From IMG/VR virus record IMGVR_UViG_3300010388_000318, positions 14,190 through 78,189 of that record: 64,000 nucleotides of DNA; one strand, written 5' to 3'. Origin of the DNA: a virus (Duplodnaviria; Heunggongvirae; Uroviricota; Caudoviricetes). The notes beneath the pieces are model-generated. The model was not told where the DNA came from. It saw nothing but the letters and a program-made list of their open reading frames with translations, and made no database searches. The position numbers were made by a program, and so were the translations under genes. How positions within the stretch are numbered: the first letter of the stretch is position 1; every line of letters starts with the position of its first letter. Below, one piece after another: positions 1-64,000 of the stretch.

Positions 1-785
1 TTTACCAATAACAAGTTGCTTTGTTGCCTCTTCCCAATACAGAACTACGTTATACTCATCATCAATTGGACCTGTGTAACGCTGAAAGACAAAACCAATA
101 TCATTAAATGGAGTTTCTTGAGCATCATTAAGAACAATGAAAGTATTGTTTGATGTGGTAATTGCTGTATTGACACTGGTCAAAGAACCATTGACATAAA
201 GATTATTTAAAACAGTTACGTTTGTGAAGATACCATTACTTGCAACGGATGTACCAATATCACTTGGAGATGCCCATGTACGACCTAGAAGATAAGTTGT
301 ATTGTTCGCAGAGTCAACTGACAACTGAGCTTCTTGCTTACCGAATGCATGTGTTGTGTTGTTAGAAAGTAAAGCAGCGCCAACTGATAGTTGAACTTCT
401 TGCTTGCCAAATGCATAGGTTGTGTTATTGGCAAGAGCAGCAGCGCCTACTGACAACTGAGCTTCTTGCTTACCGAATGCGAAGTTGGTATTGTTAGAAG
501 TTAATGCAAGTGATGATGATACTGAGTTAATCGCAAAGGTAGCAGCATTAACCGATAGCTGACCTTCCTGCTTACCAAATGCAAACAGTGAATTATTAGC
601 AGTATATGAAAAAATAGAATTTGTTGAATAAACAGCAGCATTAACAGAAAGTTGACCTTCCTGCTTGCCGTTCATGAATAGAGTATTGTTTCCAGTGAAT
701 GAAAATTGAACATTGGCTGGCTGTACTAGAATCCAAATGCTTCCATTTGAATAGTACAATTGTTTATCAGTGTCATAGATCATCG
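1..785 (-). CDS. Tail-fibre-like protein, N-terminal part only; the gene runs off the window start. It has about 5 tandem ~22-aa repeats (NNTxFAFGKQEGQLSVNAA).
   Basis: Open minus-strand frame from ATG (revcomp of 783-785, preceded by GAAGGAA Shine-Dalgarno) to window edge. Five ~66-nt tandem repeats visible at 290-700 on the plus strand (cttcttgcttaccgaatgc...). Missing from the ORF track because it has no stop inside the window. Confidence 0.5.
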
Positions 786-885
786 TTCCTTCATAGAGTG
801 AAGGATTGAGTGACGTTCTATCTACTGGAACACCCTGACCAATACTTGTAGATTTACCTGAGTTATATCTTAATCCACTCACTTA

Positions 886-1329
886 TTAATACTCCGGATA
901 TTGCTCACGCTGATTAATAATATAGGTAAAGTGCACTGTAGCGTGATTTGCTGTTGGGCTTCCTGTGTTGCTATCGCAAGCAATCTGTAATCTTTCACCT
1001 GTCAACAGAACTTGTCTATCAAAAGAAATAACTAGAAAATCATTAGTTGGAACAGGAGCAGAATTTAAAACTGGATATGTATGATTGTCTGTTCCAATGA
1101 TACGTGCAGAAACTGTGATATCAGAAACGTGCTGATTTGTGATTGTGAGACCTGTCATGATGGCAGCAGTGTTGACAAAGCTTTCAGGAATAGGGCCATT
1201 GGCACGAATCTTCCAACGAGGAACCTCAAGAATGGTGAAATATTCATCACCCTGCAATTCCATTCGAGTAACCTCAAATAAATTTAGCGGTGGTTTCGCT
1301 GTTTCAATTACTGTATTACCTAAAGCCAA
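886..1329 (-). CDS. hypothetical virion structural protein (147 aa)
   Basis: Intact ORF co-oriented and tightly packed within the tail-fibre operon. Confidence 0.5.
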   Translation of the reverse strand: MALGNTVIETAKPPLNLFEVTRMELQGDEYFTILEVPRWKIRANGPIPESFVNTAAIMTGLTITNQHVSDITVSARIIGTDNHTYPVLNSAPVPTNDFLVISFDRQVLLTGERLQIACDSNTGSPTANHATVHFTYIINQREQYPEY

Positions 1330-1330
1330 T

Positions 1331-3319
1331 TTAGCCTCCTATTCCGACGATTAATGGAAGAACAATATTCTGAACACCACGAGAGAAAGCTTGTCCTTCA
1401 ATAACGCTTCTTTCGAAATCTACTCTGATATCTTCACCTAGATATGTATCACCTTGTTCTGTGGAGAATGTAGCGAATACAACACCACCATCTGACTTGT
1501 ATATAGCAGTCTTAGGATCAGGAGCTTCTGAAGTACCACGTTGTGTATATGGTAGTGAATTATAGTTGACACCAGAGCCAGCATATGAGAACTGTTCACC
1601 TGATGCTTCAATACGTGAACGGAATGTTGTAATATATGGAGTGATGTTTGCAACAGCAGTTGAAATCAAATTAATGAGTTCGCCTACCATAGCTGTAGCA
1701 GGAGCTTCCGCACCAGCATATCCAGAGGCTCTTGATACGATTTCTTGACGAAGTTCTTCCCAACAATCAATATAAACTTGCTTATACGCAGGGTCAGCAA
1801 TAAACTCTACTTGACCTGTGGCTGAATTTGATGTATGCAAGCCATATGTAAAGAAGATTGATCCCTTGTCTTGTCCGCTCTTTAGATCATCCACCAACTC
1901 ATTAATGAGAGTGTATGTGTCACGGCTAGTAAGGTTTGCCAACTCAGGAGTATTTATATAAGTATTATAGTTGTTGACAGTTGGGTATCTTGTTGTCATC
2001 AAACTTGTTACAATACTGTCAATGTCGTTATTAACATAGTTAGCAAAGACAGGTGCAGTTGTTATGTTGCTTGGATTTAAAACGCCATCAATTTTAACTG
2101 CGTAACGGAAACTTGTAGATGCAAACGCATAGTCACCGAATGAGCAGTTTGAGTTCGTAATAGTTACCTGACCACCAAGATGGGTCCATACACCAACTCT
2201 TGACCAGTTAGTGAATACCGAAACCAACTGTAGAATAGAATCATTTACAATCGCATAGCCAACACCATTAGGGTTGATAGCAGTGAAAGAGTCAACAACG
2301 ATTGATCTTAGTGGACTATCTTCGTCAAGCACAGAACCATCAGCATAGATGTTACCTTGGCCCATAGGAACAAAAGGATTACCAGCATCACGATCAATTG
2401 GAGCAGTCATCTCACGATAGGTAAAATCGTGGATTGATGAACAGTCAGCTATGTATGGTGAACGTGTGATGTACTCGCCGGGATTGAATGCAAACGCATA
2501 TCCCTTCTTTGGTGGACCGTCAACAGCATCAGCATCCATCGTAGACCATACAGCCTTTTCGTGACGCAAACCAGAGAATGAGAAACCACGAACCTTGACA
2601 CCACTGTTAAGAAGGAACATGTTGTTCTCTTCCATGGTTGCTGGAAGTCTTAGCTTGGTGACACGAAGGTCATAGCCATAGAGTGCACAGTTTCTTGGAA
2701 TTACTGTTTCTGGCTGAACTTCATATTCGCCGGGGTGAACAATAACAATGCATGATTCGCCAGTGTTGGCAGCAGCAGTTAGAGCGGCACCGATTGTCGC
2801 TTTTGACTTATACAAGCTTGTGCCGCTGTGACTATCATCTCCGCCCATTGTAACGTAGAATGTACGCTCAATTGACTTGTTAGGCGTAATCTGTGATAGA
2901 AGTGCTTGAAGGATGCCAGTGTTTGACCATGATCCTGTACCAGAACCACCGACTTTCAAATAGAAGTCATTATTGAATACTACAGGGTCATTATAGACTA
3001 GAGCAAGTGATTCAGCATCATAAAGAAGATTGGCATTAAGAACACTGGTGTTAGCGGCAAAGAAATCTACCTGTCCAAGACCAGCAGCAGAAAGAACGTC
3101 AATAGCCGATTCAAGGCCATTAACTTTTGGAATATCTATGTTACCGATAACAATTTTACCAAGCTTGTCAACAGCAAACTTACTGAAACCTGAAATTTGC
3201 AGGTCAATAAGTCTTGAGTTGACAGCAGAGTTAATGTCTGCTACGTCCATTTTAATGGCGGTATATTGGAGACTGTTGTCATTCCAAGTATCCGTCATAT
3301 TATAAATTTTAGTTGACAC
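1331..3319 (-). CDS. putative tail fibre/tailspike protein (662 aa)
   Basis: Large Ser/Thr/Gly/Asn-rich ORF in the fibre operon; stop/start abut neighbouring genes. Confidence 0.5.
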   Translation of the reverse strand: MSTKIYNMTDTWNDNSLQYTAIKMDVADINSAVNSRLIDLQISGFSKFAVDKLGKIVIGNIDIPKVNGLESAIDVLSAAGLGQVDFFAANTSVLNANLLYDAESLALVYNDPVVFNNDFYLKVGGSGTGSWSNTGILQALLSQITPNKSIERTFYVTMGGDDSHSGTSLYKSKATIGAALTAAANTGESCIVIVHPGEYEVQPETVIPRNCALYGYDLRVTKLRLPATMEENNMFLLNSGVKVRGFSFSGLRHEKAVWSTMDADAVDGPPKKGYAFAFNPGEYITRSPYIADCSSIHDFTYREMTAPIDRDAGNPFVPMGQGNIYADGSVLDEDSPLRSIVVDSFTAINPNGVGYAIVNDSILQLVSVFTNWSRVGVWTHLGGQVTITNSNCSFGDYAFASTSFRYAVKIDGVLNPSNITTAPVFANYVNNDIDSIVTSLMTTRYPTVNNYNTYINTPELANLTSRDTYTLINELVDDLKSGQDKGSIFFTYGLHTSNSATGQVEFIADPAYKQVYIDCWEELRQEIVSRASGYAGAEAPATAMVGELINLISTAVANITPYITTFRSRIEASGEQFSYAGSGVNYNSLPYTQRGTSEAPDPKTAIYKSDGGVVFATFSTEQGDTYLGEDIRVDFERSVIEGQAFSRGVQNIVLPLIVGIGG

Positions 3320-3367
3320 TCGTACTTCCTCTTGTTCTTTTATCTTTATGTATTTATTAAACTTAGA

Positions 3368-3736
3368 TCAAGCATTTGGTGATTTTGGCCATACAATCTC
3401 ACTTGTATCAGTAAAATTTTGAGGGATATCTCTTAGTTGCTGCCTATATTCAGACCATGCTTTTTTGTCACCGGGCCAATCAGGCATTTGAGTGTAATCA
3501 GATTGTGAAAGAAGTTTGTTTCTTTTCTGCTTGACTGCATCCCATGATATGTTAATAGGTCTTTCTCTGAGAACAAGTTCACCATTTTCAATAACCAGCA
3601 TTTTATTTTCATTATTCATATGATAGAGAAACTGGTTAAACTGTTCTCCTGTTATTTCAATTGCATCATCAGGAATTTCAACACCAGCGTCACTATGATA
3701 AAAGCCTTCATTTTTAATACTAAAATATATTGCCAT
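3368..3736 (-). CDS. tail fibre assembly chaperone (Tfa-like)
   Basis: 122 aa. C-terminal DYTQMPDWPGDKKAWSEYRQQLRDIPQ resembles the conserved tail-fibre-assembly motif; sits immediately downstream of a fibre gene. Confidence 0.55.
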   Translation of the reverse strand: MAIYFSIKNEGFYHSDAGVEIPDDAIEITGEQFNQFLYHMNNENKMLVIENGELVLRERPINISWDAVKQKRNKLLSQSDYTQMPDWPGDKKAWSEYRQQLRDIPQNFTDTSEIVWPKSPNA

Positions 3737-3739
3737 AAA

Positions 3740-5152
3740 TTAAAAACCCATTGCAATCCACCAAGCAGTAGTATTTACGTTTTCAGTTGTCCAAGTTTGG
3801 AAGTATGATGGTGCGACAGCCACAACAGTAGTTGGGTTTTCACCAGCACCATTATTGTTATTTTTAACACCACCAGAAACGACAACAGATACATTTGTTG
3901 TAGAGAATGTCTGTGGGAAGAATACAGTAGCAGTACTGTCCTGTTGTGCTGGTAATGTACCCCATTGTAGAAGCATTCCGTTTGGAAGTCTTACCCAATT
4001 GCCTGTGCTGTCAGGAGTACTAAAGCTACCAACGCCTGTTCCACTTGTGAAGCTATCTGCGGTTAGGACTTCTTTGCCTTCAGCATAAATTTTACCAGTA
4101 GCTTCAATCACACCAGTATTCTTTAGACGAATAGCCGAAGTTCCAGTTTTATTCCCGCTGTATACGTTCACACCACTTGCAAAACGCATAGATGCATAAC
4201 CGTCATTCAAATCGACAATATCGCCATCATCAGAAAGAGTAATTCCTCCACCAGAAACATTTCCAGATGATACCGTTAGATTGCCTGTCAGTGAGACAGA
4301 TGGAGCAGTTAGAGCACCAGCAACAGCCATAGCACCCGACCATGACCATCTACCAGCACTATTGATATTAGCGAGACCCCATTCGGTTGATCCTAGATAA
4401 TCAGTTACCTGAAAATATGCAGAACCACCAACAAACCCTCTTAGTCGATATCCACCAGTTGTGCCAATATTAGGAGTGGTAGCATCTACATAACCTTGAG
4501 TACGTAACAATGAATTGCTAATGGTAAATACAGGATCACCAGTGATTGAATAAGAACTGGCTGAAACTGTAGTAAATGTGCCTGTGTTGGCTACATCATT
4601 ACCAATACGAGCAGGAGATGCCCATGTTCTTGACAATAGAGTAGCAGCATTTGCAGAAGGAAGAGTAGCAATATAAGCAGGATTGACAGCAACACCAGCA
4701 GCATCAACAGTGATACCATTACCAGCCTTGACTGATAGCACCCCAGCAGTTGTTACGTCACCATTTAGACCATTACCGCCCTGTACTCTTGTGACAGTAC
4801 CAAGACCAGCATCCGTCCAATAGAGACCAGTTGTACCGATAGCAAGAATTTGTCCAGTTGTACCAACCTTATTATTTGCAACAATCTTAATGTTTGGACC
4901 GAAGGTAAATGATGTAGTGTTTGCATAGATGCCATCACCAACTTGGAAAGAAGCTGATGAGTAAAATGTATTTGTGTTGAACCTACCATAAAGAGTAGAG
5001 TTGCGATTGCTAGTAGGCGTACCAGTAACACCGCTAGTGCTATTAGCAGTAAGAACTTCATTAGAGAAGGACTCTAATAGCTCATTAGTACGTGCAATCC
5101 ACGAACCGAATGTATCTATCTGAATGTCAACATTGGCGACTTGTCTAGCCAT
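3740..5152 (-). CDS. tail fibre protein (470 aa), Gly/Thr-rich distal-type
   Basis: Long runs of GTTG/TGTxG motifs typical of fibre shafts; followed by the chaperone gene. Confidence 0.6.
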   Translation of the reverse strand: MARQVANVDIQIDTFGSWIARTNELLESFSNEVLTANSTSGVTGTPTSNRNSTLYGRFNTNTFYSSASFQVGDGIYANTTSFTFGPNIKIVANNKVGTTGQILAIGTTGLYWTDAGLGTVTRVQGGNGLNGDVTTAGVLSVKAGNGITVDAAGVAVNPAYIATLPSANAATLLSRTWASPARIGNDVANTGTFTTVSASSYSITGDPVFTISNSLLRTQGYVDATTPNIGTTGGYRLRGFVGGSAYFQVTDYLGSTEWGLANINSAGRWSWSGAMAVAGALTAPSVSLTGNLTVSSGNVSGGGITLSDDGDIVDLNDGYASMRFASGVNVYSGNKTGTSAIRLKNTGVIEATGKIYAEGKEVLTADSFTSGTGVGSFSTPDSTGNWVRLPNGMLLQWGTLPAQQDSTATVFFPQTFSTTNVSVVVSGGVKNNNNGAGENPTTVVAVAPSYFQTWTTENVNTTAWWIAMGF

Positions 5153-5153
5153 A

Positions 5154-5339
5154 TTAGTTCCTGTTTAATACTTGGTTTAGTAAAAGTTTAATTTCGCTTA
5201 GTTCGCATTTAAGGCAATAGAGTTCTTTTTGTAGGTCTTTGGTTTTTCTTGTTTCTTCACGTCTTGCCAAAATCATTTTATAATAATTGTCATCAGTATT
5301 TATGATAGCGCCAGTGCCGTCATCTCTCATGAATGTCAT
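5154..5339 (-). CDS. small hypothetical protein (61 aa)
   Basis: ATGA start/stop overlap with the upstream gene (5336-5339) suggests translational coupling. Confidence 0.35.
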   Translation of the reverse strand: MTFMRDDGTGAIINTDDNYYKMILARREETRKTKDLQKELYCLKCELSEIKLLLNQVLNRN

Positions 5340-7969
5340 GCTGACACTCCTATAACTTGAATTTGATCGATTTTTGGAATGATATATGTTGAATCTGACA
5401 GGAATACAATCTTGACCTGCATGGAATCAAACTTGTCAACTTCAACAAGAGCATCGTTATAATATCTTGAAATATTATCGTTCAATGGATTGTTGAAAGC
5501 AATGTTTGGATACTTAACCTTAGCTACAGAGTAACCAGTGCCAGCAACATTATTACTTGTGATTGTTGAACCAAGAATAATTGAAGAAGCCTTAACTTCT
5601 TTTGCAACAGCGATAGTATAGTTCTCTGGTAGCAATGAACTGTAAATCTTGATAACATCATTGTTAGCAAGATATGCTGATGGATTAACACCAGATGCAA
5701 GTACTACTGTATTGGCATATTCTGTCTCGAACACGCCGGGGATATCAATTGCTTCTGAAGCCGCAGGTAGACCTAGTTCATACTCAATAAAATCATTAGG
5801 GTCTTCACTTGAGCTATACTTATTTGGGTCTGTCACATATTCAAGTGGTGTCCATGCCTTATCGTCAAATGGCTCTGGGTCTTGTGAGTTGTGAACCTTG
5901 ACGTATACCTTAATGTCTGTGTTAAGTGGACGATATGCTGTCATGTACATACGAATGTCTTCAGCAAATCTATCTTTAGCGAATACAATCTTGTTTGCAA
6001 TATGACGAGCAACAGCACTACCATTACCGCCAACTTCACTATCAAGTGAAACACCATTTGAGGTAACAATGTAGTTGTTTGAAATTGTATTCTTCATTGA
6101 ATATAGATCGATCTGACCGCTTTCAATTGAAGGAGATGTGTAGAAGTTTGTTGCTGTTGTGTTTAGTTCAAGACGAGCATTGATTTTAACAGACTTGTTA
6201 TTAACCAACAATGAGGTATTACTGTAAAGGTTGTTGTTCATAACTTCTAATGAACGAGAAAGAATGTGTGCGTCATACTTGTCAAGATTCTTCGCACGAA
6301 CATTATTAATTTCAACTCTTTCCTCACGGTTATTAGCAAAGTCAAACGATCCGCCAGACTTAGCAGCAGCAGAGAATTCAATATCGATCTTACCAGCCGC
6401 AGGTGTCTTGATATCACCCTTGACTTTAATTCTGTCAATTGATAGAGTATCAACAGAGACAATGTTTGCAGATGCATTTGAGTCAACACCAATAAGTGTG
6501 TTGTCAACATCAAAGAAAAGGGAATTGTTTGCAGTTGAATAGTTAAGGTAAAGCTTGTTAGCCAACTCATCCTTGTAGTATACTTTACCGACAACACTCT
6601 TGAAGAAGCTTGCACCAGTGTTTGAGAATGGCACAGAATTTATTGTTGTCATTAGTGTGCTGTTAGACACATTGCTGACGAAAACAACTTCTTTCTTTGT
6701 TCCATCGCCCAAGATTACGATTGGATCACCTTCAACAAATGTTGTGAAGTCGGTTCCAATACCATTGATAATATTTGAACCTCTTACAACTGAGATTAAA
6801 CCACTGTTGAATGCAGAGTTCTTATATACCCATTCGCCGCCAAGGAAGTTTCCTGTGCGACCTTCGATTGTAAAGAATTCATAGTTAGCATTAACAAAAG
6901 TTTTTGTGACAGTTGTTTCTGTATACTTGGCGCAATTGATCTTGAACTTAAGATCAGTGTCTGAGATTGCCTTGAACACGTCTGAATTGTTCTTAAGATA
7001 CATCTTACCGTCTTTGACGATATTGCTGCCGGGTGATGGGCTGTTTGTTCCTACGAGTTTGTCACCTGTCTTGTTTACCCAAAATTCGTATGATGGATCA
7101 TCGCATGAAATGACAATACCATAAAACTTACCTGTGGCAAGCTTAACTGGCTTATTGAAACCAAATGTTACAGGTGTTGAAGCATCAGCGAACGCATAGA
7201 TTTCATCATACTCTTTACGAGAAAGAGAAGAGGCATAGCACTTTGAAAGGATTGGCGCATCATTCTCAACATCACAAATTTGAATCGTCACGCCGGGTTT
7301 TGGATTGCCTGATACGTTCTTAGATGGGTTAGGCTTTACCTTGACAAACACTTCAACAGATGTTATTGATACTTGGCTTGACTTACCAACAACGTTTGGA
7401 TCAGCAAAGAATGTCTGAATTATATTATATTCAGGTGTGGTGAAGTAATTTGAAGACGATGTAGATGTTGACTTTTCAGTTTGAACAGGATTATTCTGTA
7501 GAGCAACTTGGCCAGAAACTGGTGTCTTCTTGAAGTAGATATCAAGTGCATCACGAACATATAGTGGAAGGCTGACATTTACGAGTGCACGAGAAGAAGA
7601 GTCGGAGTTTCTTACAGTAAGAACCTTTGGACCAGCAATCAGTGATGCAATCGCCGCCGCCTTCTCAACATCAGTTGTTGGGTTGATTGTTGGTGAGAAG
7701 TAGAATGTAAAGGTGATCAAACCATAGATGTTTGACAGAAGACCCTCGCCCAATAGACGACTATCTTGCTTACACTTATCAGTAACATCCACACCTTCAA
7801 GGTAAACCTTGTGAAGAGAACCGGGCTTCAAGCCATATACAGTTGCCTGAATTGCCTGTTCAGCAAGGATGTAATTAGAGTTGACCGACTGTGCAGGGAA
7901 CACATTAGGGATTCCTTCAACCCCTAATTTGTTTTGATAATACAGTGAGTTTAAAATATTGATATTCAT
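5336..7969 (-). CDS. large structural protein (877 aa), baseplate or fibre component
   Basis: Intact ORF in the structural operon; Ser/Thr/Asn-rich. Confidence 0.5.
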   Translation of the reverse strand: MNINILNSLYYQNKLGVEGIPNVFPAQSVNSNYILAEQAIQATVYGLKPGSLHKVYLEGVDVTDKCKQDSRLLGEGLLSNIYGLITFTFYFSPTINPTTDVEKAAAIASLIAGPKVLTVRNSDSSSRALVNVSLPLYVRDALDIYFKKTPVSGQVALQNNPVQTEKSTSTSSSNYFTTPEYNIIQTFFADPNVVGKSSQVSITSVEVFVKVKPNPSKNVSGNPKPGVTIQICDVENDAPILSKCYASSLSRKEYDEIYAFADASTPVTFGFNKPVKLATGKFYGIVISCDDPSYEFWVNKTGDKLVGTNSPSPGSNIVKDGKMYLKNNSDVFKAISDTDLKFKINCAKYTETTVTKTFVNANYEFFTIEGRTGNFLGGEWVYKNSAFNSGLISVVRGSNIINGIGTDFTTFVEGDPIVILGDGTKKEVVFVSNVSNSTLMTTINSVPFSNTGASFFKSVVGKVYYKDELANKLYLNYSTANNSLFFDVDNTLIGVDSNASANIVSVDTLSIDRIKVKGDIKTPAAGKIDIEFSAAAKSGGSFDFANNREERVEINNVRAKNLDKYDAHILSRSLEVMNNNLYSNTSLLVNNKSVKINARLELNTTATNFYTSPSIESGQIDLYSMKNTISNNYIVTSNGVSLDSEVGGNGSAVARHIANKIVFAKDRFAEDIRMYMTAYRPLNTDIKVYVKVHNSQDPEPFDDKAWTPLEYVTDPNKYSSSEDPNDFIEYELGLPAASEAIDIPGVFETEYANTVVLASGVNPSAYLANNDVIKIYSSLLPENYTIAVAKEVKASSIILGSTITSNNVAGTGYSVAKVKYPNIAFNNPLNDNISRYYNDALVEVDKFDSMQVKIVFLSDSTYIIPKIDQIQVIGVSA

Positions 7970-7991
7970 TGCTCTAATTTAACCTTTTAAA

Positions 7992-10900
7992 TTAAACGGG
8001 AAGTACATAACCGTATCCATTGAAATTCCAATATGCTTGGATATAATTTATATATGGATCACGTGTAACTAGATTTACTTCAGTGTCTGTTGGATAGAAT
8101 AGTTTATATCCGAATGTGCCAGATTTACCCTGACCACCGAATAGACCACCATGTTTTCTACCCTTGTATACTCTTACTTTGTAGTACTGTCCCTTGCTTG
8201 GATCATGTGCAAACAGCAGTTTGAATTGATCTTCAAGGAAGCCACCAACAGGACCGTAGTTCTTTCTTTCTAGTGAACCTTGGTGCTCAATCTTTCTATT
8301 GCCATTTAGGCTTAGTTGACGATTGATTACGTCTGATGATGTAATTGCAGCCGCTACAGAAGATGACTTCACTGAAATCCATGGACCATCTGAAGTCTTG
8401 CTCTGGAAGAATTCAACCGCAATGTTGTTATCACGTGAGTTCATATAGAATTCAATTGGAGCGGGCAACGAAGAGAACGTATAGAAGAATTCTTCGTAAA
8501 CATAAGGCGGTTTATCACTTGTCGCACGATTACGTTCACTCTGTACAACATTTGTAATTACCTGCGTTACAGTTGGTGTAGGTGGAGTTACCACAACAGG
8601 ACCATCAGTAGCACGTGTTTGACCAGTAAACAAAATTTCATTATATGGAAGCTCTAACTGTGAGTCAGGTGATTCCGTAATGATGTTAATTTCTTCTAGT
8701 GGTGGTGACAAATATCCATCAACAATAGTTGCTCTATAAGAAGGATTTGAAACATCTGAGTATTTATAGTCTTCAAATCCATCAACAAAGAAACCAAACT
8801 TGAAGCGGTCAGTGCCGTCAAAGCTAGGGATTGTACGCTTCTGAGCAAGTGCTTCAGTTAGCGTAAATGATGTGTAGTATTCAAGGTCTTGAATTCTCTT
8901 TTCAAGCTTACCGATTTGCTCCATGGTATAACCACGTGGCTGAGTGACAAGTCTATCAGCTTCAGTGAGAGTAGTCTTGATTCTGTAGTTGTCAAGACGC
9001 TTCGACACATATTTTTCATTTGCAATCTTGGTATCGACAATAGCCACTGTCTGTGCTGATAGCTGATATGGCACTGATGGATAAGCAGGAACCTTCAACA
9101 AATTAATTGTCAATGCATTGTCTGGTTGTGAAGGCTCAATATTGAGACCCGCCTGACCCTTAATGATATGGAATTCATTTGTTTCGTCAATGATAACACG
9201 ATCAATACGACCCTGATAGTATTCGACAGTTGAAGTCAACTGTGAATCTGGTGCAGGGAATAGCTTGTTTGTTGTGTTAGCAAAGCGTAGACCAGCAGTA
9301 GGCTCAAGCGGGTTGATTGGTGCCAAACTTGCCGAAGCATTTGGTGTTGCTGTTGTGGTTGAATATGGACGGAAGTCAAACTGATCACGAAGATCGTAAT
9401 ATGTTCCTCTATTACCAAACACTTCAGGAATTTCAAGTGTATTGATTGTTGTAGTAGAATCCTGTAGTGAAACACTATCATCAATGAAGTATGTACCAGA
9501 ATTACCGCCAACCTTCGCACCTTCATTGCTTACTGAGAAGTAGTCAATAGAAGCAAGAAGAACATCATTGTTAGCAATCGCAATCGCAGCATTTGGCTTC
9601 TTGACAAGATATGAAATACCGTAGAAGTCTTCATTCTGATTGTGGTCAACAAAGAAGTGTTGTGTTACGTCTTCAGCGATTGCATCAGTTGGAACATAGG
9701 TTGTGTTAGCATTTGCTCTATAAACCTTATTCAAACGGAATACATCAGGAACGCCAAGTGCCCATGGACCAGTGTTACCGCTGATATTTGTATTAGCGTC
9801 TAGACGAACATACTTGTTTCTGTTAACAGTCTTTGCAACAGCCGCCGCCGCTGCTCTCACATTGTATGATACAGATGCCTGAGAAGCAACGTTTGTTGTC
9901 ATGTTCAATGTGACTGTCAATAGCTTATTTGTCGCATCGACAACCATTGTTCTATCAGAACGATCAAATGAGATTGGAACATTCTTAGGGAACATAAGTG
10001 CATATGAACTACCACCACTAGCACTAGCAGTAGCAGCATTTGAAGTCAAGAACAATTGTGTTGAGTTAGCAATATAGCTAACCTGTCCAATATAACCACC
10101 ACTGCTCAATGTAAGGAAGTCGCCAGCACGAAGTTCGTTAACAAAGTTAGCAGAACCAACACCATCTACCTGTGTAGATGTAGTCAGAGAAATGGCTGTA
10201 CCTGAAAGATCAGTAGCATTCTTGAAGGTATCAAGAGGGGTGATGATTATTTCCTTTTCCTGTACACTATTAAGTGTACCAGTGTATGGGAAGATATCGT
10301 CGCCAAGTGAAATGGTCATCTGACCAGTTGTCGCAATATTAAATGTGTTGACAGTACGGTAGATGTATGAAATATTGTTTGCCTTCTTCACGGCTGGGTT
10401 GCCAGCATAGAAGATTAGCGATGATAGATCATTGTCCTTAAGAACAGCATTACCATTTTCTAGAACAACGTCTGCAACACCCTTGTTCACACCATCATAG
10501 AAGATTGAACGAGTAGAAGCAAAGTTGCTACCAACAGATAGATTGATATCAAATAGGTATACTCTGTATACTGCGCCACCACTACCAATTACGCCAGAAT
10601 CATAAACGACTGAACGAATACGAGCAGTGCCAATAGCAGCACTTGGTGAAGTTGGTGTAAGACCAACACGGCCCTGAGTGAAGTACTGATATGGAACGCT
10701 GTGTAGCGACACAAGATCGCCGTAGTTAAATTGGAAATTACCAGAATATTCATTGACTGTGATGTAGTTACCATAGTTCAATGAGATGTTAGCAGGATTT
10801 GCTGAGAAGAAATCAGTGCCCTTGTCAACACCAATTTCATAGTTATTGATAGTTGAAACACGCTTACCATTGATGTAAGCCACACCGGGATCAATAAACA

Positions 10901-12413
10901 CATTGAACTGCGATGCTTCACTTGCAATAGTTGAAGGTGATTTGGTATTGATTAAGAATTGATCTACGACATAGTTACCAGATGTTTCATACTCACGCTG
11001 TGAGATGTATTCACCGATTTTATTGTAGACAGTCTGACGGTTTTGCTTATATGGTTCACCGCCATTGAATTCGGCAATGTATAGGAAGTCTTCACGAAGG
11101 TCAGCTTCAGCCTTTGTCAATGTGATAAGAGTTGGTGTAAGCTTCAGACGATTAGCACCGGGTGCAGTATAGTTAGGAGCACCAGTTGCATTGTCGAGTA
11201 GTGAAGTGTCTTGATTAGAATTAATGATCGATTCAGTAGTTTCGAAACCAACTGATACGCCATCAGGAGCATTAGAATACTTTTCGACAATCACCAATTC
11301 AGGGGCAACACGTGAGAAGTAACCCTTCTGATATACCACGCCTTCACCAACAGTCATAGCATAACCAGCACCGACAGGAGTTTCACCAGCACCAGCAATA
11401 GCAATCTGAGTTAGATAGTTCTGTGCAGTGAAGCTAGCAATTGAAATCTGATTGATTGTAGCTGTAGTAGATGTGATACCGATATATGGTGTGATGTAAT
11501 ATCCACTACCCTTCTGTGTCACGTTTACGCTCTTGATAACACCTAGTGGACCAAGAACGAGTGATGCCTTAGCTCCACTACCAATAACAGAAGATACAGT
11601 AGCAAGACTTGATGGAGTTGTGTTTGTTGTCTGTACAATGCTACCAGAGCCGAATGTCCACTTAGAAGCATCACCAGCAGCAAGATCAGCAGACTGTGGC
11701 TTGATGTTTAGGATGACAACTTGGCTGTTTGATGTGGTGTCAATATTAATAATTTGACAGTTTGCAGTACCATCAGTAACATAGTCACCTACAAAGAAAT
11801 TGTTTGCAAATGTAGTACCGAATGTGCTATTCTGAATAGCTAGAGCACTGACAATAGCAACACCATCGCTTGTTGAGAAGCCCTGTGCGCCATCATTTAC
11901 CTTGATCTTTTCGATGATGTTATCAGGATCATATACAGTTAGGATTTCGTCTGGATTAAATTGAAGCTGTTCAATTGAACCGCCCATACCATCAGATACG
12001 AAGCCTGAATTAACATAACGAATGTATAGTGTATTAAGATCAGGTGATGTGGTTTCGTAGCCGGGAACACTGGTAATAATAGTACCGACGAGAGGAATAA
12101 TGTCTGCGGAATTCTTTACGTTATAACCATTGTAGGTTGACACGACAACAGGTGTCTGATCAGTTTCAGCATCTTTAATCTTGACATACTTGAAATTGTT
12201 ATTGAAGATGATATCGCAACCATCCACAATAGTTCCAGCCTTGAAGATGTTGTCGCCAAAGCGTTCAATCTGCTTCTGCAAAATTGACTGTAGCTGATTG
12301 AGTTCACGAGCTTGAACAGACACACCGGGACGGAAAAGAATCTTATAGAAGTCCTTCGTCTCGTTGTAATCGTCAAAATATGGTGACACACTTAAGTCAG
12401 TTTGAATAGACAT
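7992..12413 (-). CDS. very large structural protein (1473 aa), tail fibre/baseplate-associated
   Basis: 4.4 kb uninterrupted ORF with beta-rich, Gly/Ser/Thr-rich composition. Confidence 0.55.
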   Translation of the reverse strand: MSIQTDLSVSPYFDDYNETKDFYKILFRPGVSVQARELNQLQSILQKQIERFGDNIFKAGTIVDGCDIIFNNNFKYVKIKDAETDQTPVVVSTYNGYNVKNSADIIPLVGTIITSVPGYETTSPDLNTLYIRYVNSGFVSDGMGGSIEQLQFNPDEILTVYDPDNIIEKIKVNDGAQGFSTSDGVAIVSALAIQNSTFGTTFANNFFVGDYVTDGTANCQIINIDTTSNSQVVILNIKPQSADLAAGDASKWTFGSGSIVQTTNTTPSSLATVSSVIGSGAKASLVLGPLGVIKSVNVTQKGSGYYITPYIGITSTTATINQISIASFTAQNYLTQIAIAGAGETPVGAGYAMTVGEGVVYQKGYFSRVAPELVIVEKYSNAPDGVSVGFETTESIINSNQDTSLLDNATGAPNYTAPGANRLKLTPTLITLTKAEADLREDFLYIAEFNGGEPYKQNRQTVYNKIGEYISQREYETSGNYVVDQFLINTKSPSTIASEASQFNVFIDPGVAYINGKRVSTINNYEIGVDKGTDFFSANPANISLNYGNYITVNEYSGNFQFNYGDLVSLHSVPYQYFTQGRVGLTPTSPSAAIGTARIRSVVYDSGVIGSGGAVYRVYLFDINLSVGSNFASTRSIFYDGVNKGVADVVLENGNAVLKDNDLSSLIFYAGNPAVKKANNISYIYRTVNTFNIATTGQMTISLGDDIFPYTGTLNSVQEKEIIITPLDTFKNATDLSGTAISLTTSTQVDGVGSANFVNELRAGDFLTLSSGGYIGQVSYIANSTQLFLTSNAATASASGGSSYALMFPKNVPISFDRSDRTMVVDATNKLLTVTLNMTTNVASQASVSYNVRAAAAAVAKTVNRNKYVRLDANTNISGNTGPWALGVPDVFRLNKVYRANANTTYVPTDAIAEDVTQHFFVDHNQNEDFYGISYLVKKPNAAIAIANNDVLLASIDYFSVSNEGAKVGGNSGTYFIDDSVSLQDSTTTINTLEIPEVFGNRGTYYDLRDQFDFRPYSTTTATPNASASLAPINPLEPTAGLRFANTTNKLFPAPDSQLTSTVEYYQGRIDRVIIDETNEFHIIKGQAGLNIEPSQPDNALTINLLKVPAYPSVPYQLSAQTVAIVDTKIANEKYVSKRLDNYRIKTTLTEADRLVTQPRGYTMEQIGKLEKRIQDLEYYTSFTLTEALAQKRTIPSFDGTDRFKFGFFVDGFEDYKYSDVSNPSYRATIVDGYLSPPLEEINIITESPDSQLELPYNEILFTGQTRATDGPVVVTPPTPTVTQVITNVVQSERNRATSDKPPYVYEEFFYTFSSLPAPIEFYMNSRDNNIAVEFFQSKTSDGPWISVKSSSVAAAITSSDVINRQLSLNGNRKIEHQGSLERKNYGPVGGFLEDQFKLLFAHDPSKGQYYKVRVYKGRKHGGLFGGQGKSGTFGYKLFYPTDTEVNLVTRDPYINYIQAYWNFNGYGYVLPV

Positions 12414-12436
12414 TTAATTAAAGACTCCGACTTCTT

Positions 12437-14491
12437 TTAAAATTGTAACACAAGCTTGACAACTTCTGTCTGATTAGCTGCACGTGTGATTGGGTTTAGA
12501 TTTTCCAAATAGAGAATTTCTCCACTGTCTGGGATCAATTCTCCGTTATATTTATTAGACACAATAAAGTACGAATTTGAAGTCATACCCTTAATCGTAC
12601 CATCAGAATTCTGGCTTGCAGTGAGGAAAGAATTCTTGACATTGGTTACATACATGGTATCATCAAGACCACCAACACTATCTACAATAGAATGGAAGAA
12701 TGCTTGTGGCTGTGAGAAACCTTCTACGCTTTCTTGTACAACAATTTCATCTTCGATAAATCCAGCTTGACTTACACTACCAACAAACTTGGTAAGCTGA
12801 TTGAAACCGCTAAATTCGTCTGCATCTCTTTCGTTGATGAATACGAATGGACGAGCAACTGTATTAGCAGCCGCTGTACAGAATGATTCCGAACCAATGA
12901 TGTTTGAGCCGATACTTAGATTTCTGGCTGCTACATTTGTCATGTTCAATTGGTTCAATGTGTATGATGTAACTTTACCGTATAGATCAGTTTCTACTAG
13001 AGTGATTGCACAGTTTGATGCAACAAATGTTGATGGCGATGTTACCTTCAATACGTTGTTCGCAGCAATTTCAGAAACAGTAGCAAAGAAGTTATCGAAA
13101 CCATTATTGATGATGATCTTGTCATTTACTCTCAATGCTTCTTCGAAGTTTACGCCAGAAGAGTAAACAACGTTATTTGCGGTTATTTGTACAGAACCAG
13201 ATAGCTTGATTGGCTTATAGCGATATACATCCTCACCAATAATAAACTGTCCAACAGTCTTTGACGTGTCCAGTAGTACAGTAACATTGGCATAGAGTGG
13301 GTCTTTGATAACGCCAAGTGTTCTATAATCATTACTTATTGAGAGTGGTGTTTCATCACCAATCAAGAAAGTATTGATGCCAACATATCTTGCATACAAT
13401 TCATTATTTACATTTAATCCATGACCGCCCTCTGGTGAAAGAATAACTCTCAGTGAAGCGTCAATAGTGACAGGCACAATATTATCTACCTGAATAGTAG
13501 CAATAGCAGAACGATATCCAGAACCAGCATTTAGGATTTCAACCTTGCTAATCGAATTCGCACTGGTAGGATCAATGATAGCACGAGCATAGCATGTAGT
13601 AGTACTTGTTCCGCTTGTGTCATATACGAATACGTTTGGATAGATTTCATACGTATCACCCGGCTTCACTACACCATTAAAGCTGCTTTCCAGTGTGATG
13701 ATCTTTTTATTTCTTTCCACATCAAATTCATAGTCTGTGATAACTCTGAACTGATTGGCTGCTTCACCAGATGTAATTTTTATAATACATCCGTTGTAGA
13801 AATTGTCAAGGCTTGACGCACTTAGTCCGATACCGTATAATAGAGAGTTCTCACCAATACGAACGCTTTCAAACTCACCTTCTGGAATATAGTTGTCGTA
13901 TCCTCTACCGCTATCGTCAATGCTGATAACATCGATAGAACCAGCAGACGCACCAGCAGTAACAGCAGGATCAATCACGACAGGCATATAGTCAACTGTT
14001 GCAAACTTAATCATAGTGTATTCGTCAACAGAGAACATGTACTTCCAGATATACCCATCACTTGGTGTTTCGAATGGATCGATATCTGTACCGTATGGTT
14101 CGACAGTTGACTTAGCGCCGTAGTTGTTGAACAGGCACTTGTAGACATAGATGAATGTGCCTGAGTTAACGGCAACATAGAATTTCTTATCAGACAAACC
14201 ACTATCGATATCATCGTACATATCATAGACAGTATCAACTGTCCAATCATAACGACGAATCATATTGGTCACATCATTGTACTTGACTCTCTTACCAAAG
14301 ATCATATCATTGTAAACATCGATCTGTGCTTTGGTCGTGTCTGATGGCATAGGAATGATGGAATCCCCATTTGCATACGGTGTATGCTTCGCAGTAAATA
14401 CGTAGTAGCTTGAATCCCTTTGTACACTAAGTACAAATGATTCGGCTGCTTCGACATTAAGTTTTTTCGTGGCGATTTGTTTTGTGCTCAT
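12437..14491 (-). CDS. baseplate/structural protein (684 aa)
   Basis: Intact ORF between the gp7-like and 1473-aa genes. Confidence 0.5.
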   Translation of the reverse strand: MSTKQIATKKLNVEAAESFVLSVQRDSSYYVFTAKHTPYANGDSIIPMPSDTTKAQIDVYNDMIFGKRVKYNDVTNMIRRYDWTVDTVYDMYDDIDSGLSDKKFYVAVNSGTFIYVYKCLFNNYGAKSTVEPYGTDIDPFETPSDGYIWKYMFSVDEYTMIKFATVDYMPVVIDPAVTAGASAGSIDVISIDDSGRGYDNYIPEGEFESVRIGENSLLYGIGLSASSLDNFYNGCIIKITSGEAANQFRVITDYEFDVERNKKIITLESSFNGVVKPGDTYEIYPNVFVYDTSGTSTTTCYARAIIDPTSANSISKVEILNAGSGYRSAIATIQVDNIVPVTIDASLRVILSPEGGHGLNVNNELYARYVGINTFLIGDETPLSISNDYRTLGVIKDPLYANVTVLLDTSKTVGQFIIGEDVYRYKPIKLSGSVQITANNVVYSSGVNFEEALRVNDKIIINNGFDNFFATVSEIAANNVLKVTSPSTFVASNCAITLVETDLYGKVTSYTLNQLNMTNVAARNLSIGSNIIGSESFCTAAANTVARPFVFINERDADEFSGFNQLTKFVGSVSQAGFIEDEIVVQESVEGFSQPQAFFHSIVDSVGGLDDTMYVTNVKNSFLTASQNSDGTIKGMTSNSYFIVSNKYNGELIPDSGEILYLENLNPITRAANQTEVVKLVLQF

Positions 14492-14541
14492 AACTATATT
14501 TATGTCTCTAAATGGGGTTGTTATGGTATTTATTATGTCAA

Positions 14542-17500
14542 TTAATCTCTAATTTCAATATATTCAATACCACGATCCTGTACGTAGATATCTTGACGAT
14601 CTTCAACAGTTAGTGGTGAGATTGGTAGAATTTCAACTGTATTGGCAGTCAAGCTATGGCTAGCAATACCTACATTTGTGTTTGAAACTGTATCGATCAC
14701 AACAGTACCGAAGAAGCGAGTACCAGCAGTATGCATTACCTTCTTAAACATATCGGCATACTTATCCAGAGGTAGTCTTGACATAACATCATATGAGTAT
14801 TCTTGATAGTAATCACCATCGTGAATCTTTGATATGTTGCTCAGGAAGCCCTTAGATGTTTTATAGAAGCCACTACCAGTACCAATGCCTTGAACGATTG
14901 CACGTGCTGTGCCTGATCTTTCTCCATCCTCAGAGCTAAACACAAGTGTCTGGTTGTTGCTGTAGCCATATCCAGAGTCGATCACCTGTAGACTTGTTAC
15001 AACGCCATTTGCACTAAAAGCAGAGCCTTCAATCTGTGCATTAAATCCAATTGGATATCTACCAGTGAATTCTTCGATTTGAATTAGGTTTGCAGTAACA
15101 CCAGTAGATGAACCAGTTAGCGTTTTGTTTAATTCAAACTTATTATCGAATTGCTGTCTCTTCACATATACTGTGTTAGCACCGCTAATATCCACTACCA
15201 TGCCTTTAGCAACAGTTGGAACCAGAACAGAAGCAACACTATTCACATTGGTTGTGTTGGTCGCTGAAGCATAGCTATAGACGTTACCAGCAATATTGAA
15301 TATGCCATTACTAACCTTATTGACAACGATTACATTTGTGGTAGGGTATTCGACTGAGAACACGGTACCAACCGCACCAGATGAATACTGGAATACTTTT
15401 TCACCAACTCTGAATGCTTGTGGATTGGCCACCTGCATGTTATAACGTGTGTCTGAAATTGATTGCTGTACCTGCTCACCAATAACAAATTGATTGGTAG
15501 CATCCTTTACGGTGAAAACATAATCATTATAATCATAGTTGCCAACATATGGCTGATATGCTCTTACGACAGGAGCCGAAGAATAATTCTCGCCGGGGTT
15601 GATTTCAGACAATGTTTTAATCGTACCGATTGACAGATTAGCAAACGACAAGCACGAGAAGATAGACGAAGACACATTACCAGTTTGGAATTGTTCGAAA
15701 CCAAACTCCATAGCATTCAATGGAACATCTAGGAATGACTGATTTGCTGTTGTGATAGGATGATTGATACCAGCAACCAAATCAGAATTGACTTGAATTG
15801 TCTCTGTCTCTACAATAGTTCCCACCTTAAAGTCAGCACCACTTCCTCCACTGATCGATACGATATCAGCAATAGTTCCTGTCTGACTTCCATATAGCTT
15901 TGCAATACTTGATACGTTGTATTCGCTGTCTGTATTATACACAGAAACAAATAGGCTTATGTTAGATACAACAGCAGTCACATCTTCTTTGCCTACAAAA
16001 AGAATAGGCTTGCCAATCTTAAAGAAGCCCATCATATCGGATAGGTTGAGAATACCACTTGTCAGATTTAAATCAATATTTGAAATCTTTGCTCTACCGA
16101 TTTCAATGCCCTCATCATTAAGCTGATAGATTTCATCAAATCTGTTGATAATTCCAATAATATTATTGATATTCATCGTAGCAGTAGTAGAGATATCAAG
16201 AACTTTACCTGATGCTGAAGAATCTTCTACAGTATTGACACCAGCATTAATTGTTGGATTTGTGATTTGATAGATGCTATCACCAACAGCCATACTGTAA
16301 TTATTGGCCACGACCATAGTAATCTGACCGTTGCTGTAGATGTTGACATTGTTATCTATCACTTGACCATAAGAAACATCATATGCAGTACTATTTGCAA
16401 TTCTGATTACATCACCGACAGAGAACTGTGCGCCGTTAGCGATACCAACATATTCAATTGTTGCACGGTTTTGTTTAAATTCTTCGAACACCTTGAAGAA
16501 GCTGCTTAGGTATGATTCTTTGAATAGAGGAACTACACTACCATTGATCCCAGATGGTGATGAGATATCGACTGTGTAATCATTACCGAAGAAGCCGCCA
16601 CTCTGTTCCATGATGGTAGCATATTGCATTGCACCACCAAAGTTTGTGATTGGTCTAAACTTGGCACTGCCATATTGTGAACTGATTGTGATTATATCAC
16701 TATTGCTGTAATTGGTACCAGCCGCCAAGATATGAACCGCACCAACAGCATTAGAGCTTTGAACGTTTGAAACCAGAATTGTATTATCAGTGATCAGTGA
16801 CTGTGTTCTGTCAAGTGCTTCAGCGCCAACAATACCACGTGATACAGAATATCCGTATCCACCCTCTAGAAGAATGAATTCTACTACGCCACGCTCATCA
16901 TCGAATACAGATGAAACACGTGCTTGGCCATAGTCACCAGTTTCTGTAGTGAATGATACGATATCACCAACTGCAAATTCTTTTGAACCTGTTACGATAT
17001 TGACAGCAGTCAATGAGCCTAGAACACGTGGAGAATCAGCATATGGCTTTTCACTCTTACGATAAAGTGTTTCACGATTTGTGAAGTCGCCTTGAACGTT
17101 TGTCAAGTAAAGAATATGAACAAAGCCATTGTTGACTTTTCTCTTGATATAGCGTTCAACAAATGCCTCTGCACCAGATGTGATACCCTTGATCAGTGTA
17201 CCGACAAGTGATACCGCTCTCTGTGGATTGGCACCAGTGATTTCAAGGTACTGTGGCTTTACCCATGTGCCTTCAGATAGCTTGAATAGATTATCACCCG
17301 GGTAAACAACCTGACTGTTGTATCCATACACCAGACGAAAGAATAGATCGATTGAACGAGAAGTACCCTTAGAGCGATATAGATCAAGAGAGTTCTTGAC
17401 CAACATACGCTTGTTAGTTTCTGTTTCAAATTCAATATTCTTTAAATATTTCTCTTTGAACTGTGTGATGAAAATGTCAAGGGTGCTGTCAATGTCACGA

Positions 17501-17886
17501 ATGTTTGGTAGATTTCTCGACATGAATATGCTACCAAGTCTTTTGGTAGAACCACCTCTTAAGATGTATGTACTGCCACCACTTGAGCTAGTCACTGGAA
17601 TAAGCTCTGAGCACATGTTAAAGCACTTGAAGGTTTCTAGCCCATCTACCTTGATCAGTAGATCAGTACCAACAAACGCAACGACTGTTCCCGTTACATT
17701 ATCTTGTGTGATAACATCACCAACATTGAAGTTAGTGTTGTCTTCCAATTGAAGAACCTGATGGTTTGTTTCAAGCCATTCATAGTAGGCTTTGACAAAC
17801 ATAATAAAGTTCGGTCCCTCATCCTTATAGAAGGATGGGAACATATTCTGAATTAGTGGGGATATTTTTTGTTCAATATCTTGCAT
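14542..17886 (-). CDS. baseplate wedge protein, gp7-like by position (1114 aa)
   Basis: Immediately downstream of the gp6 homolog, as in the T4 order 6-7-8; size close to T4 gp7. Sequence similarity was not checked. Confidence 0.45.
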   Translation of the reverse strand: MQDIEQKISPLIQNMFPSFYKDEGPNFIMFVKAYYEWLETNHQVLQLEDNTNFNVGDVITQDNVTGTVVAFVGTDLLIKVDGLETFKCFNMCSELIPVTSSSGGSTYILRGGSTKRLGSIFMSRNLPNIRDIDSTLDIFITQFKEKYLKNIEFETETNKRMLVKNSLDLYRSKGTSRSIDLFFRLVYGYNSQVVYPGDNLFKLSEGTWVKPQYLEITGANPQRAVSLVGTLIKGITSGAEAFVERYIKRKVNNGFVHILYLTNVQGDFTNRETLYRKSEKPYADSPRVLGSLTAVNIVTGSKEFAVGDIVSFTTETGDYGQARVSSVFDDERGVVEFILLEGGYGYSVSRGIVGAEALDRTQSLITDNTILVSNVQSSNAVGAVHILAAGTNYSNSDIITISSQYGSAKFRPITNFGGAMQYATIMEQSGGFFGNDYTVDISSPSGINGSVVPLFKESYLSSFFKVFEEFKQNRATIEYVGIANGAQFSVGDVIRIANSTAYDVSYGQVIDNNVNIYSNGQITMVVANNYSMAVGDSIYQITNPTINAGVNTVEDSSASGKVLDISTTATMNINNIIGIINRFDEIYQLNDEGIEIGRAKISNIDLNLTSGILNLSDMMGFFKIGKPILFVGKEDVTAVVSNISLFVSVYNTDSEYNVSSIAKLYGSQTGTIADIVSISGGSGADFKVGTIVETETIQVNSDLVAGINHPITTANQSFLDVPLNAMEFGFEQFQTGNVSSSIFSCLSFANLSIGTIKTLSEINPGENYSSAPVVRAYQPYVGNYDYNDYVFTVKDATNQFVIGEQVQQSISDTRYNMQVANPQAFRVGEKVFQYSSGAVGTVFSVEYPTTNVIVVNKVSNGIFNIAGNVYSYASATNTTNVNSVASVLVPTVAKGMVVDISGANTVYVKRQQFDNKFELNKTLTGSSTGVTANLIQIEEFTGRYPIGFNAQIEGSAFSANGVVTSLQVIDSGYGYSNNQTLVFSSEDGERSGTARAIVQGIGTGSGFYKTSKGFLSNISKIHDGDYYQEYSYDVMSRLPLDKYADMFKKVMHTAGTRFFGTVVIDTVSNTNVGIASHSLTANTVEILPISPLTVEDRQDIYVQDRGIEYIEIRD

Positions 17887-17889
17887 TAA

Positions 17890-19677
17890 TTATGCCCTGA
17901 CAGCGACTGCGGTGATTTCAACGTCTTCTTCGATAATATTTAGGATAACATTATTGATGGTTGAAATGTCTTTGTTCTTTGGTGCAGCGTAAATCTTGAT
18001 GCCAGCACCAACATACGAATCAATTTTGAAATTAGAAAACTGTAGCAATCCACTATCATAATCGATCACGCCAACAGTTTCAATGAACTGACCAGTTGAC
18101 GCAGAATATACCTGAATGGAGCTAATGCCATCATCCTTCAGTACAGCCTTATTGCCCTTGTAATTAAACACGGTTGATGATATAGAATATCCTAGTCCAT
18201 CTGAGCCATAAATGATACCCAATGGAATACGGAAATTAACGTCAAATGTCAACAGCGTTCCTGTCTCAGGTGTGATAACTTTGATGATGCTGATATTGGT
18301 TTCATTGGAGATGATAGATGACTGTGAATTGTCAATAGCCTGTATCATCTTTGAATAGCGGAAGATACGATTGAAGTTATTCAAGTTAAGCTGTGCATAA
18401 TCGATGATAGCAGACTTTGTGATTGTCTTGATATCTTCGCTTGACAGACGAGTAACATTTACGTTATAGTTAACAATTGAATTGACTTGAATGTATGTGT
18501 ACTCAGGATCAACAAACACTGGATCAATTGAAACTGGTGAACGTGGCTTCAAGAAGTTATAGTACTGATCAATCTTTACCTGTGGAAGGCTGTCAAGCTC
18601 ATTAAGATCAACAGCAACAAACACCTTACCAAACTGTGGTGGGTCAAGGTTCTCACCGCCGTATGCAGTAACAGCATTGACTTCAGGGAAGTTAATTCTC
18701 AATAGTGTTTCATAGTCTTCTGTGGTGATCGCACGTTCCTGTGTATTAAAGTGACGTGGAGCATTATACTTAATTGATTCGAGTGTTTCACTGATCGCAC
18801 CACCAGTAGAAAGTTCATTGGTAGTAACTGTGATATCTGTTTCGTCATCAATTGCCGCATCTGGTGTAAATACTCTACATCCATTTGGTAGCTCACCGTT
18901 AGATATACGATATTCTACTGTAATGACTGAGTTGTTCTTTGGCTTTCTGCCATTGATGCCGTCACCGAAAACAATTTCATAACTATCGTTCTCAGCACCT
19001 TGCACAAAGAATACAGGTGAAGAAGAATTAATATCAAATAGTGATTGTGCTCTATTGTAAGATAGGATTGTTGAACCCATATCTTCTGTTACTGTAACAG
19101 TTATAGATGAAATGTCAACATTTTTATTTGAAATGATGAAACGTTGTGGCGATGAAGATGAATACGTATAGGTGTCCGCTACGTAATATCCTTCGTAGAT
19201 AGGAATATTTGTGCCAGTAAATGTTAGTTGTGTTCTATTGCTGTTAATGGTATAATCAGAGATGATAATATTTTCAGCAGTAGAGAAGGTAAAGCTACTA
19301 GCACCAAAACGTGAGGTGAAAGTATAACCCTTAGGAACAACGAGTGAACGCTTGTTTAAGACAGAACTATTGACTGTAATATTTACATTGGCTTGTGAAG
19401 ACTTGAACGAGCGAGGAACATAATTGAGTTCCTTGGCATGTGATACTACACTGTCACGAAGCTGAGCAGAGTCGAGGAACATTTCGCTGCCTACCATGTT
19501 TAAGTAGAATGCGTTATGGAATGTATTATATGATAGAACGTCAAGCAACACAGACATGTTACTGCCATCAAAATCATAATCTTTAAATCTATCTTGTGTT
19601 TTTAGATACGTCTTGAACGTATTCTTGATCGTATCAAAGTCAAGACTTGATAGAATAATTGAAGAGTTAGCTGACAT
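17890..19677 (-). CDS. 6: baseplate wedge protein gp6 homolog
   Basis: N-terminus FKDYDFDGSNMSVLLDVLSYNTFHNAFY and LRDSVVSHAKELNYVP align with T4 gp6 (FLDYDFEGSRLNVLCDLLAYNTLY, LRSSVVQAAQDNGYLP). Confidence 0.7.
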   Translation of the reverse strand: MSANSSIILSSLDFDTIKNTFKTYLKTQDRFKDYDFDGSNMSVLLDVLSYNTFHNAFYLNMVGSEMFLDSAQLRDSVVSHAKELNYVPRSFKSSQANVNITVNSSVLNKRSLVVPKGYTFTSRFGASSFTFSTAENIIISDYTINSNRTQLTFTGTNIPIYEGYYVADTYTYSSSSPQRFIISNKNVDISSITVTVTEDMGSTILSYNRAQSLFDINSSSPVFFVQGAENDSYEIVFGDGINGRKPKNNSVITVEYRISNGELPNGCRVFTPDAAIDDETDITVTTNELSTGGAISETLESIKYNAPRHFNTQERAITTEDYETLLRINFPEVNAVTAYGGENLDPPQFGKVFVAVDLNELDSLPQVKIDQYYNFLKPRSPVSIDPVFVDPEYTYIQVNSIVNYNVNVTRLSSEDIKTITKSAIIDYAQLNLNNFNRIFRYSKMIQAIDNSQSSIISNETNISIIKVITPETGTLLTFDVNFRIPLGIIYGSDGLGYSISSTVFNYKGNKAVLKDDGISSIQVYSASTGQFIETVGVIDYDSGLLQFSNFKIDSYVGAGIKIYAAPKNKDISTINNVILNIIEEDVEITAVAVRA

Positions 19678-20099
19678 TATCTGATCCTGTCGAGTGCGAT
19701 ATTAAATGAAGTTGGTTCTTGTTTATTTATAACCATGATTGTGACGCTTACGACATATCGATTGTTGTCTTCGTCAGGAATGACATTCACAGAAAGTAGT
19801 CTTGCACGAGGCTCAAAGTCAAATATTGTTTCCTTGACAAAATCAGAAATGTTTTGAGCAGTCATGTCATTGATTGGTTCAAACAACATCTTTCTAATAT
19901 TAGAACCGATATTTGGTTGATATAGTCTTTCATTACGATCAGTTAACAATAGGTTACGAATAGTACGAATTACTGCATTCTCATTAGTGAACTTCACGAT
20001 ATCCATAGATACTGGATGAGGCGTTAAATCAGTCGTGAAATCGCTGTAGGCTTGGCTATCCCTACTCATTGCTTTAAATCTGTCGTTTCTATTAGCCAT
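19677..20099 (-). CDS. 25: baseplate wedge protein gp25/GPW-like
   Basis: 140 aa; RLLSVNVIPDEDNNRYVVSVTIMVIN matches T4 gp25 KLAVNVIPVYDDYTLIVEIRFSVID. Precedes gp6 as in T4-like phages. Confidence 0.6.
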   Translation of the reverse strand: MANRNDRFKAMSRDSQAYSDFTTDLTPHPVSMDIVKFTNENAVIRTIRNLLLTDRNERLYQPNIGSNIRKMLFEPINDMTAQNISDFVKETIFDFEPRARLLSVNVIPDEDNNRYVVSVTIMVINKQEPTSFNIALDRIR

Positions 20100-20111
20100 T
20101 TAATTTCTCTT

Positions 20112-21578
20112 TTATGGAATTGTTACTGGATCAGAATCAACCGCTAGTGTATAGCGAGTAGACGAAGCAATAACCTTACACTTAATTTGCTGTCCAACAT
20201 CACCGGATACAACCAAATAAGAACTGTTTGCACTTGACACCATGCTAGTTCCACTGAACCACTGATAGTCATACTTCGTAGGAACGAAACCTACCCATGT
20301 ACCAGTAGAGCATTCTAGTCTACTACCAACAGATAGTGACCCTGAGATAACAGGTTCATTACCTGACTGTACAGTATAAACAACCGGACCAATCTCATTT
20401 GACTTGACTTCAATCGATCCTGCTTTATTGTCACCTGTCACCAAGCAATATAGGTTATATTCGATATCATCCATGGTAGGTGAATATGTGAAGGTGTTAG
20501 CATTATAGATTGGATTGCCTTCACGGAACCACTGAGCACTATACGTCATCTCTGAATTGCTTGTCCACACACCAGTGTTGCATGATACTGTGTTGCCTAC
20601 AGCAGCAATACCAGACGCAACAGGAAGCACGTCATTCACTGGTGGAAGAGCTTCAACAAACGCTTGGTTCTCTGCCTTATATGTTTCGAATGCACCACTG
20701 CTAACACTAGCTGTAAAGCTCTCAATACTATCAGTAGCAATCACAGGTGCGATGCCTGTAATAGTTTCCATCTGTGTTTGTGCATTTCCGATATCGCTCA
20801 AGCTACTATTAACACTACCAAACAATTCTGTTCTAAGATCATTAGCTGCATCAAGAGCTTCTTCAATTGAACGGTATGCAGTTATTGCATCGCCCAATGC
20901 TCGAAAACCAGATGCTCCTACTGCATTACAGATTTCATTAGCGATCTTTTCTGCAATCTTTCTTTCAAGTCTTCTTACTACACTTTGTCTTGCGCTTTTA
21001 CTTAAGAATGTTCTTTCGATATCCGAAATACAGGCTTTTATTCTTGGCAGAACATTTTTAATTTCAATAACCAATTCAGTAACTGCTCTAATCAATCCAA
21101 TGATCTGCACCGTATATTTGATAGCAGCCTCAAGTGTTGGAATGATAGTTCCAGTTACAAGCTTTCCTAGCCACTTCACAATACCAGTAGGTGTTGGACT
21201 TGGCAAAGAAGTAATACCTAGAGTTCTCTTTAATAGTTCTAGTTGTTCTTTTGCCGCTTTTTCTGCTTGCTTTTTAAGTTCGTCTAGGTGCTGCCTGATG
21301 ATAAGTTTAAGTGCATTACAGTCAACAGTTGATCTAATCTGTTGTGTCAACTCTCGAATACGTTTTGTGTTGACAACAAGAGTATCTTCTTGACTGCTTT
21401 CAATCTTATTACCACGAGCGGCTTCACATGGATTAGGAATGTTTGGTACTCTTGGCACCTCTATAATCAATTTGCTTATGTCTGGGAGTGGCGGCAATGG
21501 TTGTCCTGCAATAAGCCCTTGCTCATTGAGAAGTGTTGACGGTCCAGAAGCTGTAGGTGGCACACTTGCCATATTCAA
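20112..21578 (-). CDS. structural protein with two C-terminal Ig-like repeats (488 aa)
   Basis: Two ~80-aa repeats (C.TG.W...Y.YQWF...) at the C-terminus; coiled-coil-like middle region. Confidence 0.45.
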   Translation of the reverse strand: MNMASVPPTASGPSTLLNEQGLIAGQPLPPLPDISKLIIEVPRVPNIPNPCEAARGNKIESSQEDTLVVNTKRIRELTQQIRSTVDCNALKLIIRQHLDELKKQAEKAAKEQLELLKRTLGITSLPSPTPTGIVKWLGKLVTGTIIPTLEAAIKYTVQIIGLIRAVTELVIEIKNVLPRIKACISDIERTFLSKSARQSVVRRLERKIAEKIANEICNAVGASGFRALGDAITAYRSIEEALDAANDLRTELFGSVNSSLSDIGNAQTQMETITGIAPVIATDSIESFTASVSSGAFETYKAENQAFVEALPPVNDVLPVASGIAAVGNTVSCNTGVWTSNSEMTYSAQWFREGNPIYNANTFTYSPTMDDIEYNLYCLVTGDNKAGSIEVKSNEIGPVVYTVQSGNEPVISGSLSVGSRLECSTGTWVGFVPTKYDYQWFSGTSMVSSANSSYLVVSGDVGQQIKCKVIASSTRYTLAVDSDPVTIP

Positions 21579-21581
21579 TCC

Positions 21582-31280: not shown

Positions 31281-33253
31281 TAAAAGCATTAGAAACATAT
31301 AACAAAGAAGATTTAATGAAAATTGCTGAACGAACATCTATTGTTCGTAAGGACGTTGCTTCAGATGATTTCACTATAACAAAAAAATCAACAGCGGTGA
31401 TTTCTAACCATCTCGTTGCCCTTCAAAATTCTTTCAATATAATTCTTGCCAATAGCATCAATATCAAAGCGTTACAAGAAGCTGAAGCTAAAAAGGCTGC
31501 AACTTCATCGCTAAGTGAGGGGATTGTAGCTCCACCTAGTGCAAATATTGTAGGGGCAGAAGAGTTAAGTGGTACTATGAAAGTGCTAGGAAAATACTTC
31601 GATCAGCTAACAAAACTTTTTGATAAGTTGGATATCACACCACCAGAAGATAATGAAGAAGGTGGTGGTGTTAAGCGTAAAGGCAGAAAAACGAGAGGTA
31701 TAAGAAGATCACGAAGTCGTGGTCGTGGCAAACTCGGTAAAGCACTTGGCATATTTGACACAGCCTTAGATGTAGCTGATGATGTGATCGATGAAGGTAA
31801 TACAGAACCTGCTGCTGGTAGAGGACGCAGTGCTTCTAGAGGTATTGTTAAGGGTGCTGCTATTAGTCTTGCTCTTACTGGCGCTGGATATCTAGCAACA
31901 AAAGCATTTTCCACATCATCAAAGCCTTCTGCTAAAGAAACTGAGACTGACAAAAGATTAAAACAAAGTGTCGCCAAGACTGCTTCTGTTCCTGCTACAC
32001 GTGTTCCTAGTGAAATCAGCAATGATAGTTATTCTAGTAGATTTGCTGACTATCTTGCCGATACCTTTGAGAATGTCAAGAGTTATATCTCTGGCGCTTT
32101 TGGCACTGCTCTCAATCGTGATGATACTAGCAATGACGCTTATTATGGTGATGGTGGTGCTGGTGAAGGTATGACTGGAAACGCACAAATTGCTATGAAT
32201 TATTTAACATCACCAGAGGGTGGTGGATGGACAATGGAGCAAGCGGCTGGTATCATTGCAAACTTACAAGCTGAGTCTGGCTTAAACCCAAATGCTTTTA
32301 ATTCTGCTGGTGGTGGTCAAGGTGCAGTTGGAATTGCTCAATGGAGAGGTGTGAGACAGACTAGATTCCAAGAAGTTTATAATAAACCGATCAGAGGGTC
32401 TTCATTACAAGAACAGCTTGCATATATCAATTGGGAATTCAATAACACTGAAACAAGAGCAGGTACAGCATTGCGTCAAGCCACAACGGTGGAACAAGCA
32501 ACAGACGCATTCTATCGTTTGTATGAACGTGCTGGTAGTCATGATAGATCATTTGGAAGAAGAGTTTCTAATGCAAGAGCTATCATAGAAGTTGCTAACA
32601 ATCCCGGCAACCCTGATGGAGTTGGTCTTGTTAGTCCCTTGCCGGGAGCAAGGGCTACCAGTGAATTCGGTAGACGTGATAGACCTACAGCGGGGGCATC
32701 AACAAACCATAAAGGTCTTGACTTTGGTGCGGAAGCAGGAACAACAATACTAGCTTCTGGTAGCGGTACAGTTTCGTTTGCTGGTACAAGAGGCGGATAT
32801 GGCAACACAGTTGAAATTGATCATGGTGGTGGAGTAGTAACTAGGTACGCTCATATGTCTGGTTTCGCAGTTAGAACTGGTGCTCAGGTCAATCAAGGAC
32901 AAGCAATTGGTCGTGTTGGTAGTACTGGTGTCTCAACAGGCCCACATCTTCACTTTGAAGTTCTTCGAAATGGAAGACAAGAAAACCCTAGATCATATCT
33001 TAATGTTGTTCGTGCGCCAACATCAGCGGAAGCAATTTCAAGACCTATGGCAAGAAATCCAGAAGAAGCTAGAAGATACTTCGAATCATTAAGAAGAAAT
33101 CCAAGAAGAGGCAATGGTAGCTTAATTATGATGAATAATCAACCAGCACCTTACTCACCTTCATCATTTTTCCCTAACCCTACACCAAGAGGCGGTCCTA
33201 GATCAAGCAATCCTAATTCATCAGGCTTGTATAACGCATACCACGGACTATAA
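31277..33253 (+). CDS. virion-associated peptidoglycan hydrolase: phage tail lysozyme domain plus C-terminal M23 peptidase
   Basis: IANLQAESGLNPNAFNSAGGGQGAVGIAQWRGVR...AFYRLYERAG is tail-lysozyme-like. HKGLDFGAEAGTTILA...GNTVEIDHGGGVVTRYAHMS...GSTGVSTGPHLHFEV gives the M23 HxxxD/HxH signature. Confidence 0.7.
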   Translation: MIKALETYNKEDLMKIAERTSIVRKDVASDDFTITKKSTAVISNHLVALQNSFNIILANSINIKALQEAEAKKAATSSLSEGIVAPPSANIVGAEELSGTMKVLGKYFDQLTKLFDKLDITPPEDNEEGGGVKRKGRKTRGIRRSRSRGRGKLGKALGIFDTALDVADDVIDEGNTEPAAGRGRSASRGIVKGAAISLALTGAGYLATKAFSTSSKPSAKETETDKRLKQSVAKTASVPATRVPSEISNDSYSSRFADYLADTFENVKSYISGAFGTALNRDDTSNDAYYGDGGAGEGMTGNAQIAMNYLTSPEGGGWTMEQAAGIIANLQAESGLNPNAFNSAGGGQGAVGIAQWRGVRQTRFQEVYNKPIRGSSLQEQLAYINWEFNNTETRAGTALRQATTVEQATDAFYRLYERAGSHDRSFGRRVSNARAIIEVANNPGNPDGVGLVSPLPGARATSEFGRRDRPTAGASTNHKGLDFGAEAGTTILASGSGTVSFAGTRGGYGNTVEIDHGGGVVTRYAHMSGFAVRTGAQVNQGQAIGRVGSTGVSTGPHLHFEVLRNGRQENPRSYLNVVRAPTSAEAISRPMARNPEEARRYFESLRRNPRRGNGSLIMMNNQPAPYSPSSFFPNPTPRGGPRSSNPNSSGLYNAYHGL

Positions 33254-33257
33254 AAAA

Positions 33258-33279
33258 GAGGGGGGATTTCTCCCCCCTC
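33258..33279. terminator. strong hairpin terminator between convergent genes (GAGGGGGGA-TTTC-TCCCCCCTC)
   Basis: 9-bp G/C stem; an A-run upstream on the plus strand (taaaaaag at 33251-33258) gives a U-run after the hairpin for the minus-strand (gene 32) transcript. Confidence 0.7.
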
Positions 33280-33285
33280 AGTCAA

Positions 33286-34212
33286 TTAATCGTCATCATT
33301 CATGCTATTGAAGAATGCTAGATCATCATCGTCATCATCGGCGGCAGCGGCAAAGTTTGGCGCTGGCTTAGACTTGAATGAAGGTTCTGGCTTCTTCTCA
33401 AAAGGAACATCATCTTCATCATAAGATGGCTTAGAAGCCTTCTTTGCTGATGTAGCACCATTCAGACCAAGAACAAGGTTCAGACGAGTCTGAAGCTCTT
33501 CGTAGCTCTTGAATTTATCTGGTGTGACCAATTCCTTAAGAGAGTATTCGCTCTTGTAGATTTCTTCAAGCTTATTATCATCATCAAGCAATGGTGATGG
33601 CTTCTCAAACTCAGAAAGATCATAGTTGGTGTTGCCATCAACCTGACGAATACGCAGCTTGAAGTTGGCACCTGCCCATAGATCGAACGGGTTGAAAGGT
33701 TGCATGTCTGGGAATGGAGGGAACATGGCATTCTTCAGCTTGTCAAAGATTCTTGAACCATAGCGGAAGAGGAAGACCTTGCCTTCATTCTCAGGGTTAG
33801 CAGGATCACTTACAACGTAGATGTTTGAGTGATAGTTAAGCTGGCGCTTCTGAACACGTGCTTGAGTACGTTCTGGTCCCTTGTCATTCTCTGAAGAATT
33901 CCAAAGGATAGTGTTGTAATCTGAGCAAGGATCAGGAAGACCGATTGTTGATAGGCAGTTTTCAATGTACCACTGACCTTGTGGACCCTTGAAACCATGA
34001 GTCCAGATACGTGCCCAAGGATCAGCCTCGTCACCATCAGCTTCAGGGCTTGGTAGGAAGCGAATGACAGCAAAGCCATTCTTAGCCTTATCGGTGGCGC
34101 ACTGCCAGTAGCGATCATCCTTATAGCTGTTCTTTGAGTTAAGCTTGTTAACCTGATCAGCTAGCTTGTTTAGTGAGTCTTGTGATGAACGCTTTAGATT
34201 TGCAAATGACAT
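33286..34212 (-). CDS. 32: ssDNA-binding protein, T4 gp32 homolog
   Basis: FAVIRFLPS, WTHGFKGPQGQWYIENC, ANPENEGKVFLFRYGSRIFDKL, WAGANFKLRIRQV and an acidic C-tail (AAADDDDDDLAFFNSMNDDD) align with T4 gp32. Confidence 0.8.
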   Translation of the reverse strand: MSFANLKRSSQDSLNKLADQVNKLNSKNSYKDDRYWQCATDKAKNGFAVIRFLPSPEADGDEADPWARIWTHGFKGPQGQWYIENCLSTIGLPDPCSDYNTILWNSSENDKGPERTQARVQKRQLNYHSNIYVVSDPANPENEGKVFLFRYGSRIFDKLKNAMFPPFPDMQPFNPFDLWAGANFKLRIRQVDGNTNYDLSEFEKPSPLLDDDNKLEEIYKSEYSLKELVTPDKFKSYEELQTRLNLVLGLNGATSAKKASKPSYDEDDVPFEKKPEPSFKSKPAPNFAAAADDDDDDLAFFNSMNDDD

Positions 34213-34260
34213 ATTTTTTCTCCGTATGTTTGCATGTTTGTTTAACGTATTTTGCTTATT

Positions 34261-34959
34261 TTAAGTTCGATAGACAAATAGTCCATCGCTCTTATTTATA
34301 CTTTCTGTATTTGCAGAAACATAGATTGAGTCCATGCCTGAAATGTTTGAAAGTGTGTATCCAAGTTCTGCCATGAACTTCTGGTTCTCTGATGTAGAGA
34401 ACCTTTCTGCGATGATGACAGGCTTGAATTTCTGAATGGTTGCCTTGGCACCCATAATAGCGTATTGCTCAAAACCTTCTACATCAAGTTGAATCAGATT
34501 GCAAGCATCTAATCCAAGACTATCGATAGTGAGCATAGGAATTTTGAATTCGTCGGTAGCAGGACCAATCTGGTTCATACCAACATTCATGTCATTACCA
34601 CCCGGTGCAGCACGACGAATACCAACAAGACCATGACCATGACCTAGTGCTGCATTCAGCTTTACTACATTATCGGATTGACAATTATTGACCATGCAAT
34701 AGAATGCAAGTGGTTCTGGTTCGAAAGCATAGACATGCTTGAACTTGCGTGAATAGAAACGTGCGTACATACCACAATTGGTACCCGCTGTGACAACTGT
34801 ATCGAATTTGTCTAGATGTTCAAAGTACTTTGTGCTATGATTCTCAAGCCAATCGTTCTTTGGTCCTTCAAAGGCTCCTGTGTCGCCCTTGATCCAATAC
34901 CAATTGGTTTCGCCATCGATAGCAACATCACGTACTTCGACATTATCACTGTACATCAA
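34261..34959 (-). CDS. FkbM-family SAM-dependent methyltransferase
   Basis: NLIQLDVEGFEQ matches the FkbM signature (IKIDVEGAE). Inserted between gene 32 and gene 59. Confidence 0.65.
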   Translation of the reverse strand: MMYSDNVEVRDVAIDGETNWYWIKGDTGAFEGPKNDWLENHSTKYFEHLDKFDTVVTAGTNCGMYARFYSRKFKHVYAFEPEPLAFYCMVNNCQSDNVVKLNAALGHGHGLVGIRRAAPGGNDMNVGMNQIGPATDEFKIPMLTIDSLGLDACNLIQLDVEGFEQYAIMGAKATIQKFKPVIIAERFSTSENQKFMAELGYTLSNISGMDSIYVSANTESINKSDGLFVYRT

Positions 34960-35521
34960 GGATATCCTTCACAATTCTTTTCATCTTAGGTTTATCGTAT
35001 TTGATAAACTCACTATAGCTTAAACATTTATCTCTGGTCGGTGGCCAGATAATATCGTCGGTTATCTTTTTATCCCAAAACGGGAAAAAGTTTAGCATGT
35101 CATTGAGAATTGTCAGTGTTTCTATACTGATGTTCCCTTGACGGAATTCCTTGAAAAGCTGTGGATGCTGTCCATTTTTAACAGCGAAATAGCTTTTGAA
35201 GTCTCCGGAAATTCCGGATAGTTCCTGTTGAAAGTTATATGTCAGTGACTGGTTTCGACGTTGCCACTTAATATACACTTTTTGCGAATCATCGTTCAAC
35301 AGATCACGTACCCACATATCACCTTCTAGAAAGTTTGCAATAAGAAAGTTCAATAGATCGGGTTGTTTTGACAGCTTTTCGAAAAAATATCTGTCTTTTC
35401 TCTTATTAAAAGAGTTTTCGTCCGCTCTTACTTTACCATTATATCTTACATAGCTATAATTGGATTGGGCGAAGTGCCACTTAATCCCCAAGTACATCTT
35501 GTAAGCTTCAAAACCATTCAT
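34946..35521 (-). CDS. 59: helicase loader, T4 gp59 homolog
   Basis: YKMYLGIKWHFAQSNYSYVRYNGKVRADENSFNKRKDRYFFEKLSKQ aligns with T4 gp59 YKLYLMIKQHMNGKYDVIKYNWCMRVSDAAYQKRRDKYFFQKLSEKY; also ISIETLTILNDMLNFFP versus IISFETFILLDSFLNI. Confidence 0.7.
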   Translation of the reverse strand: MNGFEAYKMYLGIKWHFAQSNYSYVRYNGKVRADENSFNKRKDRYFFEKLSKQPDLLNFLIANFLEGDMWVRDLLNDDSQKVYIKWQRRNQSLTYNFQQELSGISGDFKSYFAVKNGQHPQLFKEFRQGNISIETLTILNDMLNFFPFWDKKITDDIIWPPTRDKCLSYSEFIKYDKPKMKRIVKDILDVQ

Positions 35522-35537
35522 AATATAATCCTATTAG

Positions 35538-35780
35538 TTAGATAGGAAGCTTAGCAGACCTTGGTAGAAAATGAAGCTCTTCGCCCTCCATTTGTAGTGA
35601 CGATTTGATTCTATAGTTACCAGAAATCATTGCAGCAGCAGTTTCCATTTCAATCTCATTCTTTTCGCAGAAAAACACTACAGCGTCAAGGTAGGTCAGC
35701 TTGTGTTTCTTCACTAAATTTTCGATTTCCTTGTAAAACTTATTTGTGTCAATTGTTTTTGATAACTTCAAATCACTCAT
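35538..35780 (-). CDS. 33: late-transcription co-activator, T4 gp33-like
   Basis: LTYLDAVVFFCEKNEIEMETAAAMISGNYRIKSSLQMEGEELHFL resembles T4 gp33 MSYLEATTAFLEENSIPETQFAKFIPSGIIEKIQSEAIDENLL; adjacent to 59 as in T4. Confidence 0.5.
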   Translation of the reverse strand: MSDLKLSKTIDTNKFYKEIENLVKKHKLTYLDAVVFFCEKNEIEMETAAAMISGNYRIKSSLQMEGEELHFLPRSAKLPI

Positions 35781-35783
35781 TAA

Positions 35784-36356
35784 TCATCCTCTATAGAAAA
35801 TATGTGCACCAATTGTGGTAACACGTCTTAGGTTCCAACGTGGGTTGACATAATTGGCATGGTAGAATAATGCACCATGCGTTACGTCAGGGGTTTCCTG
35901 TAGATATACACGTTCAGCGGCTTCACGTGCACGTCTAAAAATTTCCATGTTACGAACATTCTTCTTGCCTTCACAGACCCAAGAAAACTGGCAAACATTA
36001 CGTGTGCGTTGATTAATAACAGCACATGGTGTTCGTGGGAATCTGCCATCTTCAACACGGTTCATTACCACGTTTGTGACAGCAATCATACCTCTATCTG
36101 ATTGGTTGCCAGCTTCAAAATAAGCATTCTGAGCCAGACATTGAATTTGACGTTCGTCATGGGGAGTAATTCTAATACTTGAAGCCACCTCTTGTGGAGT
36201 AGGCTCTGTATTGACTACTTGTGTTGTTGTAGCGGCTTTTGCTGATGGTGTTGAAGGAATTGAAACCATTACTGATCCAGCAACTGCCAATCCTGTGCAT
36301 AAGCCTAGTAACCACTTTTTTGTGGTACTTGTTGTTTTATTAAAAAAATTAGTCAT
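35784..36356 (-). CDS. secreted cell-wall hydrolase, SleB/Hydrolase_2 family
   Basis: Signal peptide (LLGLCTGLAVAGSVMVS); CLAQNAYFEAG...IAVTNVVMNRVEDGRFP...GALFYHAN motif pattern of SleB-type hydrolases. Confidence 0.55.
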   Translation of the reverse strand: MTNFFNKTTSTTKKWLLGLCTGLAVAGSVMVSIPSTPSAKAATTTQVVNTEPTPQEVASSIRITPHDERQIQCLAQNAYFEAGNQSDRGMIAVTNVVMNRVEDGRFPRTPCAVINQRTRNVCQFSWVCEGKKNVRNMEIFRRAREAAERVYLQETPDVTHGALFYHANYVNPRWNLRRVTTIGAHIFYRG

Positions 36357-36939
36357 TGTACTCTCTTAAGCTTAATGACTTTGGATTTTTTTGACAGCTA
36401 TCCAGCGTATCTCAACGCATACTATCAAAAATCTATGAGAAGATACAATAAGAAATAATAGATCGTTCTTCTACATCCATCCCTCCATTACTAGGAATGC
36501 AAAATCATTAGTGTTTTCGTCGGTGTTTATGCTACTTTTCGCATAAAGTAATTTTATGCGATTTTCGACATAAACGCTTTCTTAGCCACATAAGGACTTG
36601 AAGCTGTTGTAATGGTCAATGGAGGTAGTTATGCCTCCGGTAAAGAAATATTTATCTATACCAAAACTCCATATATCACTTTATAAGGAGTTTTGGTACA
36701 GTAGTCAACTCATGGAAGATCGTTTCATCGTCTTTGCAGAACGGTTCATCGTTAAATGCGGTCCTGAATTTCTTTGATACGATCTTCCATGTATTTTATG
36801 ACGGCTGTCATCGAATCAACTGAAACGCATTGACCCGTCTTGATTTTACTTTCTATGATAACCTTCTCATGTCTGAGTGTCGATAACAATCTCAACTCAA
36901 TTGAACATGGAGAGTTACGGTTTTTCATAGAAAGTATCC

Positions 36940-37419
36940 TTAGATTAGTTCGAAGCCGATTACATTTTCGACCTTGATGTTACGAACCTTGATTTCTTCA
37001 TCAACACCCTGTCCATTGCTCTTGCGAGTAGGAATGAATGACTTCAGATGATCATAGTCAATGACATTGTTAGCAGCATCGACATAGATAGGAATACCAA
37101 TGCGGTTTTCCTCAATGCACTTGATGTAAAGCTGACCGTTGTTTTCAAGCAGAGCATTACCAACCATCTGACCATAGCCAAGGCTCTTTGCTTCAAAGTT
37201 GGCACTGTTGCCTTCCTTGATACGCTGCTCATTCACACGATACTGATAGTCATCGTTCATCGTCACCTTAACGGTGTTGATCTTAAAAACTTCAGTGTGA
37301 GGATTGGGGATGCTCTTGGTAGCAACATCCTTCTTGTTCATCTTGACCGGAGTCTTAGTCTGAAGGATGGCCTTGGTGTTAGGCTTAACGATCTTAGCAA
37401 ATTCAACAATGTTCATCAT
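36940..37419 (-). CDS. hypothetical protein (159 aa)
   Basis: Intact ORF after a ~580-nt intergenic region. Confidence 0.4.
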   Translation of the reverse strand: MMNIVEFAKIVKPNTKAILQTKTPVKMNKKDVATKSIPNPHTEVFKINTVKVTMNDDYQYRVNEQRIKEGNSANFEAKSLGYGQMVGNALLENNGQLYIKCIEENRIGIPIYVDAANNVIDYDHLKSFIPTRKSNGQGVDEEIKVRNIKVENVIGFELI

Positions 37420-37523
37420 GATATATTCTCCATTCGTTTTGTTATGCCCTAATTATACAGGCGGAAGCGATTCGTGTCAACATAAAAAGTGGGGATCAGA
37501 TTTTTTTCTGACCCCCATAGACA

Positions 37524-37766
37524 TTACGTGTATTTTTCTGCATTCAAAAGATCAGAAATCTCATCCTTAATGTACGCTGCACGTTCTGCATCATACATCT
37601 GTTGGAACTTGAAAGCAACACCTTTATGTAGATTGATTGGTGTGAACTTTGGTCCCATCTCACTCAATCTATCAGCAAAATTGTCAACTCTTGCCCAAGA
37701 TTGAAGTTCTTTTTTTATGATTTTTGAAAATCGTTTTTGAACAATCTTTTCACGTTCACTATCCAT
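37524..37766 (-). CDS. hypothetical protein (80 aa)
   Basis: Intact small ORF, co-oriented. Confidence 0.35.
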   Translation of the reverse strand: MDSEREKIVQKRFSKIIKKELQSWARVDNFADRLSEMGPKFTPINLHKGVAFKFQQMYDAERAAYIKDEISDLLNAEKYT

Positions 37767-37772
37767 GACAAA

Positions 37773-38072
37773 TTACTCCTTACCGTCAACAAACCCTTTG
37801 AGTTTCTTGGCTTCTTCTAGAAGCTGCTCTGTGGTCGGGTATTGAGGCACTTCAGTTAGGAACTGAGCATTTTCGTTAATTCTTGCTTTTTCAGAAGCAT
37901 TGTTCCAATCAAAATGAAACTTTTCTGATGCTCTCTGTTGAGCAAGCTTGATCATCTCCATGCGTAGGAGATATGCGGTATCTTGTGACATAGTATTTTC
38001 CTTTGTGTATGTGTGTATGTCCGTTGTCTGAGGACTAGGGACATTGTATTTATACACAAAGGAAACCGTCAC
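37773..38072 (-). CDS. hypothetical protein (99 aa)
   Basis: Intact small ORF; overlaps the next gene by 4 nt. Confidence 0.35.
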   Translation of the reverse strand: MTVSFVYKYNVPSPQTTDIHTYTKENTMSQDTAYLLRMEMIKLAQQRASEKFHFDWNNASEKARINENAQFLTEVPQYPTTEQLLEEAKKLKGFVDGKE

Positions 38073-38581
38073 TTACACTTCTGTAGTGCTTTTTCTTTTG
38101 CCTCTACAAGCGTATTGAAGGATTTAGACGTACCACCAGCATCAGGGTGATATACCAAAGACATTTTACGGAATGCCTTCTCTACAGCAGTCCTGTCATT
38201 CGTAGGCATCATACCAAGCACGTGCCAGATAGATGATGCAGTCTTCTCTACGATCTTTTCACGCACTGTTGTAGGAAGGTTCAGACGATGGATAGAAAGA
38301 TAGTTGTCCTTTCTCCTACCGTCCTTTGTTCTCATAGTGAGAGTGATCATCTCACCATTATCGCTCTGTGTGAACGAAAGATCAGGCCATACAAACTCTG
38401 GTTCTTTGTGATTGAACATTAAGAACGCAAAAGTCATAATCATGGCCATAATGAAAAACATGAAGCCAGATTGTGGAAACATGAAGTGGGTAAAAGCAAG
38501 AAGGGGAGCAAACCCCATACCAATAAGATATGATTTCATTTCACAAATCCTCATAATAAAGTGGTGGGATTCTGTTTCCAC
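38069..38581 (-). CDS. membrane-anchored J-domain (DnaJ-like) protein
   Basis: C-terminal KAFRKMSLVYHPDAGGTSKSFNTLVEAKEKALQK has the HPD J-domain motif; N-terminal hydrophobic helices. The true start is probably an internal Met (MKSYLIG...). Confidence 0.55.
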   Translation of the reverse strand: METESHHFIMRICEMKSYLIGMGFAPLLAFTHFMFPQSGFMFFIMAMIMTFAFLMFNHKEPEFVWPDLSFTQSDNGEMITLTMRTKDGRRKDNYLSIHRLNLPTTVREKIVEKTASSIWHVLGMMPTNDRTAVEKAFRKMSLVYHPDAGGTSKSFNTLVEAKEKALQKCK

Positions 38582-38916
38582 GCTCCCACCGGGCGCATTT
38601 GAATTAAGCCGCTAGGGCGAATTCAACAGAGCTATTGTCGTTAGCTGCATTTACGTTTTGTGGCGCTTTGCCAGTCAATCAGTCTCGAACCGCCTTATTC
38701 CGTTCCAGTCGATCCTAGTTCACCCCCATCATAGACACTGGTCATCAGTTTCTGTTTCCCATTCTAGAAACTGCCTCTAACGCATCATGGGAATGTGCGC
38801 CAGTGTCTATGGTGGAGGTGACGGGTACTGCCCCCGTGTCCTCAGAACCTTTATTGTTGATCGTCAACAACTGATAACTCTATTTAGTATGATTCGTTTC
38901 TCAAGTCAACTCTTTT

Positions 38917-39270
38917 TTATCGCACCTCTACTTTTTCATAGTAGTATGAGTTATCATCATCACGGCTGAAATCCTCTGCACGATCTGGATGAACCGTTAG
39001 GATTGCTTTGATCTTTTCATTATATTCTTGAGTTTTCTGAGCATGTGCAATACGAGCAGCTTCAAATTCATCATTTGACATTCCCGACTTAAGCACTTTG
39101 TATAAGCCTTGAACACGAGGAACTTTCAAAGCCTCTGCATATTCAAGTTCAGCCAGAGTAACTGCATCCTTGGCAGTTTGTTCGCTTTCGGTAACAAACA
39201 TAATGGTATCAGATGAAAAGGTGCAACCATCACTTACGGTATAATACACTGCGTACATAAAAATCTCCAT
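38917..39270 (-). CDS. hypothetical protein (117 aa)
   Basis: Intact ORF. Confidence 0.35.
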   Translation of the reverse strand: MEIFMYAVYYTVSDGCTFSSDTIMFVTESEQTAKDAVTLAELEYAEALKVPRVQGLYKVLKSGMSNDEFEAARIAHAQKTQEYNEKIKAILTVHPDRAEDFSRDDDNSYYYEKVEVR

Positions 39271-39308
39271 TCCTTATAGATCGCCTATAAGGAATGGAGA
39301 AATGTATG

Positions 39309-39680
39309 TCAACCCTTTTTATCGATCTTCAGTAGATTGAATGCTAGTAGTGGGCCTCTAGCATTCTCTGCAATCGGATAGACTGCGATGGAAGTCATCT
39401 CACCATTGTTCAAATCAGGTTCGAAAAATGCTTCATAATGATATCCAAACTTCGACAGAATAATAGACGCAGCATTTAGTGCTTCAAGATTGCGAACACC
39501 AATCACTGTGAAATAGGTTTCTTCTGCCTTAACGTCATCCATCACCTGTTGATTCTGTGGTGGTTTCTCTGTCCAGCGTTGAGAGTTTACCCCAAGCTGG
39601 AAAGCGGCATGTGCTGTCTGTACTACTTGGTATTCAGGAGAAATGTCCTGACGTGTGAAGAAATATGCATAATGTCTCAT
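39309..39680 (-). CDS. hypothetical protein (123 aa)
   Basis: Intact ORF. Confidence 0.35.
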   Translation of the reverse strand: MRHYAYFFTRQDISPEYQVVQTAHAAFQLGVNSQRWTEKPPQNQQVMDDVKAEETYFTVIGVRNLEALNAASIILSKFGYHYEAFFEPDLNNGEMTSIAVYPIAENARGPLLAFNLLKIDKKG

Positions 39681-39681
39681 A

Positions 39682-40065
39682 TCAAAGTCCCTTTACAAAA
39701 TTTGGGGTAATCATAGCAGCAAGTTCACGAAACTTCAACAGTTCTTCTTCTGTCATAAGTTCATTAACATCAACCCCAAGAACCATACCATTGGTTTGTT
39801 TCCACTCACCTTCAATCCAAATTCTACCGCCACGAAGTCTATGGTTAAAACCATACATCGCATTGATAATCGACTGATAAGGATACTGGCGATGAGCACA
39901 GACCTTACCAGCGGTGAATGATTTCTTGAGGAAATGAGTTAGAATTGCCGTCTTTTCTTCAGACTTTGCGTTGACAGTACGATAGATGCACAGAGCAATC
40001 ATGTCTGCACATGTTAGATTCTTTGAGTGAGCCTTAGCCTTGAATGTTTCAGTAAAATTTGTCAT
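39682..40065 (-). CDS. hypothetical protein (127 aa)
   Basis: Intact ORF abutting the previous gene. Confidence 0.35.
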   Translation of the reverse strand: MTNFTETFKAKAHSKNLTCADMIALCIYRTVNAKSEEKTAILTHFLKKSFTAGKVCAHRQYPYQSIINAMYGFNHRLRGGRIWIEGEWKQTNGMVLGVDVNELMTEEELLKFRELAAMITPNFVKGL

Positions 40066-40309
40066 TTTGGTCTTCCTTTAAAATATAGTTTGGTTTGTTT
40101 GGTTTCAACTATATTTTCAGGTGGACCTATTGCGTCATACGGCTAGAAAGCTGAGCCGCCATCCTTATTTGTCATTTTATCATTCCTTTTATCTAAAGCT
40201 CGTTTGAGCCTTTCACGGTGCCTTTCGGCTTCTTCGTTAGTAAGGAAATACTTACCTTCGAAAACTCTATCACTTGTGTATTTATTCATGATCTATTTAT
40301 ACAAAAAAA

Positions 40310-40387
40310 TGGTGCTCTGTGTGGGATTCGAACCCACGACGACAGAATTTTAGAGATTCCCGCTCTGACCAACTGAGCTAACAAAGC
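40310..40387 (-). tRNA. tRNA with anticodon CUA (amber-suppressor type); CCA encoded
   Basis: Minus-strand cloverleaf: GCTTTGT-TA-GCTC-AGTTGGTCA-GAGC-G-GGAAT-[CTCTAAA]-ATTCT-GTCGTC-GTGGG-TTCGAAT-CCCAC-ACAGAGC-A-CCA. U33 and A37 present; anticodon C34-U35-A36. Confidence 0.6.
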
Positions 40388-40395
40388 ACTATATT

Positions 40396-40581
40396 TTAGA
40401 CTCTAGTAACTGAGATACCAAAGCCTGAGTTAGGTACATACATCAAACCATGATGACCTTCAACAAGTTTTTCTATAGGACAACCCATTTCTACAAGATC
40501 ATCGATTGCTTCTTGACGAGTGAGACGAAGTTCTCCAAATTGGTTTCCTTCGTCCCACCATTGTGCTTGATAGAAGTACAT
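40396..40581 (-). CDS. hypothetical small protein (61 aa)
   Basis: Small ORF upstream of the tRNA. Confidence 0.3.
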   Translation of the reverse strand: MYFYQAQWWDEGNQFGELRLTRQEAIDDLVEMGCPIEKLVEGHHGLMYVPNSGFGISVTRV

Positions 40582-40584
40582 TAC

Positions 40585-40797
40585 TTACTCCATTCCTAGA
40601 TGTTCACGAAGTGCTTGTTCGTCGATATCGCTCATACCGATCATTGGCTTTGACCAATTGCAAATTTCCTGAACAAGAAGTTTGGCAAACACATCAAGAT
40701 CAAACTCCCAATAAAGGTGTCCTCTGACCTTTGCTCTATCTTCAATCTCTTTAAGAGTCACAATCCAACCCCTTGGTTGAACTTCTTGATGAACCAA
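40585..40797 (-). CDS. hypothetical small protein (70 aa)
   Basis: Small ORF; overlaps the ligase gene end. Confidence 0.3.
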   Translation of the reverse strand: MVHQEVQPRGWIVTLKEIEDRAKVRGHLYWEFDLDVFAKLLVQEICNWSKPMIGMSDIDEQALREHLGME

Positions 40798-41813
40798 GGA
40801 CGTGCTTCGTTAGCAATTGCGCTACCAAGCTTCTTAGGATCGATCTGGCTAGCCACAATGGTATCCATCTCTTCCTTAAGAACGTCATTGTATACCCAAC
40901 GAATGAAGTCACCCATGCTCTTCATTTCAAAGGGCAGAAGCTGTTCACGTACTAGGTTGTCCAAGCCCTGTTCAAGACGTGCTTCAGTGACAGTTGCAGC
41001 GACGAAAGCCCTAATGTTTTCGACAGCCTCAACATCCACAGCAGCGAGAGTACGTACCTTTGAAACAGAATGCTTTTCACCCTTGACCTTAAACCAAGTA
41101 CCGGAGTCATTCCATCCTTCAGATACACATGTCCATACAACGCCTTCACCGATTCCAGAGACCCCGAAATACTTTCCAACTGGACATTCATTTTCAACTG
41201 CCTCTGTAATTTCGATCATCTTGTTCTGAGCAATCTCAGGGAACTTGAAGTCGATATCTGCTTCCCAAGTTGGGAATGTGTCGATGTTGAATACACCATC
41301 TTCAGGAAGATGGATATCAAACTCACCAACAGGCAACCAATGAGTAGTATCATCAGAGAGGACAGCCTTGACAGCAAACACAACAAACATCTTAGGAAGT
41401 TGTGAAAGTGCAACACCCTTCTGAATACCACTACCACACCATTCGCCAAAGATGGCGATCTTCTTGATGGGTACGTGAGGAATCCAGATTTCGCTCATAG
41501 CCTGATTGACAACATCACGCCAAATAGATTCATTCTTCATTTGATGAAGCATGAAACCAGCGTTATCCTGTGTCAAAGACAGCACACGCTCACGAGACTG
41601 AAATGTGAAGCTATCAGTGTCAACATCATACACGATACCAGCATTGGTACCATGAAGCTTTACAGTGCCACGAAACTTCAGTGTAGGGAGAGGCTTAGAT
41701 GCATCATAGATAGCATCGCCATTCTCATCCTTACCAGCGTAACGGGTGTGTGTTTGTACGTGACGAATCACATTACGAAATTGTTCAACGCTAGGAAATT
41801 TAATCATTTTCAC
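40758..41813 (-). CDS. RNA ligase, Rnl2 family
   Basis: Motif I KFRGTVKLHGTNAGI (KxHGxN, as T4 Rnl2 EKIHGTNFS); nucleotidyltransferase-like layout; located near tRNA genes. Confidence 0.6.
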   Translation of the reverse strand: MKMIKFPSVEQFRNVIRHVQTHTRYAGKDENGDAIYDASKPLPTLKFRGTVKLHGTNAGIVYDVDTDSFTFQSRERVLSLTQDNAGFMLHQMKNESIWRDVVNQAMSEIWIPHVPIKKIAIFGEWCGSGIQKGVALSQLPKMFVVFAVKAVLSDDTTHWLPVGEFDIHLPEDGVFNIDTFPTWEADIDFKFPEIAQNKMIEITEAVENECPVGKYFGVSGIGEGVVWTCVSEGWNDSGTWFKVKGEKHSVSKVRTLAAVDVEAVENIRAFVAATVTEARLEQGLDNLVREQLLPFEMKSMGDFIRWVYNDVLKEEMDTIVASQIDPKKLGSAIANEARPWFIKKFNQGVGL

Positions 41814-42029
41814 TTACTCCATCATATTTGTTGACACCCTTATAGGGATAACAAACAAGGATGTCAACAAATTAAATTACACTACCAAACATAATGATTT
41901 CAACCCATGTATCAAAAATTTCTTGCTTGATTTCATCGTCAATGCTTAGAAACTCATCTCTGATTCCTGCACGATACATAATATCATCCATGATATCTTC
42001 AACAATCTTTTCAGCCGTTTCTTTTTTCA

Positions 42030-42413
42030 TTACATTGTTCCCTTAATATAACCGTAACCAAGGTCAAAGCAATACTCAAGGCGCTCATAACCGTAGAACT
42101 TCATGTCTTCAAGTTCGCCTTCAGCATCAGCGATGATTTCGATGGCACGAACACGATCAACACCTTGAACCAGAGCCATCGTATCCTTGATACGCTGTTC
42201 AAAGCGATCACGATTGATAACCTGCTGCTTCTTCTCTTCTTCCATCTGTTCATTCAGACGAACAACAAGACGCTCATAATCAGCATCAAATTCTTCCATC
42301 GAAGCAAACTGAGCATAACGAGGACGGCTACCATATACGTCCTTATACAGGTCCGAATAGATATCGCCATCATGCGAGTTGGTCAGAGCGTTAATGTCCC
42401 GAAGAGTAAGCAT
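42030..42413 (-). CDS. hypothetical protein (127 aa)
   Basis: Intact ORF. Confidence 0.35.
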   Translation of the reverse strand: MLTLRDINALTNSHDGDIYSDLYKDVYGSRPRYAQFASMEEFDADYERLVVRLNEQMEEEKKQQVINRDRFEQRIKDTMALVQGVDRVRAIEIIADAEGELEDMKFYGYERLEYCFDLGYGYIKGTM

Positions 42414-42450
42414 TTTGAAGTCCTTTCGCTTTCGATGGACCCCTTATATG

Positions 42451-42804
42451 TTATGATTCGTGTTTGGTCAAGAGGTTTTTTGCTCTTTCTTTTACCCATG
42501 GGTCAAAAGGCAGAAAAGCACCAGATGCTCCTGTCCAATCGGCAAAGGCTTCATCATAAAAACCAATCTTTTTTGTCATACCCAAGGTGTTCCACATTTC
42601 CTGTAGAGACACCAATTCATCAGCCCATTGCTGCCACTTATCATCAGGCACAACATTGTCATCCATGTGATAGTAGATATATGAATGAACCAGCATTTGA
42701 ATGCGGCGCTGACGAATCTTTTCAGATAACGTCTGCACCGCATTCACCATAGGGTCTTCAGGTTCGTCTTCAAGAAAGTCCAAAAGTGACACGGATTTCC
42801 TCAA
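42451..42804 (-). CDS. hypothetical protein (117 aa)
   Basis: Intact ORF. Confidence 0.35.
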   Translation of the reverse strand: MRKSVSLLDFLEDEPEDPMVNAVQTLSEKIRQRRIQMLVHSYIYYHMDDNVVPDDKWQQWADELVSLQEMWNTLGMTKKIGFYDEAFADWTGASGAFLPFDPWVKERAKNLLTKHES

Positions 42805-43348
42805 TCAAAGCAGCATCAGTTGAAACAACCCCAAGGCCATGTGAATGCGGGAAGTTCAGCTTAGGAAGGTCAATCTCATTGAAGAAACGACCAACGTCAT
42901 CAGGGAATGAGTATGTGTCATGGAACATGATCAGTCCACCTTCACGGACAAACGGACTCCAAGTCTTATAATCATTGCTCACTGCATCATAGATATGATA
43001 TCCATCAATGTGAAGAATGTCGATAGGCTTATCCCATGTCTTGGCTAGCTCATTGAAGTCTGCCTTGATGATTTCCACATTATCAAACTGATAGGTGTTC
43101 TTGAAACCAACTACCTTGTCATAGGCATTACGGAAACCAGCATTGGCATCACCTTCGAACCAATCAACACCATAAACAGTGCCGATTTCATCCAGAGCAA
43201 ATGCGAATGTCGAGAAACCATAGTCAACGCCAAGGTCAACAGTAGTTGTTGGCTGTAGACGATTGACAGCCCAACGAGCAAAATCGAAGTGACCTGTCCA
43301 TGCAGATAGAATGTTCTTCACTGCATAAATTTTAGCGTTCTTATCCAT
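42770..43348 (-). CDS. class I SAM-dependent O-methyltransferase (CmcI/Methyltransf_24-like), likely sugar-modifying
   Basis: [14 protein letters not shown] ... [13 protein letters not shown] ... GGLIMFHDT pattern; last gene of the rml operon, overlapping rmlB. Confidence 0.55.
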
Positions 43349-44378
43349 TACCTAATCTTTCTCCAAAATATTTCTTATTGCGTAGTGGTTTCCACCACCA
43401 TTCATTTTCTAGATACCAATCAATAGTCTTTTCTAGACCAGTTTCAAATGATTCTTGTGCATTCCAATTAAGCTCATTCTCAATCTTTGAAGGATCAATA
43501 GCATAGCGACGATCATGACCGGGCCTATCCTTCACCATCCTAATCAAATCATGGCGATATACTCCATCATTCATCTTCTTGTCAACAATGGTGCAAATCG
43601 CCTGTACGACCTCTAAGTTGGTGCGCTCTTCACGACCACCAATGCAATATGTTTCACCGACTTCACCATAGATTGCGGCCCTTACCAGTGCTCTTGCATG
43701 ATCATCCACATAAAGCCAATCACGAACATTCTCACCAGTTCCATACACTGGCAGTTCTTTTCCTTCAATCGCATTAAGAATGTTCAAAGGAATAAGCTTC
43801 TCAGGGAAGTGATATGGACCATAGTTGTTAGAGCAATTCGTCACGATGACAGGAAGACCATATGTTTCATGCCATGCCCTCACAAAGTGATCAGACGAAG
43901 CCTTAGAGGCTGAATATGGCGAACTAGGTGCATATGATGTTGCCTCAGTAAACACACCACTATCAAATGGCAAGTCACCAAACACTTCATCAGTTGAAAC
44001 GTGATGTAAAACAAAAAGATTATTTTTTGATTTCCAATAGTGCAGACATGCCTCTAGAAGCTTATACGTACCAACCACGTTTGTATGGATGAAAGCAAAA
44101 GGATTATCGATTGAACGATCAACATGACTTTCAGCAGCCAAGTTCATACAGATATCAATATTATGACCATCAAGTGTCATGGCCATAAGGTTCTCATTGG
44201 CAATATCACCATGCACAAAAACAAAGCGTTCATTGTTTACAATGTCACGAAGAGAATCCATGTTACCAGCATATGTTAGCTTGTCATAGCATACGACATA
44301 ATGTCCCTCTTGGATCAATAGGCGACATACAGCAGAACCAATGAAGCCAGCACCGCCTGTTACTAGAAACCTTATCAT
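43341..44378 (-). CDS. rmlB: dTDP-glucose 4,6-dehydratase
   Basis: [21 protein letters not shown] Rossmann motif, [11 protein letters not shown] catalytic YxxxK, 345 aa typical length. Confidence 0.85.
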
Positions 44379-44905
44379 AATACAATATCCTTGAATAGTG
44401 GTGCGGCTGCATCTTTCTCAGAGATTTCTGATGCTCCTAGAAACGCCCAATCAATGTTAAGATCAGGATCATTCCAAAGGATGGAACCTTCACTTTCCTT
44501 GTTATACACATTGTCTACCTTATAGACCACAACAGCATTAGATGTTAGTGTCATAAAGCCATGGGCAAACCCCTTGGGAATAAATAGCTGCCTAGCATTA
44601 TCTGAAGATAGCACAGCACAAACATGTTGTCCATATGTAGGTGATTCTGGACGAATGTCTACAGCAACATCAAGGATCGATCCCCATGCACAACGAACTA
44701 GCTTTGTCTGTGCGTATATTCCACGTTGAAAGTGAAGACCACGTACAGTACCTATCTTATACGAAATACTTTGATTGTCTTGTACCCAACGAGGCATCTG
44801 CAAATGATCAACATAAACTTCTGAGAATACGCCTCTGTCATCCTTGAATTGAGTAGGCTGTATAATCAACACACCATCAATATGCGTATAATTAAAAGAA
44901 GTCAT
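44375..44905 (-). CDS. rmlC: dTDP-4-dehydrorhamnose 3,5-epimerase
   Basis: 176 aa cupin; [40 protein letters not shown] motifs typical of RmlC. Confidence 0.8.
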
Positions 44906-45773
44906 CGTGATTTGCTTTCTTCACCAGATACGCACCATAATCAGTCTTGCTAAACATTTTTGCACGTTCTAGCACCTGTTCCTGACTCATCCAACCATTG
45001 TTATAGGCAATTTCTTCAAGACATGCAATCTTCATACCCTGCCTACGTTCAATCGTACCAACGAATGAGCTAGCTTCCAATAGGCTTTCATGGGTACCAG
45101 TGTCAAGCCATGCATAGCCATAACCAAGCTTCTCAACACGTAGCTGTTGATTGTCTAGATAAATCTGGTTAACGTCTGTGATTTCAAGCTCACCACGACC
45201 AGAAGGCTTAATCGACTTTGCGATATCCACAACATCATTGGTGTAGAAGTACAGACCAGTTACAGCCCAATTTGACTTAGGCTTTGAAGGCTTCTCAACG
45301 ATAGAGTTTGGACGGCCCTTCTTATCGAAACCAACAACACCGTAGCGTTCTGGATCATCAACATGATAGGCAAAGACGGTTGACTTTCCAAGAGGGAAAC
45401 AACGTGCAGTCTGTAGCTTGTCCCATAGACCATTACCATGATAGATGTTATCACCAAGGATCAAGGCAACATCATCACCACCAATAAACTCTTCACCAAT
45501 CAGGAATGCTTCAGCAATACCTGCGGGAATTTCTTGTTCTGCATAAGTGATCTTGATACCATATTGCGAACCATCACCTAGAAGGTTCTGGAATGCAATC
45601 TTATCACGTGGCATGACGATAATCAAGATATCACTAATACCCGCTTGCATCAGTGTAGCAAGCGGGTAGTAGATCATTGGCTTATCATATACCGGAAGTA
45701 GTTGTTTTGAAATGCTTAGGGTAGCGGGATACAACCTTGTCCCGTTACCAGCGGCCATGATAATGCCCTTCAT
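44892..45773 (-). CDS. rmlA: glucose-1-phosphate thymidylyltransferase
   Basis: [38 protein letters not shown] is the canonical RmlA N-terminus; 293 aa. Confidence 0.85.
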
Positions 45774-45783
45774 AGTGTCTCCA

Positions 45784-46164
45784 TTAGATAATCAAAAGAT
45801 ATGCGATCAGTATATATGTCAGAGAATGAATCAGTTGATCAAATCCCATCAAAATCCAAAATTCATTGTGTGTGTTGGCACCCCAGCCCTTCTTCTTATT
45901 ATACCACATCTTGAACCAGTCCATATGATAATGGATCAAAAATTCAACAACAGCGATCACTCCTGCAATCGGAAATGTGGTGAATAGAAGAAGAATAAAA
46001 AATGTAGCAATACTATGACCGCCTGAGTGGAAGATGCCACCAATATGACCATATGTACCTTTGTTCTGCCACATAAACGGCGGCTGATACAAAAAGTCAA
46101 GAATAAAATGCTTTACTGTCAAAAGCAGCAAAACAAGCAAAATAGCATTAGCTGTCATATTCAA
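45784..46164 (-). CDS. small integral membrane protein with His-cluster motifs (126 aa)
   Basis: Three to four hydrophobic helices; [12 protein letters not shown] and HYHMDW His motifs. Function unknown. Confidence 0.35.
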
Positions 46165-46765
46165 TTCCTAGCGAATCATACAGAGTGGAAATCCACTTGT
46201 TTGCACCATCGTTACGTTCACGTTCCTTAAGAAGCTCAGTCTCGTGATACGTAACATCCTTGTATGCATGTTCCAAAGCTTCTTTGTACTTATCAAGGGG
46301 ATTAGCCTTGCTAAGCGCAGTGAGACGTTCCATGGCATACTTGGTGTCACAGTCATGTCTGATTGATTCGATGATTTGTTCGATCATGAACTTCTTGAGG
46401 TTTTCATGGTCGGGTGTTGGCGGGAACCAGTTGTATGCCTTTTCAAGCATAGCATCATACTTGTTCCTTAGAGAAACTTTCTTGTTGAAATATTCTTGAT
46501 TTGAAGCAGTTTCTTCTGCAATTACCTGCTTACCATAAGCAGTGCGATCATTCACACCCCTCATTGCTTCAAGCTTGGCAACTTCAGCCTTTGCACGAGA
46601 AAGAGCATCAATATGATAGCTACCTTCAATGCCACGAAGCTTTGGCTTTTCTTTACTAGAATTGTCACGCTGATGCAAACATGCACCAAATGCACGTGCA
46701 CAACCTAGAATGTAGTCTTCAAAAGTGATATCATTCTCAATATCAGCAGTGTATCCTGTAGGCAT
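46148..46765 (-). CDS. hypothetical protein (205 aa)
   Basis: Intact ORF; first gene after the tRNA at 46785. Confidence 0.4.
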   Translation of the reverse strand: MPTGYTADIENDITFEDYILGCARAFGACLHQRDNSSKEKPKLRGIEGSYHIDALSRAKAEVAKLEAMRGVNDRTAYGKQVIAEETASNQEYFNKKVSLRNKYDAMLEKAYNWFPPTPDHENLKKFMIEQIIESIRHDCDTKYAMERLTALSKANPLDKYKEALEHAYKDVTYHETELLKERERNDGANKWISTLYDSLGIEYDS

Positions 46766-46784
46766 TATATAATTCCTTCAAAAA

Positions 46785-46860
46785 TGGTAGGGATAGCGAG
46801 ATTCGAACTCGCACTGAAGAGATTTTAAGTCTCCTGCCTCTGCCTATTGGGCTATATCCC
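46785..46860 (-). tRNA. class I (short variable arm) tRNA with anticodon UAA (Leu codon UUA); G1-U72, A73, CCA encoded
   Basis: GGGGATA-TA-GCCC-AATAGGCAG-AGGC-A-GGAGA-[CTTAAAA]-TCTCT-TCAGT-GCGAG-TTCGAAT-CTCGC-TATCCCT-A-CCA. Confidence 0.55.
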
Positions 46861-46864
46861 CATA

Positions 46865-47083
46865 TTAAAACATATTAACAATTCTCAGAGTATTGGTAGT
46901 GCTTGTGAAGTATGACACGTTGTCTTCGAACCTATCAATCTCATAATCTATCAATACTCCATATTGACTTTCAAGGTCTTCTGTAAAGTTATCGATATTA
47001 CCGATCATGAAGTCAAATAAGTCTTCCACGTTTTGGAACATATACCTGCAATTGTCAATATGAAACAGATAATATTCCTGCAT
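46865..47083 (-). CDS. hypothetical small protein (72 aa)
   Basis: Intact small ORF. Confidence 0.3.
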   Translation of the reverse strand: MQEYYLFHIDNCRYMFQNVEDLFDFMIGNIDNFTEDLESQYGVLIDYEIDRFEDNVSYFTSTTNTLRIVNMF

Positions 47084-47106
47084 TATTTATACCTCAAAAA
47101 ATCACT

Positions 47107-47358
47107 TTATACGTTATCCCATACATGAGATAGAATCCCATGTTCATGAAACATTTGAAGAGCAAACTCACGACCACGACGAATCCATTCATCCTTGGTC
47201 ATGTCGTTCAGACGGTATATATATTCGCTCTGTGTTTCATACACATTATGGCTTTTGCAAAGATCGAAGATGTAATAGAAATACCCTTCACCCTTGACCA
47301 GTTCCAAAGGAAGATTATCTTCTTTGAAGACCTTGTTGATGCTGCGAATTTGAACCAT
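47107..47358 (-). CDS. hypothetical small protein (83 aa)
   Basis: Intact small ORF. Confidence 0.3.
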   Translation of the reverse strand: MVQIRSINKVFKEDNLPLELVKGEGYFYYIFDLCKSHNVYETQSEYIYRLNDMTKDEWIRRGREFALQMFHEHGILSHVWDNV

Positions 47359-47449
47359 CTGTTTTCTCCTTCACAGGATATGTATATGAGATGTGGCGGA
47401 ACGTCAAGCGATAAATACTCTATAACCTAATATTCTCACTCAGAGGTAA

Positions 47450-48379
47450 ATGATGCAAAGTTTTAAGAAATTTTTGGAAGAATCTAAGTTCAACAAAGGG
47501 ACTATCATCTTTGCTGAGCCTGTCCATGGTAGCCACTCTAAGCCACCACAACAGCCAAAGCTTATTGATAAAGAACCTGTGCATGGTAAGCATTCTAAGC
47601 CAGTAGGCAAGCTCAAGGAAGATCGTGAAAATCTTTATAATCTTGATAAGGACGGCAATCAACACATAAAAGACTTTATTCGTAAAAACCCTAATAAACA
47701 TCTTGGGGATGATTCTTTTGAAGCGCATCTAACTCTAGACCCAACACGTGAGCATTTTGAAAAAAATCCTCATCATGCATCGCTGAAAAAATATTCAAAG
47801 CAATCATGGGATACCAATAAAGAGTTGATTAATAAGGCTTCAGGAAAGCCTTCTTTATTTGAACCAAAGATTCATGACTCAAAAACAGATATTGAATATA
47901 AGAATGAAAACGCTCAGATTCATAAAGAGCATGTTAATAGTCTAGACGCATCTTTTCATCATCCAAATGCTGTCTTACAACATGACGTGCATGTGTTTCA
48001 TGGAACCAATAAGTTCAATCCCGGTGAAGAAGCCAAGAAGGGTAGCGGTAGAATTACCATACCAACATATCTGTCAACATCGATTGATCCTAGAACAGCA
48101 CATGATTTTGCTGGTACTACTGAGGATTCTCATATCATTCATCTGCACCTTAAGAAGGGACAGAGAGCACATTATCTTGGAAGCCATTCAAACTTTGATA
48201 GTGAAAAGGAAGTGATGCTTCCTAGAAACTCAACACTACAAATTCATCCGACACCAACAGTTACACATAATGGTGATGGAACAAAGACACACATCTGGCA
48301 TGGCCATGTTGTTGGCGAAGCACACCCTGCTCCACGTAGACAAGAACACGACAAAGACCAATTGAAATTTAATTTCTAA
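47450..48379 (+). CDS. capsid-targeted ADP-ribosyltransferase-like protein (Alt-like injected effector), paralog 1
   Basis: N-terminus MMQSFKKFLEES resembles the T4 capsid-targeting sequence MKTYQEFIAE. NAD-binding-type motifs VFHGTN, YLSTS and EKEV; repeats PVHG(S/K)HSKP. Confidence 0.5.
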   Translation: MMQSFKKFLEESKFNKGTIIFAEPVHGSHSKPPQQPKLIDKEPVHGKHSKPVGKLKEDRENLYNLDKDGNQHIKDFIRKNPNKHLGDDSFEAHLTLDPTREHFEKNPHHASLKKYSKQSWDTNKELINKASGKPSLFEPKIHDSKTDIEYKNENAQIHKEHVNSLDASFHHPNAVLQHDVHVFHGTNKFNPGEEAKKGSGRITIPTYLSTSIDPRTAHDFAGTTEDSHIIHLHLKKGQRAHYLGSHSNFDSEKEVMLPRNSTLQIHPTPTVTHNGDGTKTHIWHGHVVGEAHPAPRRQEHDKDQLKFNF

Positions 48380-48389
48380 GGATAATAAG

Positions 48390-49343
48390 ATGAAAACATT
48401 TAAACAATTTATAGAATCAGAAAAAGTGCATACTCCTTCTCAGGAAAAACATTCCAAAAAGTATGTTGAGCCACCTATTGCTAATTATATTCCTTCACAT
48501 GGAAAGCATTCTATTGAAAAAAAATATGTAAAGAATTCTATTGAAAAAAAGTATGTTGAGCCACCTATTGCTAATTATACTCCTTCACATGGAAAGCATT
48601 CTGTACAGGAAGCCAAACTTCCTGAGACGATGGGTCATAAAGAATTTGAATCACACAACCCAAACCCTAAAATTCATCCTACTGTTACGGGTGTGCACGA
48701 GCATCTTGATCCACCAGAAGAAAAATGGAATAGATCACTAAGAAAACATGAAAGAGAAGCTGTTGCAGAATATACAGCATCAAGTGCTAGTACAAATCAT
48801 GAGCTTCTTGAAACTTCTAAGGGAAATCCTTCAAACTTTGAACATAAGCCAGAAGATAGTGCTTGGGATAAAGATTGGAAGGATGGTAATAAAGCAAGAC
48901 ACCATAAAATATTAAAGGGTCTAGACAGTGTTTTGAATAGATCGAGAGTGCCAAGAAACCTTACAGTGTATCATGGTATCAATGCCAAATCAAGTGAGAC
49001 ATTCAACCCCGGCGAACTTGCAAGTCAACATCCCGATAGACACATTAGAATGCCAGCATTTATATCAACTAGTGTCGATCCTGCTATTTCGTCTAGTTTT
49101 GCAAGACCGGAAAAGTGGGAAGGAACTGTAAAAAAACCCACTATCACACACATGCTTCGTATTAATTTAAAGCGTGGACAAAAAGGTTATAGATATGTCG
49201 GTGAACGCTCTTCAATTGCTGCTGAGCGTGAAGGTATTATAAGAAGAAACACTGTATTGAAAATTAGTGAGCACCCCACAGTAGTGCATCATCCAGAAAC
49301 TGGTGGACACATTCATGTGTGGGATGCTCACTTAGTTGATTAA
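48390..49343 (+). CDS. capsid-targeted ADP-ribosyltransferase-like protein, paralog 2
   Basis: N-terminus MKTFKQFIESE; VYHGIN, FISTS and AEREGI motifs collinear with paralog 1; internal 54-bp tandem duplication (48461-48514 and 48549-48602). Confidence 0.5.
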   Translation: MKTFKQFIESEKVHTPSQEKHSKKYVEPPIANYIPSHGKHSIEKKYVKNSIEKKYVEPPIANYTPSHGKHSVQEAKLPETMGHKEFESHNPNPKIHPTVTGVHEHLDPPEEKWNRSLRKHEREAVAEYTASSASTNHELLETSKGNPSNFEHKPEDSAWDKDWKDGNKARHHKILKGLDSVLNRSRVPRNLTVYHGINAKSSETFNPGELASQHPDRHIRMPAFISTSVDPAISSSFARPEKWEGTVKKPTITHMLRINLKRGQKGYRYVGERSSIAAEREGIIRRNTVLKISEHPTVVHHPETGGHIHVWDAHLVD

Positions 49344-49651
49344 CGCTGGTAACGATATCCTACTGCCCAGATATCGTTGTACATGTCATGAAGACGTTCA
49401 TCACCAACTGAATTCTTGAAGTTGGTGTAGTCGATATCCATGATACGCTTTACCATCAAATCAGCAAGCTTTTGCTTGGTGGTAAAGATACGATACTTGT
49501 AGTCTGATCCAGCCATCACGACAATTTCTTCGTCGGGAAACTGGTTCTCTAGATGCTCACGCATACGAGCACGGATAACAAGGCTCTGTCCAGTAGGATC
49601 ATTCCAATCTCGAACAGCACTGATAAAACCATCATTTTGCATTAGCCACAT
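49340..49651 (-). CDS. hypothetical protein (103 aa)
   Basis: Intact ORF convergent with the transferase pair. Confidence 0.35.
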   Translation of the reverse strand: MWLMQNDGFISAVRDWNDPTGQSLVIRARMREHLENQFPDEEIVVMAGSDYKYRIFTTKQKLADLMVKRIMDIDYTNFKNSVGDERLHDMYNDIWAVGYRYQR

Positions 49652-49662
49652 AATATATACCT

Positions 49663-50373
49663 TTATTTGTACGAATCAATTAACGCCTTTTTGCGATTAA
49701 CGAAGTTTGAGTGTAACTCTTTCCAGTTAGAAAGTCCAGAGTTTTTGAACAGGTGATGAATGTGATTGTCATCAATCTTCTTCACTGCTTCTAGACCATG
49801 GTGCTCTGCATCTGGATGATGCTTGAATGCACTATTGAAAATATGTCCTGATGCATTGCTTGAGTTTCTTAATGATTCCTTTTCAGCAATATCAGGTCCA
49901 TATTCTTTTGGACCGCCTTGTGCTCTGAAGTGGAATGCACCACCATGATCAATAGCATGAAGATTGTTGGTCTTTTTGTTATGAACAATGTTGTCATGTT
50001 CTAGGCCAGCGATATCCCAATTTTTTGTCAGAATAGCAGCATGGTACATCTTACCAAGTTGGTTTGCATGTTCTTTAGTTGGATGATCATAGAATGACGG
50101 TGACTTAGTACCAACATGCTCATTCCACTCTGTCTTAATGCCAGATTCGCCATGCATCTCTGGCTTCAAAGTGTGAATGCCCATGTGATCGTAAATCTTA
50201 CCAGTAAGAGCTTCAACCTTTCCCTGATCAGGGTTTTTGTAGTTCTTCACATAGTACTTCTTACCAGTTTCAGAATCCACATGCACACCACCTTCATTTG
50301 AACCAAGCTGTGTGCCAGATTGCTTAACAAGCTCTTCTCTGAATTGTTTAAACGTCTTCATACGATACTCCAT
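49663..50373 (-). CDS. capsid-targeted protein-kinase-like protein (HxDxxxxN / DxG motifs)
   Basis: N-terminus MEYRMKTFKQFREEL (capsid-targeting-like). GLEHDNIVHNKK...LHAIDHGGAF resembles a kinase catalytic loop plus DFG-like motif (PI3/4-kinase style DRHxxN...IDFG). Confidence 0.4.
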   Translation of the reverse strand: MEYRMKTFKQFREELVKQSGTQLGSNEGGVHVDSETGKKYYVKNYKNPDQGKVEALTGKIYDHMGIHTLKPEMHGESGIKTEWNEHVGTKSPSFYDHPTKEHANQLGKMYHAAILTKNWDIAGLEHDNIVHNKKTNNLHAIDHGGAFHFRAQGGPKEYGPDIAEKESLRNSSNASGHIFNSAFKHHPDAEHHGLEAVKKIDDNHIHHLFKNSGLSNWKELHSNFVNRKKALIDSYK

Positions 50374-50387
50374 TGGGTTTTATATAT

Positions 50388-50720
50388 TTATACCCATGAA
50401 GTATCATAGAACCTATGCTGCTTGATATCCCACTTTTCGTAGACAGGTTCGCCATTATCATCTTCATCAACAGCAATCCATGCTACAGTCTTGAGAACCT
50501 TGGCATAACGAAAGCCCATATCAACACCTTCAATGGCATTGGTCACATAGACGATGTGGGGGCAATCAGGAGCGAAGTCGATGCCTTCATCAGGACGAAC
50601 GGCATACTCGAAAAGCTTACCGCCGTCCTTTTCAACAAAGCTACCAAGAAGCAGCGGAAACTGCTTGGTGTAGTTCTTGCTGTTATGAACGTCAGTGTTG
50701 GTGTGCGGTGCAAAAGCCAT
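50388..50720 (-). CDS. hypothetical protein (110 aa)
   Basis: Intact ORF. Confidence 0.35.
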   Translation of the reverse strand: MAFAPHTNTDVHNSKNYTKQFPLLLGSFVEKDGGKLFEYAVRPDEGIDFAPDCPHIVYVTNAIEGVDMGFRYAKVLKTVAWIAVDEDDNGEPVYEKWDIKQHRFYDTSWV

Positions 50721-50789
50721 AAAGAAACTCCCCTTCGAATGAGCCTTCTTATATGCGATTCGAAAGGGAGTGTCAATATATGTTTTTAT

Positions 50790-50996
50790 TTAAATTTTGG
50801 CTGTCATTTCCAGCCATCCACGCCTTGAGGACGGATATGGAGCAGACAGCTTAAGAATGACGTTGAAGTGTTCTTTAAAAATGCCAGTGTATGGACGAAT
50901 ATCCATTACAATAGCCATGTTTTCTGGATTAGAACCAGTGTACCACCACACAGGATACAGGTCGCCAATCTTCACGCTATGTTGTTCCATGATCAA
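50790..50996 (-). CDS. hypothetical small protein (68 aa)
   Basis: Small ORF; ATGA overlap with the next ORF. Confidence 0.3.
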   Translation of the reverse strand: MIMEQHSVKIGDLYPVWWYTGSNPENMAIVMDIRPYTGIFKEHFNVILKLSAPYPSSRRGWLEMTAKI

Positions 50997-51277
50997 TCCT
51001 TGATACCAAGAGCAATTTTATCTTCATTCGTCAATTTTGCCAAAGCACGTTTACGAGCCTCGCCAGAAGCATGTTTCTTAATTTCTTCTAAATTGTCAAA
51101 GATGATAAATTCACGTTCATAAATGGAATCGAATCTATTATTCTTCTTCCATTCCAGTGCAGCTTCCTCAGAAGAAACAAAATATTTATGGTTACAACGA
51201 TCACCGCCATCCCAAACCTGAATATCCCAACACTTGATAATTCTCATAACAAATATCCTTATATGTGGTTCGCACAA
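50993..51277 (-). CDS. hypothetical protein (94 aa)
   Basis: Intact ORF. Confidence 0.3.
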   Translation of the reverse strand: MCEPHIRIFVMRIIKCWDIQVWDGGDRCNHKYFVSSEEAALEWKKNNRFDSIYEREFIIFDNLEEIKKHASGEARKRALAKLTNEDKIALGIKD

Positions 51278-51483
51278 GCATCATATGATCTAATGGAACT
51301 TTCCAGAGAAACGATTTTTCCTTTAAATCCACTACCACCCATATCACGATGATGACCAATCTTTCCTGATTCTGCATCATCCTTATCATAATAATGGGAA
51401 GCTAGTCGAGGATCATCATGAAAAAACACAGTCCCGTTACGCTTTTCAACATATCCGCTACCGTTAACATAAACACAAAACAT
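51259..51483 (-). CDS. hypothetical small protein (74 aa)
   Basis: Small ORF. Confidence 0.3.
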   Translation of the reverse strand: MFCVYVNGSGYVEKRNGTVFFHDDPRLASHYYDKDDAESGKIGHHRDMGGSGFKGKIVSLESSIRSYDACANHI

Positions 51484-51494
51484 AGTGAATATCC

Positions 51495-51779
51495 TTAACC
51501 TACAAAGCCATCAATGATCTGAACAAGGTCTTCTGCATATACGCCTTCGATTGCCTTGTCAACCTTGACTTCGAACTTACGAATGCGGAAGAAGTCGATA
51601 TCATAAAGGTCAGTGCCTTCGTTGTACTTGATGTACACATGACCCTTCCAAGGTGTTATACCAGAGGTCTTGAACTTAAGACCATTACCCATGTTGACAA
51701 GTTCCTTGGCACCCCAAGCCATCATGGCCATCCGGTCAATCATCTTGATTTGCGAGAGAATGGTTTGAGCGATAGTCAT
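51495..51779 (-). CDS. hypothetical protein (94 aa)
   Basis: Intact ORF. Confidence 0.3.
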   Translation of the reverse strand: MTIAQTILSQIKMIDRMAMMAWGAKELVNMGNGLKFKTSGITPWKGHVYIKYNEGTDLYDIDFFRIRKFEVKVDKAIEGVYAEDLVQIIDGFVG

Positions 51780-51854
51780 AAGAAAGTCTCCGTTGCTGTT
51801 GAATTTCTTCTAGAGCAACGGAGACTATGTGTCAACAAATATTTTAAAAAAATT

Positions 51855-52193
51855 TTAGAACTGTATGTTCCATGTTACAGCAGCGCCTTGAATTCCAATT
51901 GTTGTTATTTGGAATATTTTTGCTGCCTTTTCATCGTGATGGTTTAAAATCTTTGCGACTAGATAATGAAGTGCACCAGCAGCTATCTTAAACCCCACAA
52001 CTTCCTCACATGAAGGATTCGATCCTAAGATCGGATTCAATTCTATTGCGGTTCCACGTGATATGAAACTACATGTTTGGGCTGCGTCTACCATATTAAG
52101 TGCTTGAAATACCAACTCCCGATCTTCGAAACCATTGGCTCTTACGGGGGTTGATATAAGCAAAAGACTTAGTATAGCAAGAAATTTGAACAT
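51855..52193 (-). CDS. secreted protein with signal peptide; start at internal Met MFKFLAILSLLLISTPVRA
   Basis: The track ORF (to 52289) would overlap tRNA-Ser. The internal ATG at about 52191-52193 gives a signal-peptide protein that ends before the tRNA. Confidence 0.4.
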   Translation of the reverse strand: MFKFLAILSLLLISTPVRANGFEDRELVFQALNMVDAAQTCSFISRGTAIELNPILGSNPSCEEVVGFKIAAGALHYLVAKILNHHDEKAAKIFQITTIGIQGAAVTWNIQF

Positions 52194-52215
52194 GCAGCTT
52201 TCCGTGTATAATTTT

Positions 52216-52307
52216 GGCGGAAGGCTAGGGGGTCGAACCCTAAAGGCCCTTTCAGGCTCAACAGTTTTCAAGACTGTCTCCGTCGCCAACTATCGGATTG
52301 GCCTTCC
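52216..52307 (-). tRNA. tRNA-Ser (anticodon UGA), class II with long variable arm; CCA encoded
   Basis: GGAAGGC...ACAGT-[CTTGAAA]-ACTGT-variable arm GAGCCTGAAAGGGCCTT-AGGG-TTCGACC-CCCT...GCCTTCC-G-CCA; 92 nt. Confidence 0.75.
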
Positions 52308-52318
52308 TTATGTATTAT

Positions 52319-52609
52319 TTATACCTTGTTTTTTTCTTCTTTTTCTGCTGCTAGGCGGCGCTTCATTTTTACCCTATGTCCAAGATAGAATGGAATTCCA
52401 AAAGGAGCGGCAATGATAAAGACACCCACAAATACTGGCCAAAAAATAGCCAGAAGGACAACTGGCCAAAAAGCCTCTTCTAAATCATGCCTATTAAGCA
52501 TACCCATCTTGTATGAACAAATCACACCGATAACAATAACGCCGATCAACCAAATCCAAAACATATCAATTTTCCTTCTTAAAACGTTGACCGAGCTTAT
52601 AGATAGCAA
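52319..52609 (-). CDS. small membrane protein (96 aa)
   Basis: Two hydrophobic helices. Confidence 0.3.
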   Translation of the reverse strand: MLSISSVNVLRRKIDMFWIWLIGVIVIGVICSYKMGMLNRHDLEEAFWPVVLLAIFWPVFVGVFIIAAPFGIPFYLGHRVKMKRRLAAEKEEKNKV

Positions 52610-52844
52610 TGAATGTCAGCGCAAGTGGCCAAGCCAAAACAACAAAAATCGTAGTAAGCACATAAGGCATTAGCTTATCCATATCGATATCGCTATCCTT
52701 TGGGCCATACGTAAAATCAGTCTGTGCTGCCTTAAATATACGATATGCCAAAATGGCAAATGATACAATCAAATAAAACATAACATCCATATCATCAAAC
52801 CTTCTTTGGTACCTGAGTAACGTCAACCAGACGCTTCTTGGCAC
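52566..52844 (-). CDS. small membrane protein (92 aa)
   Basis: Hydrophobic helices; overlaps its neighbours. Confidence 0.3.
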   Translation of the reverse strand: MPRSVWLTLLRYQRRFDDMDVMFYLIVSFAILAYRIFKAAQTDFTYGPKDSDIDMDKLMPYVLTTIFVVLAWPLALTFIAIYKLGQRFKKEN

Positions 52845-54309
52845 GAGTCACACCAACGTACACCAGATTTCTTTCCTGATCAGTCTGCCATTGCATTGAG
52901 CACTGCTTACCCATAATCTCATTACGTCCAAGCAGATATACAGTATCCCATTCAAGACCCTTAGCACGATGAACAGAGCATAGCAGAATCTTATTCTTAT
53001 GTCCATTCAAATCGTCAACAAAAAGACCTTCGATCATCTCAATAAGATCATCCTTGTCCTTAAGCTTGAGTTCCTTAGCACGATCAATAAGGATTGTCAA
53101 GGTCTCTGCACGATCAGTGATGAAGTCAGTACGATCAATGCCCTTCTTCTTGGCACGTTCAATTTCCTTCTTCGTCCACTCACGAACATGCATCTTAAGC
53201 TGTTCGAAGTCCTTTGTACGCCACTTCTTAGCAAGTGAAATCAGGTTAGCGCCAATCTCACGTCCTTCGATCTTTGCAGCCTTACCTTGGCGGATAAACT
53301 TGAAGCAAAGATTGACCAGATACTTGTTGTAGCGTGAGAGAATGACTTCACCGGGCTTTACCATATCAGGTAGGTTGTAGTACAGAACGCTATCAATTTC
53401 GCCTTCAGGAGCACTCTCATGTGCTTCAATGCCAGAAACGTAACGTTGTGCTAGTGCAACCACCTTCTTAGGGCAACGATATGTTACCGACAAAGGAAGC
53501 GTGATAGCATTACACTGATCACGAATTTGATCCAGTGCATCATTGTCAGCACCAGTGAAGCCATAGATTGCCTGATAAGGATCACCAACAGCAAGCATAC
53601 GACCATTAGGCTTCAACATGCGCTTGGCAAGTTCACGACGAACAGGATTGGTGTCCTGTGCTTCATCGATCATAACCCAATCGTACTGTGGCATTTCAAG
53701 GTTCATCTTGAGCGGCAGATAGATCATGTCATCAAAGTCAATTGTTTCTGAGTGATTGAAATCATAGTTCAGAACTTCTTGACAGAACTTGATCAGATAC
53801 TTCATTTCTGCACGATCATCGAAACGATCAGGAAGCTGTTCATCAAGACCAAAGGTCAGAATCATGTTTTCCCAAACAGTAATGTCATCAGGAATGATAG
53901 CACCGATACCACGCTGCTTAGCCATAGATACGATACGAGCAATTTGAAAAGCTTGCTTATCGAAATCGCCATCCTTGTGACTATTGTCATTCAGGGCTTT
54001 GACAAGACCGAAAATCTTGTTGGTAGGACTGCCAATGTTCGACATTACATTACGAATTGCCTGATATCCAGCAGAGTGGAATGTAGCAGCCTTTACGTTG
54101 TACATACCCTTACAGCGAAGGAACAGTTCATCAGCCATCTTCTTATTGAATGCGCCAAGAAAAATGTCGCCCTTCATAAGCTTTGCTGCTTCGATAATCG
54201 TAGTTGTTTTGCCTGAGCCAGCCTTTGCATCAACAATGATGGAGCCAAGTGAAGGATCAGACACCGCATCAAAAATTGCTTGTTGATACGGTGAAGGTTT
54301 GAATGTCAT
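52795..54309 (-). CDS. UvrD/PcrA-like SF1 DNA helicase (504 aa)
   Basis: Walker A DAKAGSGKTTT, MIDEAQD, VGDPYQAIYGFTGAD (UvrD motif III/IV-like), CSVHRAKGLEWDTV (motif VI). Confidence 0.7.
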   Translation of the reverse strand: MTFKPSPYQQAIFDAVSDPSLGSIIVDAKAGSGKTTTIIEAAKLMKGDIFLGAFNKKMADELFLRCKGMYNVKAATFHSAGYQAIRNVMSNIGSPTNKIFGLVKALNDNSHKDGDFDKQAFQIARIVSMAKQRGIGAIIPDDITVWENMILTFGLDEQLPDRFDDRAEMKYLIKFCQEVLNYDFNHSETIDFDDMIYLPLKMNLEMPQYDWVMIDEAQDTNPVRRELAKRMLKPNGRMLAVGDPYQAIYGFTGADNDALDQIRDQCNAITLPLSVTYRCPKKVVALAQRYVSGIEAHESAPEGEIDSVLYYNLPDMVKPGEVILSRYNKYLVNLCFKFIRQGKAAKIEGREIGANLISLAKKWRTKDFEQLKMHVREWTKKEIERAKKKGIDRTDFITDRAETLTILIDRAKELKLKDKDDLIEMIEGLFVDDLNGHKNKILLCSVHRAKGLEWDTVYLLGRNEIMGKQCSMQWQTDQERNLVYVGVTRAKKRLVDVTQVPKKV

Positions 54310-54523
54310 AATATATTCCTTAGATTGTCTGTGCTATTGTTAATATAGCGACGAATCATGGTTGTCAATCGTATTCTTGTACACCCTGTTATAAAAGTTC
54401 AACTCTGCCATATCAGCAGGGTAGTCCTGAAATTTTTTGCGCTCTTGCCTTGGCAAAGCATCAAACCAATTCCAAAAAGCTTTTTTAAATTCAGGCGTGT
54501 CAAAAACATTCATATTAATACCT

Positions 54524-54601
54524 TGGAGGGGCGAGTGGGATTCGAACCCACGGCTTTCAGGTTTTGCAGACCTGTGCGTTGGACCACTCCGCCATCGCCC
54601 C
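54524..54601 (-). tRNA. tRNA-Cys (anticodon GCA); CCA encoded
   Basis: GGGGCGA-TG-GCGG...CAGGT-[CTGCAAA]-ACCTG-AAAGC-CGTGGG? T-arm GTGGG-TTCGAAT-CCCAC-TCGCCCC-T-CCA; one extra 5' G possible. Confidence 0.7.
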
Positions 54602-54605
54602 CTAT

Positions 54606-55520
54606 TTAATCTCTTTTGTCGTTCTTATCGCCATCAATGAGTTTCAAACCATATTCATTGATTTGATTCTGTGGGATAAAACTTGCTTTCCTCTTTAACT
54701 GATTATTCTTAAAAGGACTATAGTCCACATGATGATGCCAGCGATTGAACTTCCATACAACAGATGCCACATCAGGATATGTATCTGCTAGCATCTTAGA
54801 CTTAGCAAGAGTGCCTTCAACTTCATAGAAGTCTTTGCTGTTGCCGCCGCCCATACGTTGAGTAGTGACCTTACCTTGTAGGAAAGCATTCAACTGAATA
54901 GTCGCCCATCCAGCAGACAATGCATCCAAACACAAGATAGTATCTTCATTGTAACGACCACGCCATTTGAATGGTATGTCATTACGAATAAGAAGGCAAG
55001 AGTAAATTCTTGTGTTCAATGTATATGGTCTAGCTTTAGCATCACTCTTACAAAAAGAATAATAGTTGAAGCCAGCAATCGCTAGGTTTTCATACCTGTC
55101 AACGAAATCCTCAGTCGCTACAAAGTTAACATTTGTCCTCATAGGAGTCTTCATGTTTCTATTTAGACGATGGAAGTCATCAAGATTGTCATCAAGAACC
55201 CAATGCCATGCATGACCTTCAGATACAGAATGTTCCCATGCAAAGTTACGTGCAGGACCCGGTCCAGTACTCTTAGTCAATCCAAGATCATCAAGTACCT
55301 CATACTCTTCCTTGTACTTCTTAGGAAGGATTAGAAGCTTCTCAGCACCAACAACCTTAGCATATTCGTCAAACTCTTCTTCCTCTACGATAACCCTGAA
55401 AGGAACGCCAAGTCTATTCAGCGCCCTATTGGTTAGCATATTGGTATATCGACCTTTCGATACGATATACACAGGATAACGGTTTTCACGTCTATTCTTG
55501 TATCCAACGTTTTGCAGCAT
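54606..55520 (-). CDS. hypothetical protein (304 aa) with DxD-like WVLDDNLDD motif; possible nucleotide-sugar transferase
   Basis: Intact ORF. The glycosyltransferase call rests only on the DxD-like motif and the genomic context, so it is weak. Confidence 0.3.
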   Translation of the reverse strand: MLQNVGYKNRRENRYPVYIVSKGRYTNMLTNRALNRLGVPFRVIVEEEEFDEYAKVVGAEKLLILPKKYKEEYEVLDDLGLTKSTGPGPARNFAWEHSVSEGHAWHWVLDDNLDDFHRLNRNMKTPMRTNVNFVATEDFVDRYENLAIAGFNYYSFCKSDAKARPYTLNTRIYSCLLIRNDIPFKWRGRYNEDTILCLDALSAGWATIQLNAFLQGKVTTQRMGGGNSKDFYEVEGTLAKSKMLADTYPDVASVVWKFNRWHHHVDYSPFKNNQLKRKASFIPQNQINEYGLKLIDGDKNDKRD

Positions 55521-55758
55521 TTTTGCCTCGCTCTAGTTCTGGATACCAAGCACTCTTAGTCTTTGGTGTCAATTTCTGACCAATCAACTTAGAAAAAGCA
55601 TCTAGGTCTTCTTGGTTTTCGAAACGAAAAATAATCTTAGCGAATGGTGGTTTACTTTCCTGAACAAATTCAGGCATATCAACCCATTCGTTTGTTGTTG
55701 GCTCTTCCTCCTGAAGAGTCTCTTCAGTATCATCAAACCATTTTTCTAATGATGGCAT
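55492..55758 (-). CDS. small acidic hypothetical protein (88 aa)
   Basis: Intact ORF; acidic N-terminus. Confidence 0.3.
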   Translation of the reverse strand: MPSLEKWFDDTEETLQEEEPTTNEWVDMPEFVQESKPPFAKIIFRFENQEDLDAFSKLIGQKLTPKTKSAWYPELERGKNAAKRWIQE

Positions 55759-55826
55759 AACAATCTCCGATCAATTCAAAACAAGCACAACAATACTCAA
55801 ATTCAATGTATATGTCAATGATAAAA

Positions 55827-55904
55827 TGGTAGTCCTGACGAGATTCGAACTCGTACTATAAGCGGTTTTGAACCCCTCGCCTCTGCCAGTTGGGCTACAG
55901 GACC
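55827..55904 (-). tRNA. class I tRNA, anticodon most likely CAA (Leu codon UUG); one G.G mismatch in the anticodon stem; G1-U72, A73
   Basis: GGTCCTG-TA-GCCC-AACTGGCAGA-GGC-G-AGGGG-[TTCAAAA]-CCGCT-TATAG-TACGAG-TTCGAAT-CTCGT-CAGGACT-A-CCA. Paralogous to the tRNAs at 46785 and 63034. Confidence 0.45.
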
Positions 55905-55905
55905 G

Positions 55906-56259
55906 TTATTTCTTTATATGATCATTATTGATCAATTCTTCAATCAAATCATTTACGTCACCATTGGCATGAACAAACTTGATTTGACCAAGGACACGAC
56001 CATATTTCTCACGTGCATCGTACTTCTTGCTGTGAAGCTCAAAGTGACCTTTTGTTTTCTGTCCGATATCTACCCAAAGTTCGGTAAACTCAGACGCTTT
56101 CTTACCATCAATATTGGCATTCTTACCAAATACTTCTGGTGTATCTACTCCTGAAAGACGCACACGTTCTTTCATTTTGATATTGAAACCAAGATCGATA
56201 AGCACATCAAGTGTGTCACCGTCAATGACTTTTAGAATTTCACACTTGTAAACGTACAT
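55906..56259 (-). CDS. staphylococcal-nuclease (SNase)-like thermonuclease
   Basis: VIDGDTLDV...VRLSGVDTPE matches the SNase Ca-binding/catalytic motif; 117 aa. Confidence 0.6.
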   Translation of the reverse strand: MYVYKCEILKVIDGDTLDVLIDLGFNIKMKERVRLSGVDTPEVFGKNANIDGKKASEFTELWVDIGQKTKGHFELHSKKYDAREKYGRVLGQIKFVHANGDVNDLIEELINNDHIKK

Positions 56260-56272
56260 ATCTTTCCTTTCT

Positions 56273-56355
56273 GGCGGAACGTCAGGGAATCGAACCCTGT
56301 CAACCGTTTAACGGGTTGTACGCATTAGCAGTGCGCTGCATTACCATCCTGCCCA
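56273..56355 (-). ncRNA. tRNA-like element with canonical T-arm and 3' end but non-foldable 5' half (degenerate tRNA or structured RNA)
   Basis: 3' part ...CAGGG-TTCGATT-CCCTG-ACGTTCC-G-CCA is tRNA-like. No complementary 5' acceptor strand was found. Possible anticodon-like hairpin CAACC-[CGTTAAAC]-GGTTG has an 8-nt loop. Overlaps the 3' end of ORF 56325-56576. Confidence 0.3.
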
Positions 56356-56576
56356 CGTTCCAATAATTCTTCAAGCATTTCATCGCCTTCTTTGGTAATG
56401 AAGGCTGTACCAAGTGACCAATCTATAAGCCCTTCATGGGTCAAATAGTAATAGTATCGATACAATCTCTTATCACCACCACGGTATTTAGCAAGCAATA
56501 GAAGCCTCTTTAGCTTTGTATCACTAAAATTCTTCAGTTTGTTTTCATCATGACAGTAATATTGTACCATAATCAA
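56325..56576 (-). CDS. hypothetical protein (83 aa); its C-terminus overlaps the tRNA-like element
   Basis: Intact ORF, but its 3' end (56325-56355) overlaps the tRNA-like sequence. Confidence 0.3.
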   Translation of the reverse strand: MIMVQYYCHDENKLKNFSDTKLKRLLLLAKYRGGDKRLYRYYYYLTHEGLIDWSLGTAFITKEGDEMLEELLERGQDGNAAHC

Positions 56577-56698
56577 ATGTCCATATATGGCCAGATATGA
56601 CGAGTTAATAGCTATAACTGGTCACATTTGGCCACTTCTGACGAGTTAGTAAAATCCCCGATACTTCCAAAAAGTGAAAGTATCGGGGATTTTTAGTC

Positions 56699-57496
56699 TT
56701 ACTTAACGTTAACCATACCCTTGAAGTCGTAAGGGATGACGATGGTGTTAACCTTGCCTTCCTTGACAGCTTCAGCAATCGTCACGATAGCAGTTGCTTC
56801 CATGTACTTAGTAGCACCTGCGTTTGCGTTAAGAGCAGCAATACGCTCAGCTTCAAGCTTTGCAGTGCGAACTTCAACTTCCTTCTGCTTCTGTTCATTC
56901 TGTGCCTGAACAAGAGCATTGGCTGAAGCTACGATGTTATCAGCAGGGAGAATCTGGCGAACCAAAATCTGTGAGATATTCAGTGATCCGTCCAACTTTT
57001 CAGCCACAAGTTGCTGATTAATTTCTTGGCGAATTAGCTGTTCGATTTCAGCACGATTATCAGCCATCTTAAGTGATTCGTAGCGACGAGACACCTTGTA
57101 AGCGGCATTACGACCAAGCTGACGCATATAGTTATACATCAAAAGAGTATCGCCTTCTTCAGTTACCGCATGGAAACCACGATTCTTATTGATGTAAAGT
57201 TCAGCTACAGCAGTAGGATTGACCGAATAAACAATCGCCAAATCAAAGTCCTTGATAGTGGAATTGTCAGAAGCTAGCGGAGTAAGATCAGCTACGTCAA
57301 CCTGAACATCCTTAACAGGGAAGGTGAGAACGTCACCAAACATTACCTGATTAAGAGAGCCGGGCTGAAGTTCACCGTTTTCAACTTGCTTATCCATACC
57401 AATGCGGACACCAACTTCACCAGTTTCAATACGAGTACAAGCAGAGGCGCTGATAGCAAGGATTGAGACTAGAGCAATTTTAACAAAACGATTCAT
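56699..57496 (-). CDS. SPFH/band-7 (prohibitin/HflK-like) lipoprotein
   Basis: Signal peptide with lipobox ISASAC; coiled-coil Q/A/E-rich region typical of SPFH oligomerisation domains; 265 aa. Confidence 0.55.
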   Translation of the reverse strand: MNRFVKIALVSILAISASACTRIETGEVGVRIGMDKQVENGELQPGSLNQVMFGDVLTFPVKDVQVDVADLTPLASDNSTIKDFDLAIVYSVNPTAVAELYINKNRGFHAVTEEGDTLLMYNYMRQLGRNAAYKVSRRYESLKMADNRAEIEQLIRQEINQQLVAEKLDGSLNISQILVRQILPADNIVASANALVQAQNEQKQKEVEVRTAKLEAERIAALNANAGATKYMEATAIVTIAEAVKEGKVNTIVIPYDFKGMVNVK

Positions 57497-57512
57497 ATTA
57501 TATTTCCTTCAA

Positions 57513-57689
57513 TTAAAGCAAGATAACGATAGTGGAAACTATCAGGATTGCCAAGGTAGAACAAGCCAAACTATACCCCAGAACCTTGACCATCTGAAGT
57601 TTTTCTTTGCCACTCGCAGCGATGAAACCTTGAATGCCAAGGAACACAATACCGAAAATGGCTAGGAATGCAAGAAGTATTTTAATCAT
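57513..57689 (-). CDS. small two-helix membrane protein; start at internal Met MIKILLAFLAIF
   Basis: The track ORF (to 57737) would overlap tRNA-Lys, but the internal ATG avoids that overlap. Confidence 0.35.
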   Translation of the reverse strand: MIKILLAFLAIFGIVFLGIQGFIAASGKEKLQMVKVLGYSLACSTLAILIVSTIVILL

Positions 57690-57697
57690 AATGTAAC

Positions 57698-57774
57698 TCC
57701 AAAAAATGGTGGACCCTCTGGGACTCGAACCCAGCACCTTCCGATTAAAAGTCGGACGCTCTAACCTAATGAGC
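57698..57774 (-). tRNA. tRNA-Lys (anticodon UUU); CCA encoded
   Basis: GGACCCT-TA-GCTC-ATTAGGTTA-GAGC-G-TCCGA-[CTTTTAA]-TCGGA-AGGTG-CTGGG-TTCGAGT-CCCAG-AGGGTCC-A-CCA; all stems perfect. Confidence 0.85.
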
Positions 57775-57790
57775 TAAGGGTCCATGTATT

Positions 57791-58003
57791 TTAGATGCAC
57801 AATCCATCAGTGCTATTAGGGTATAGCATAAAAGTTTTACCCTGTGAAGCACAATGTGCAGTCATAATCTGAATTTGTTTGGTGGTTTCGATATTCTGTC
57901 TATCGACGCAACTTGGAACTTGTAGAACAACTACAACAATTGCAGGGATTAGAATCCACCAACCAATATAATCTTTAACACGATCAATCATAATATTCTC
58001 CAA
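57791..58003 (-). CDS. small membrane protein (70 aa)
   Basis: One hydrophobic helix; lies between two tRNAs. Confidence 0.3.
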   Translation of the reverse strand: MENIMIDRVKDYIGWWILIPAIVVVVLQVPSCVDRQNIETTKQIQIMTAHCASQGKTFMLYPNSTDGLCI

Positions 58004-58007
58004 AAAA

Positions 58008-58084
58008 TGGTGGCCCCACCGAGATGCGAACTCGGATCACGAATTTGAGAGACTCGTATGCTCTACTATTTACACCATGGGGCC
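58008..58084 (-). tRNA. tRNA, anticodon probably CUC (Glu codon GAG); atypical D-arm
   Basis: GGCCCCA...CGAGT-[CTCTCAA]-ATTCG-TGAT-CCGAG-TTCGCAT-CTCGG-TGGGGCC-A-CCA; only one register gives a 7-nt loop. Confidence 0.5.
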
Positions 58085-58090
58085 ATTAAG

Positions 58091-64000: not shown

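Follow-up and report, generated by a model that had tools for sequence, protein, structure and literature searches.

The window, by which we mean the whole 64-kb stretch of DNA that was analysed, derives from a T4-like myovirus with a GC content of 40.3%, and carries on its minus strand a class-I tRNA gene of 78 nt with the anticodon CUA (tRNA-Sup-CUA, 40310..40387). ARAGORN placed a tRNA at 40310-40387(-) with the anticodon cta at position 35, and the Rfam model RF00005, whose gathering score is 29, matched 40313-40387(-) with 61.1 bits (E=8.6e-11 for the whole window) and flagged zero non-canonical pairs; orthologues in other phages, described below, support the same assignment. The original prediction of a CUA-anticodon tRNA at this position was therefore confirmed, with the addition of the strand, which it had omitted. 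ARAGORN printed the name 'tRNA-Pyl' for this gene, because the program uses that label for the CUA anticodon.

At minimum free energy, the 78 nt fold into a cloverleaf. Its acceptor stem (GCUUUGU/ACAGAGC) has 7 bp with the single wobble U4-G69, and is separated by U8 and A9 from a D arm of the form GCUC-AGUUGGUCA-GAGC, the loop of which contains G18 and G19. The anticodon arm (GGAAU-CUCUAAA-AUUCU, as stem, loop and stem) is followed by a variable region of 6 nt, a T arm (GUGGG-UUCGAAU-CCCAC), A73 and a gene-encoded CCA end. The regular cloverleaf described beforehand, with its 7-bp acceptor, A73, encoded CCA and TTCGAAT T-loop, was thus right in every detail, and so was the anticodon register, as the RF00005 covariance-model alignment puts C-U-A at positions 34-36. 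The loop also contains A36-A37-A38, the motif required for i6A37-type modification in E. coli. A matching CUA tRNA in an ENA assembly of the same sample (ERR1597337; L062 6704-6781) is identical to the window copy, with which it was collapsed at deduplication, and the gene is therefore no local artefact. This sample is an ENA/Logan metagenome, and its project, PRJEB15239, was not found in any publication. A search of IMG/VR with the exact tRNA pattern gave zero matches. The gene itself is new to the collections searched, but genes of its kind are known already, with annotated examples from cultured phages.

On the minus strand, the order of features is an Rnl2-like RNA ligase gene, a short ORF, tRNA-Sup-CUA, a T-run and a T4-type late-promoter motif. 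The RNA ligase (40758..41813, minus strand) was assigned through Pfam PF09414 (E=2.3e-15) and a weak NCBIfam Rnl2 match. The ORF, taken from the ORF list (40396..40581, minus strand), encodes 61 aa, gave no family match, and has its stop codon 8 nt upstream of the 5' end of the tRNA gene, with which it is probably co-transcribed. The late-promoter motif TATAAATA (40294..40301, minus strand) lies just 3' of the tRNA and its T-run and would mark the start of the next transcription unit. This motif is enriched in the window, where 12 copies were counted against 3.75 +/- 1.78 expected, 11 of the 12 being on the minus strand. Another copy, at 52316-52323 (minus strand), ends 9 nt before a tRNA-Ser(UGA) gene, which suggests that some of the phage tRNAs are transcribed late. 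A sigma-70-like promoter directly 5' of tRNA-Sup-CUA (TTGGTA-17-TAAAAT) was considered and set aside, being within chance expectation and not conserved in the closest relative of the locus.

The T4-like character of the phage is seen in genes for gp6-, gp7- and gp8-like baseplate wedge proteins, gp5, gp53, a T4-type baseplate protein, tail fibres and gp4, together with gp32, gp59, gp33 and a Dda-type helicase. At the protein level, the nearest cultured relatives are the Sinorhizobium phage phiM12 group, Caulobacter phage Cr30, Rhizobium phage RHph_I1_18, Melnitz, pelagibacter myophages and cyanophages, all about 30% identical; near-identical phage DNA was not found in INPHARED, and a scan for related loci with the 418-aa protein at the right end of the window returned one unrelated contig only. 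The window holds 17 further tRNA genes (16 detected by ARAGORN, the remaining one by Rfam only). CCA is encoded in all 17 recognised tRNAs, but not in the tRNA-like gene at 63865-63937. At 38513-38913 (minus strand), 1.4 kb from tRNA-Sup-CUA, lies a permuted two-piece tmRNA (Rfam tmRNA_permuted, 97.5 bits; alpha_tmRNA, 88.5 bits) with the tag AANDNSSVEFALAA. It precedes gp33, as it does in Melnitz and the pelagimyophages, an arrangement described as a trait of this phage clade (PMC9004378). Since it is a clade feature, and a two-piece tmRNA is present in seven further relatives (L204, L221, L240, L256-258 and L262), it has no particular link with the CUA tRNA. The host probably belongs to Alphaproteobacteria, judging by the type of tmRNA, the cultured phages nearest to this one and the homologues of RmlB, the last of which point there loosely, at 60-64% identity, and not decisively. 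The rmlB-like gene belongs, with genes resembling rmlA and rmlC, to a dTDP-sugar gene set at 43341-45773 (minus strand).

The conservation of the locus was surveyed in 61 IMG/VR loci centred on a relative of the window RNA ligase. The CUA tRNA is patchy among them, being present in 3 of the 61. In the closest (L001), the ligase is 75% identical, so that it is a conserved upstream neighbour, and is followed in the same order by an orthologous 61-aa ORF, a CUA tRNA 6 nt later, a T-run and a tmRNA, with the TATAAATA motif about 55 nt past the tRNA. The two tRNAs are 83% identical; pairs 4-69 and 6-67 have changed in a compensatory manner, and the anticodon loop is unchanged. The more distant T4-like contig L006 (198 kb) carries its CUA tRNA at a different position.

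A blastn search of INPHARED with the 78-nt query matched 22 records. The best of the matches listed are 79-89% identical and are annotated as tRNA-Sup, tRNA-Sup-CTA, tRNA-Pyl or tRNA-OTHER; for several matches of lower rank, the record shows no tRNA at that place. Identities of 88-89% over 66 nt were seen with Yersinia phage fHe-Yen9-04, Serratia phage BF, the Erwinia pEa_SNUABM phages and Pectobacterium phage CBB; the CUA tRNA of the T4-like Rhizobium phage RHph_I1_18 is 81% identical to the window copy, and the annotated matches also include XacN1 and Sinorhizobium phage Phosso. The earlier view that CUA tRNAs are essentially restricted to pyrrolysine or recoded systems was therefore wrong, as tRNA-Sup genes occur in cultured phages using the standard code (XacN1, RHph_I1_18). 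The anticodon arm, GGGAAUCUCUAAAAUUCU, is identical between the window tRNA and the tRNA-Sup-CTA of fHe-Yen9-04 (L307 1499-1571), as is the D arm, so that one anticodon-arm sequence is common to two unrelated groups, the T4-like phages and the jumbo phages of Enterobacterales. This sharing of both arms suggests either horizontal spread or the convergent optimisation of one suppressor design.

Eleven related phage CUA tRNAs were aligned and examined for covariation, with 500 shuffles and slid registers serving as controls. In this alignment, 95.7% of stem cells are paired and double-sided changes are found in 15 of the 21 pairs, while none of the 500 shuffles reached the observed pairing and covariation, and the slid registers came nowhere close. 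The loop CUCUAAA is invariant in all 11 of these diverged tRNAs. Given this covariation in the stems and the constancy of the anticodon loop, tRNA-Sup-CUA is under selection; judged by these substitutions, it is a structured tRNA and neither a chance set of hairpins nor a decaying copy. The wider distribution of such genes was sampled by scanning IMG/VR with one narrow pattern (UCUCUAAAA, 9-14 nt, GGGUUCGAAUCCC), which returned 117 stretches, 116 of them CUA tRNAs according to ARAGORN and many on contigs of more than 100 kb. A similar pattern in JGI metagenomes gave 37 more CUA tRNAs, mostly inside tRNA arrays, and none of these 37 is an orthologue of the window tRNA. With a crude local test, in which coding coverage was compared with and without TAG read-through, 23 of 85 CUA-tRNA loci were possibly TAG-recoded and 62 were not.

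The window itself uses the standard code. In a greedy gene set, 92-94% of its length is coding under this code. Coverage is 0.922 under code 11 and 0.938 when TAG is read through, with mean lengths of 242 and 243 aa, and the 64 kb, of which late structural genes (baseplate, tail fibres and gp4) make up about 26 kb, contain no in-frame TAG. Pairs of ORFs of at least 40 aa each that are separated by a TAG all ran antisense to the real genes or in a different frame from them, and none lay on the coding strand. In a greedy gene set, the stop codons were TAA in 58 cases, TGA in 25 and TAG in 3. One of the three TAG-ended ORFs, at 42165-42752 (plus strand), is spurious, as it is antisense to two called genes. 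Two genuine TAG-ended genes thus remain among about 80 (about 2.5%), namely the gp4-like head-completion gene (26133..26612, plus strand; phrog_218, E=2.2e-61) and an ORF of 88 aa (55492..55758, minus strand), which has the tandem stop TAG ACG TGA and was also called in a Logan assembly (L300 6957-7223). The statement that every gene end checked uses TAA or TGA was consequently nearly right, failing only for these two.

In both genuine cases, an in-frame backup stop follows, 1 codon downstream in the 88-aa ORF and 13 codons downstream in gp4. Read-through of the gp4 TAG would add X and 13 residues until a TAA, giving a product that ends ...GLTF-X-DIPKSMYRLLYKL. Conservation of this extension was rejected, given that relatives with 91% identity also end in TAG and have a wholly different extension; 34 of 40 gp4 relatives end in TAA. 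Programmed read-through of phage genes, as had been proposed, accordingly left no sign in the 64 kb, where there are no TAG-joined ORFs, coverage hardly differs between the two readings and the gp4 extension is unconserved.

Rarity of TAG was borne out in the count of two genes in about 80, but it is modest in extent. The TAG share of stops in GC-matched T4-like relatives is 8.9%, and the window alone is not clearly different (p=0.02 for 2/80, 0.14 in a binomial test with 3/67, and 0.27 in a Fisher test). Pooling the window with its close relatives and L001 gave 9/228 TAG stops against 100/1121 (Fisher p=0.011), an approximately twofold depletion. In the sister locus L001, coverage was 0.877 and rose to 0.879 when TAG was read through, which is no gain. 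RHph_I1_18 is a standard-code phage over its genome of 171 kb (0.935 vs 0.947), yet about 12% of its greedy ORFs end in TAG, including those for primase, peptidyl-tRNA hydrolase and the tail tube, in comparison with about 2.5% for the window phage by the same greedy count. In L006, which also carries a CUA tRNA, the DNA polymerase gene ends in TAG. Avoidance of TAG is thus weak and not general among carriers of CUA tRNAs, and because L006 and RHph_I1_18 end essential genes in this codon, a weak or tightly timed suppressor fits better than a strong one. As a separate observation on L006 (12305-15979), UvsX lies in frame four codons past the DNA polymerase TAG with no other stop between them, and suppression would fuse the two.

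The amino acid with which the tRNA is charged was approached with anticodon-masked isotype HMMs, which were home-made from 554 phage tRNAs, had a cross-validated accuracy of 68% and over-call Lys as a sink class. As a weak hint, the window tRNA scored highest as Lys (42.0 bits, with Asn at 34.6 and Arg at 33.4), and the L001 and L006 tRNAs came out as Arg and then Lys. Pairwise similarity to typed tRNAs was ambiguous between Lys, Met, Arg and Ile. Conserved features of the aligned tRNAs are G1-C72, C2-G71 (in 9 of 11), A73, a 4-bp D stem with G18G19, and U20. The window tRNA has U20 in place of the Arg determinant A20, and an origin from tRNA-Arg(UCU) by deletion of 1 nt from the loop was dropped, as the Arg determinants A20 and C35 are both absent. 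A73 is a determinant for Lys, whereas Gln prefers G73 and U1-A72, and Alphaproteobacteria are often without GlnRS. In 1990, Normanly, Abelson, Miller and colleagues reportedly found that CUA-bearing bodies of the Arg, Ile, Met, Thr and Val types are mostly charged with Lys in E. coli, and others with Gln. Given the presence of A73 and the charging reported for this amber-suppressor series, our guess for the inserted residue is Lys first and Gln second.

Considered together, these observations suggest, with a probability of roughly 0.7, that the gene encodes a functional phage amber suppressor belonging to a widespread group of tRNA-Sup(CUA) genes in large lytic phages with the standard code. 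Judging by the layout of the locus, the tRNA would be the last part of a minus-strand transcription unit that begins with the RNA ligase and the 61-aa ORF, and would be excised by host RNase P with 3' trimming, CCA being already encoded. It may then be charged by a host aminoacyl-tRNA synthetase, for which LysRS is a tentative first guess and GlnRS the second, from the Lys/Arg-like body, A73 and U35. By established decoding rules, the CUA anticodon should pair with UAG and compete with release factor 1. The phage is largely insulated from its own suppressor, with no gene in the 64 kb needing UAG to be decoded; the cost of such a suppressor would be low, since TAG is hardly ever the stop codon of a phage gene and an in-frame backup stop lies close behind it in the two exceptions. 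Two benefits seem most likely. The suppressor may buffer amber nonsense mutations, as a low-cost trait that perhaps precedes recoding, or it may mildly extend host proteins from genes that end in UAG. A requirement for the expression of particular phage genes is less likely. A model in which a stop codon is rare and a suppressor is then acquired has been published, with acquisition following stop-codon depletion in AT-rich phages (Borges et al., bioRxiv 10.1101/2021.08.26.457843).

A more elaborate arrangement, in which the suppressor, the two-piece tmRNA and an ArfA-like protein form a module for sabotaging and rescuing termination, was judged very improbable. If it were true, read-through of host UAG codons would send ribosomes into 3' untranslated regions and mRNA ends, where the phage tmRNA and the ArfA-like protein would tag the products for proteolysis and recycle the ribosomes, and the nearly TAG-free phage genes would be spared, relying on RF2 alone. 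The protein concerned (171 aa; 58739-59254, minus strand) has an N-terminus, NPIARSLRSAHLKPKIVRAKKGKGSYRRDKK, that resembles the ribosome-rescue motif of ArfA. Its match to Pfam PF03889 (E=3.3e-5, 23.7 bits) is slightly below the cut-off, and searches of PDB and NCBIfam gave no useful match. The 32-aa ArfA-like motif shares 66% identity with a part of Caulobacter phage Cr30 that carries no annotation, and the C-terminal part matches a hypothetical protein of Melnitz.

Other readings of the tRNA gene were also weighed. The phage could be partly TAG-recoded (code-15 type), so that the tRNA translates in-frame TAGs in genes outside the window, for example those for lysis or capsid proteins. The literature strongly associates Sup-CTA tRNAs with TAG recoding, 23 of the 85 IMG/VR loci gained coding density with TAG read-through in the crude test, and the window is only about a third of the expected genome, the rest of which probably amounts to at least 100 kb. 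This reading was nevertheless considered unlikely, as the late structural genes, the class that is usually recoded, contain no in-frame TAG over about 26 kb, L001 gained no coverage, and cultured RHph_I1_18 keeps the standard code over its whole genome, as does XacN1. RF2 or a dedicated aminoacyl-tRNA synthetase was not found among the 43 window proteins compared with Pfam, PHROGs or NCBIfam, a scan that took in only part of the small ORFs. Another possibility was a neutral relic, in which the anticodon of a former sense tRNA has mutated to CUA and the product is weakly expressed or not charged, and serves no purpose. Such an origin would account for the lack of an identifiable target, and would suit phage tRNA arrays, which turn over fast, as well as the patchy occurrence of the CUA tRNA in the ligase-centred survey. 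A relic should decay, however, most readily in the anticodon loop, whereas the 7 nt of this loop are invariant across the 11 diverged sequences, the nucleotides of tertiary interactions are all intact, and compensatory changes have arisen between phages whose neighbouring proteins are 75% identical; we therefore regard a relic as quite unlikely.

A role outside decoding, as a decoy or substitute for host nucleases that target tRNAs, would give meaning to the adjoining Rnl2-like RNA ligase in the window and in L001, by analogy with tRNA repair in T4, and to the Lys/Arg-like body, tRNA-Lys being the target of the PrrC anticodon nuclease. A cleaved sense tRNA could not, however, be replaced by one with a CUA anticodon, known anticodon nucleases recognise the anticodon loop, which is different here, and the CUA tRNA of RHph_I1_18 adjoins neither of that phage's RNA ligases, so that this role is very improbable indeed. 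The probability of a pyrrolysine tRNA is close to nil, and the identity was refuted by structure. It is suggested by the CUA anticodon and the default label of the program only. A tRNA-Pyl has a 6-bp anticodon stem, a 3-nt variable loop, a tiny D loop without G18G19 and one base between the acceptor and D stems, and is accompanied by pylS and pylBCD. The window tRNA, on the other hand, has a canonical 5-bp anticodon stem, G18G19, a UUCGAAU T-loop, two bases between the acceptor and D stems and a variable region of 6 nt, and no PylS-like or PylBCD-like protein was present among the 43 window proteins scanned.

The suppressor reading places the gene beside the tRNA-Sup(CUA) genes of standard-code lytic phages, namely those of XacN1 (a Xanthomonas jumbo phage with two copies), fHe-Yen9-04, BF, pEa_SNUABM, CBB and RHph_I1_18. 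The window tRNA has in common with them the class-I cloverleaf, the CUCUAAA loop and a place among phage tRNA genes, and the window likewise resembles the cultured carriers in its standard code and in having no identifiable target genes. RHph_I1_18 is similar also in being T4-like, and its record carries a tmRNA (SsrA) note. The window tRNA differs from the cultured examples in its acceptor and T stems, through compensatory changes, and its genomic position differs from that in the known carriers except the uncultured sister L001. The loop with its closing pair, U-CUCUAAA-A, matches that of E. coli Su7 (tRNA-Trp CUA). The T4 psu+ mutants (McClain 1970, cited in PMC8386662) show that amber suppressors can be carried, and put to use, by a phage of the T4 type. 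Su7 and T4 psu+ were, however, single-step mutants selected in the laboratory, whereas the window gene is natural and conserved across diverged phages. The XacN1 authors translated in silico past each of its 18 amber stops, and neither hidden homology nor a read-through target emerged (PMC5852040). In code-15 phages (crAss-like, Lak and others; bioRxiv 10.1101/2021.08.26.457843, PMC11210395), a phage CUA tRNA is likewise expected to compete with RF1. Unlike them, the window has no in-frame TAG, does not become more densely coding when read with code 15, and comes from a T4-like lineage that probably infects Alphaproteobacteria. The recoded phages recognised in this analysis have Gln-like tRNAs (U1-A72, G73), in contrast to the G1-C72 and A73 of the window tRNA.

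The gene reveals no new mechanism. It is another example of a known phage tRNA type, already present in many large standard-code phages; amber suppressors encoded by such phages are a recognised puzzle, given that the genes are conserved. To this class the window adds a T4-like, probably alphaproteobacterial lineage with clear orthology and covariation and with almost no TAG stops. The gp4 TAG with its 13-codon extension provides a natural handle for mass spectrometry, and the 'tRNA-Pyl' label of ARAGORN is of practical value as a caution in annotation.

Several minor observations were made along the way. The genome of RHph_I1_18 (MN988519.1; L303-L306) is annotated with genes for a GatB-like protein, peptidyl-tRNA hydrolase, a CCA-adding enzyme and tRNA-His guanylyltransferase, as well as Pnk, RNA ligases 1 and 2 and peptide deformylase, which amounts to a rich set of tRNA and translation genes. 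Among the other tRNA genes of the window, three with Leu anticodons (UAA, CAA and UAG; 46785-46861, 55827-55904 and 63034-63110, minus strand) are short, at 77-78 nt, and the long variable arm seen in tRNA-Leu of bacteria is missing from them; a Leu-like D stem of 3 bp (GCC-CAAnnGGCAGA-GGC) and A73 are retained, and the same short type is present in L001, L046 and RHph_I1_18 (tRNA-Leu(taa), 78 nt). The tRNA found by Rfam alone and missed by ARAGORN (62128-62199, minus strand; 33.6 bits) has the loop CUUCCAA, implying Gly(UCC), and an unusual D arm. A tRNA-like gene at 63865-63937 (minus strand), to which ARAGORN assigned the four-base anticodon 'cgaa', has an odd loop of 6 or 8 nt, a Gln-like D arm and no CCA, and is below the Rfam gathering score. 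Elsewhere in the window, two adjoining ADP-ribosyltransferase genes (PF03496) lie at 47450-49343 (plus strand), and a TET-associated glycosyltransferase gene (PF20691) at 54606-55520 (minus strand) suggests that the phage DNA is hypermodified.

Follow-up and report, generated by a model that had tools for sequence, protein, structure and literature searches.

The rml locus and its genomic setting

We analysed a 64,000-nucleotide stretch of phage DNA (hereafter the window) in which the genes for RmlA, RmlC and RmlB, in the order A-C-B, are followed by an O-methyltransferase gene, MT24 (Table 1). The four overlapping open reading frames named in a preliminary description of this DNA were recovered at exactly the positions given there, all on the minus strand. 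Between rmlA and rmlC the frames overlap by 14 nt and between rmlC and rmlB by 4 nt, while the rmlB stop and the MT24 start overlap by 8 nt (ATGGATAA), and no terminator-like sites were found between any of the four genes. The earlier term 'fused operon' is apt for the reading frames, which overlap, but not for the proteins, which are not fused. The DUF3307 protein next to rmlA also matches the membrane proteins of phrog_2470 (2e-18); its gene occurs in the window only and is absent from the two related contigs that carry the rml genes, L099 and L100. By comparison, the gene at 46148-46765, for a 205-aa protein, lies ahead of rml in each of the three related phages, the copies in L099 and L100 being syntenic and 69-77% identical.

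The rml genes sit in the replication/early region, with genes for gp32, gp59 and a UvrD-type helicase near by, and would probably be co-transcribed with the co-directional early/replication array to which they belong. Classification of the phage as T4-like is borne out by the presence of gp32, gp59 and gp6/gp8-type baseplate proteins. Its host is probably alphaproteobacterial, as suggested by an alpha-type permuted tmRNA and by Cr30 and phiM12 being its closest relatives in culture.

Table 1. Features of the rml locus and other sugar-handling genes in the window
Feature	Coordinates	Strand	Length	Annotation	Position
rmlA	44892-45773	-	293 aa	glucose-1-phosphate thymidylyltransferase; TIGR01207, Pfam NTP_transferase	
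rmlC	44375-44905	-	176 aa	dTDP-4-dehydrorhamnose 3,5-epimerase; TIGR01221	
rmlB	43341-44378	-	345 aa	dTDP-glucose 4,6-dehydratase; TIGR01181	
MT24	42770-43348	-	192 aa	cation-dependent-type O-methyltransferase; Methyltransf_24	
DUF3307 membrane protein	45784-46164	-		Pfam DUF3307 (6e-06)	directly upstream of rmlA
Conserved protein	46148-46765	-	205 aa	phrog_8905, no assigned function	
TAGT-family glycosyltransferase	54606-55520	-	304 aa	Pfam PF20691	
Small ORF	55492-55758	-	88 aa		overlaps TAGT start in another frame
GT25-MT fusion	60575-61831	-		N-terminal GT25-type glycosyltransferase, C-terminal O-methyltransferase	
FkbM-family methyltransferase	34261-34959	-		Pfam Methyltransf_21 (5.9e-11)	between gp59 and gp32

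Identity of the Rml proteins and of MT24

All three Rml proteins score above the NCBI equivalog cut-offs, and their catalytic residues are conserved, which confirms that they are genuine RmlA, RmlC and RmlB, as proposed from the first inspection. RmlA scores 448 bits against TIGR01207 (cut-off 360.65 bits) over residues 2-285 of 293, matches Pfam NTP_transferase (3.7e-67) and aligns full-length to E. coli RmlA (PDB 1h5r, E 7.8e-118), with the GxGTRL nucleotide-binding motif at its N terminus aligned to GGSGTRLYP of the E. coli enzyme. RmlC reaches 202 bits against TIGR01221 (cut-off 155.75), and in its alignment to Salmonella RmlC (PDB 1dzr, E 5e-50) His63, Lys73, Tyr133 and Asp170 (Salmonella numbering) are identical, 4/4. 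For RmlB the score against TIGR01181 is 472 bits (cut-off 365.1), and the GxxGxxG, TDE and YxxxK (YSASK) motifs are all present when it is aligned to PDB 1bxk (E 5.5e-134). The Pfam assignments of the three proteins agree with those of TIGR. Judged from sequence, the predicted RmlA/RmlC/RmlB set is intact and phage-adapted. Because the matches are at equivalog level and the active sites are intact, the enzymes are predicted to turn glucose-1-phosphate and dTTP into dTDP-glucose, then into dTDP-4-keto-6-deoxy-D-glucose, and finally into its 3,5-epimer, dTDP-4-keto-6-deoxy-L-mannose.

No gene in the DNA covered here encodes the last step, a 4-keto reduction that would give L-rhamnose or 6-deoxy-L-talose. 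The absence of RmlD from the window, noted previously, was upheld by tblastn with two RmlD queries (E <= 1e-3), and none was found at E <= 0.01 in the flanks, about 35 kb, of the relatives L091, L099, L100, L182, L183, L277 and L320, where the RmlD queries match the Rossmann fold of RmlB alone. A complete RmlABCD pathway, with RmlD as the 4-ketoreductase, is thus present neither in the window nor in the relatives' flanks. We infer that a host reductase of the RmlD/Tll type may carry out the reduction, or that a phage gene located beyond the window may supply it.

That the operon ends in a Methyltransf_24-like enzyme was likewise corroborated (PF13578, E 1.8e-20, 74.2 bits against a gathering score of 26.3), and this family alone was reported for MT24 at E <= 0.01. 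The label 'CmcI-type' originally attached to the gene could not be reproduced because PF04989 gives no match. The VDLGVDYG motif of MT24 is invariant in 45 homologues, and both SAM motif I and the Rossmann O-methyltransferase fold are found. By sequence and by fold, the nearest solved relative is MeT1, a mycobacterial sugar 1-O-methyltransferase: it is the best sequence match among solved proteins (PDB 6g7d/6g80, E 2.9e-7, about 20% identity), and for the AF2 model of MT24 (pLDDT 95.8) Mycobacterium hassiacum MeT1 is also the best fold match (PDB 6g80, E 1.7e-12, TM 0.77). The fold matches close behind MeT1 are TrmR, a tRNA 5-hydroxyuridine O-methyltransferase, and COMT-type enzymes, and so the substrate class of MT24 is not fixed.

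Conservation of the operon among related phages

Three diverged phages, the window, L099 and L100, keep the rmlACB operon at one and the same site. In L099 and L100 RmlA is 96-97% identical; for RmlC and RmlB, identity among relatives is 72-81%. The closest RmlA from bacteria reaches only about 64% identity, which points to an old acquisition.

The genes around the operon, MT24, the TAGT-family gene and the DUF3307 gene, vary independently of rmlACB across the relatives. MT24 is adjacent to rml only in the window and in L099, where it is 95% identical; L100, a close relative bearing rmlACB, is without it. T4-like phages commonly carry members of the MT24 family away from any rml gene, and no rml was seen near MT24 homologues in 9 of 10 IMG/VR cases or in the contexts L093-L098. 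The supposition that MT24 is a conserved part of the rml module therefore fails, as the gene is missing from L100 and its family is widespread without rml. Homologues of MT24 fused to GT2 domains occur in large phage contigs, where they lie within glycosyltransferase clusters, and in Synechococcus phage S-SRM01; weak precomputed matches to PF04989 or PF05711 exist for a few homologues.

Other sugar-handling genes in the window

The gene at 54606-55520, described at first as a possible DxD transferase, is real and can be placed more specifically in the Pfam TAGT family, as it scores 162.4 bits against PF20691 (gathering score 27.5) over profile positions 1-205 of 205; it also matches phrog_842 (6e-48) and has 363 relatives in IMG/VR. 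This family, also described as TET-associated, includes the beta-glucosyl-HMC-alpha-glucosyltransferase of T2 and T6 (PMC13216743, PMC13390438). No clear similarity emerged between the window protein and the biochemically characterised T6 enzyme, with a BLASTP E-value of 0.14, a W-x-x-D-D motif as the only shared element, and an hhalign probability of 1% from a shallow profile (Neff 1.9). In other phages, the genes that recur beside TAGT homologues are RecA-like, DnaB-like, ERF, YqaJ and NinB genes. The small ORF upstream of TAGT is a conserved partner, found there in 74 of 80 loci and fused to TAGT in a few, such as that of Aeromonas phage 65 (401 aa). TAGT is dispensable alongside rml: the syntenic site in L100 holds an LpxH-like phosphoesterase, a TilS-like protein and tRNAs in its place, and the two genes co-localise in 0/160 loci, neither RmlA nor RmlC appearing in TAGT loci (0/80) nor TAGT in RmlA loci (0/80).

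The GT25-methyltransferase fusion was also substantiated by matches to both Pfam Glyco_transf_25 and Methyltransf_24, although the former (PF01755, 28.9 bits, gathering score 24) extends over 35 residues only. Its homologues are precomputed as PF01755, and the same architecture recurs in about 90 clusters. Foldseek searches with the AF2 model (pLDDT 93.7) point to human collagen galactosyltransferase GLT25D1 (PDB 9evk, E 3.5e-7) as the likely structural relative of the GT25 domain, in line with a GT-A fold, and to COMT-like O-methyltransferases (E about 1e-7) as those of the C-terminal domain. The GT25 domain is similar to enzymes that glycosylate lipopolysaccharide and to protein O-glycosyltransferases, and the C-terminal part to cation-dependent O-methyltransferases; no obvious protein acceptor, collagen-like or other, came to light. 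The fusion has no counterpart in cultured phages. It is retained at 72-73% identity in L099 and in L100, the latter without TAGT and MT24, so that among relatives rmlACB travels with the GT25-MT gene, TAGT and MT24 being optional; this co-inheritance is based on two genomes and concerns genes 15 kb apart. The FkbM methyltransferase reported earlier is supported by its Pfam match (Table 1) and has a homologue with 55% identity in the same position in L003.

Comparison with known systems

When compared with the bacterial RmlABCD pathway (Salmonella/E. coli rfb/rml), the window shares RmlA, RmlB and RmlC at equivalog level, over their full length and with their catalytic residues. It differs in having no RmlD, which the relatives' flanks also lack, in the order A-C-B, and in the position of the genes within a T4-like phage early gene array, followed by an O-methyltransferase. 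The phi92-like coliphages (Justusliebigvirus/Phapecoctavirus) are lytic myoviruses with RmlA, RmlB and RmlC inside a nucleotide-metabolism region, their proteins being 45-60% identical to those of the window. Unlike the window, they also encode RmlD (Phi92 gp064), and MT24, TAGT and a GT25-MT partner are not annotated in them.

Sphingomonas phage PAU resembles the window in being a lytic myovirus with an RmlD-less rml triad; its RmlB-RmlC-RmlA genes lie in the gp182-gp187 cluster amid DNA-metabolism genes, and no RmlD was found across the whole PAU genome. Two genes from the triad lies gp182, for which CMP 5-hydroxymethylases are the best matches among solved proteins (E 2e-16), and PAU also carries a gp56-like dCTPase/dUTPase. 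The DNA of PAU runs 26% more slowly than normal DNA, and its cytosine is in part modified by a bulky, uncharacterised group (PMC5646251). The window differs from PAU, with its CMP-hydroxymethylase-like gene beside the triad and its experimentally modified cytosine, in showing no hydroxymethylase; PAU in turn is without TAGT, MT24 and GT25-MT, and the two phages share the three Rml proteins only, at 41-57% identity.

T-even DNA glucosyltransferases use UDP-glucose, not a dTDP-sugar. The window phage is likewise T4-like and has a Pfam TAGT member, but the T-even set for hmC glucosylation (gp42, gp56 and an alpha- or beta-glucosyltransferase) is not present in the window. As the preliminary description had remarked, there is no nucleotide-hydroxymethylase gene: tblastn with T4 gp42, gp56 and beta-gt gave no match in the window at E <= 0.01. 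Homologues of these three or of PAU gp182, and more generally a hydroxymethylase, dCTPase or alpha/beta-glucosyltransferase, were found neither in the window nor in the relatives' flanks (about 35 kb), and the same DNA holds no TET/JBP gene, gp42-type hydroxymethylase or primary alpha/beta-glucosyltransferase beside TAGT. The TAGT gene of the window is solitary, as in 288 of 753 phage genomes (PMC13216743).

Combined glycosyltransferase-methyltransferase enzymes are represented in the window by the GT25-O-methyltransferase fusion and in its relatives by the GT2-MT24 fusions, whose layout, likened by description only, is similar to that of A064R and WsaE. Chlorovirus PBCV-1 A064R and Geobacillus WsaE, multidomain enzymes that both transfer a 6-deoxyhexose and O-methylate it, build O-methyl-rhamnose caps, using UDP- or dTDP-L-rhamnose on protein-linked glycans.

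Phage rml genes were already known from phi92-like coliphages, PAU and many metagenomic phages and have been filed as auxiliary metabolic genes. What the window adds is an uncultured T4-like lineage with the pathway minus its last enzyme, the translational coupling of the pathway through overlapping frames to a sugar-type O-methyltransferase, and its presence beside a DNA-glycosyltransferase-family gene and a GT25-O-methyltransferase fusion in one phage.

Possible acceptors of the sugar

The synthesis and transfer of a methylated 6-deoxyhexose, suggested in the preliminary description, is in part consistent with these results, namely RmlA, RmlC and RmlB without RmlD, an O-methyltransferase downstream and sugar-handling genes elsewhere; nothing supports methylation at the level of the nucleotide sugar rather than after its transfer. 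As to the acceptor, we lean slightly toward a non-DNA glycan over DNA. Our tentative preference, held with less than even confidence, is that rmlACB is a nucleotide-sugar module serving the decoration of a non-DNA acceptor with 6-deoxyhexose and O-methyl groups through the GT25-MT fusion. The rmlA-rmlC-rmlB genes would then be a working, long-resident module of a freshwater T4-like phage lineage, whose activated 6-deoxyhexose, we infer, would be used by a phage-encoded glycosyltransferase. For this step the GT25-MT fusion is the best candidate, as it is the sole sugar-handling gene that stays with rmlACB in L100. The product would be an O-methylated 6-deoxyhexose on host lipopolysaccharide or capsule, or on a virion protein, and lipopolysaccharide or capsule so decorated could block superinfection or re-adsorption. 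The stand-alone MT24 might O-methylate one more sugar hydroxyl, as an optional add-on and not a core step. Bacterial surface glycans typically involve enzymes of the FkbM and MT24 types and contain O-methyl-6-deoxyhexoses. Clusters of NDP-sugar and glycosyltransferase genes in large phages have been interpreted as serving surface-polysaccharide modification (Iyer et al. 2021, PMC7824862). Virion glycosylation is argued against by the position of the glycosyltransferase and methyltransferase genes among early/replication genes and not structural genes. A bona fide DNA-glycosyltransferase-family gene in the same window and the link between the RmlD-less triad of PAU and modified cytosine both count against a non-DNA acceptor. 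Also against this reading, the characterised GT25 enzymes, to our knowledge, use UDP-sugars and not dTDP-sugars. Were the acceptor a surface glycan, this would be a documented case of a lytic T4-like phage remodelling the envelope.

It is possible, if doubtful, that DNA is the acceptor instead, the rml-derived dTDP-6-deoxyhexose being put on a hydroxymethylated or hydroxylated pyrimidine by TAGT or another transferase; the O-methyltransferases may methylate the sugar, and the genome would be shielded from restriction and CRISPR. Membership of the TAGT family (PF20691, phrog_842) with the T2/T6 DNA glucosyltransferase favours DNA glycosylation, as do the recombination/replication genes that neighbour TAGT homologues, the place of the rml genes near gp32, gp59 and the UvrD-type helicase, and the CMP-hydroxymethylase-like gp182 near the triad of PAU with its modified cytosine (PMC5646251). 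The same idea was put forward for coliphage rml clusters, for which DNA glycosylation was proposed by Olsen et al. (2020). However, L100 keeps rmlACB with no TAGT at the syntenic site, TAGT and rml are not co-localised in the 160 other phage loci, gp42, gp56, beta-gt and gp182 homologues are absent from the window and the relatives' flanks, pairwise and profile comparison gave no clear match between the TAGT protein of the window and that of T6, and PAU has just three Rml proteins in common with the window. We also know of no characterised phage DNA glycosyltransferase that uses anything other than a UDP-sugar, which counts against DNA as well. The narrower proposal that RmlD-less rml triads in the window, its relatives and PAU feed glycosylation of hydroxymethyl-cytosine or -uracil, here with transfer by TAGT and subsequent O-methylation, we consider unlikely. 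If it were true, this would be a new chemical class of DNA hypermodification, the first to draw on a dTDP-sugar donor and to carry a deoxysugar and an O-methyl sugar, and a DNA acceptor of any such kind would mean new hypermodification chemistry with relevance to restriction/CRISPR evasion and enzymatic DNA labelling. The side finding in PAU makes the speculation about DNA directly testable on a cultured phage.

Improbable, in our view, is an auxiliary metabolic role with no dedicated phage transferase, in which the module sustains or redirects host dTDP-sugar or dTTP pools, so that host envelope-glycan synthesis is maintained or thymidine nucleotides are buffered via the reversible RmlA reaction, and in which the nearby methyltransferase and the glycosyltransferases serve unrelated purposes. 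RmlC without a reductase leads to an unstable, unfavoured intermediate and is ill-suited to pool management, a defined product is suggested by the persistence of three tightly coupled genes through long divergence, and the several phage glycan-type transferases and methyltransferases need a donor. Such a role does agree with the independent variation of MT24, TAGT and DUF3307, with the occurrence of RmlA alone in many phage contigs, some directly beside gp32 and UvsW (L173, L177), and with the listing of virulent coliphages with RmlA and RmlB simply as carriers of auxiliary metabolic genes (PMC6969025). Far less credible still is a recently captured host cassette (moron), not expressed or non-functional in the phage, as the earlier description had allowed: rml genes are typical bacterial O-antigen genes and the relatives' neighbourhood is mosaic and rich in homing endonucleases, but codon usage (RSCU correlation 0.84-0.87; mean for the window 0.81) and GC are phage-typical and indistinguishable from the rest of the phage, the closest bacterial homologues are only about 60-64% identical, the catalytic residues are all intact, the translational-coupling overlaps are present, and the operon is conserved at its site in the two related contigs.

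Phage genes for dTDP-6-deoxyhexose synthesis

The overlapping array of rmlA, rmlC, rmlB and a methyltransferase gene given in the preliminary description was recovered as four minus-strand open reading frames at 42770-45773, with every coordinate exact. RmlA, RmlC and RmlB each passed the NCBI curated equivalog threshold, with concordant Pfam assignments, and alignment to solved enzymes found the GxGTRL motif of RmlA, residues His63, Lys73, Tyr133 and Asp170 of Salmonella RmlC, and the GxxGxxG, Thr-Asp-Glu and YxxxK elements of RmlB all retained. Judged from these sequences, the phage is equipped to synthesize dTDP-glucose, dTDP-4-keto-6-deoxy-D-glucose and the 3,5-epimer of the latter. The reading frames overlap by 14 nt (rmlA/rmlC) and 4 nt (rmlC/rmlB), and the ATG of the stand-alone methyltransferase gene (MT24) overlaps the rmlB stop by 8 nt (ATGGATAA). 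No terminator-like sites were found inside the array, which belongs to a long co-directional block of early-type genes from ~33 to 64 kb; sigma-70 promoter and terminator scans did not exceed shuffled expectation and were uninformative.

That the window lacks RmlD, the last enzyme of the dTDP-rhamnose pathway, was borne out by tblastn with two RmlD queries, neither of which matched it. One query came from 'Acinetobacter phage MD-2021a', a record used only as its source; the rml match to this record was set aside because it resembles bacterial DNA (neighbours aspS, glnE and ilvE). In the ~35 kb to the right of the window, as represented by relatives' IMG/VR contigs (L182/L183, L277 and L320), we found no RmlD, gp42, gp56 or thymidylate-synthase-like genes. 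These flanks encode NAMPT, NadR-Nudix and HEAT-repeat proteins, homing endonucleases, a small adenine-methyltransferase-like protein, and RNA ligase and PNK-like proteins. ENA/Logan contigs of ERR1597337 were shorter than the window and added no right flank. From translation only, L320 has an apparently split RNA-ligase-like gene (970-1599 and 2379-2957) with a homing-endonuclease-like frame inside it (1601-2254, minus strand), and a small NPPW-motif adenine-methyltransferase-like gene at 48-572.

Phage rml genes as such are already known, including an RmlD-less set in the cultured Sphingomonas phage PAU. New at this locus are an RmlD-less A-C-B operon of an uncultured T4-like lineage, coupled to an O-methyltransferase, and its coexistence with a solitary TAGT-family glycosyltransferase and a GT25-O-methyltransferase fusion (GT25-MT).

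Features of the window, with supporting matches and protein identity to two related IMG/VR contigs
Feature	Position	Strand	Support	L099	L100
FkbM-type methyltransferase	34261-34959
Two-piece tmRNA	38560-38913	-	Rfam RF01849, 88.5 bits; RF04321, 97.5 bits
tRNA	40310-40387	-
RNA-ligase-family gene	40758-41813	-
Nlig-Ia	42451-42804	-	Pfam, 4e-25
MT24	42770-43348	-	Methyltransf_24, PF13578, 1.8e-20	95%
RmlB	43341-44378	-	TIGR01181, 472 bits (cut-off 365)	80%	76%
RmlC	44375-44905	-	TIGR01221, 202 bits (cut-off 156)	81%	72%
RmlA	44892-45773	-	TIGR01207, 448 bits (cut-off 361)	97%	96%
ADP-ribosyltransferase	47450-48379	+	ADPrib_exo_Tox
ADP-ribosyltransferase	48390-49343	+	ADPrib_exo_Tox
TAGT	54606-55520	-	Pfam TAGT (PF20691), 162 bits; phrog_842
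Small ORF at TAGT start	55492-55758	-
ArfA-like, 171 aa	58739-59254	-	E 3e-5
Conserved protein	59294-59932	-
GT25-MT	60575-61831	-			72%
tRNA	62128-62199		Rfam
Conserved protein	62205-62909	-	phrog_36119
tRNA	63865-63937	-

Genes that accompany the operon

The rml operon lies at the same site, after a conserved 205-aa protein, in L099 and L100. In L099 it is followed by MT24, and the DUF3307 and Nlig-Ia genes are missing; in L100, part of a 99-kb contig that also carries the GT25-MT fusion, Nlig-Ia follows directly and MT24 is absent. From this gene content, rmlACB and GT25-MT occur jointly in both of the genomes that allow the two to be scored, and MT24, TAGT and DUF3307 are variable among relatives carrying rmlACB. 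The Nlig-Ia gene of the window, just downstream of MT24 and close to an RNA-ligase-family gene, encodes a stand-alone NAD+-binding Ia domain of LigA-type ligases and likely starts at an ATG at ~42750. The two ADP-ribosyltransferases are tandem paralogues on the strand opposite to all their neighbours, and the pair is missing from L100.

The 'CmcI-type' label first attached to MT24 was not reproduced, since PF04989 does not match the protein, which Pfam places in Methyltransf_24. With 350 clusters at E < 1e-5 this is a large family, and members of ~190 aa are common in T4-like phage contigs that have no neighbouring rml genes; MT24 is coupled to rml locally, and this coupling is not conserved. 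Synechococcus phage S-SRM01 and several phage contigs of 220-250 kb carry the same type of domain as the C-terminal part of glycosyltransferase fusions within glycosyltransferase clusters. The MT24 model (pLDDT 95.8) best matched the mycobacterial sugar 1-O-methyltransferase MeT1 (E 1.7e-12, TM 0.77), closely followed by the tRNA 5-hydroxyuridine O-methyltransferase TrmR and COMT-like enzymes. Family contexts and model matches together indicate an O-methyltransferase whose target is probably a sugar hydroxyl. MT24 is not a duplicate of the C-terminal domain of GT25-MT, to which it has no significant similarity, and a link through L195, where a methyltransferase lies beside the fusion, was rejected because that enzyme is TylF-like and not an orthologue.

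GT25-MT itself, reported from sequence as a glycosyltransferase-methyltransferase fusion, proved to be a well-modelled two-domain enzyme (pLDDT 93.7), its N-domain matching the fold of the human collagen hydroxylysine galactosyltransferase GLT25D1 and its C-domain that of cation-dependent O-methyltransferases; the FkbM assignment likewise held. The fusion architecture is common to ~90 clusters on phage-sized contigs, and none was found in cultured phages. Neither GT25-MT nor TAGT gave useful sequence-level PDB matches, and a search for virion proteins that the GT25 domain might glycosylate found none of collagen-like or Ser/Thr-rich type. Two conserved proteins flank the fusion (83-91% identical in relatives, no Pfam match), of which that at 59294-59932 contains the residues GAGLD, resembling SAM motif I.

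Phage identity and probable host

The window encodes gp32, gp59 and baseplate wedge proteins of a T4-like myovirus, for which megablast found no close GenBank phage relatives; by gp6, the nearest cultured phage is Caulobacter phage Cr30 (40% identity). The host is probably an alphaproteobacterium, because the permuted tmRNA is of the alphaproteobacterial type and relatives are Cr30/phiM12-like. ARAGORN predicts AANDNSSVEFALAA as the tmRNA tag peptide. At least 17 tRNA genes lie singly between protein genes, generally at 40-64 kb, without clustering; one has a CTA anticodon (amber suppressor, 'Pyl' according to ARAGORN), and ARAGORN also reports an odd tRNA with the 4-base anticodon cgaa. A 171-aa protein kept in relatives weakly matches the alternative ribosome-rescue factor ArfA, and its sequence, together with the tmRNA, hints that the phage may manipulate ribosome rescue.

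Possible acceptors of the sugar

The preliminary description had proposed synthesis and transfer of a methylated dTDP-4-keto-6-deoxyhexose derivative to phage DNA, virion proteins or host surface glycans; its gene observations are confirmed, and the interpretation is supported in part. In the pathway that we envisage, a 4-reductase of the host, or one encoded by the phage outside the window, would complete L-rhamnose or 6-deoxy-L-talose, a phage glycosyltransferase would use this product, and O-methylation would follow glycosyl transfer. Our tentative preference is for a non-DNA glycan, of the host envelope or the virion, as acceptor, reached via the co-inherited GT25-MT fusion. Lipopolysaccharides of alphaproteobacteria commonly contain O-methylated 6-deoxyhexoses, and an alphaproteobacterial host fits an envelope target without being decisive.

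Phage DNA as the destination of the rml-derived sugar, an idea already raised for coliphage rml clusters by Olsen et al. (2020), appears somewhat less likely. It draws on the position of the rml genes in the early/replication region and on the TAGT gene, previously noted as a possible DxD transferase and now identified as a full-length family member. According to two papers from 2026, TAGT proteins include the T2/T6 beta-glucosyl-HMC-alpha-glucosyltransferase, and solitary members of unknown role occur in many phages (PMC13216743, PMC13390438). Direct similarity between the window protein and the T6 enzyme (ggt) was not detectable. Among 363 TAGT relatives in IMG/VR, the recurrent neighbours are recombination and replication genes, such as the RecA-like and DnaB-like genes directly downstream in L014; an RmlB-like gene in that contig was discounted as a 26%-identical SDR 4.5 kb away. 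However, neither RmlA nor RmlC lay within 10 kb of TAGT at any of 80 TAGT loci, and TAGT was found at 0 of 80 RmlA loci. Moreover, L100 keeps rmlACB although its site corresponding to TAGT and the small partner ORF, beside a UvrD-type helicase, holds an LpxH-like phosphoesterase, a TilS-like protein and tRNAs.

Phage PAU (219 kb), which surfaced in a survey of other RmlD-less phage rml clusters, provides a parallel for a DNA destination. Its cluster (L323; NC_019521, 131-141 kb) has RmlB, RmlC and RmlA two genes downstream of gp182, with gp183 and gp184 (unknown) between; gp182 belongs to the thymidylate synthase family and, among solved proteins, is best matched by CMP 5-hydroxymethylases (E 2e-16), and a separate thymidylate synthase is encoded by gp25. 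No RmlD was found in the whole PAU genome. Compared with unmodified DNA, that of PAU migrates 26% slower, and its cytosine carries a partial modification of undetermined chemical nature (PMC5646251; PMC7824862). Yet PAU and the window share only the Rml proteins, and homologues of gp42, gp56, beta-gt and gp182 were found neither in the window, as the preliminary description had stated for nucleotide hydroxymethylases, nor in ~35 kb of relatives' flanks. A further argument against DNA as acceptor is that, to our knowledge, the known DNA glycosyltransferases use UDP-sugars. A pool-level auxiliary role for the rml set seems quite improbable.

At 74 of 80 phage loci (L011-L090), an ORF of ~85 aa, unmatched in Pfam and PHROG, overlaps the start of TAGT in another frame. 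In a few cases, among them Aeromonas phage 65 (401 aa), L059 and L069-L071, the two are fused; the arrangement represents either an enzyme of two conserved subunits or programmed frameshifting.

Age and conservation of the rml genes

In GC, GC3 and codon usage the rml genes agree with the remaining phage genes, and the best bacterial and other-phage homologues are only ~60-64% identical to the window RmlA. A metagenome scan with RmlA for more relatives returned, among the matches listed, only bacterial-type sequences of at most 64% identity. Recent acquisition from a host as a moron, named beforehand as a refutation, is made very unlikely by the phage-like codon usage, the distance of bacterial homologues and the conservation of the operon in relatives.

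Conservation across the array relative to L099 and L100 is mosaic, highest for RmlA and MT24 and lower for RmlC and RmlB, with flanking genes at 65-90%, and suggests either that recombination took place inside the operon or that RmlA is unusually strongly constrained. Many phage contigs (L173, L177, L178 and ~35 other IMG/VR loci, L138-L172) encode RmlA but none of RmlB, RmlC and RmlD within 10 kb of it, and in several T4-like contigs RmlA lies directly between gp32 and UvsW. This solitary occurrence points to a possible role of RmlA on its own in dTDP-glucose or thymidine-nucleotide handling.

Follow-up and report, generated by a model that had tools for sequence, protein, structure and literature searches.

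Three tRNAs with leucine anticodons and no long variable arm in a T4-like phage belong to a family tied to such anticodons and found in phages and Actinomycetota

Canonical class II bacterial tRNALeu carries a long variable arm, a stem-loop of more than 10 nt. Three tRNA genes with leucine anticodons were found to lack it in a 64,000-nt stretch of a caudovirus genome (record IMGVR_UViG_3300010388_000318, positions 14,190 to 78,189), hereafter called the window. They could be compact leucine acceptors, carriers of another amino acid that reassign leucine codons, or intermediates toward stop suppressors. The three genes are listed below with their scores for Rfam RF00005 and for R1, a covariance model of the tRNA family described in this study, from whose building the window sequences were left out.

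46785..46861, minus strand: type I tRNA-Leu(UAA), called by ARAGORN; RF00005 60.7 bits; R1 84.4 bits (E 7e-28); anticodon at 46825-46827 (tta on the plus strand)
55827..55904, minus strand: type I tRNA-Leu(CAA), 78 nt, called by ARAGORN; RF00005 45.6 bits; R1 77.2 bits; anticodon at 55868-55870 (ttg on the plus strand)
63034..63110, minus strand: type I tRNA-Leu(UAG), called by ARAGORN; RF00005 57.8 bits; R1 85.7 bits; anticodon at 63074-63076 (cta on the plus strand)

The anticodon register UAA/CAA/UAG given by ARAGORN was consistent with the alignments to Rfam and R1. An end coordinate of 46860, given to Leu-UAA in a preliminary description of the window, was one base short, as G1 lies at 46861. 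Leu-UAA was flanked by two minus-strand ORFs, 46148-46765 (19-nt spacer) and 46865-47083 (3-nt spacer), and Leu-UAG lay directly between tRNA-Arg(ACG) (62953-63029) and tRNA-Ile(GAU) (63112-63186). The tRNA array runs past the end of the window; therefore, further leucine tRNAs, class II genes or an aminoacyl-tRNA synthetase may lie outside it.

A position-by-position parse bore out most of the anatomy described earlier. All three genes, 77-78 nt long including the encoded CCA, shared the D region GCCCAA(U/C)(A/U)GG(C/A)AGAGGC, the T arm xxGAG-UUCGAAU-CUCxx, a G1.U72 pair, and A73, and in each the 7-nt anticodon loop had U33 and an anticodon of a leucine type (NAA or NAG). The variable loops comprised only 5-6 nt (UCAGU in Leu-UAA, UAUAGU in Leu-CAA, or AUAGU if a G is bulged, and GUGUU in Leu-UAG). 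The characteristic D arm consists of a 3-bp stem (N10-N25, C11-G24, and C12-G23), C13.A22, and the sequence A14 A15 Y W G18 G19 M A20a G21 in the loop, and all three tRNAs matched it exactly. The set of elements by which E. coli LeuRS recognizes tRNALeu independently of the arm (A73, U8-A14, A15-U48, G18G19, A20a, and U54-A58) was complete in each tRNA. On the other hand, the class II core (G9, G12-C23, and G/A13.A22) was absent, and both the three tRNAs and their family have A9, C12-G23, and C13.A22 instead. The anticodon stem of Leu-CAA was irregular, with a G29.G41 mismatch and a 6-nt variable loop in the ARAGORN fold; the covariance model alignment gave an alternative with a bulged G and a 5-nt variable loop.

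The three genes had been described as paralogs, and this was correct insofar as they belong to one family. They are, however, not recent duplicates, because pairwise identities of 68-74% barely exceeded the background (49-81% when every class I tRNA of the window is compared), and each gene had closer counterparts in other phages. Among these were two related phage contigs, L243 and L244, whose helicase was 90% identical. Orthologs in these contigs carried compensatory changes while G1.U72, A73, A15, and U48 remained constant. In L244, the Leu-CAA ortholog was compensated at 3-70, 4-69, 49-65, and 50-64. The Leu-UAG orthologs were syntenic, adjoining Arg-ACG in both contigs, their anticodon stems were fully compensated, and the one in L243 had U11-A24 in place of C11-G24. 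The anticodon loop of Leu-UAG in the window was CUUAGAA (A37), whereas its close orthologs had UUUAGGU. Leu-UAA was absent from L244 and is thus dispensable in that lineage. Beyond these contigs, only tRNA-sized matches were obtained among cultured phages, with no close DNA relative, and no tRNA was annotated or detected by ARAGORN in the first 50 kb of Caulobacter phage Cr30, the nearest cultured relative.

Hundreds of cultured phages had the same D arm as the three tRNAs, as did IMG/VR contigs and stand-alone chromosomal genes of Actinomycetota. A long arm is therefore not universal in bacterial tRNA-Leu, and the generalization to that effect on which the preliminary description relied is false. 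The D-arm motif scan let the D arm and the T loop lie as much as 56 nt apart, so that long-armed tRNAs could also be found; nevertheless, all 120 viral loci had class I spacing, with 28-31 nt, and class I spacing was also seen in 119 of 120 bacterial loci. Of the motif-bearing tRNAs, 127 of the 128 from viruses and all 122 from bacteria had leucine anticodons (249/250 overall; Fisher p = 7e-98 against 739 non-Leu tRNAs). These anticodons spanned both the UUR and CUN boxes and included all six leucine anticodons, and none of the 250 was a stop anticodon. A73 was found in 193 of 193 unique family sequences, against 54% of the background, and the A15-U48 pair in 191 of 193 (99%); position 73 and the 15-48 pairing lay outside the search pattern. 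U33 and A35 were likewise invariant. Among approximately 1,370 tRNAs, 84 of the 85 that matched Leu-UAA by BLAST were leucine tRNAs. R1 assigned 77-86 bits to the three tRNAs and no more than 58 bits to the other tRNAs of the window. The D-loop type of the family also occurred in 45% of viral class II tRNALeu, in 0% of Ser and Tyr tRNAs, and in 8% of other isotypes. In a sample of phage tRNAs drawn independently of the motif, 36% of the tRNA-Leu genes were class I, whereas all Ser (45/45) and Tyr (17/17) tRNAs were class II. That arm loss was confined to leucine agrees with LeuRS being alone among the class II synthetases in requiring neither arm nor anticodon.

The family has evolved under constraint on its fold. 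Cells predicted to pair did so in 98.3% of cases, compared with 36-48% in slid registers, and double-sided changes affected 470 cells against 122 in shuffles, with none of 500 shuffles reaching the observed value. Compensatory changes occurred in each of the four helices, the anticodon stem among them. The three tRNAs fold as cloverleaves, are under strong purifying selection, and belong to a family tied exclusively to leucine anticodons.

Short tRNA-Leu genes resembling those of the window also occur in Ounavirinae (Shigella phages Sf14 and Sf18 and Erwinia phage phiEa21-4), where they are class I, 77-79 nt long, and carry the CCCAAYWGGMAGAGG D-arm. They share A73, a frequent G1.U72 pair, and a location within an extensive tRNA array of the phage. 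The three anticodons of the window (UAG/CAA/UAA) recur in Sf14 and Sf18, and phiEa21-4 has three short tRNA-Leu genes of which one was called AAG instead of UAG. In contrast, these phages infect Enterobacterales and come from a family that is not related to the T4-like phage of the window, and sequence identity to the window tRNAs is only approximately 80%. The published analysis did not comment on the absence of the arm. tRNAscan-SE called these genes tRNA-Leu, and Leu was the top isotype model for all three homologs in Sf14, with Ile2 as a close runner-up for Leu_TAG (65.7 against 67.4).

Charging with another amino acid, by which the three tRNAs would act as mis-sense or recoding agents that reassign UUA, UUG, and CUA, had been raised as an explanation for the unusual architecture. 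The missing class II arm and the narrow isotype margin of the Sf14 Leu_TAG homolog would agree with it, whereas the identity elements of other synthetases did not. The 3-70 pairs were G-C, U-A, and C-G, so that the G3.U70 pair read by AlaRS is lacking; there is no long arm for SerRS, and neither G-1 nor C73 for HisRS, position 73 being A in all three and the base 5' of G1 in Leu-UAA being U. Other synthetases read anticodons that are absent from these tRNAs, and by known identity rules (PMC9976931) they would refuse UAA, CAA, and UAG. Identity-mismatched tRNAs such as allo-tRNAs and nev-tRNAs were rejected on the same grounds. With the full leucine identity set in all three tRNAs, a family that covers the six leucine anticodons, and a standard code that already gives a coding density of 90% in the window, mis-sense charging is very improbable.

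An evolutionary path toward stop suppressors had also been proposed, with reference to another tRNA of the same array:

40310-40387: CUA suppressor tRNA, called by ARAGORN

The anticodons UAA, CAA, and UAG read UUA, UUG, and CUA, and the three tRNAs were rejected as suppressor or stop-recoding tRNAs in their present form. They had been placed one transition away from stop-reading anticodons; the changes UAA to UUA and CAA to CUA are in fact A35-to-U transversions, and UAG requires at least two changes. A single A35-to-U change in the UAA or CAA tRNA would nonetheless yield an ochre or amber suppressor still chargeable by LeuRS, and the presence of a suppressor in the array lends the idea some appeal. 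The CUA tRNA, however, is not kin of the three: it has a normal 4-bp D-stem, G15, and C48, it reached only 47 bits on R1, and its nearest relatives in the window were Lys-CUU and Met. ORF coverage was 0.921 with TAG read as sense and 0.902 with the standard code, no meaningful gain that would point to stop-codon recoding in the window. Together with the complete lack of stop anticodons in the family, these results leave practically no room for intermediates toward, or relatives of, stop suppressors.

The suggestion that these are compact leucine tRNAs recognized through A73 is, by contrast, supported by the full arm-independent LeuRS identity set and by a family with almost exclusively leucine anticodons. 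That set was defined in E. coli and Aquifex. The variable arm is used by SerRS and by bacterial TyrRS but not by LeuRS, which also makes no use of the anticodon (PMC9976931). Since bacterial LeuRS reads neither feature, host LeuRS should charge the three tRNAs with leucine. No aminoacyl-tRNA synthetase, LeuRS included, was found among 30 of the largest or tRNA-adjacent predicted proteins of the window. "Minimalist" E. coli tRNALeu, from which the variable arm, the anticodon arm, or both were removed, is reported to be aminoacylated and edited by E. coli LeuRS, provided that A73 and the D loop's tertiary contacts with the T loop are intact (Larkin et al., 2002, as summarized in PMC9976931). According to that summary, the required features are those conserved in the window tRNAs, although the minimalist molecules are artificial and derive from a class II body whose core is G12-C23/G13, whereas the core of the natural family is remodelled. 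Animal mitochondrial tRNALeu(UUR) is also class I; it has no long arm, and its identity rests on A73 and A14 (PMC9976931). Its lineage, however, is organellar and its structure degenerate, it is not charged by the Streptomyces coelicolor enzyme (ScoLeuRS), and nothing was seen to suggest that it shares an ancestor with the phage and actinobacterial family.

The closest biochemical precedent is the type I tRNALeu(CAA) of S. coelicolor, which is leucylated in vitro by bacterial LeuRS (Fan et al., 2019; PMC6614811). It is the one bacterial or phage type I tRNALeu for which leucylation has been demonstrated; the enzymes were ScoLeuRS, the LeuRS of S. azureus, and human mitochondrial LeuRS, and the ability depends on the leucine-specific domain of LeuRS. 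Compared at the variable loop, its 5 nt (ACAGC) resembled the commonest loop of the family (ACAGU). This tRNA also depends on U8-A14 and comes from Actinomycetota, the phylum in which the D-arm motif of the window is a common chromosomal gene. Unlike the window tRNAs, the S. coelicolor tRNA is chromosomal and has C48, and thus lacks the A15-U48 pair found in all three and in 99% of the family; furthermore, A73, which never varies in the family, is not used by ScoLeuRS. In vitro, this Streptomyces tRNA was not charged by E. coli LeuRS (PMC6614811). This failure may be due to the C48 of that substrate, as E. coli LeuRS requires U48 (PMC9976931; PMC6614811). It also means that charging by proteobacterial LeuRS is not guaranteed. 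In the literature, no explicit description of a phage type I tRNALeu and no charging or expression data for one were found.

It could accordingly be argued that the three tRNAs are poorly charged or uncharged in the host and serve as decoys, are remnants of a mobile array, or depend on a phage factor encoded outside the window. The failure of E. coli LeuRS and the tie to the leucine-specific domain would be compatible with this, as would the imperfect anticodon stem of Leu-CAA, the difference in tRNA content between close relatives (L244 without Leu-UAA), and an array that continues beyond the window, where other leucine tRNAs may lie. Pervasive compensatory evolution in four helices, including the anticodon stem, the constancy of A73, U33, A35, and A15-U48, the leucine anticodons, and retention of the family in virulent phages of five host genera (Escherichia, Erwinia, Vibrio, Acinetobacter, and Pseudomonas) together indicate selection for decoding, and make uncharged tRNAs improbable.

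The reading preferred here, to which a probability of roughly 85% is assigned, is that the three genes encode functional type I leucine tRNAs that are predicted to be charged by host LeuRS and to supplement leucine decoding. They belong to an old and widespread lineage that retained a tRNALeu-type D-loop (A14 A15 N N G18 G19 N A20a G21 A22), the A15-U48 Levitt pair, and A73, while the long variable arm gave way to a loop of 5-6 nt and the core was remodelled (A9, C12-G23, and C13.A22). We infer that the tRNAs are expressed and leucylated in the host and that they supplement codon reading. The phage is T4-like, with a GC content of 40% and a GC3 of 0.335 in the window, and its nearest relatives infect Caulobacter and Sinorhizobium; the host is probably a GC-rich alphaproteobacterium. 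In such a host, the three tRNAs would top up the leucine tRNA supply of the phage, the UAA tRNA decoding UUA and UUG, the CAA tRNA decoding UUG, and the UAG tRNA decoding CUA and CUG, plus CUU if U34 is modified. The corresponding shares of leucine codons in the window were 8% for UUA, 17% for UUG, and 21% for CUA.

Several observations sit less easily with the preferred reading. The most used leucine codon, CUU (37%), would be covered only if U34 of the UAG tRNA wobbled broadly. Leu-CAA combines its flawed anticodon stem with a lower Rfam score. A resident copy of the family was not matched in any of 5,426 E. coli genomes, and one close relative dispenses with Leu-UAA.

The three tRNAs might accept leucine and yet have their main value in resisting host defences directed against tRNA rather than in codon supplementation. 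Arm-less tRNALeu would escape nucleases or nucleotidyltransferase toxins that target the arm, and translation would continue after host tRNALeu had been inactivated. Attack on the variable arms of class II tRNAs is documented: the variable loop of tRNATyr is cleaved by Septu and Retron-Eco7, VapC52 cuts the variable region of tRNASer, and AbiEii seems to favour class II tRNAs, as inferred from size. Phage T5 tRNATyr escapes Septu and Retron-Eco7 through its distinctive loop, and offers a parallel in which an altered variable region of a class II-isotype phage tRNA changes its interaction with a host factor; however, T5 tRNATyr retains a long arm and its escape has been demonstrated, whereas escape of arm-less tRNALeu is hypothetical. 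Evasion would also agree with arm loss in phages only in the class II isotype whose synthetase tolerates it, seemingly in at least two structural subtypes (one with a CCC core and one class I with a class II-like core), with the divergent anticodon loop of Leu-UAG, and with an RNA ligase gene (40758-41813) in the same region as the tRNAs, which is consistent with tRNA-damage pressure. Nevertheless, no defence system targeting tRNALeu or its arm was found in the literature, the precedents being limited to Tyr and Ser; Actinomycetota carry the same arm-less family as an ordinary gene of the chromosome, where evasion is not an obvious explanation; and the low-GC codon usage of the phage suffices to explain these anticodons. 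Evasion as the main value is therefore unlikely, although less so than any of the other alternatives. A broader version is equally tentative: arm-less tRNALeu may be a recurrent phage adaptation that hides from arm-recognizing defences, its lineage having moved between phages and Actinomycetota and being charged by proteobacterial LeuRS. As LeuRS alone among class II synthetases tolerates arm loss, phages would have shed the arm repeatedly. If true, this would contradict the published view that among prokaryotic LeuRS only the Streptomyces enzyme accepts both tRNALeu types.

The three tRNAs are almost certainly normal leucine decoders, which removes a suspected recoding system from the window. 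Arm-less tRNALeu is common: it accounts for approximately one third of the phage tRNA-Leu genes sampled independently of the motif, and Actinomycetota routinely have it as a chromosomal gene. An authoritative review from 2023 described long-armed tRNALeu everywhere except in animal mitochondria (PMC9976931), and Streptomyces was treated as a unique case (Fan et al., 2019; PMC6614811); the apparent rarity of the three tRNAs is thus due to a textbook generalization that is still in print but untrue. Felix O1-like or Moogle-like coliphages provide a setting in which the action of E. coli LeuRS on a natural A15-U48 type I tRNALeu can be tested, as can the possibility that arm loss shields translation of the phage from defences directed at class II tRNAs. 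The family is also a potential source of compact, possibly orthogonal LeuRS substrates for genetic-code engineering.

ARAGORN placed 17 tRNAs and one tmRNA in the window, minus strand throughout, including three leucine tRNAs (the trio) that the general tRNA model of Rfam (gathering score 29) matched independently:

46785-46861, minus strand, tRNA-Leu(UAA), ARAGORN, 60.7 bits on the Rfam general tRNA model
55827-55904, minus strand, tRNA-Leu(CAA), ARAGORN, 45.6 bits on the same model
63034-63110, minus strand, tRNA-Leu(UAG), ARAGORN, 57.8 bits on the same model

The preliminary description gave 46860 instead of 46861 as the end coordinate of tRNA-Leu(UAA). When the genes were read in the sense orientation and divided by canonical tRNA position, its account of a common D-arm, G1-U72, A73, T-loop, encoded CCA, and missing long arm was borne out. 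The D region is GCCCAA(U/C)(A/U)GG(C/A)AGAGGC and the T arm xxGAG-UUCGAAU-CUCxx; all three have G1·U72, the discriminator A73, and an encoded CCA, and their variable loops are only 5-6 nt. The D-stem is of 3 bp (10-25, 11-24, and 12-23), closed by a C13·A22 mismatch and followed by A14, A15, G18G19 in fixed register, N20, A20a, and G21. U48 forms an A15-U48 Levitt pair, and most neighboring tRNAs have G15 and C48. This combination (D-stem, A14/A15, G18G19, U48, and A73) was seen in no other class I (short variable loop) tRNA of the window. The set found in the trio is the arm-independent leucine identity set of E. coli LeuRS, namely A73, A14 (U8-A14), A15-U48, G18G19/A20a, and U54-A58 (Fan et al., 2019, PMC6614811; PMC9976931). 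In Aquifex LeuRS, arm deletion chiefly raises Km, whereas U48 deletion abolishes charging. The anticodon stem of tRNA-Leu(CAA) is irregular: it pairs either with a G29·G41 mismatch, which leaves 6 nt in the variable loop, or with one G bulged out, which leaves 5 nt.

A search motif derived from Ounavirinae homologs, CCCAAYWGGMAGAGG, was scanned with 26-56 nt to a following GTTCRA, a spacer range that would admit a long arm. IMG/VR yielded at least 120 loci, and every one of the 120 listed had a spacing of 28-31 nt. These listed loci carried 954 tRNAs (ARAGORN), of which 128 bore the motif, all 74-78 nt in length; 127 had Leu anticodons (UAA 41, UAG 34, CAA 33, GAG 9, CAG 7, and AAG 3) and the remaining one an aberrant loop (Fisher p = 7e-98 for the motif-Leu association against 739 non-Leu tRNAs of the listed loci). 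The same scan of bacteria, with one genome per species, also gave at least 120 loci. Those listed were overwhelmingly from Actinomycetota (Nocardia, Mycobacterium, Gordonia, Rhodococcus, Corynebacterium, Amycolatopsis, Arthrobacter relatives, and others), and all 122 motif-bearing tRNAs among the matches listed had Leu anticodons. The motif gene was the sole tRNA within 8 kb in 89 of the 120 listed bacterial loci, and is thus an ordinary chromosomal gene. One tRNA body with all six Leu anticodons, from two unrelated codon boxes, and no others is expected of a synthetase that ignores the anticodon, as LeuRS does. Among 193 unique 74-nt members of this arm-less family, A73, which like U48 lies outside the search pattern, was invariant, compared with 54% of other class I tRNAs on the same contigs; A15-U48 occurred in 99%, and U8-A14, G18, G19, and U54-A58 were invariant.

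The trio had also been proposed as intermediates toward suppressors, one transition away from stop-reading anticodons. For UAA and CAA the step is an A35-to-U transversion, and UAG would need two changes or more. The intermediate role finds no support: none of the 128 motif-bearing viral tRNAs of the listed loci had a stop anticodon, and the D arm of the amber-reading tRNA of the window differs:

40310-40387, minus strand, CUA tRNA of amber-suppressor type (ARAGORN label 'Pyl'; canonical D arm, A73, encoded CCA)

Its D-stem is the canonical one of 4 bp, positions 15 and 48 are G and C, and the tRNAs most similar to it are Lys-CUU and Met. A CUA tRNA of different sequence was present at 19332-19407 of the related phage contig L244. 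Mis-sense charging with another amino acid, also raised by the preliminary description, is unlikely, because the trio lacks G3·U70, the long arm, and G-1/C73, and the remaining synthetases need anticodon bases that it does not have. The compact Leu tRNA reading agrees with the full identity set, the Leu-only family, and the scores on a family model (77.2-85.7 bits). This covariance model was built from 70 family members with mutual identity below 80%, none taken from the window, and scored Leu-UAG at 85.7, Leu-UAA at 84.4, and Leu-CAA at 77.2 bits; the next best window tRNAs were Phe and Arg at 58 bits, and the CUA suppressor reached 47. In the gap-free alignment of these 70 sequences, the cloverleaf register had 98.3% standard pairs, compared with 36-48% in slid registers, and changes on both sides of a pair numbered 470 cells versus 122 in shuffles, the observed value being reached in 0 of 500 shuffles.

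Two IMG/VR contigs (L243 and L244) encode a helicase 90% identical to that of the window. Leu-UAG adjoining Arg-ACG was kept in both and Leu-CAA in one, whereas Leu-UAA was missing from a relative whose locus spans its position; therefore, the tRNA complement varies among relatives. In the Leu-UAG orthologs, the anticodon stem was rewritten with full compensation (AUUGG/CCAAU, CUAGU/ACUAG, and UCUGG/CCAGA) and D-stem pair 11-24 changed from C-G to U-A; Leu-CAA orthologs had compensated changes at 3-70, 4-69, 49-65, and 50-64. G1·U72, A73, A14, A15, U48, and C13·A22 stayed fixed. The compensated anticodon stems, the absence of any variation at U33 and A35, and a set of anticodons strictly confined to Leu do not easily fit a role as decoys or outside decoding. 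The Leu-UAG anticodon loop of the window is CUUAGAA (C32, A37, and A38), and that of the close orthologs (L243 2156-2232 and L244 587-663) is UUUAGGU (U32, G37, and U38), which is typical of host tRNALeu(UAG) with m1G37. CUN-reading family members are divided between G37 and A37. The loop change could reflect anticodon-nuclease avoidance or altered modification dependence.

G1·U72 was found in 37% of viral type I (class I) Leu tRNAs versus 12% of other class I tRNAs on the same contigs (odds ratio 4.2, p = 8e-10), as well as in 26% of viral class II (long variable arm) Leu tRNAs, and it contacts the CP1 domain in the structure of E. coli LeuRS with tRNALeu(UAA) (PMC6614811). It is no sign of altered identity. 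The tRNA-Lys(CUU) of the window (58374-58450, minus strand) also has G1·U72 and A73; the trio is therefore not alone in having the wobble.

For a phage, such a trio is nothing out of the ordinary. When each tRNA was compared by sensitive blastn with 50,697 phage records, 321, 12, and 207 records matched, respectively, and the great majority of the best full-length hits were genes of 76-79 nt with a tRNA-Leu annotation. Their sources were Felix O1-like and Moogle-like phages of Escherichia, Shigella, Salmonella, and Citrobacter, the Erwinia phage phiEa21-4 group, and phages of Acinetobacter, Pseudomonas, Vibrio, Mycobacterium, Gordonia, and Streptomyces. Shigella phage Sf18 has exactly the same anticodons (UAG, CAA, and UAA), each gene 77-79 nt, and three short tRNA-Leu genes are present in phiEa21-4 as well. 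For Sf14, a sister phage of Sf18, a computational study from 2025 tabulated tRNAscan-SE isotype-model scores, and the Leu model came out top for each of the three (Leu_TAG 67.4, Leu_CAA 49.1, Leu_TAA 60.2); the absence of the arm goes unremarked there.

In an IMG/VR sample chosen by a generic T-arm and CCA pattern alone, 25 of 70 tRNA-Leu genes were class I (18 of 55 without the genes that triggered the pattern), whereas tRNA-Ser (45/45) and tRNA-Tyr (17/17) were always class II. LeuRS, unlike SerRS and bacterial TyrRS, makes no use of the arm; Leu is thus the sole class II isotype free to shed it. Some of the class I Leu genes in this sample are of a second kind. This arm-less tRNA-Leu (L252, L265, L273, L277, L280, L334, and other IMG/VR loci) combines a class II-like D arm (e.g., GGCGGAAUUGGCAUACGC or GACGGAAUUGGUAUACGU) with a variable loop of 5 nt (AUUUU or GUUUU, for example), which suggests a separate lineage of arm loss and thus more than one loss of the arm in phages. 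The D-loop type A14A15-N(1-3)-G18G19-N-A20a-G21-A22 occurred in 45% of viral class II tRNALeu and 8% of other isotypes, and in none of 145 viral Ser or Tyr genes. Relative to the class II core, the arm-less family has A9 for G9, C12-G23 for G12-C23, and C13 for G/A13. Arm loss might, as a non-exclusive explanation, shield phage tRNALeu from defenses aimed at class II variable arms, by analogy with Septu and Retron-Eco7, which cut the tRNATyr variable loop (T5 tRNATyr escapes through its distinctive loop), VapC52, which cuts the tRNASer variable region, and AbiEii, which seemingly prefers class II tRNAs. This is speculative, since no such system acting on tRNALeu was found in the literature searched and Actinomycetota carry genes of the arm-less family as a normal part of the chromosome.

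Charging of such a tRNA has a precedent. Type I tRNALeu(CAA) of Streptomyces coelicolor, with a 5-nt variable loop, is leucylated by ScoLeuRS, S. azureus LeuRS, and human mitochondrial LeuRS, but not by E. coli LeuRS or one other Streptomyces LeuRS, the leucine-specific domain being decisive; Streptomyces LeuRS was held to be the sole prokaryotic enzyme accepting both tRNALeu types, and phages were not mentioned (Fan et al., 2019, PMC6614811, the only searched source using the term 'type I tRNALeu'). A15-U48 is essential for E. coli LeuRS by SELEX (PMC9976931), and the Streptomyces substrate lacks this pair because it has C48. U48 is present in the trio and in 99% of the family; the failure of E. 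coli LeuRS may therefore not extend to them. Virulent phages of Enterobacterales, Vibrio, Pseudomonas, and Acinetobacter have kept the family, which argues that proteobacterial LeuRS does use these tRNAs. A search of 5,426 complete E. coli genomes gave no match to it. In a published case from Actinobacteria, a phage tRNA-Leu (of class I or II) replaced a host tRNA-Leu. Thirty predicted proteins of the window, chosen as the largest or as neighbors of tRNAs, included no recognizable aminoacyl-tRNA synthetase, so charging would fall to the host enzyme, and host LeuRS would leucylate the trio.

The tRNAs are accompanied by the following features:

38513-38913, minus strand, circularly permuted (two-piece) tmRNA of alphaproteobacterial type (Rfam tmRNA_permuted 97.5 bits, alpha_tmRNA 88.5 bits)
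40758-41813, minus strand, RNA ligase gene (PF09414, E 2e-15), ~370 nt upstream of the CUA tRNA
43341-45773 and 54606-55520, minus strand, dTDP-sugar genes (4,6-dehydratase-like, 3,5-epimerase, nucleotidyltransferase) and a TET-associated glycosyltransferase (PF20691, E 2e-47)
47450-49343, plus strand, two tandem ADP-ribosyltransferase genes (PF03496), directly beside tRNA-Leu(UAA) and on the strand opposite to their neighbors
58739-59254, minus strand, 171-aa ORF inside the tRNA array, sub-threshold Pfam ArfA match over residues 19-39 (23.7 bits; cutoff 25.5)
62128-62199, minus strand, aberrant tRNA-like gene (Rfam only, 33.6 bits; UCC, Gly-like anticodon; degenerate D arm; missed by ARAGORN)
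63865-63937, minus strand, aberrant tRNA-like gene (Gln/Glu-like body, unusual anticodon loop, ARAGORN 4-base 'cgaa', no CCA)

The window also encodes T4-type baseplate and tail proteins. Judged by the baseplate wedge protein, the cultured phages nearest to it are Cr30 of Caulobacter (40% identity) and phiM12, phiM7, and phiN3 of Sinorhizobium, a kinship that agrees with the type of the tmRNA. The tmRNA, whose tag peptide is AANDNSSVEFALAA, is a hint that the host is an alphaproteobacterium and that the phage interferes with ribosome rescue. ArfA is alternative ribosome-rescue factor A, and the ArfA-like ORF together with the tmRNA suggests a ribosome-rescue theme, although the weak match may be due to chance. 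The RNA ligase would fit T4-style tRNA repair against anticodon nucleases; Cr30 likewise encodes RNA ligases. The ADP-ribosyltransferases are reminiscent of T4 Alt and Mod. The sugar and glycosyltransferase genes, interspersed among the tRNAs, suggest glycosylated hypermodified DNA bases, and an SF1 helicase is also encoded in this neighborhood. The two aberrant tRNA-like genes may be pseudogenes or unusual decoders. The array reaches the window end (64000), the last gene being that at 63865-63937, and thus the full tRNA set of the phage, any further tRNA-Leu included, is not visible in the window; L243 has more tRNAs (Asn and Glu-UUC) past Leu-UAG.

The window has 40% GC and is ~90% coding when read with the standard code. 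TAG is rare as a stop (3 of 76 predicted genes), and reading any stop codon as sense gave no gain in coding density, which TAG-as-sense barely changed. Leu codons comprise CUU (37%), CUA (21%), UUG (17%), CUG (10%), UUA (8%), and CUC (6%), and GC3 is 0.335. By standard wobble, the trio would read UUA, UUG, CUA, and CUG, and a modified U34 (cmo5U34) would add CUU. If the host, placed by relatedness, is GC-rich like Caulobacter or Sinorhizobium, these would be exactly the isoacceptors in short supply there. The reading of the trio as compact Leu tRNAs is right, with leucylation by the host LeuRS predicted from the sequence. The three tRNAs are new members of a known, very widespread, and under-described kind of tRNA.

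Follow-up and report, generated by a model that had tools for sequence, protein, structure and literature searches.

A candidate head-delivered cargo module of two ADP-ribosyltransferases and a kinase-like protein in a divergent T4-like phage

The viral DNA analysed here, a stretch of 64 kb referred to as the window, is that of a divergent T4-like phage. It contains a locus that we regard, with a probability of roughly two in three, as a cargo module delivered from the phage head, comprising two ADP-ribosyltransferases (ARTs) and a kinase-like enzyme of the CtkA/HipA/PI4K type. All three proteins start with a leader peptide resembling the capsid-targeting sequence (CTS) of phage T4, and an unlinked 212-aa protein with such a leader is probably also cargo of the module. 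The features are:

47453..48379, plus strand: ART1, with an N-terminal CTS-like leader; assigned from the open reading frame, Shine-Dalgarno spacing, PF03496, paralogy with ART2, and the motifs VFHG, YLSTS, and EKE
47453..47482, plus strand: leader peptide of ART1, 10 residues, MQSFKKFLEE, with F4, F7, and L8-E9-E10, which fits L-x-E
ART1 residues ~160-272: predicted catalytic domain
47519-47539 and 47576-47596 (span 47519..47596), plus strand: two P-x-H-G-x-H-S repeats of ART1, then LKE
48390..49343, plus strand: ART2, 317 aa, leader MKTFKQFIESE, predicted catalytic domain at residues ~111-298
48492-48512 and 48582-48602 (span 48492..48602), plus strand: two P-S-H-G-K-H-S repeats of ART2
ART2 residues 72-74: VQE directly after the second repeat, a candidate protease site
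48972-48974, 49065-49067, and 49224-49232: predicted active-site residues H195, S226, and E279 with E281 of ART2
49340..49651, minus strand: leaderless 103-aa gene, immediately after the kinase gene
49663..50361, minus strand: kinase-like protein, 232 aa, leader MKTFKQFREE (50332-50361)
Kinase residues K113-N114-W115-D116...D123-N124: predicted catalytic loop, then D138-x-G140
50385..50392, minus strand: TATAAATA, 24-31 nt upstream of the kinase start
59294..59932, minus strand: fourth leader-bearing gene, 212 aa, MKTLSIFISE

An open reading frame of 309 aa is present at 47450-48379 on the plus strand, where the original prediction had placed the first ART gene. A GAGG motif precedes 47453, from which translation would begin with MQSFKKF, and the upstream ATG at 47450 is also a possible start. 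The kinase frame extends from 49663 to 50373 on the minus strand (236 aa); GGAG precedes 50361, leading to MKTFKQF, and the ATG at 50373 is an unlikely start. Shine-Dalgarno spacing suggests that the second ATG is the true start of both genes. The ART and kinase genes are surrounded by small genes without known function and lie outside the head-gene block. The fourth leader-bearing gene, the 103-aa gene, the HGxHS repeats, the late-promoter motif, and the recurrent kinase-ART fusion were not part of the original prediction.

A megablast search with the locus against 50,697 phage records gave no match, and the module thus has no close cultured relative among them. The arrangement of the kinase gene, a small gene, and two or three ART genes recurs in L002, L003, L004, L096, and L129.

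Leader peptides and their resemblance to the T4 capsid-targeting sequence

In a six-frame search of the window, the leader pattern M[KQ][TS][FY][KQ][KQE]F has exactly three matches, all at the starts of ART1, ART2, and the kinase, and it is absent from 100 shuffled sequences, which corroborates the near-identical N-termini first noticed on these adjacent genes. Relaxing the pattern gives 4 matches among the 666 candidate Met positions, every one a true gene start, and the fourth match lies at 59932 on the minus strand, where the 212-aa protein begins. The leader of this protein shares 6 of 10 residues with the T4 CTS and has a perfect I-x-E, and a homologue with leader is encoded in L002; searches of Pfam, PHROG, NCBIfam, and PDB gave no match for the protein itself. 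The leader codons of ART2 and the kinase differ at synonymous sites, indicating that the leader is conserved as a peptide and not as DNA.

The CTS of T4 reads MKTYQEFIAE (PMC8442874), and targeting is driven by the residues at positions 4 and 7 (Y4 and F7; PMC9026906). ART1, ART2, and the kinase have F4 and F7, the fourth protein has L4 and F7, and the aromatic-position pattern is kept across the kinase and ART families, with some kinase-family leaders reading MKTLAEFIAEAL. The proposed likeness to the T4 CTS therefore extends to its targeting determinants. T-even internal proteins are likewise diverse except for their conserved CTS (PMC3012670). In the structural model of the kinase-like protein, pLDDT falls below 50 in the leader only.

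A scan of viral contigs, which was selected on the motif and measures the breadth of leader use and not leader function, found the exact leader at the start of 125 ORFs from 120 viral loci, belonging to 73 unrelated cargo clusters. Glu is found at leader position 9 or 10 in 113 of 123 cases. At least 37 of the 120 loci have genes in common with this clade, mostly encoding T4-type sheath, tube, and portal proteins. We found no paper on CTS in cyanophage-like T4 phages.

The (L/I)xE processing site named in the original prediction for the T4 sequence is found in part of the module. At leader residues 8-10, ART1 (LEE) and the fourth protein (ISE) fit L/I-x-E, whereas ART2 (IES) and the kinase (REE) do not. 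Most ART2 orthologues read FKQFLKAK and have no canonical L/I-x-E at these residues; their [LIVM]xE is placed after the second HGxHS repeat. Of 66 kinase-family members, 49 have [LIVMF]xE at position 7 or 8. The missing L/I-x-E in ART2, the kinase, and most ART2 orthologues would imply cleavage elsewhere, no cleavage, or a looser protease specificity.

Several leaders without this processing site, together with the position of the genes amid small genes of unknown function outside the head-gene block, could also fit a leader with another job, such as a translation initiation enhancer, a recombination handle for cassette exchange, or a signal for targeting to another site (membrane, replication factory, or tail). 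In each case, the enzymes would remain unpackaged and act within the producing cell. AAA-rich second codons, which are common in AT-rich phages, point in the same direction. We consider this unlikely, since it is the leader peptide that is conserved, its codons differing synonymously from gene to gene; a hydrophobic signal-peptide stretch is absent, and conservation at positions 4, 7, and 9/10 coincides with the functional parts of the T4 CTS (PMC9026906). The cargo domains are, moreover, fused elsewhere to portal and particle-associated proteins (see below), and TATAAATA is located upstream of the kinase gene. We take this motif to be the T4 late-promoter consensus. It occurs in 12 copies in the window versus 3.75 expected, with 12 or more copies in 0 of 100 shuffles, and another copy is located upstream of a gp6-like baseplate gene.

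Head genes, including gp21 and gp22, are not among the genes of the window, and gp21 and gp22 were not found in the contigs carrying the module. gp21 belongs to the core genes of T4-related phages (PMC9026906), and a gp21-family protease (PF03420, E = 5e-37) is encoded in the related leader-bearing contig L025. Contig L129 stops ~1.4 kb beyond the portal gene, and its post-portal genes are unlike the L025 genes compared.

The ADP-ribosyltransferases ART1 and ART2

Judged from their sequences, ART1 and ART2 are predicted to be paralogous ADP-ribosyltransferases of the cholera/C3/VIP2 R-S-E clade. Both match PF03496, ART1 with 46.2 bits and ART2 with 45 bits, well above the gathering cut-off of 23.4 bits, which agrees with the original assignment of the two plus-strand proteins to this enzyme class. 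Their suggested paralogy with motifs in register also holds: the proteins share 30% identity (E = 2e-34), and the in-register motifs V[FY]HG, [YF][LI]STS, and E[KR]E show no variation across 22 family members. Within the family, S226, E279, and E281 are invariant and T227 is nearly so. A protein identical to ART2 (P0121) is present in public metagenomes.

In profile alignments, the His of V[FY]HG (H195 in ART2) falls exactly at the position occupied by the catalytic Arg in Certhrax, C3larvin, and CDTa, and the ExE aligns with the ExE of SpvB and CDTa. The catalytic Arg is replaced by His throughout this ART lineage. The His at the catalytic-Arg position of R-S-E toxins points to an R-S-E-clade fold with an H-S-ExE triad. 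The proteins thus resemble R-S-E ARTs of the C3/VIP2/iota/Certhrax type, scoring above the PF03496 cut-off and aligning at STS and ExE (Q/ExE in the toxins), but differ from them in having an invariant His, set in a diphtheria-like [FY]HG[TI] context, at the first triad position, which gives a hybrid H-STS-ExE site.

The H-Y-E triad is one of the catalytic triads described for ARTs (PMC8120803), and V[FY]HG had initially been read as a motif of the diphtheria-toxin type. This reading was rejected, as all profile and PDB matches are R-S-E toxins, the His aligns to their catalytic Arg, and STS stands at the place of the Tyr motif. The likeness to diphtheria toxin is limited to the local [FY]HG[TI]. 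The proposed kinship with Alt was given up as well: matches to PHROG 802 are weak and partial (E = 1e-6 to 2e-5), and a tblastn search with ART1 against 50,697 cultured-phage records gave no match, so the two proteins are not Alt orthologues. The double P-x-HG-x-H-S repeat is specific to the ARTs, and the HGxHS repeat motif has zero matches in 2.2 million residues of background six-frame translation.

Because His replaces the catalytic Arg, the use of NAD+ by these ARTs is not guaranteed. The loss of the R-S-E Arg from every ART of the lineage would also be expected if the module proteins were packaged but catalytically dead. In that case, pseudo-ARTs and a pseudokinase would act as decoys or as structural internal proteins, comparable to the basic ones in T4. 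This is improbable, as paralogues down to ~30% identity all retain the His, the STS motif, and the two Glu residues of ExE, which argues for selection on the active site. In addition, the His of H-Y-E ARTs is structurally equivalent and contacts NAD+, and every canonical catalytic position of the kinase-like protein is invariant in 66 sequences.

The kinase-like protein and its domain family

The kinase fold anticipated for the third protein is borne out by its predicted structure, which is bilobal and has its closest fold match in CtkA, a secreted effector kinase of Helicobacter pylori, and not in HipA. It has a helical C-lobe, with helices across residues 160-230. The fold is visible through structure prediction only; searches against Pfam, PHROGs, NCBIfam, and PDB sequences gave no significant match, even with a profile of 66 sequences, and neither HipA_C in Pfam nor any NCBIfam model was matched at the sequence level.

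In the 66 sequences, G140 is invariant and D123 nearly so. Also invariant are G20/N22/G24/G25, K39, E50, D116, N124, and D138, each of which sits in the model where its secondary-structure element would be expected, and from this we infer a Gly-rich loop (G20-G25), the β3 Lys (K39), the αC Glu (E50), the catalytic residues D116 and N124, and the metal-binding D138. Of the two kinase motifs named in the original prediction, the DxG in AIDHGG is retained (D138 and G140 are invariant), whereas the reading of EHDNIVHN as a catalytic loop of the type HxDxxxxN is ruled out, N128 not being conserved. Based on the model, the protein is kinase-like and is placed in the CtkA/HipA/PI4K-type branch, with phosphotransfer as the predicted activity. 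Kinase-like folds can perform other reactions, which counts against simply assuming kinase activity.

In comparison with CtkA and the branch of HipA, PI4K-II, CotH, and actin-fragmin kinase, the module kinase stands apart through the lack of a Pfam, NCBIfam, or PDB sequence match. It is also compact (232 aa) and phage-encoded, and it carries a CTS-like leader or, elsewhere, forms part of giant head-associated proteins. With NWD-x7-N, its catalytic loop is presumably longer than the HipA motif.

The kinase-like domain is represented by ~4,400 cluster representatives and is named in no library. Among eight sampled long proteins with this domain, six have a fused PF03496 ART and three a Phage_portal_3 domain; in a set of 90 long representatives, ART fusions were found in at least 42. 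All 42 ARTs fused to the kinase domain retain the catalytic Arg. NUDIX domains are also joined to the kinase-like and ART domains in giant proteins. Kinase-ART fusions are encoded by Pseudomonas phage Jeremy and Yersinia phage fHe-Yen8-01, and the fusion protein of the latter was annotated by its depositors as 'phage particle associated'. The portal fusions and the particle-associated homologue support a delivery through the head. No mention of the kinase-ART pairing was found in PMC5512222 or PMC9503650, and papers on a CtkA-like virion kinase or on fHe-Yen8-01 were likewise not found.

The position of the leaderless 103-aa gene after the kinase gene is conserved in related phages. The two genes might be taken for a HipA-like toxin-antitoxin or abortive-infection/exclusion pair, with the ARTs as extra toxins acting from within the cell against the host or competing phages. 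Such a pair is very unlikely, given that CtkA and not HipA is the best fold match, that HipA_C is not matched at the sequence level, and that the 103-aa protein is unlike the known folds of antitoxins and DNA-binding proteins. Furthermore, the leader is found on the kinase throughout its family, and the kinase domain mostly occurs as part of giant phage proteins that also contain ART and portal domains and have no partner of this kind.

Proposed delivery and relation to known systems

For the cargo module, the following sequence of events is proposed. The cargo genes would be expressed late in infection, and the leader of ~10 residues, as the equivalent of the T4 CTS, would tether the proteins to the scaffolding core during prohead assembly. 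A gp21-type prohead protease would then trim them after hydrophobic-x-Glu, at leader residues 8-10 in ART1 and the 212-aa protein and probably after the second HGxHS repeat in the ART2 lineage. The enzymes would stay inside the filled head and reach the next host cell with the DNA. There, the ARTs may use NAD+ to modify host proteins, with arginine as the target suggested by the ExE motif, and the kinase-like enzyme may use ATP on host targets. Both may act on the same target or pathway, because their domains are recurrently fused elsewhere.

A more far-reaching proposal is that the kinase and the ART form a previously undescribed, obligate head-delivered effector pair whose members act one after the other on a single host target or metabolite. 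T4-like phages would have divided this pair into separate CTS-tagged proteins; docking of the HGxHS repeats on the kinase would stand in for the covalent link, and the exchange of Arg for His would mark a shift in ART substrate. We regard this as rather doubtful. If true, phosphorylation might, for example, prime or lock the ADP-ribosyl mark; alternatively, an immune signal derived from NAD+ or ADP-ribose might be the substrate of the kinase.

[quoted passage not shown] As in the T4 head, diverse cargo is united by the leader alone, and one class of cargo is an ExE-type ART, as is Alt (PMC8120803). In contrast to Alt, the module ARTs are ~310 aa long, non-orthologous, and carry His for the catalytic Arg as well as a double HGxHS repeat. 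The kinase-like cargo has no counterpart in T4, and the processing site is non-canonical in two of the three module leaders.

The T7 kinase is the product of an early gene expressed after infection and is not known to be carried in the virion. The module protein resembles it in being a phage kinase-like protein. T7 gp0.7 phosphorylates many host proteins and counters host defences (PMC13645617, PMC5512222).

ARTs and other enzymes are also delivered from the head in polyvalent proteins of phages and in packaged effector fusions (Iyer et al. 2017, PMC5512222; Iyer et al. 2022, PMC9503650), and published surveys have argued that phage ARTs are commonly head-packaged (PMC9503650). Unlike in the polyvalent proteins, the module domains are encoded by separate genes with one leader each. 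The kinase family described by Iyer et al. 2017 is found in phages of Verrucomicrobia, Chlamydia, and Bacteroidetes and has no C-terminal subdomain (PMC5512222); membership of the module kinase in this family was rejected due to its helical C-lobe and CtkA-like fold.

The classic example of proteins that are injected together with phage DNA and disarm the host is provided by Alt and the internal proteins of T4. The present analysis suggests that their targeting signal has a far wider use in uncultured cyanophage-related T4-like phages, on dozens of unrelated cargo families. The kinase-like family, tied to ARTs via fusion and gene neighbourhood, is a candidate for a virion-delivered phage kinase, and the natural H-STS-ExE site, a hybrid of two classic ART triads, bears on NAD+ binding by ARTs. 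The leader could serve to list candidate injected anti-defence proteins straight from metagenomes.

Leader peptides in the window and in other viral contigs

The putative cargo genes of the window, and the small gene of their module, are the following ORFs:
47450-48379, + strand: ART1, the first ADP-ribosyltransferase (ART) ORF
48390-49343, + strand: ART2, the second ART ORF
49340-49651, - strand: small leaderless gene, 103 aa
49663-50373, - strand: kinase-like ORF
59294-59932, - strand: fourth leader gene, 212 aa, MKTLSIFISE with a perfect I-x-E

The original prediction of three adjacent ORFs with near-identical N-termini was borne out. Shine-Dalgarno spacing favors the second ATG in two of the three, placing the start of ART1 at 47453 (MQSFKKFLEE) and that of the kinase gene at 50361 (MKTFKQFREE). 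In six frames, M[KQ][TS][FY][KQ][KQE]F occurs at only three sites in the window, all at the starts of these ORFs, and is absent from 100 shuffles. A relaxed pattern matches four of 666 candidate Met positions, every one a true gene start. The leaders of ART2 and the kinase differ at synonymous positions, which argues for selection on the peptide and not on the DNA. The fourth leader gene, overlooked in the first reading, lies 9 kb from the ART/kinase module; its product has a His/Gly-rich middle and no match in Pfam, PHROGs, NCBIfam or PDB, and a leader-bearing homolog sits at the start of the viral contig L002.

The capsid-targeting sequence (CTS) of T4, MKTYQEFIAE (PMC8442874), is the only common part of the otherwise diverse T-even internal proteins (PMC3012670). 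Targeting depends on its residues 4 and 7, and processing by gp21, whose cut falls behind L/I-x-E, on residues 8 and 10; with Asp at position 10, targeting persists and cleavage is lost (PMC9026906). The proposed resemblance of the leaders to the CTS holds for positions 4 and 7, which are aromatic or hydrophobic in all window leaders, but only partly for the cleavage site, as the canonical L/I-x-E is present in ART1 (LEE) and the fourth ORF (ISE) but absent in ART2 (IES) and the kinase (REE). In the kinase family, [LIVMF]xE begins at position 7 or 8 in 49 of the 66 sequences, and some leaders read MKTLAEFIAEAL. In ART2 orthologs the Glu is mostly missing from the leader (FKQFLKAK); since all of them carry [LIVM]xE four to five residues past the second of two repeats (see below), a longer propeptide is possible in this lineage.

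A scan of viral contigs with back-translated MKTFKQF, which selects for the motif and thus informs on the breadth and place of leader use and not on its role, yielded at least 125 ORFs with the exact leader at no fewer than 120 loci, nearly all with an in-frame stop few codons upstream. Among the matches listed, 120 leader-bearing ORFs fall into 73 unrelated cargo clusters, and Glu occupies leader position 9 or 10 in 113 of 123. At least 37 loci have genes in common with this clade, chiefly those for T4-type sheath, tube and portal. One contig with these three genes (L056, IMGVR_UViG_3300025288_000189) carries four consecutive unrelated genes, each starting MKTFKQFI-x-E, a tandem that resembles a hypervariable region of cargo cassettes. 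Another leader-bearing contig, L025, encodes a gp21-family protease (PF03420, E = 5e-37). The commonest exact-leader cargo, with 28 of the 120 ORFs among the matches listed, is a 51-aa, very basic, Cys-containing family (MKTFKQFQEEWSNKYKKSIDCSNPKGFSQRAHCAGRKKRAKGE...; L015, L022, L025, L030, L052 and about 23 other loci). Its genes often lie within a few kb of those for T4-type sheath, tube and portal, and the family is reminiscent of T4's small, basic internal proteins.

The ADP-ribosyltransferases

The assignment of the two plus-strand proteins to the ARTs is confirmed by PF03496, which they match with 46.2 (ART1) and 45 bits (ART2), above the Pfam gathering cut-off of 23.4; they are paralogs (E = 2e-34). 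In a 22-sequence family alignment, H195 (V[FY]HG), S226 (STS) and E279 and E281 (ExE) are invariant. In profile alignments to PDB sequences, H195 falls on the catalytic Arg of Certhrax (VYR), C3larvin (VYRG) and CDTa (VYRR), and the STS and ExE motifs of ART2 align with their counterparts in the toxins. By these alignments and invariant residues, ART1 and ART2 are classed as R-S-E-clade enzymes with a predicted H-STS-ExE active site. The diphtheria type is rejected for both: only the local [FY]HG[TI] resembles the diphtheria toxin motif. The catalytic triad of ARTs has been defined in reviews, which place Alt in the R-S-E triad (PMC8120803); orthology of ART1 and ART2 to Alt was rejected. In related T4-like loci, every ART that adjoins a kinase encoded on its own has His at the first triad position, whereas Arg is kept in 42 of 42 ARTs fused to the kinase-like domain; judged from these sequences, the Arg-to-His change is peculiar to this T4-like ART lineage.

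Both ARTs have P-x-H-G-x-H-[S/A] twice between leader and catalytic domain, after a short run of hydrophobic residues:
47519-47596, ART1: double repeat
48492-48602, ART2: double repeat

The double repeat is invariant in the family, including ARTs in the viral contigs L002, L003, L004 and L129, and is found neither in 2.2 million residues of background six-frame translation nor in kinase-fused ARTs. It might serve to dock the ART onto the kinase.

The kinase-like protein and its putative partnership with ARTs

The kinase-like protein has 276 close homologs on contigs of up to ~200 kb and no significant sequence-level match in Pfam, PHROGs, NCBIfam or PDB. Its AlphaFold model, built from 66 sequences (pLDDT 93, pTM 0.90), falls below pLDDT 50 only at residues 1-8, i.e., the leader, and Foldseek places CtkA on top (probability 1.0), followed by RIO, CK1, PI3K, Bud32 and HipT. 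Mapped on the model, the invariant G20/N22/G24/G25 precede strand 2, K39 closes strand 3 and E50 belongs to the helix after it; K113-N114-W115-D116 and N124 are loop residues ahead of strand 125-128, and D138-x-G140 comes after strand 133-136. From their position in the model, and not from a superposition, these would occupy the places a kinase requires. The kinase-like reading and its DxG were retained; the HxDxxxxN catalytic loop was rejected because N128 is not conserved. A close homolog of 338 aa, P0022 (73% identity), has an additional GNAT acetyltransferase domain (PF13508 / PF00583), a further fusion partner of effector type.

The kinase-like domain was detected by profile in 4,426 of 1.84 billion cluster representatives (2,828 at E <= 1e-10); many of these proteins are 700-3,400 residues long. 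Eight long proteins were scanned: PF03496 is present in six, a phage portal domain in three and NUDIX in two; where several of these domains share one protein, the order is portal or NUDIX, kinase, ART. With a locally built profile, an ART was found in at least 42 of 90 long representatives and in 0 of 58 short ones; 22 of the latter have leader-like N-termini. In cultured phages, the domain (~30% identity; genomes roughly 90 kb) spans residues 639-852 of a 1,213-aa protein with a C-terminal ART in Pseudomonas phage Jeremy, and lies inside a 2,146-aa 'ADP-ribosyltransferase toxin' in Yersinia phage fHe-Yen8-01, annotated by its depositors as 'phage particle associated protein'. These fusions and this annotation are independent evidence for a putative head delivery and kinase-ART partnership. 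As separate genes, the module (kinase, small gene, plus two or three ARTs) recurs among T4-like contigs in three different arrangements. Published surveys make the case that head packaging is common for phage ARTs and describe a kinase family in polyvalent proteins, which differs from the present one in being C-lobe-less; neither was found to describe a kinase-ART pairing of this type (PMC9503650, PMC5512222).

Genome context and overall reading

PHROG matches identify the window as part of a T4-like myovirus, with baseplate proteins of the gp5, gp6, gp7, gp25, gp48 and gp53 types, gp2 DNA end protector, gp32 and gp59. The nearest relatives of gp32 are from T4-like cyanophages (~57% identity); the ART/kinase locus has no cultured phage matches. 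TATAAATA, the T4 late-promoter consensus, occurs 12 times in the window versus 3.75 expected, about three-fold over shuffles, none of which (0/100) reaches 12. Examples are:
19724-19731: TATAAATA
27060-27067: TATAAATA
50385-50392: TATAAATA, 24-31 nt upstream of the kinase start

Another copy precedes the gp6-like baseplate gene, and ATAAATA (7/8 match) lies upstream of ART1 and of the fourth ORF. The enrichment is consistent with T4-type late promoters; late expression is only suggested.

A match to PHROG 842 'beta-glucosyl-HMC-alpha-glucosyltransferase' (54606-55520, - strand; E = 6e-48) hints at sugar-modified DNA, which would suit a need for injected anti-restriction cargo. A gene run at 42770-45773 (- strand), whose first member (44892-45773), judged by inspection of its sequence, resembles a glucose-1-phosphate thymidylyltransferase, suggests a dTDP-sugar pathway. 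Two very large proteins (7992-12413, - strand, 1,473 aa; 5336-7969, - strand, 877 aa), encoded between baseplate wedge and tail-fiber genes, match only the function-unknown PHROG 358; several loci have homologs close to genes with the leader.

The reading of the two ARTs and the kinase-like protein as CTS-type cargo enzymes of a T4-like phage is largely right; we infer their packaging, cleavage, injection and catalysis. Beyond the original prediction, the module also takes in the leaderless small gene and the ART-specific repeats. T4 internal proteins, Alt and polyvalent proteins already exemplify the concept; new here are a kinase family without a name, the systematic pairing of this family with ARTs, and an ART active site of hybrid type.
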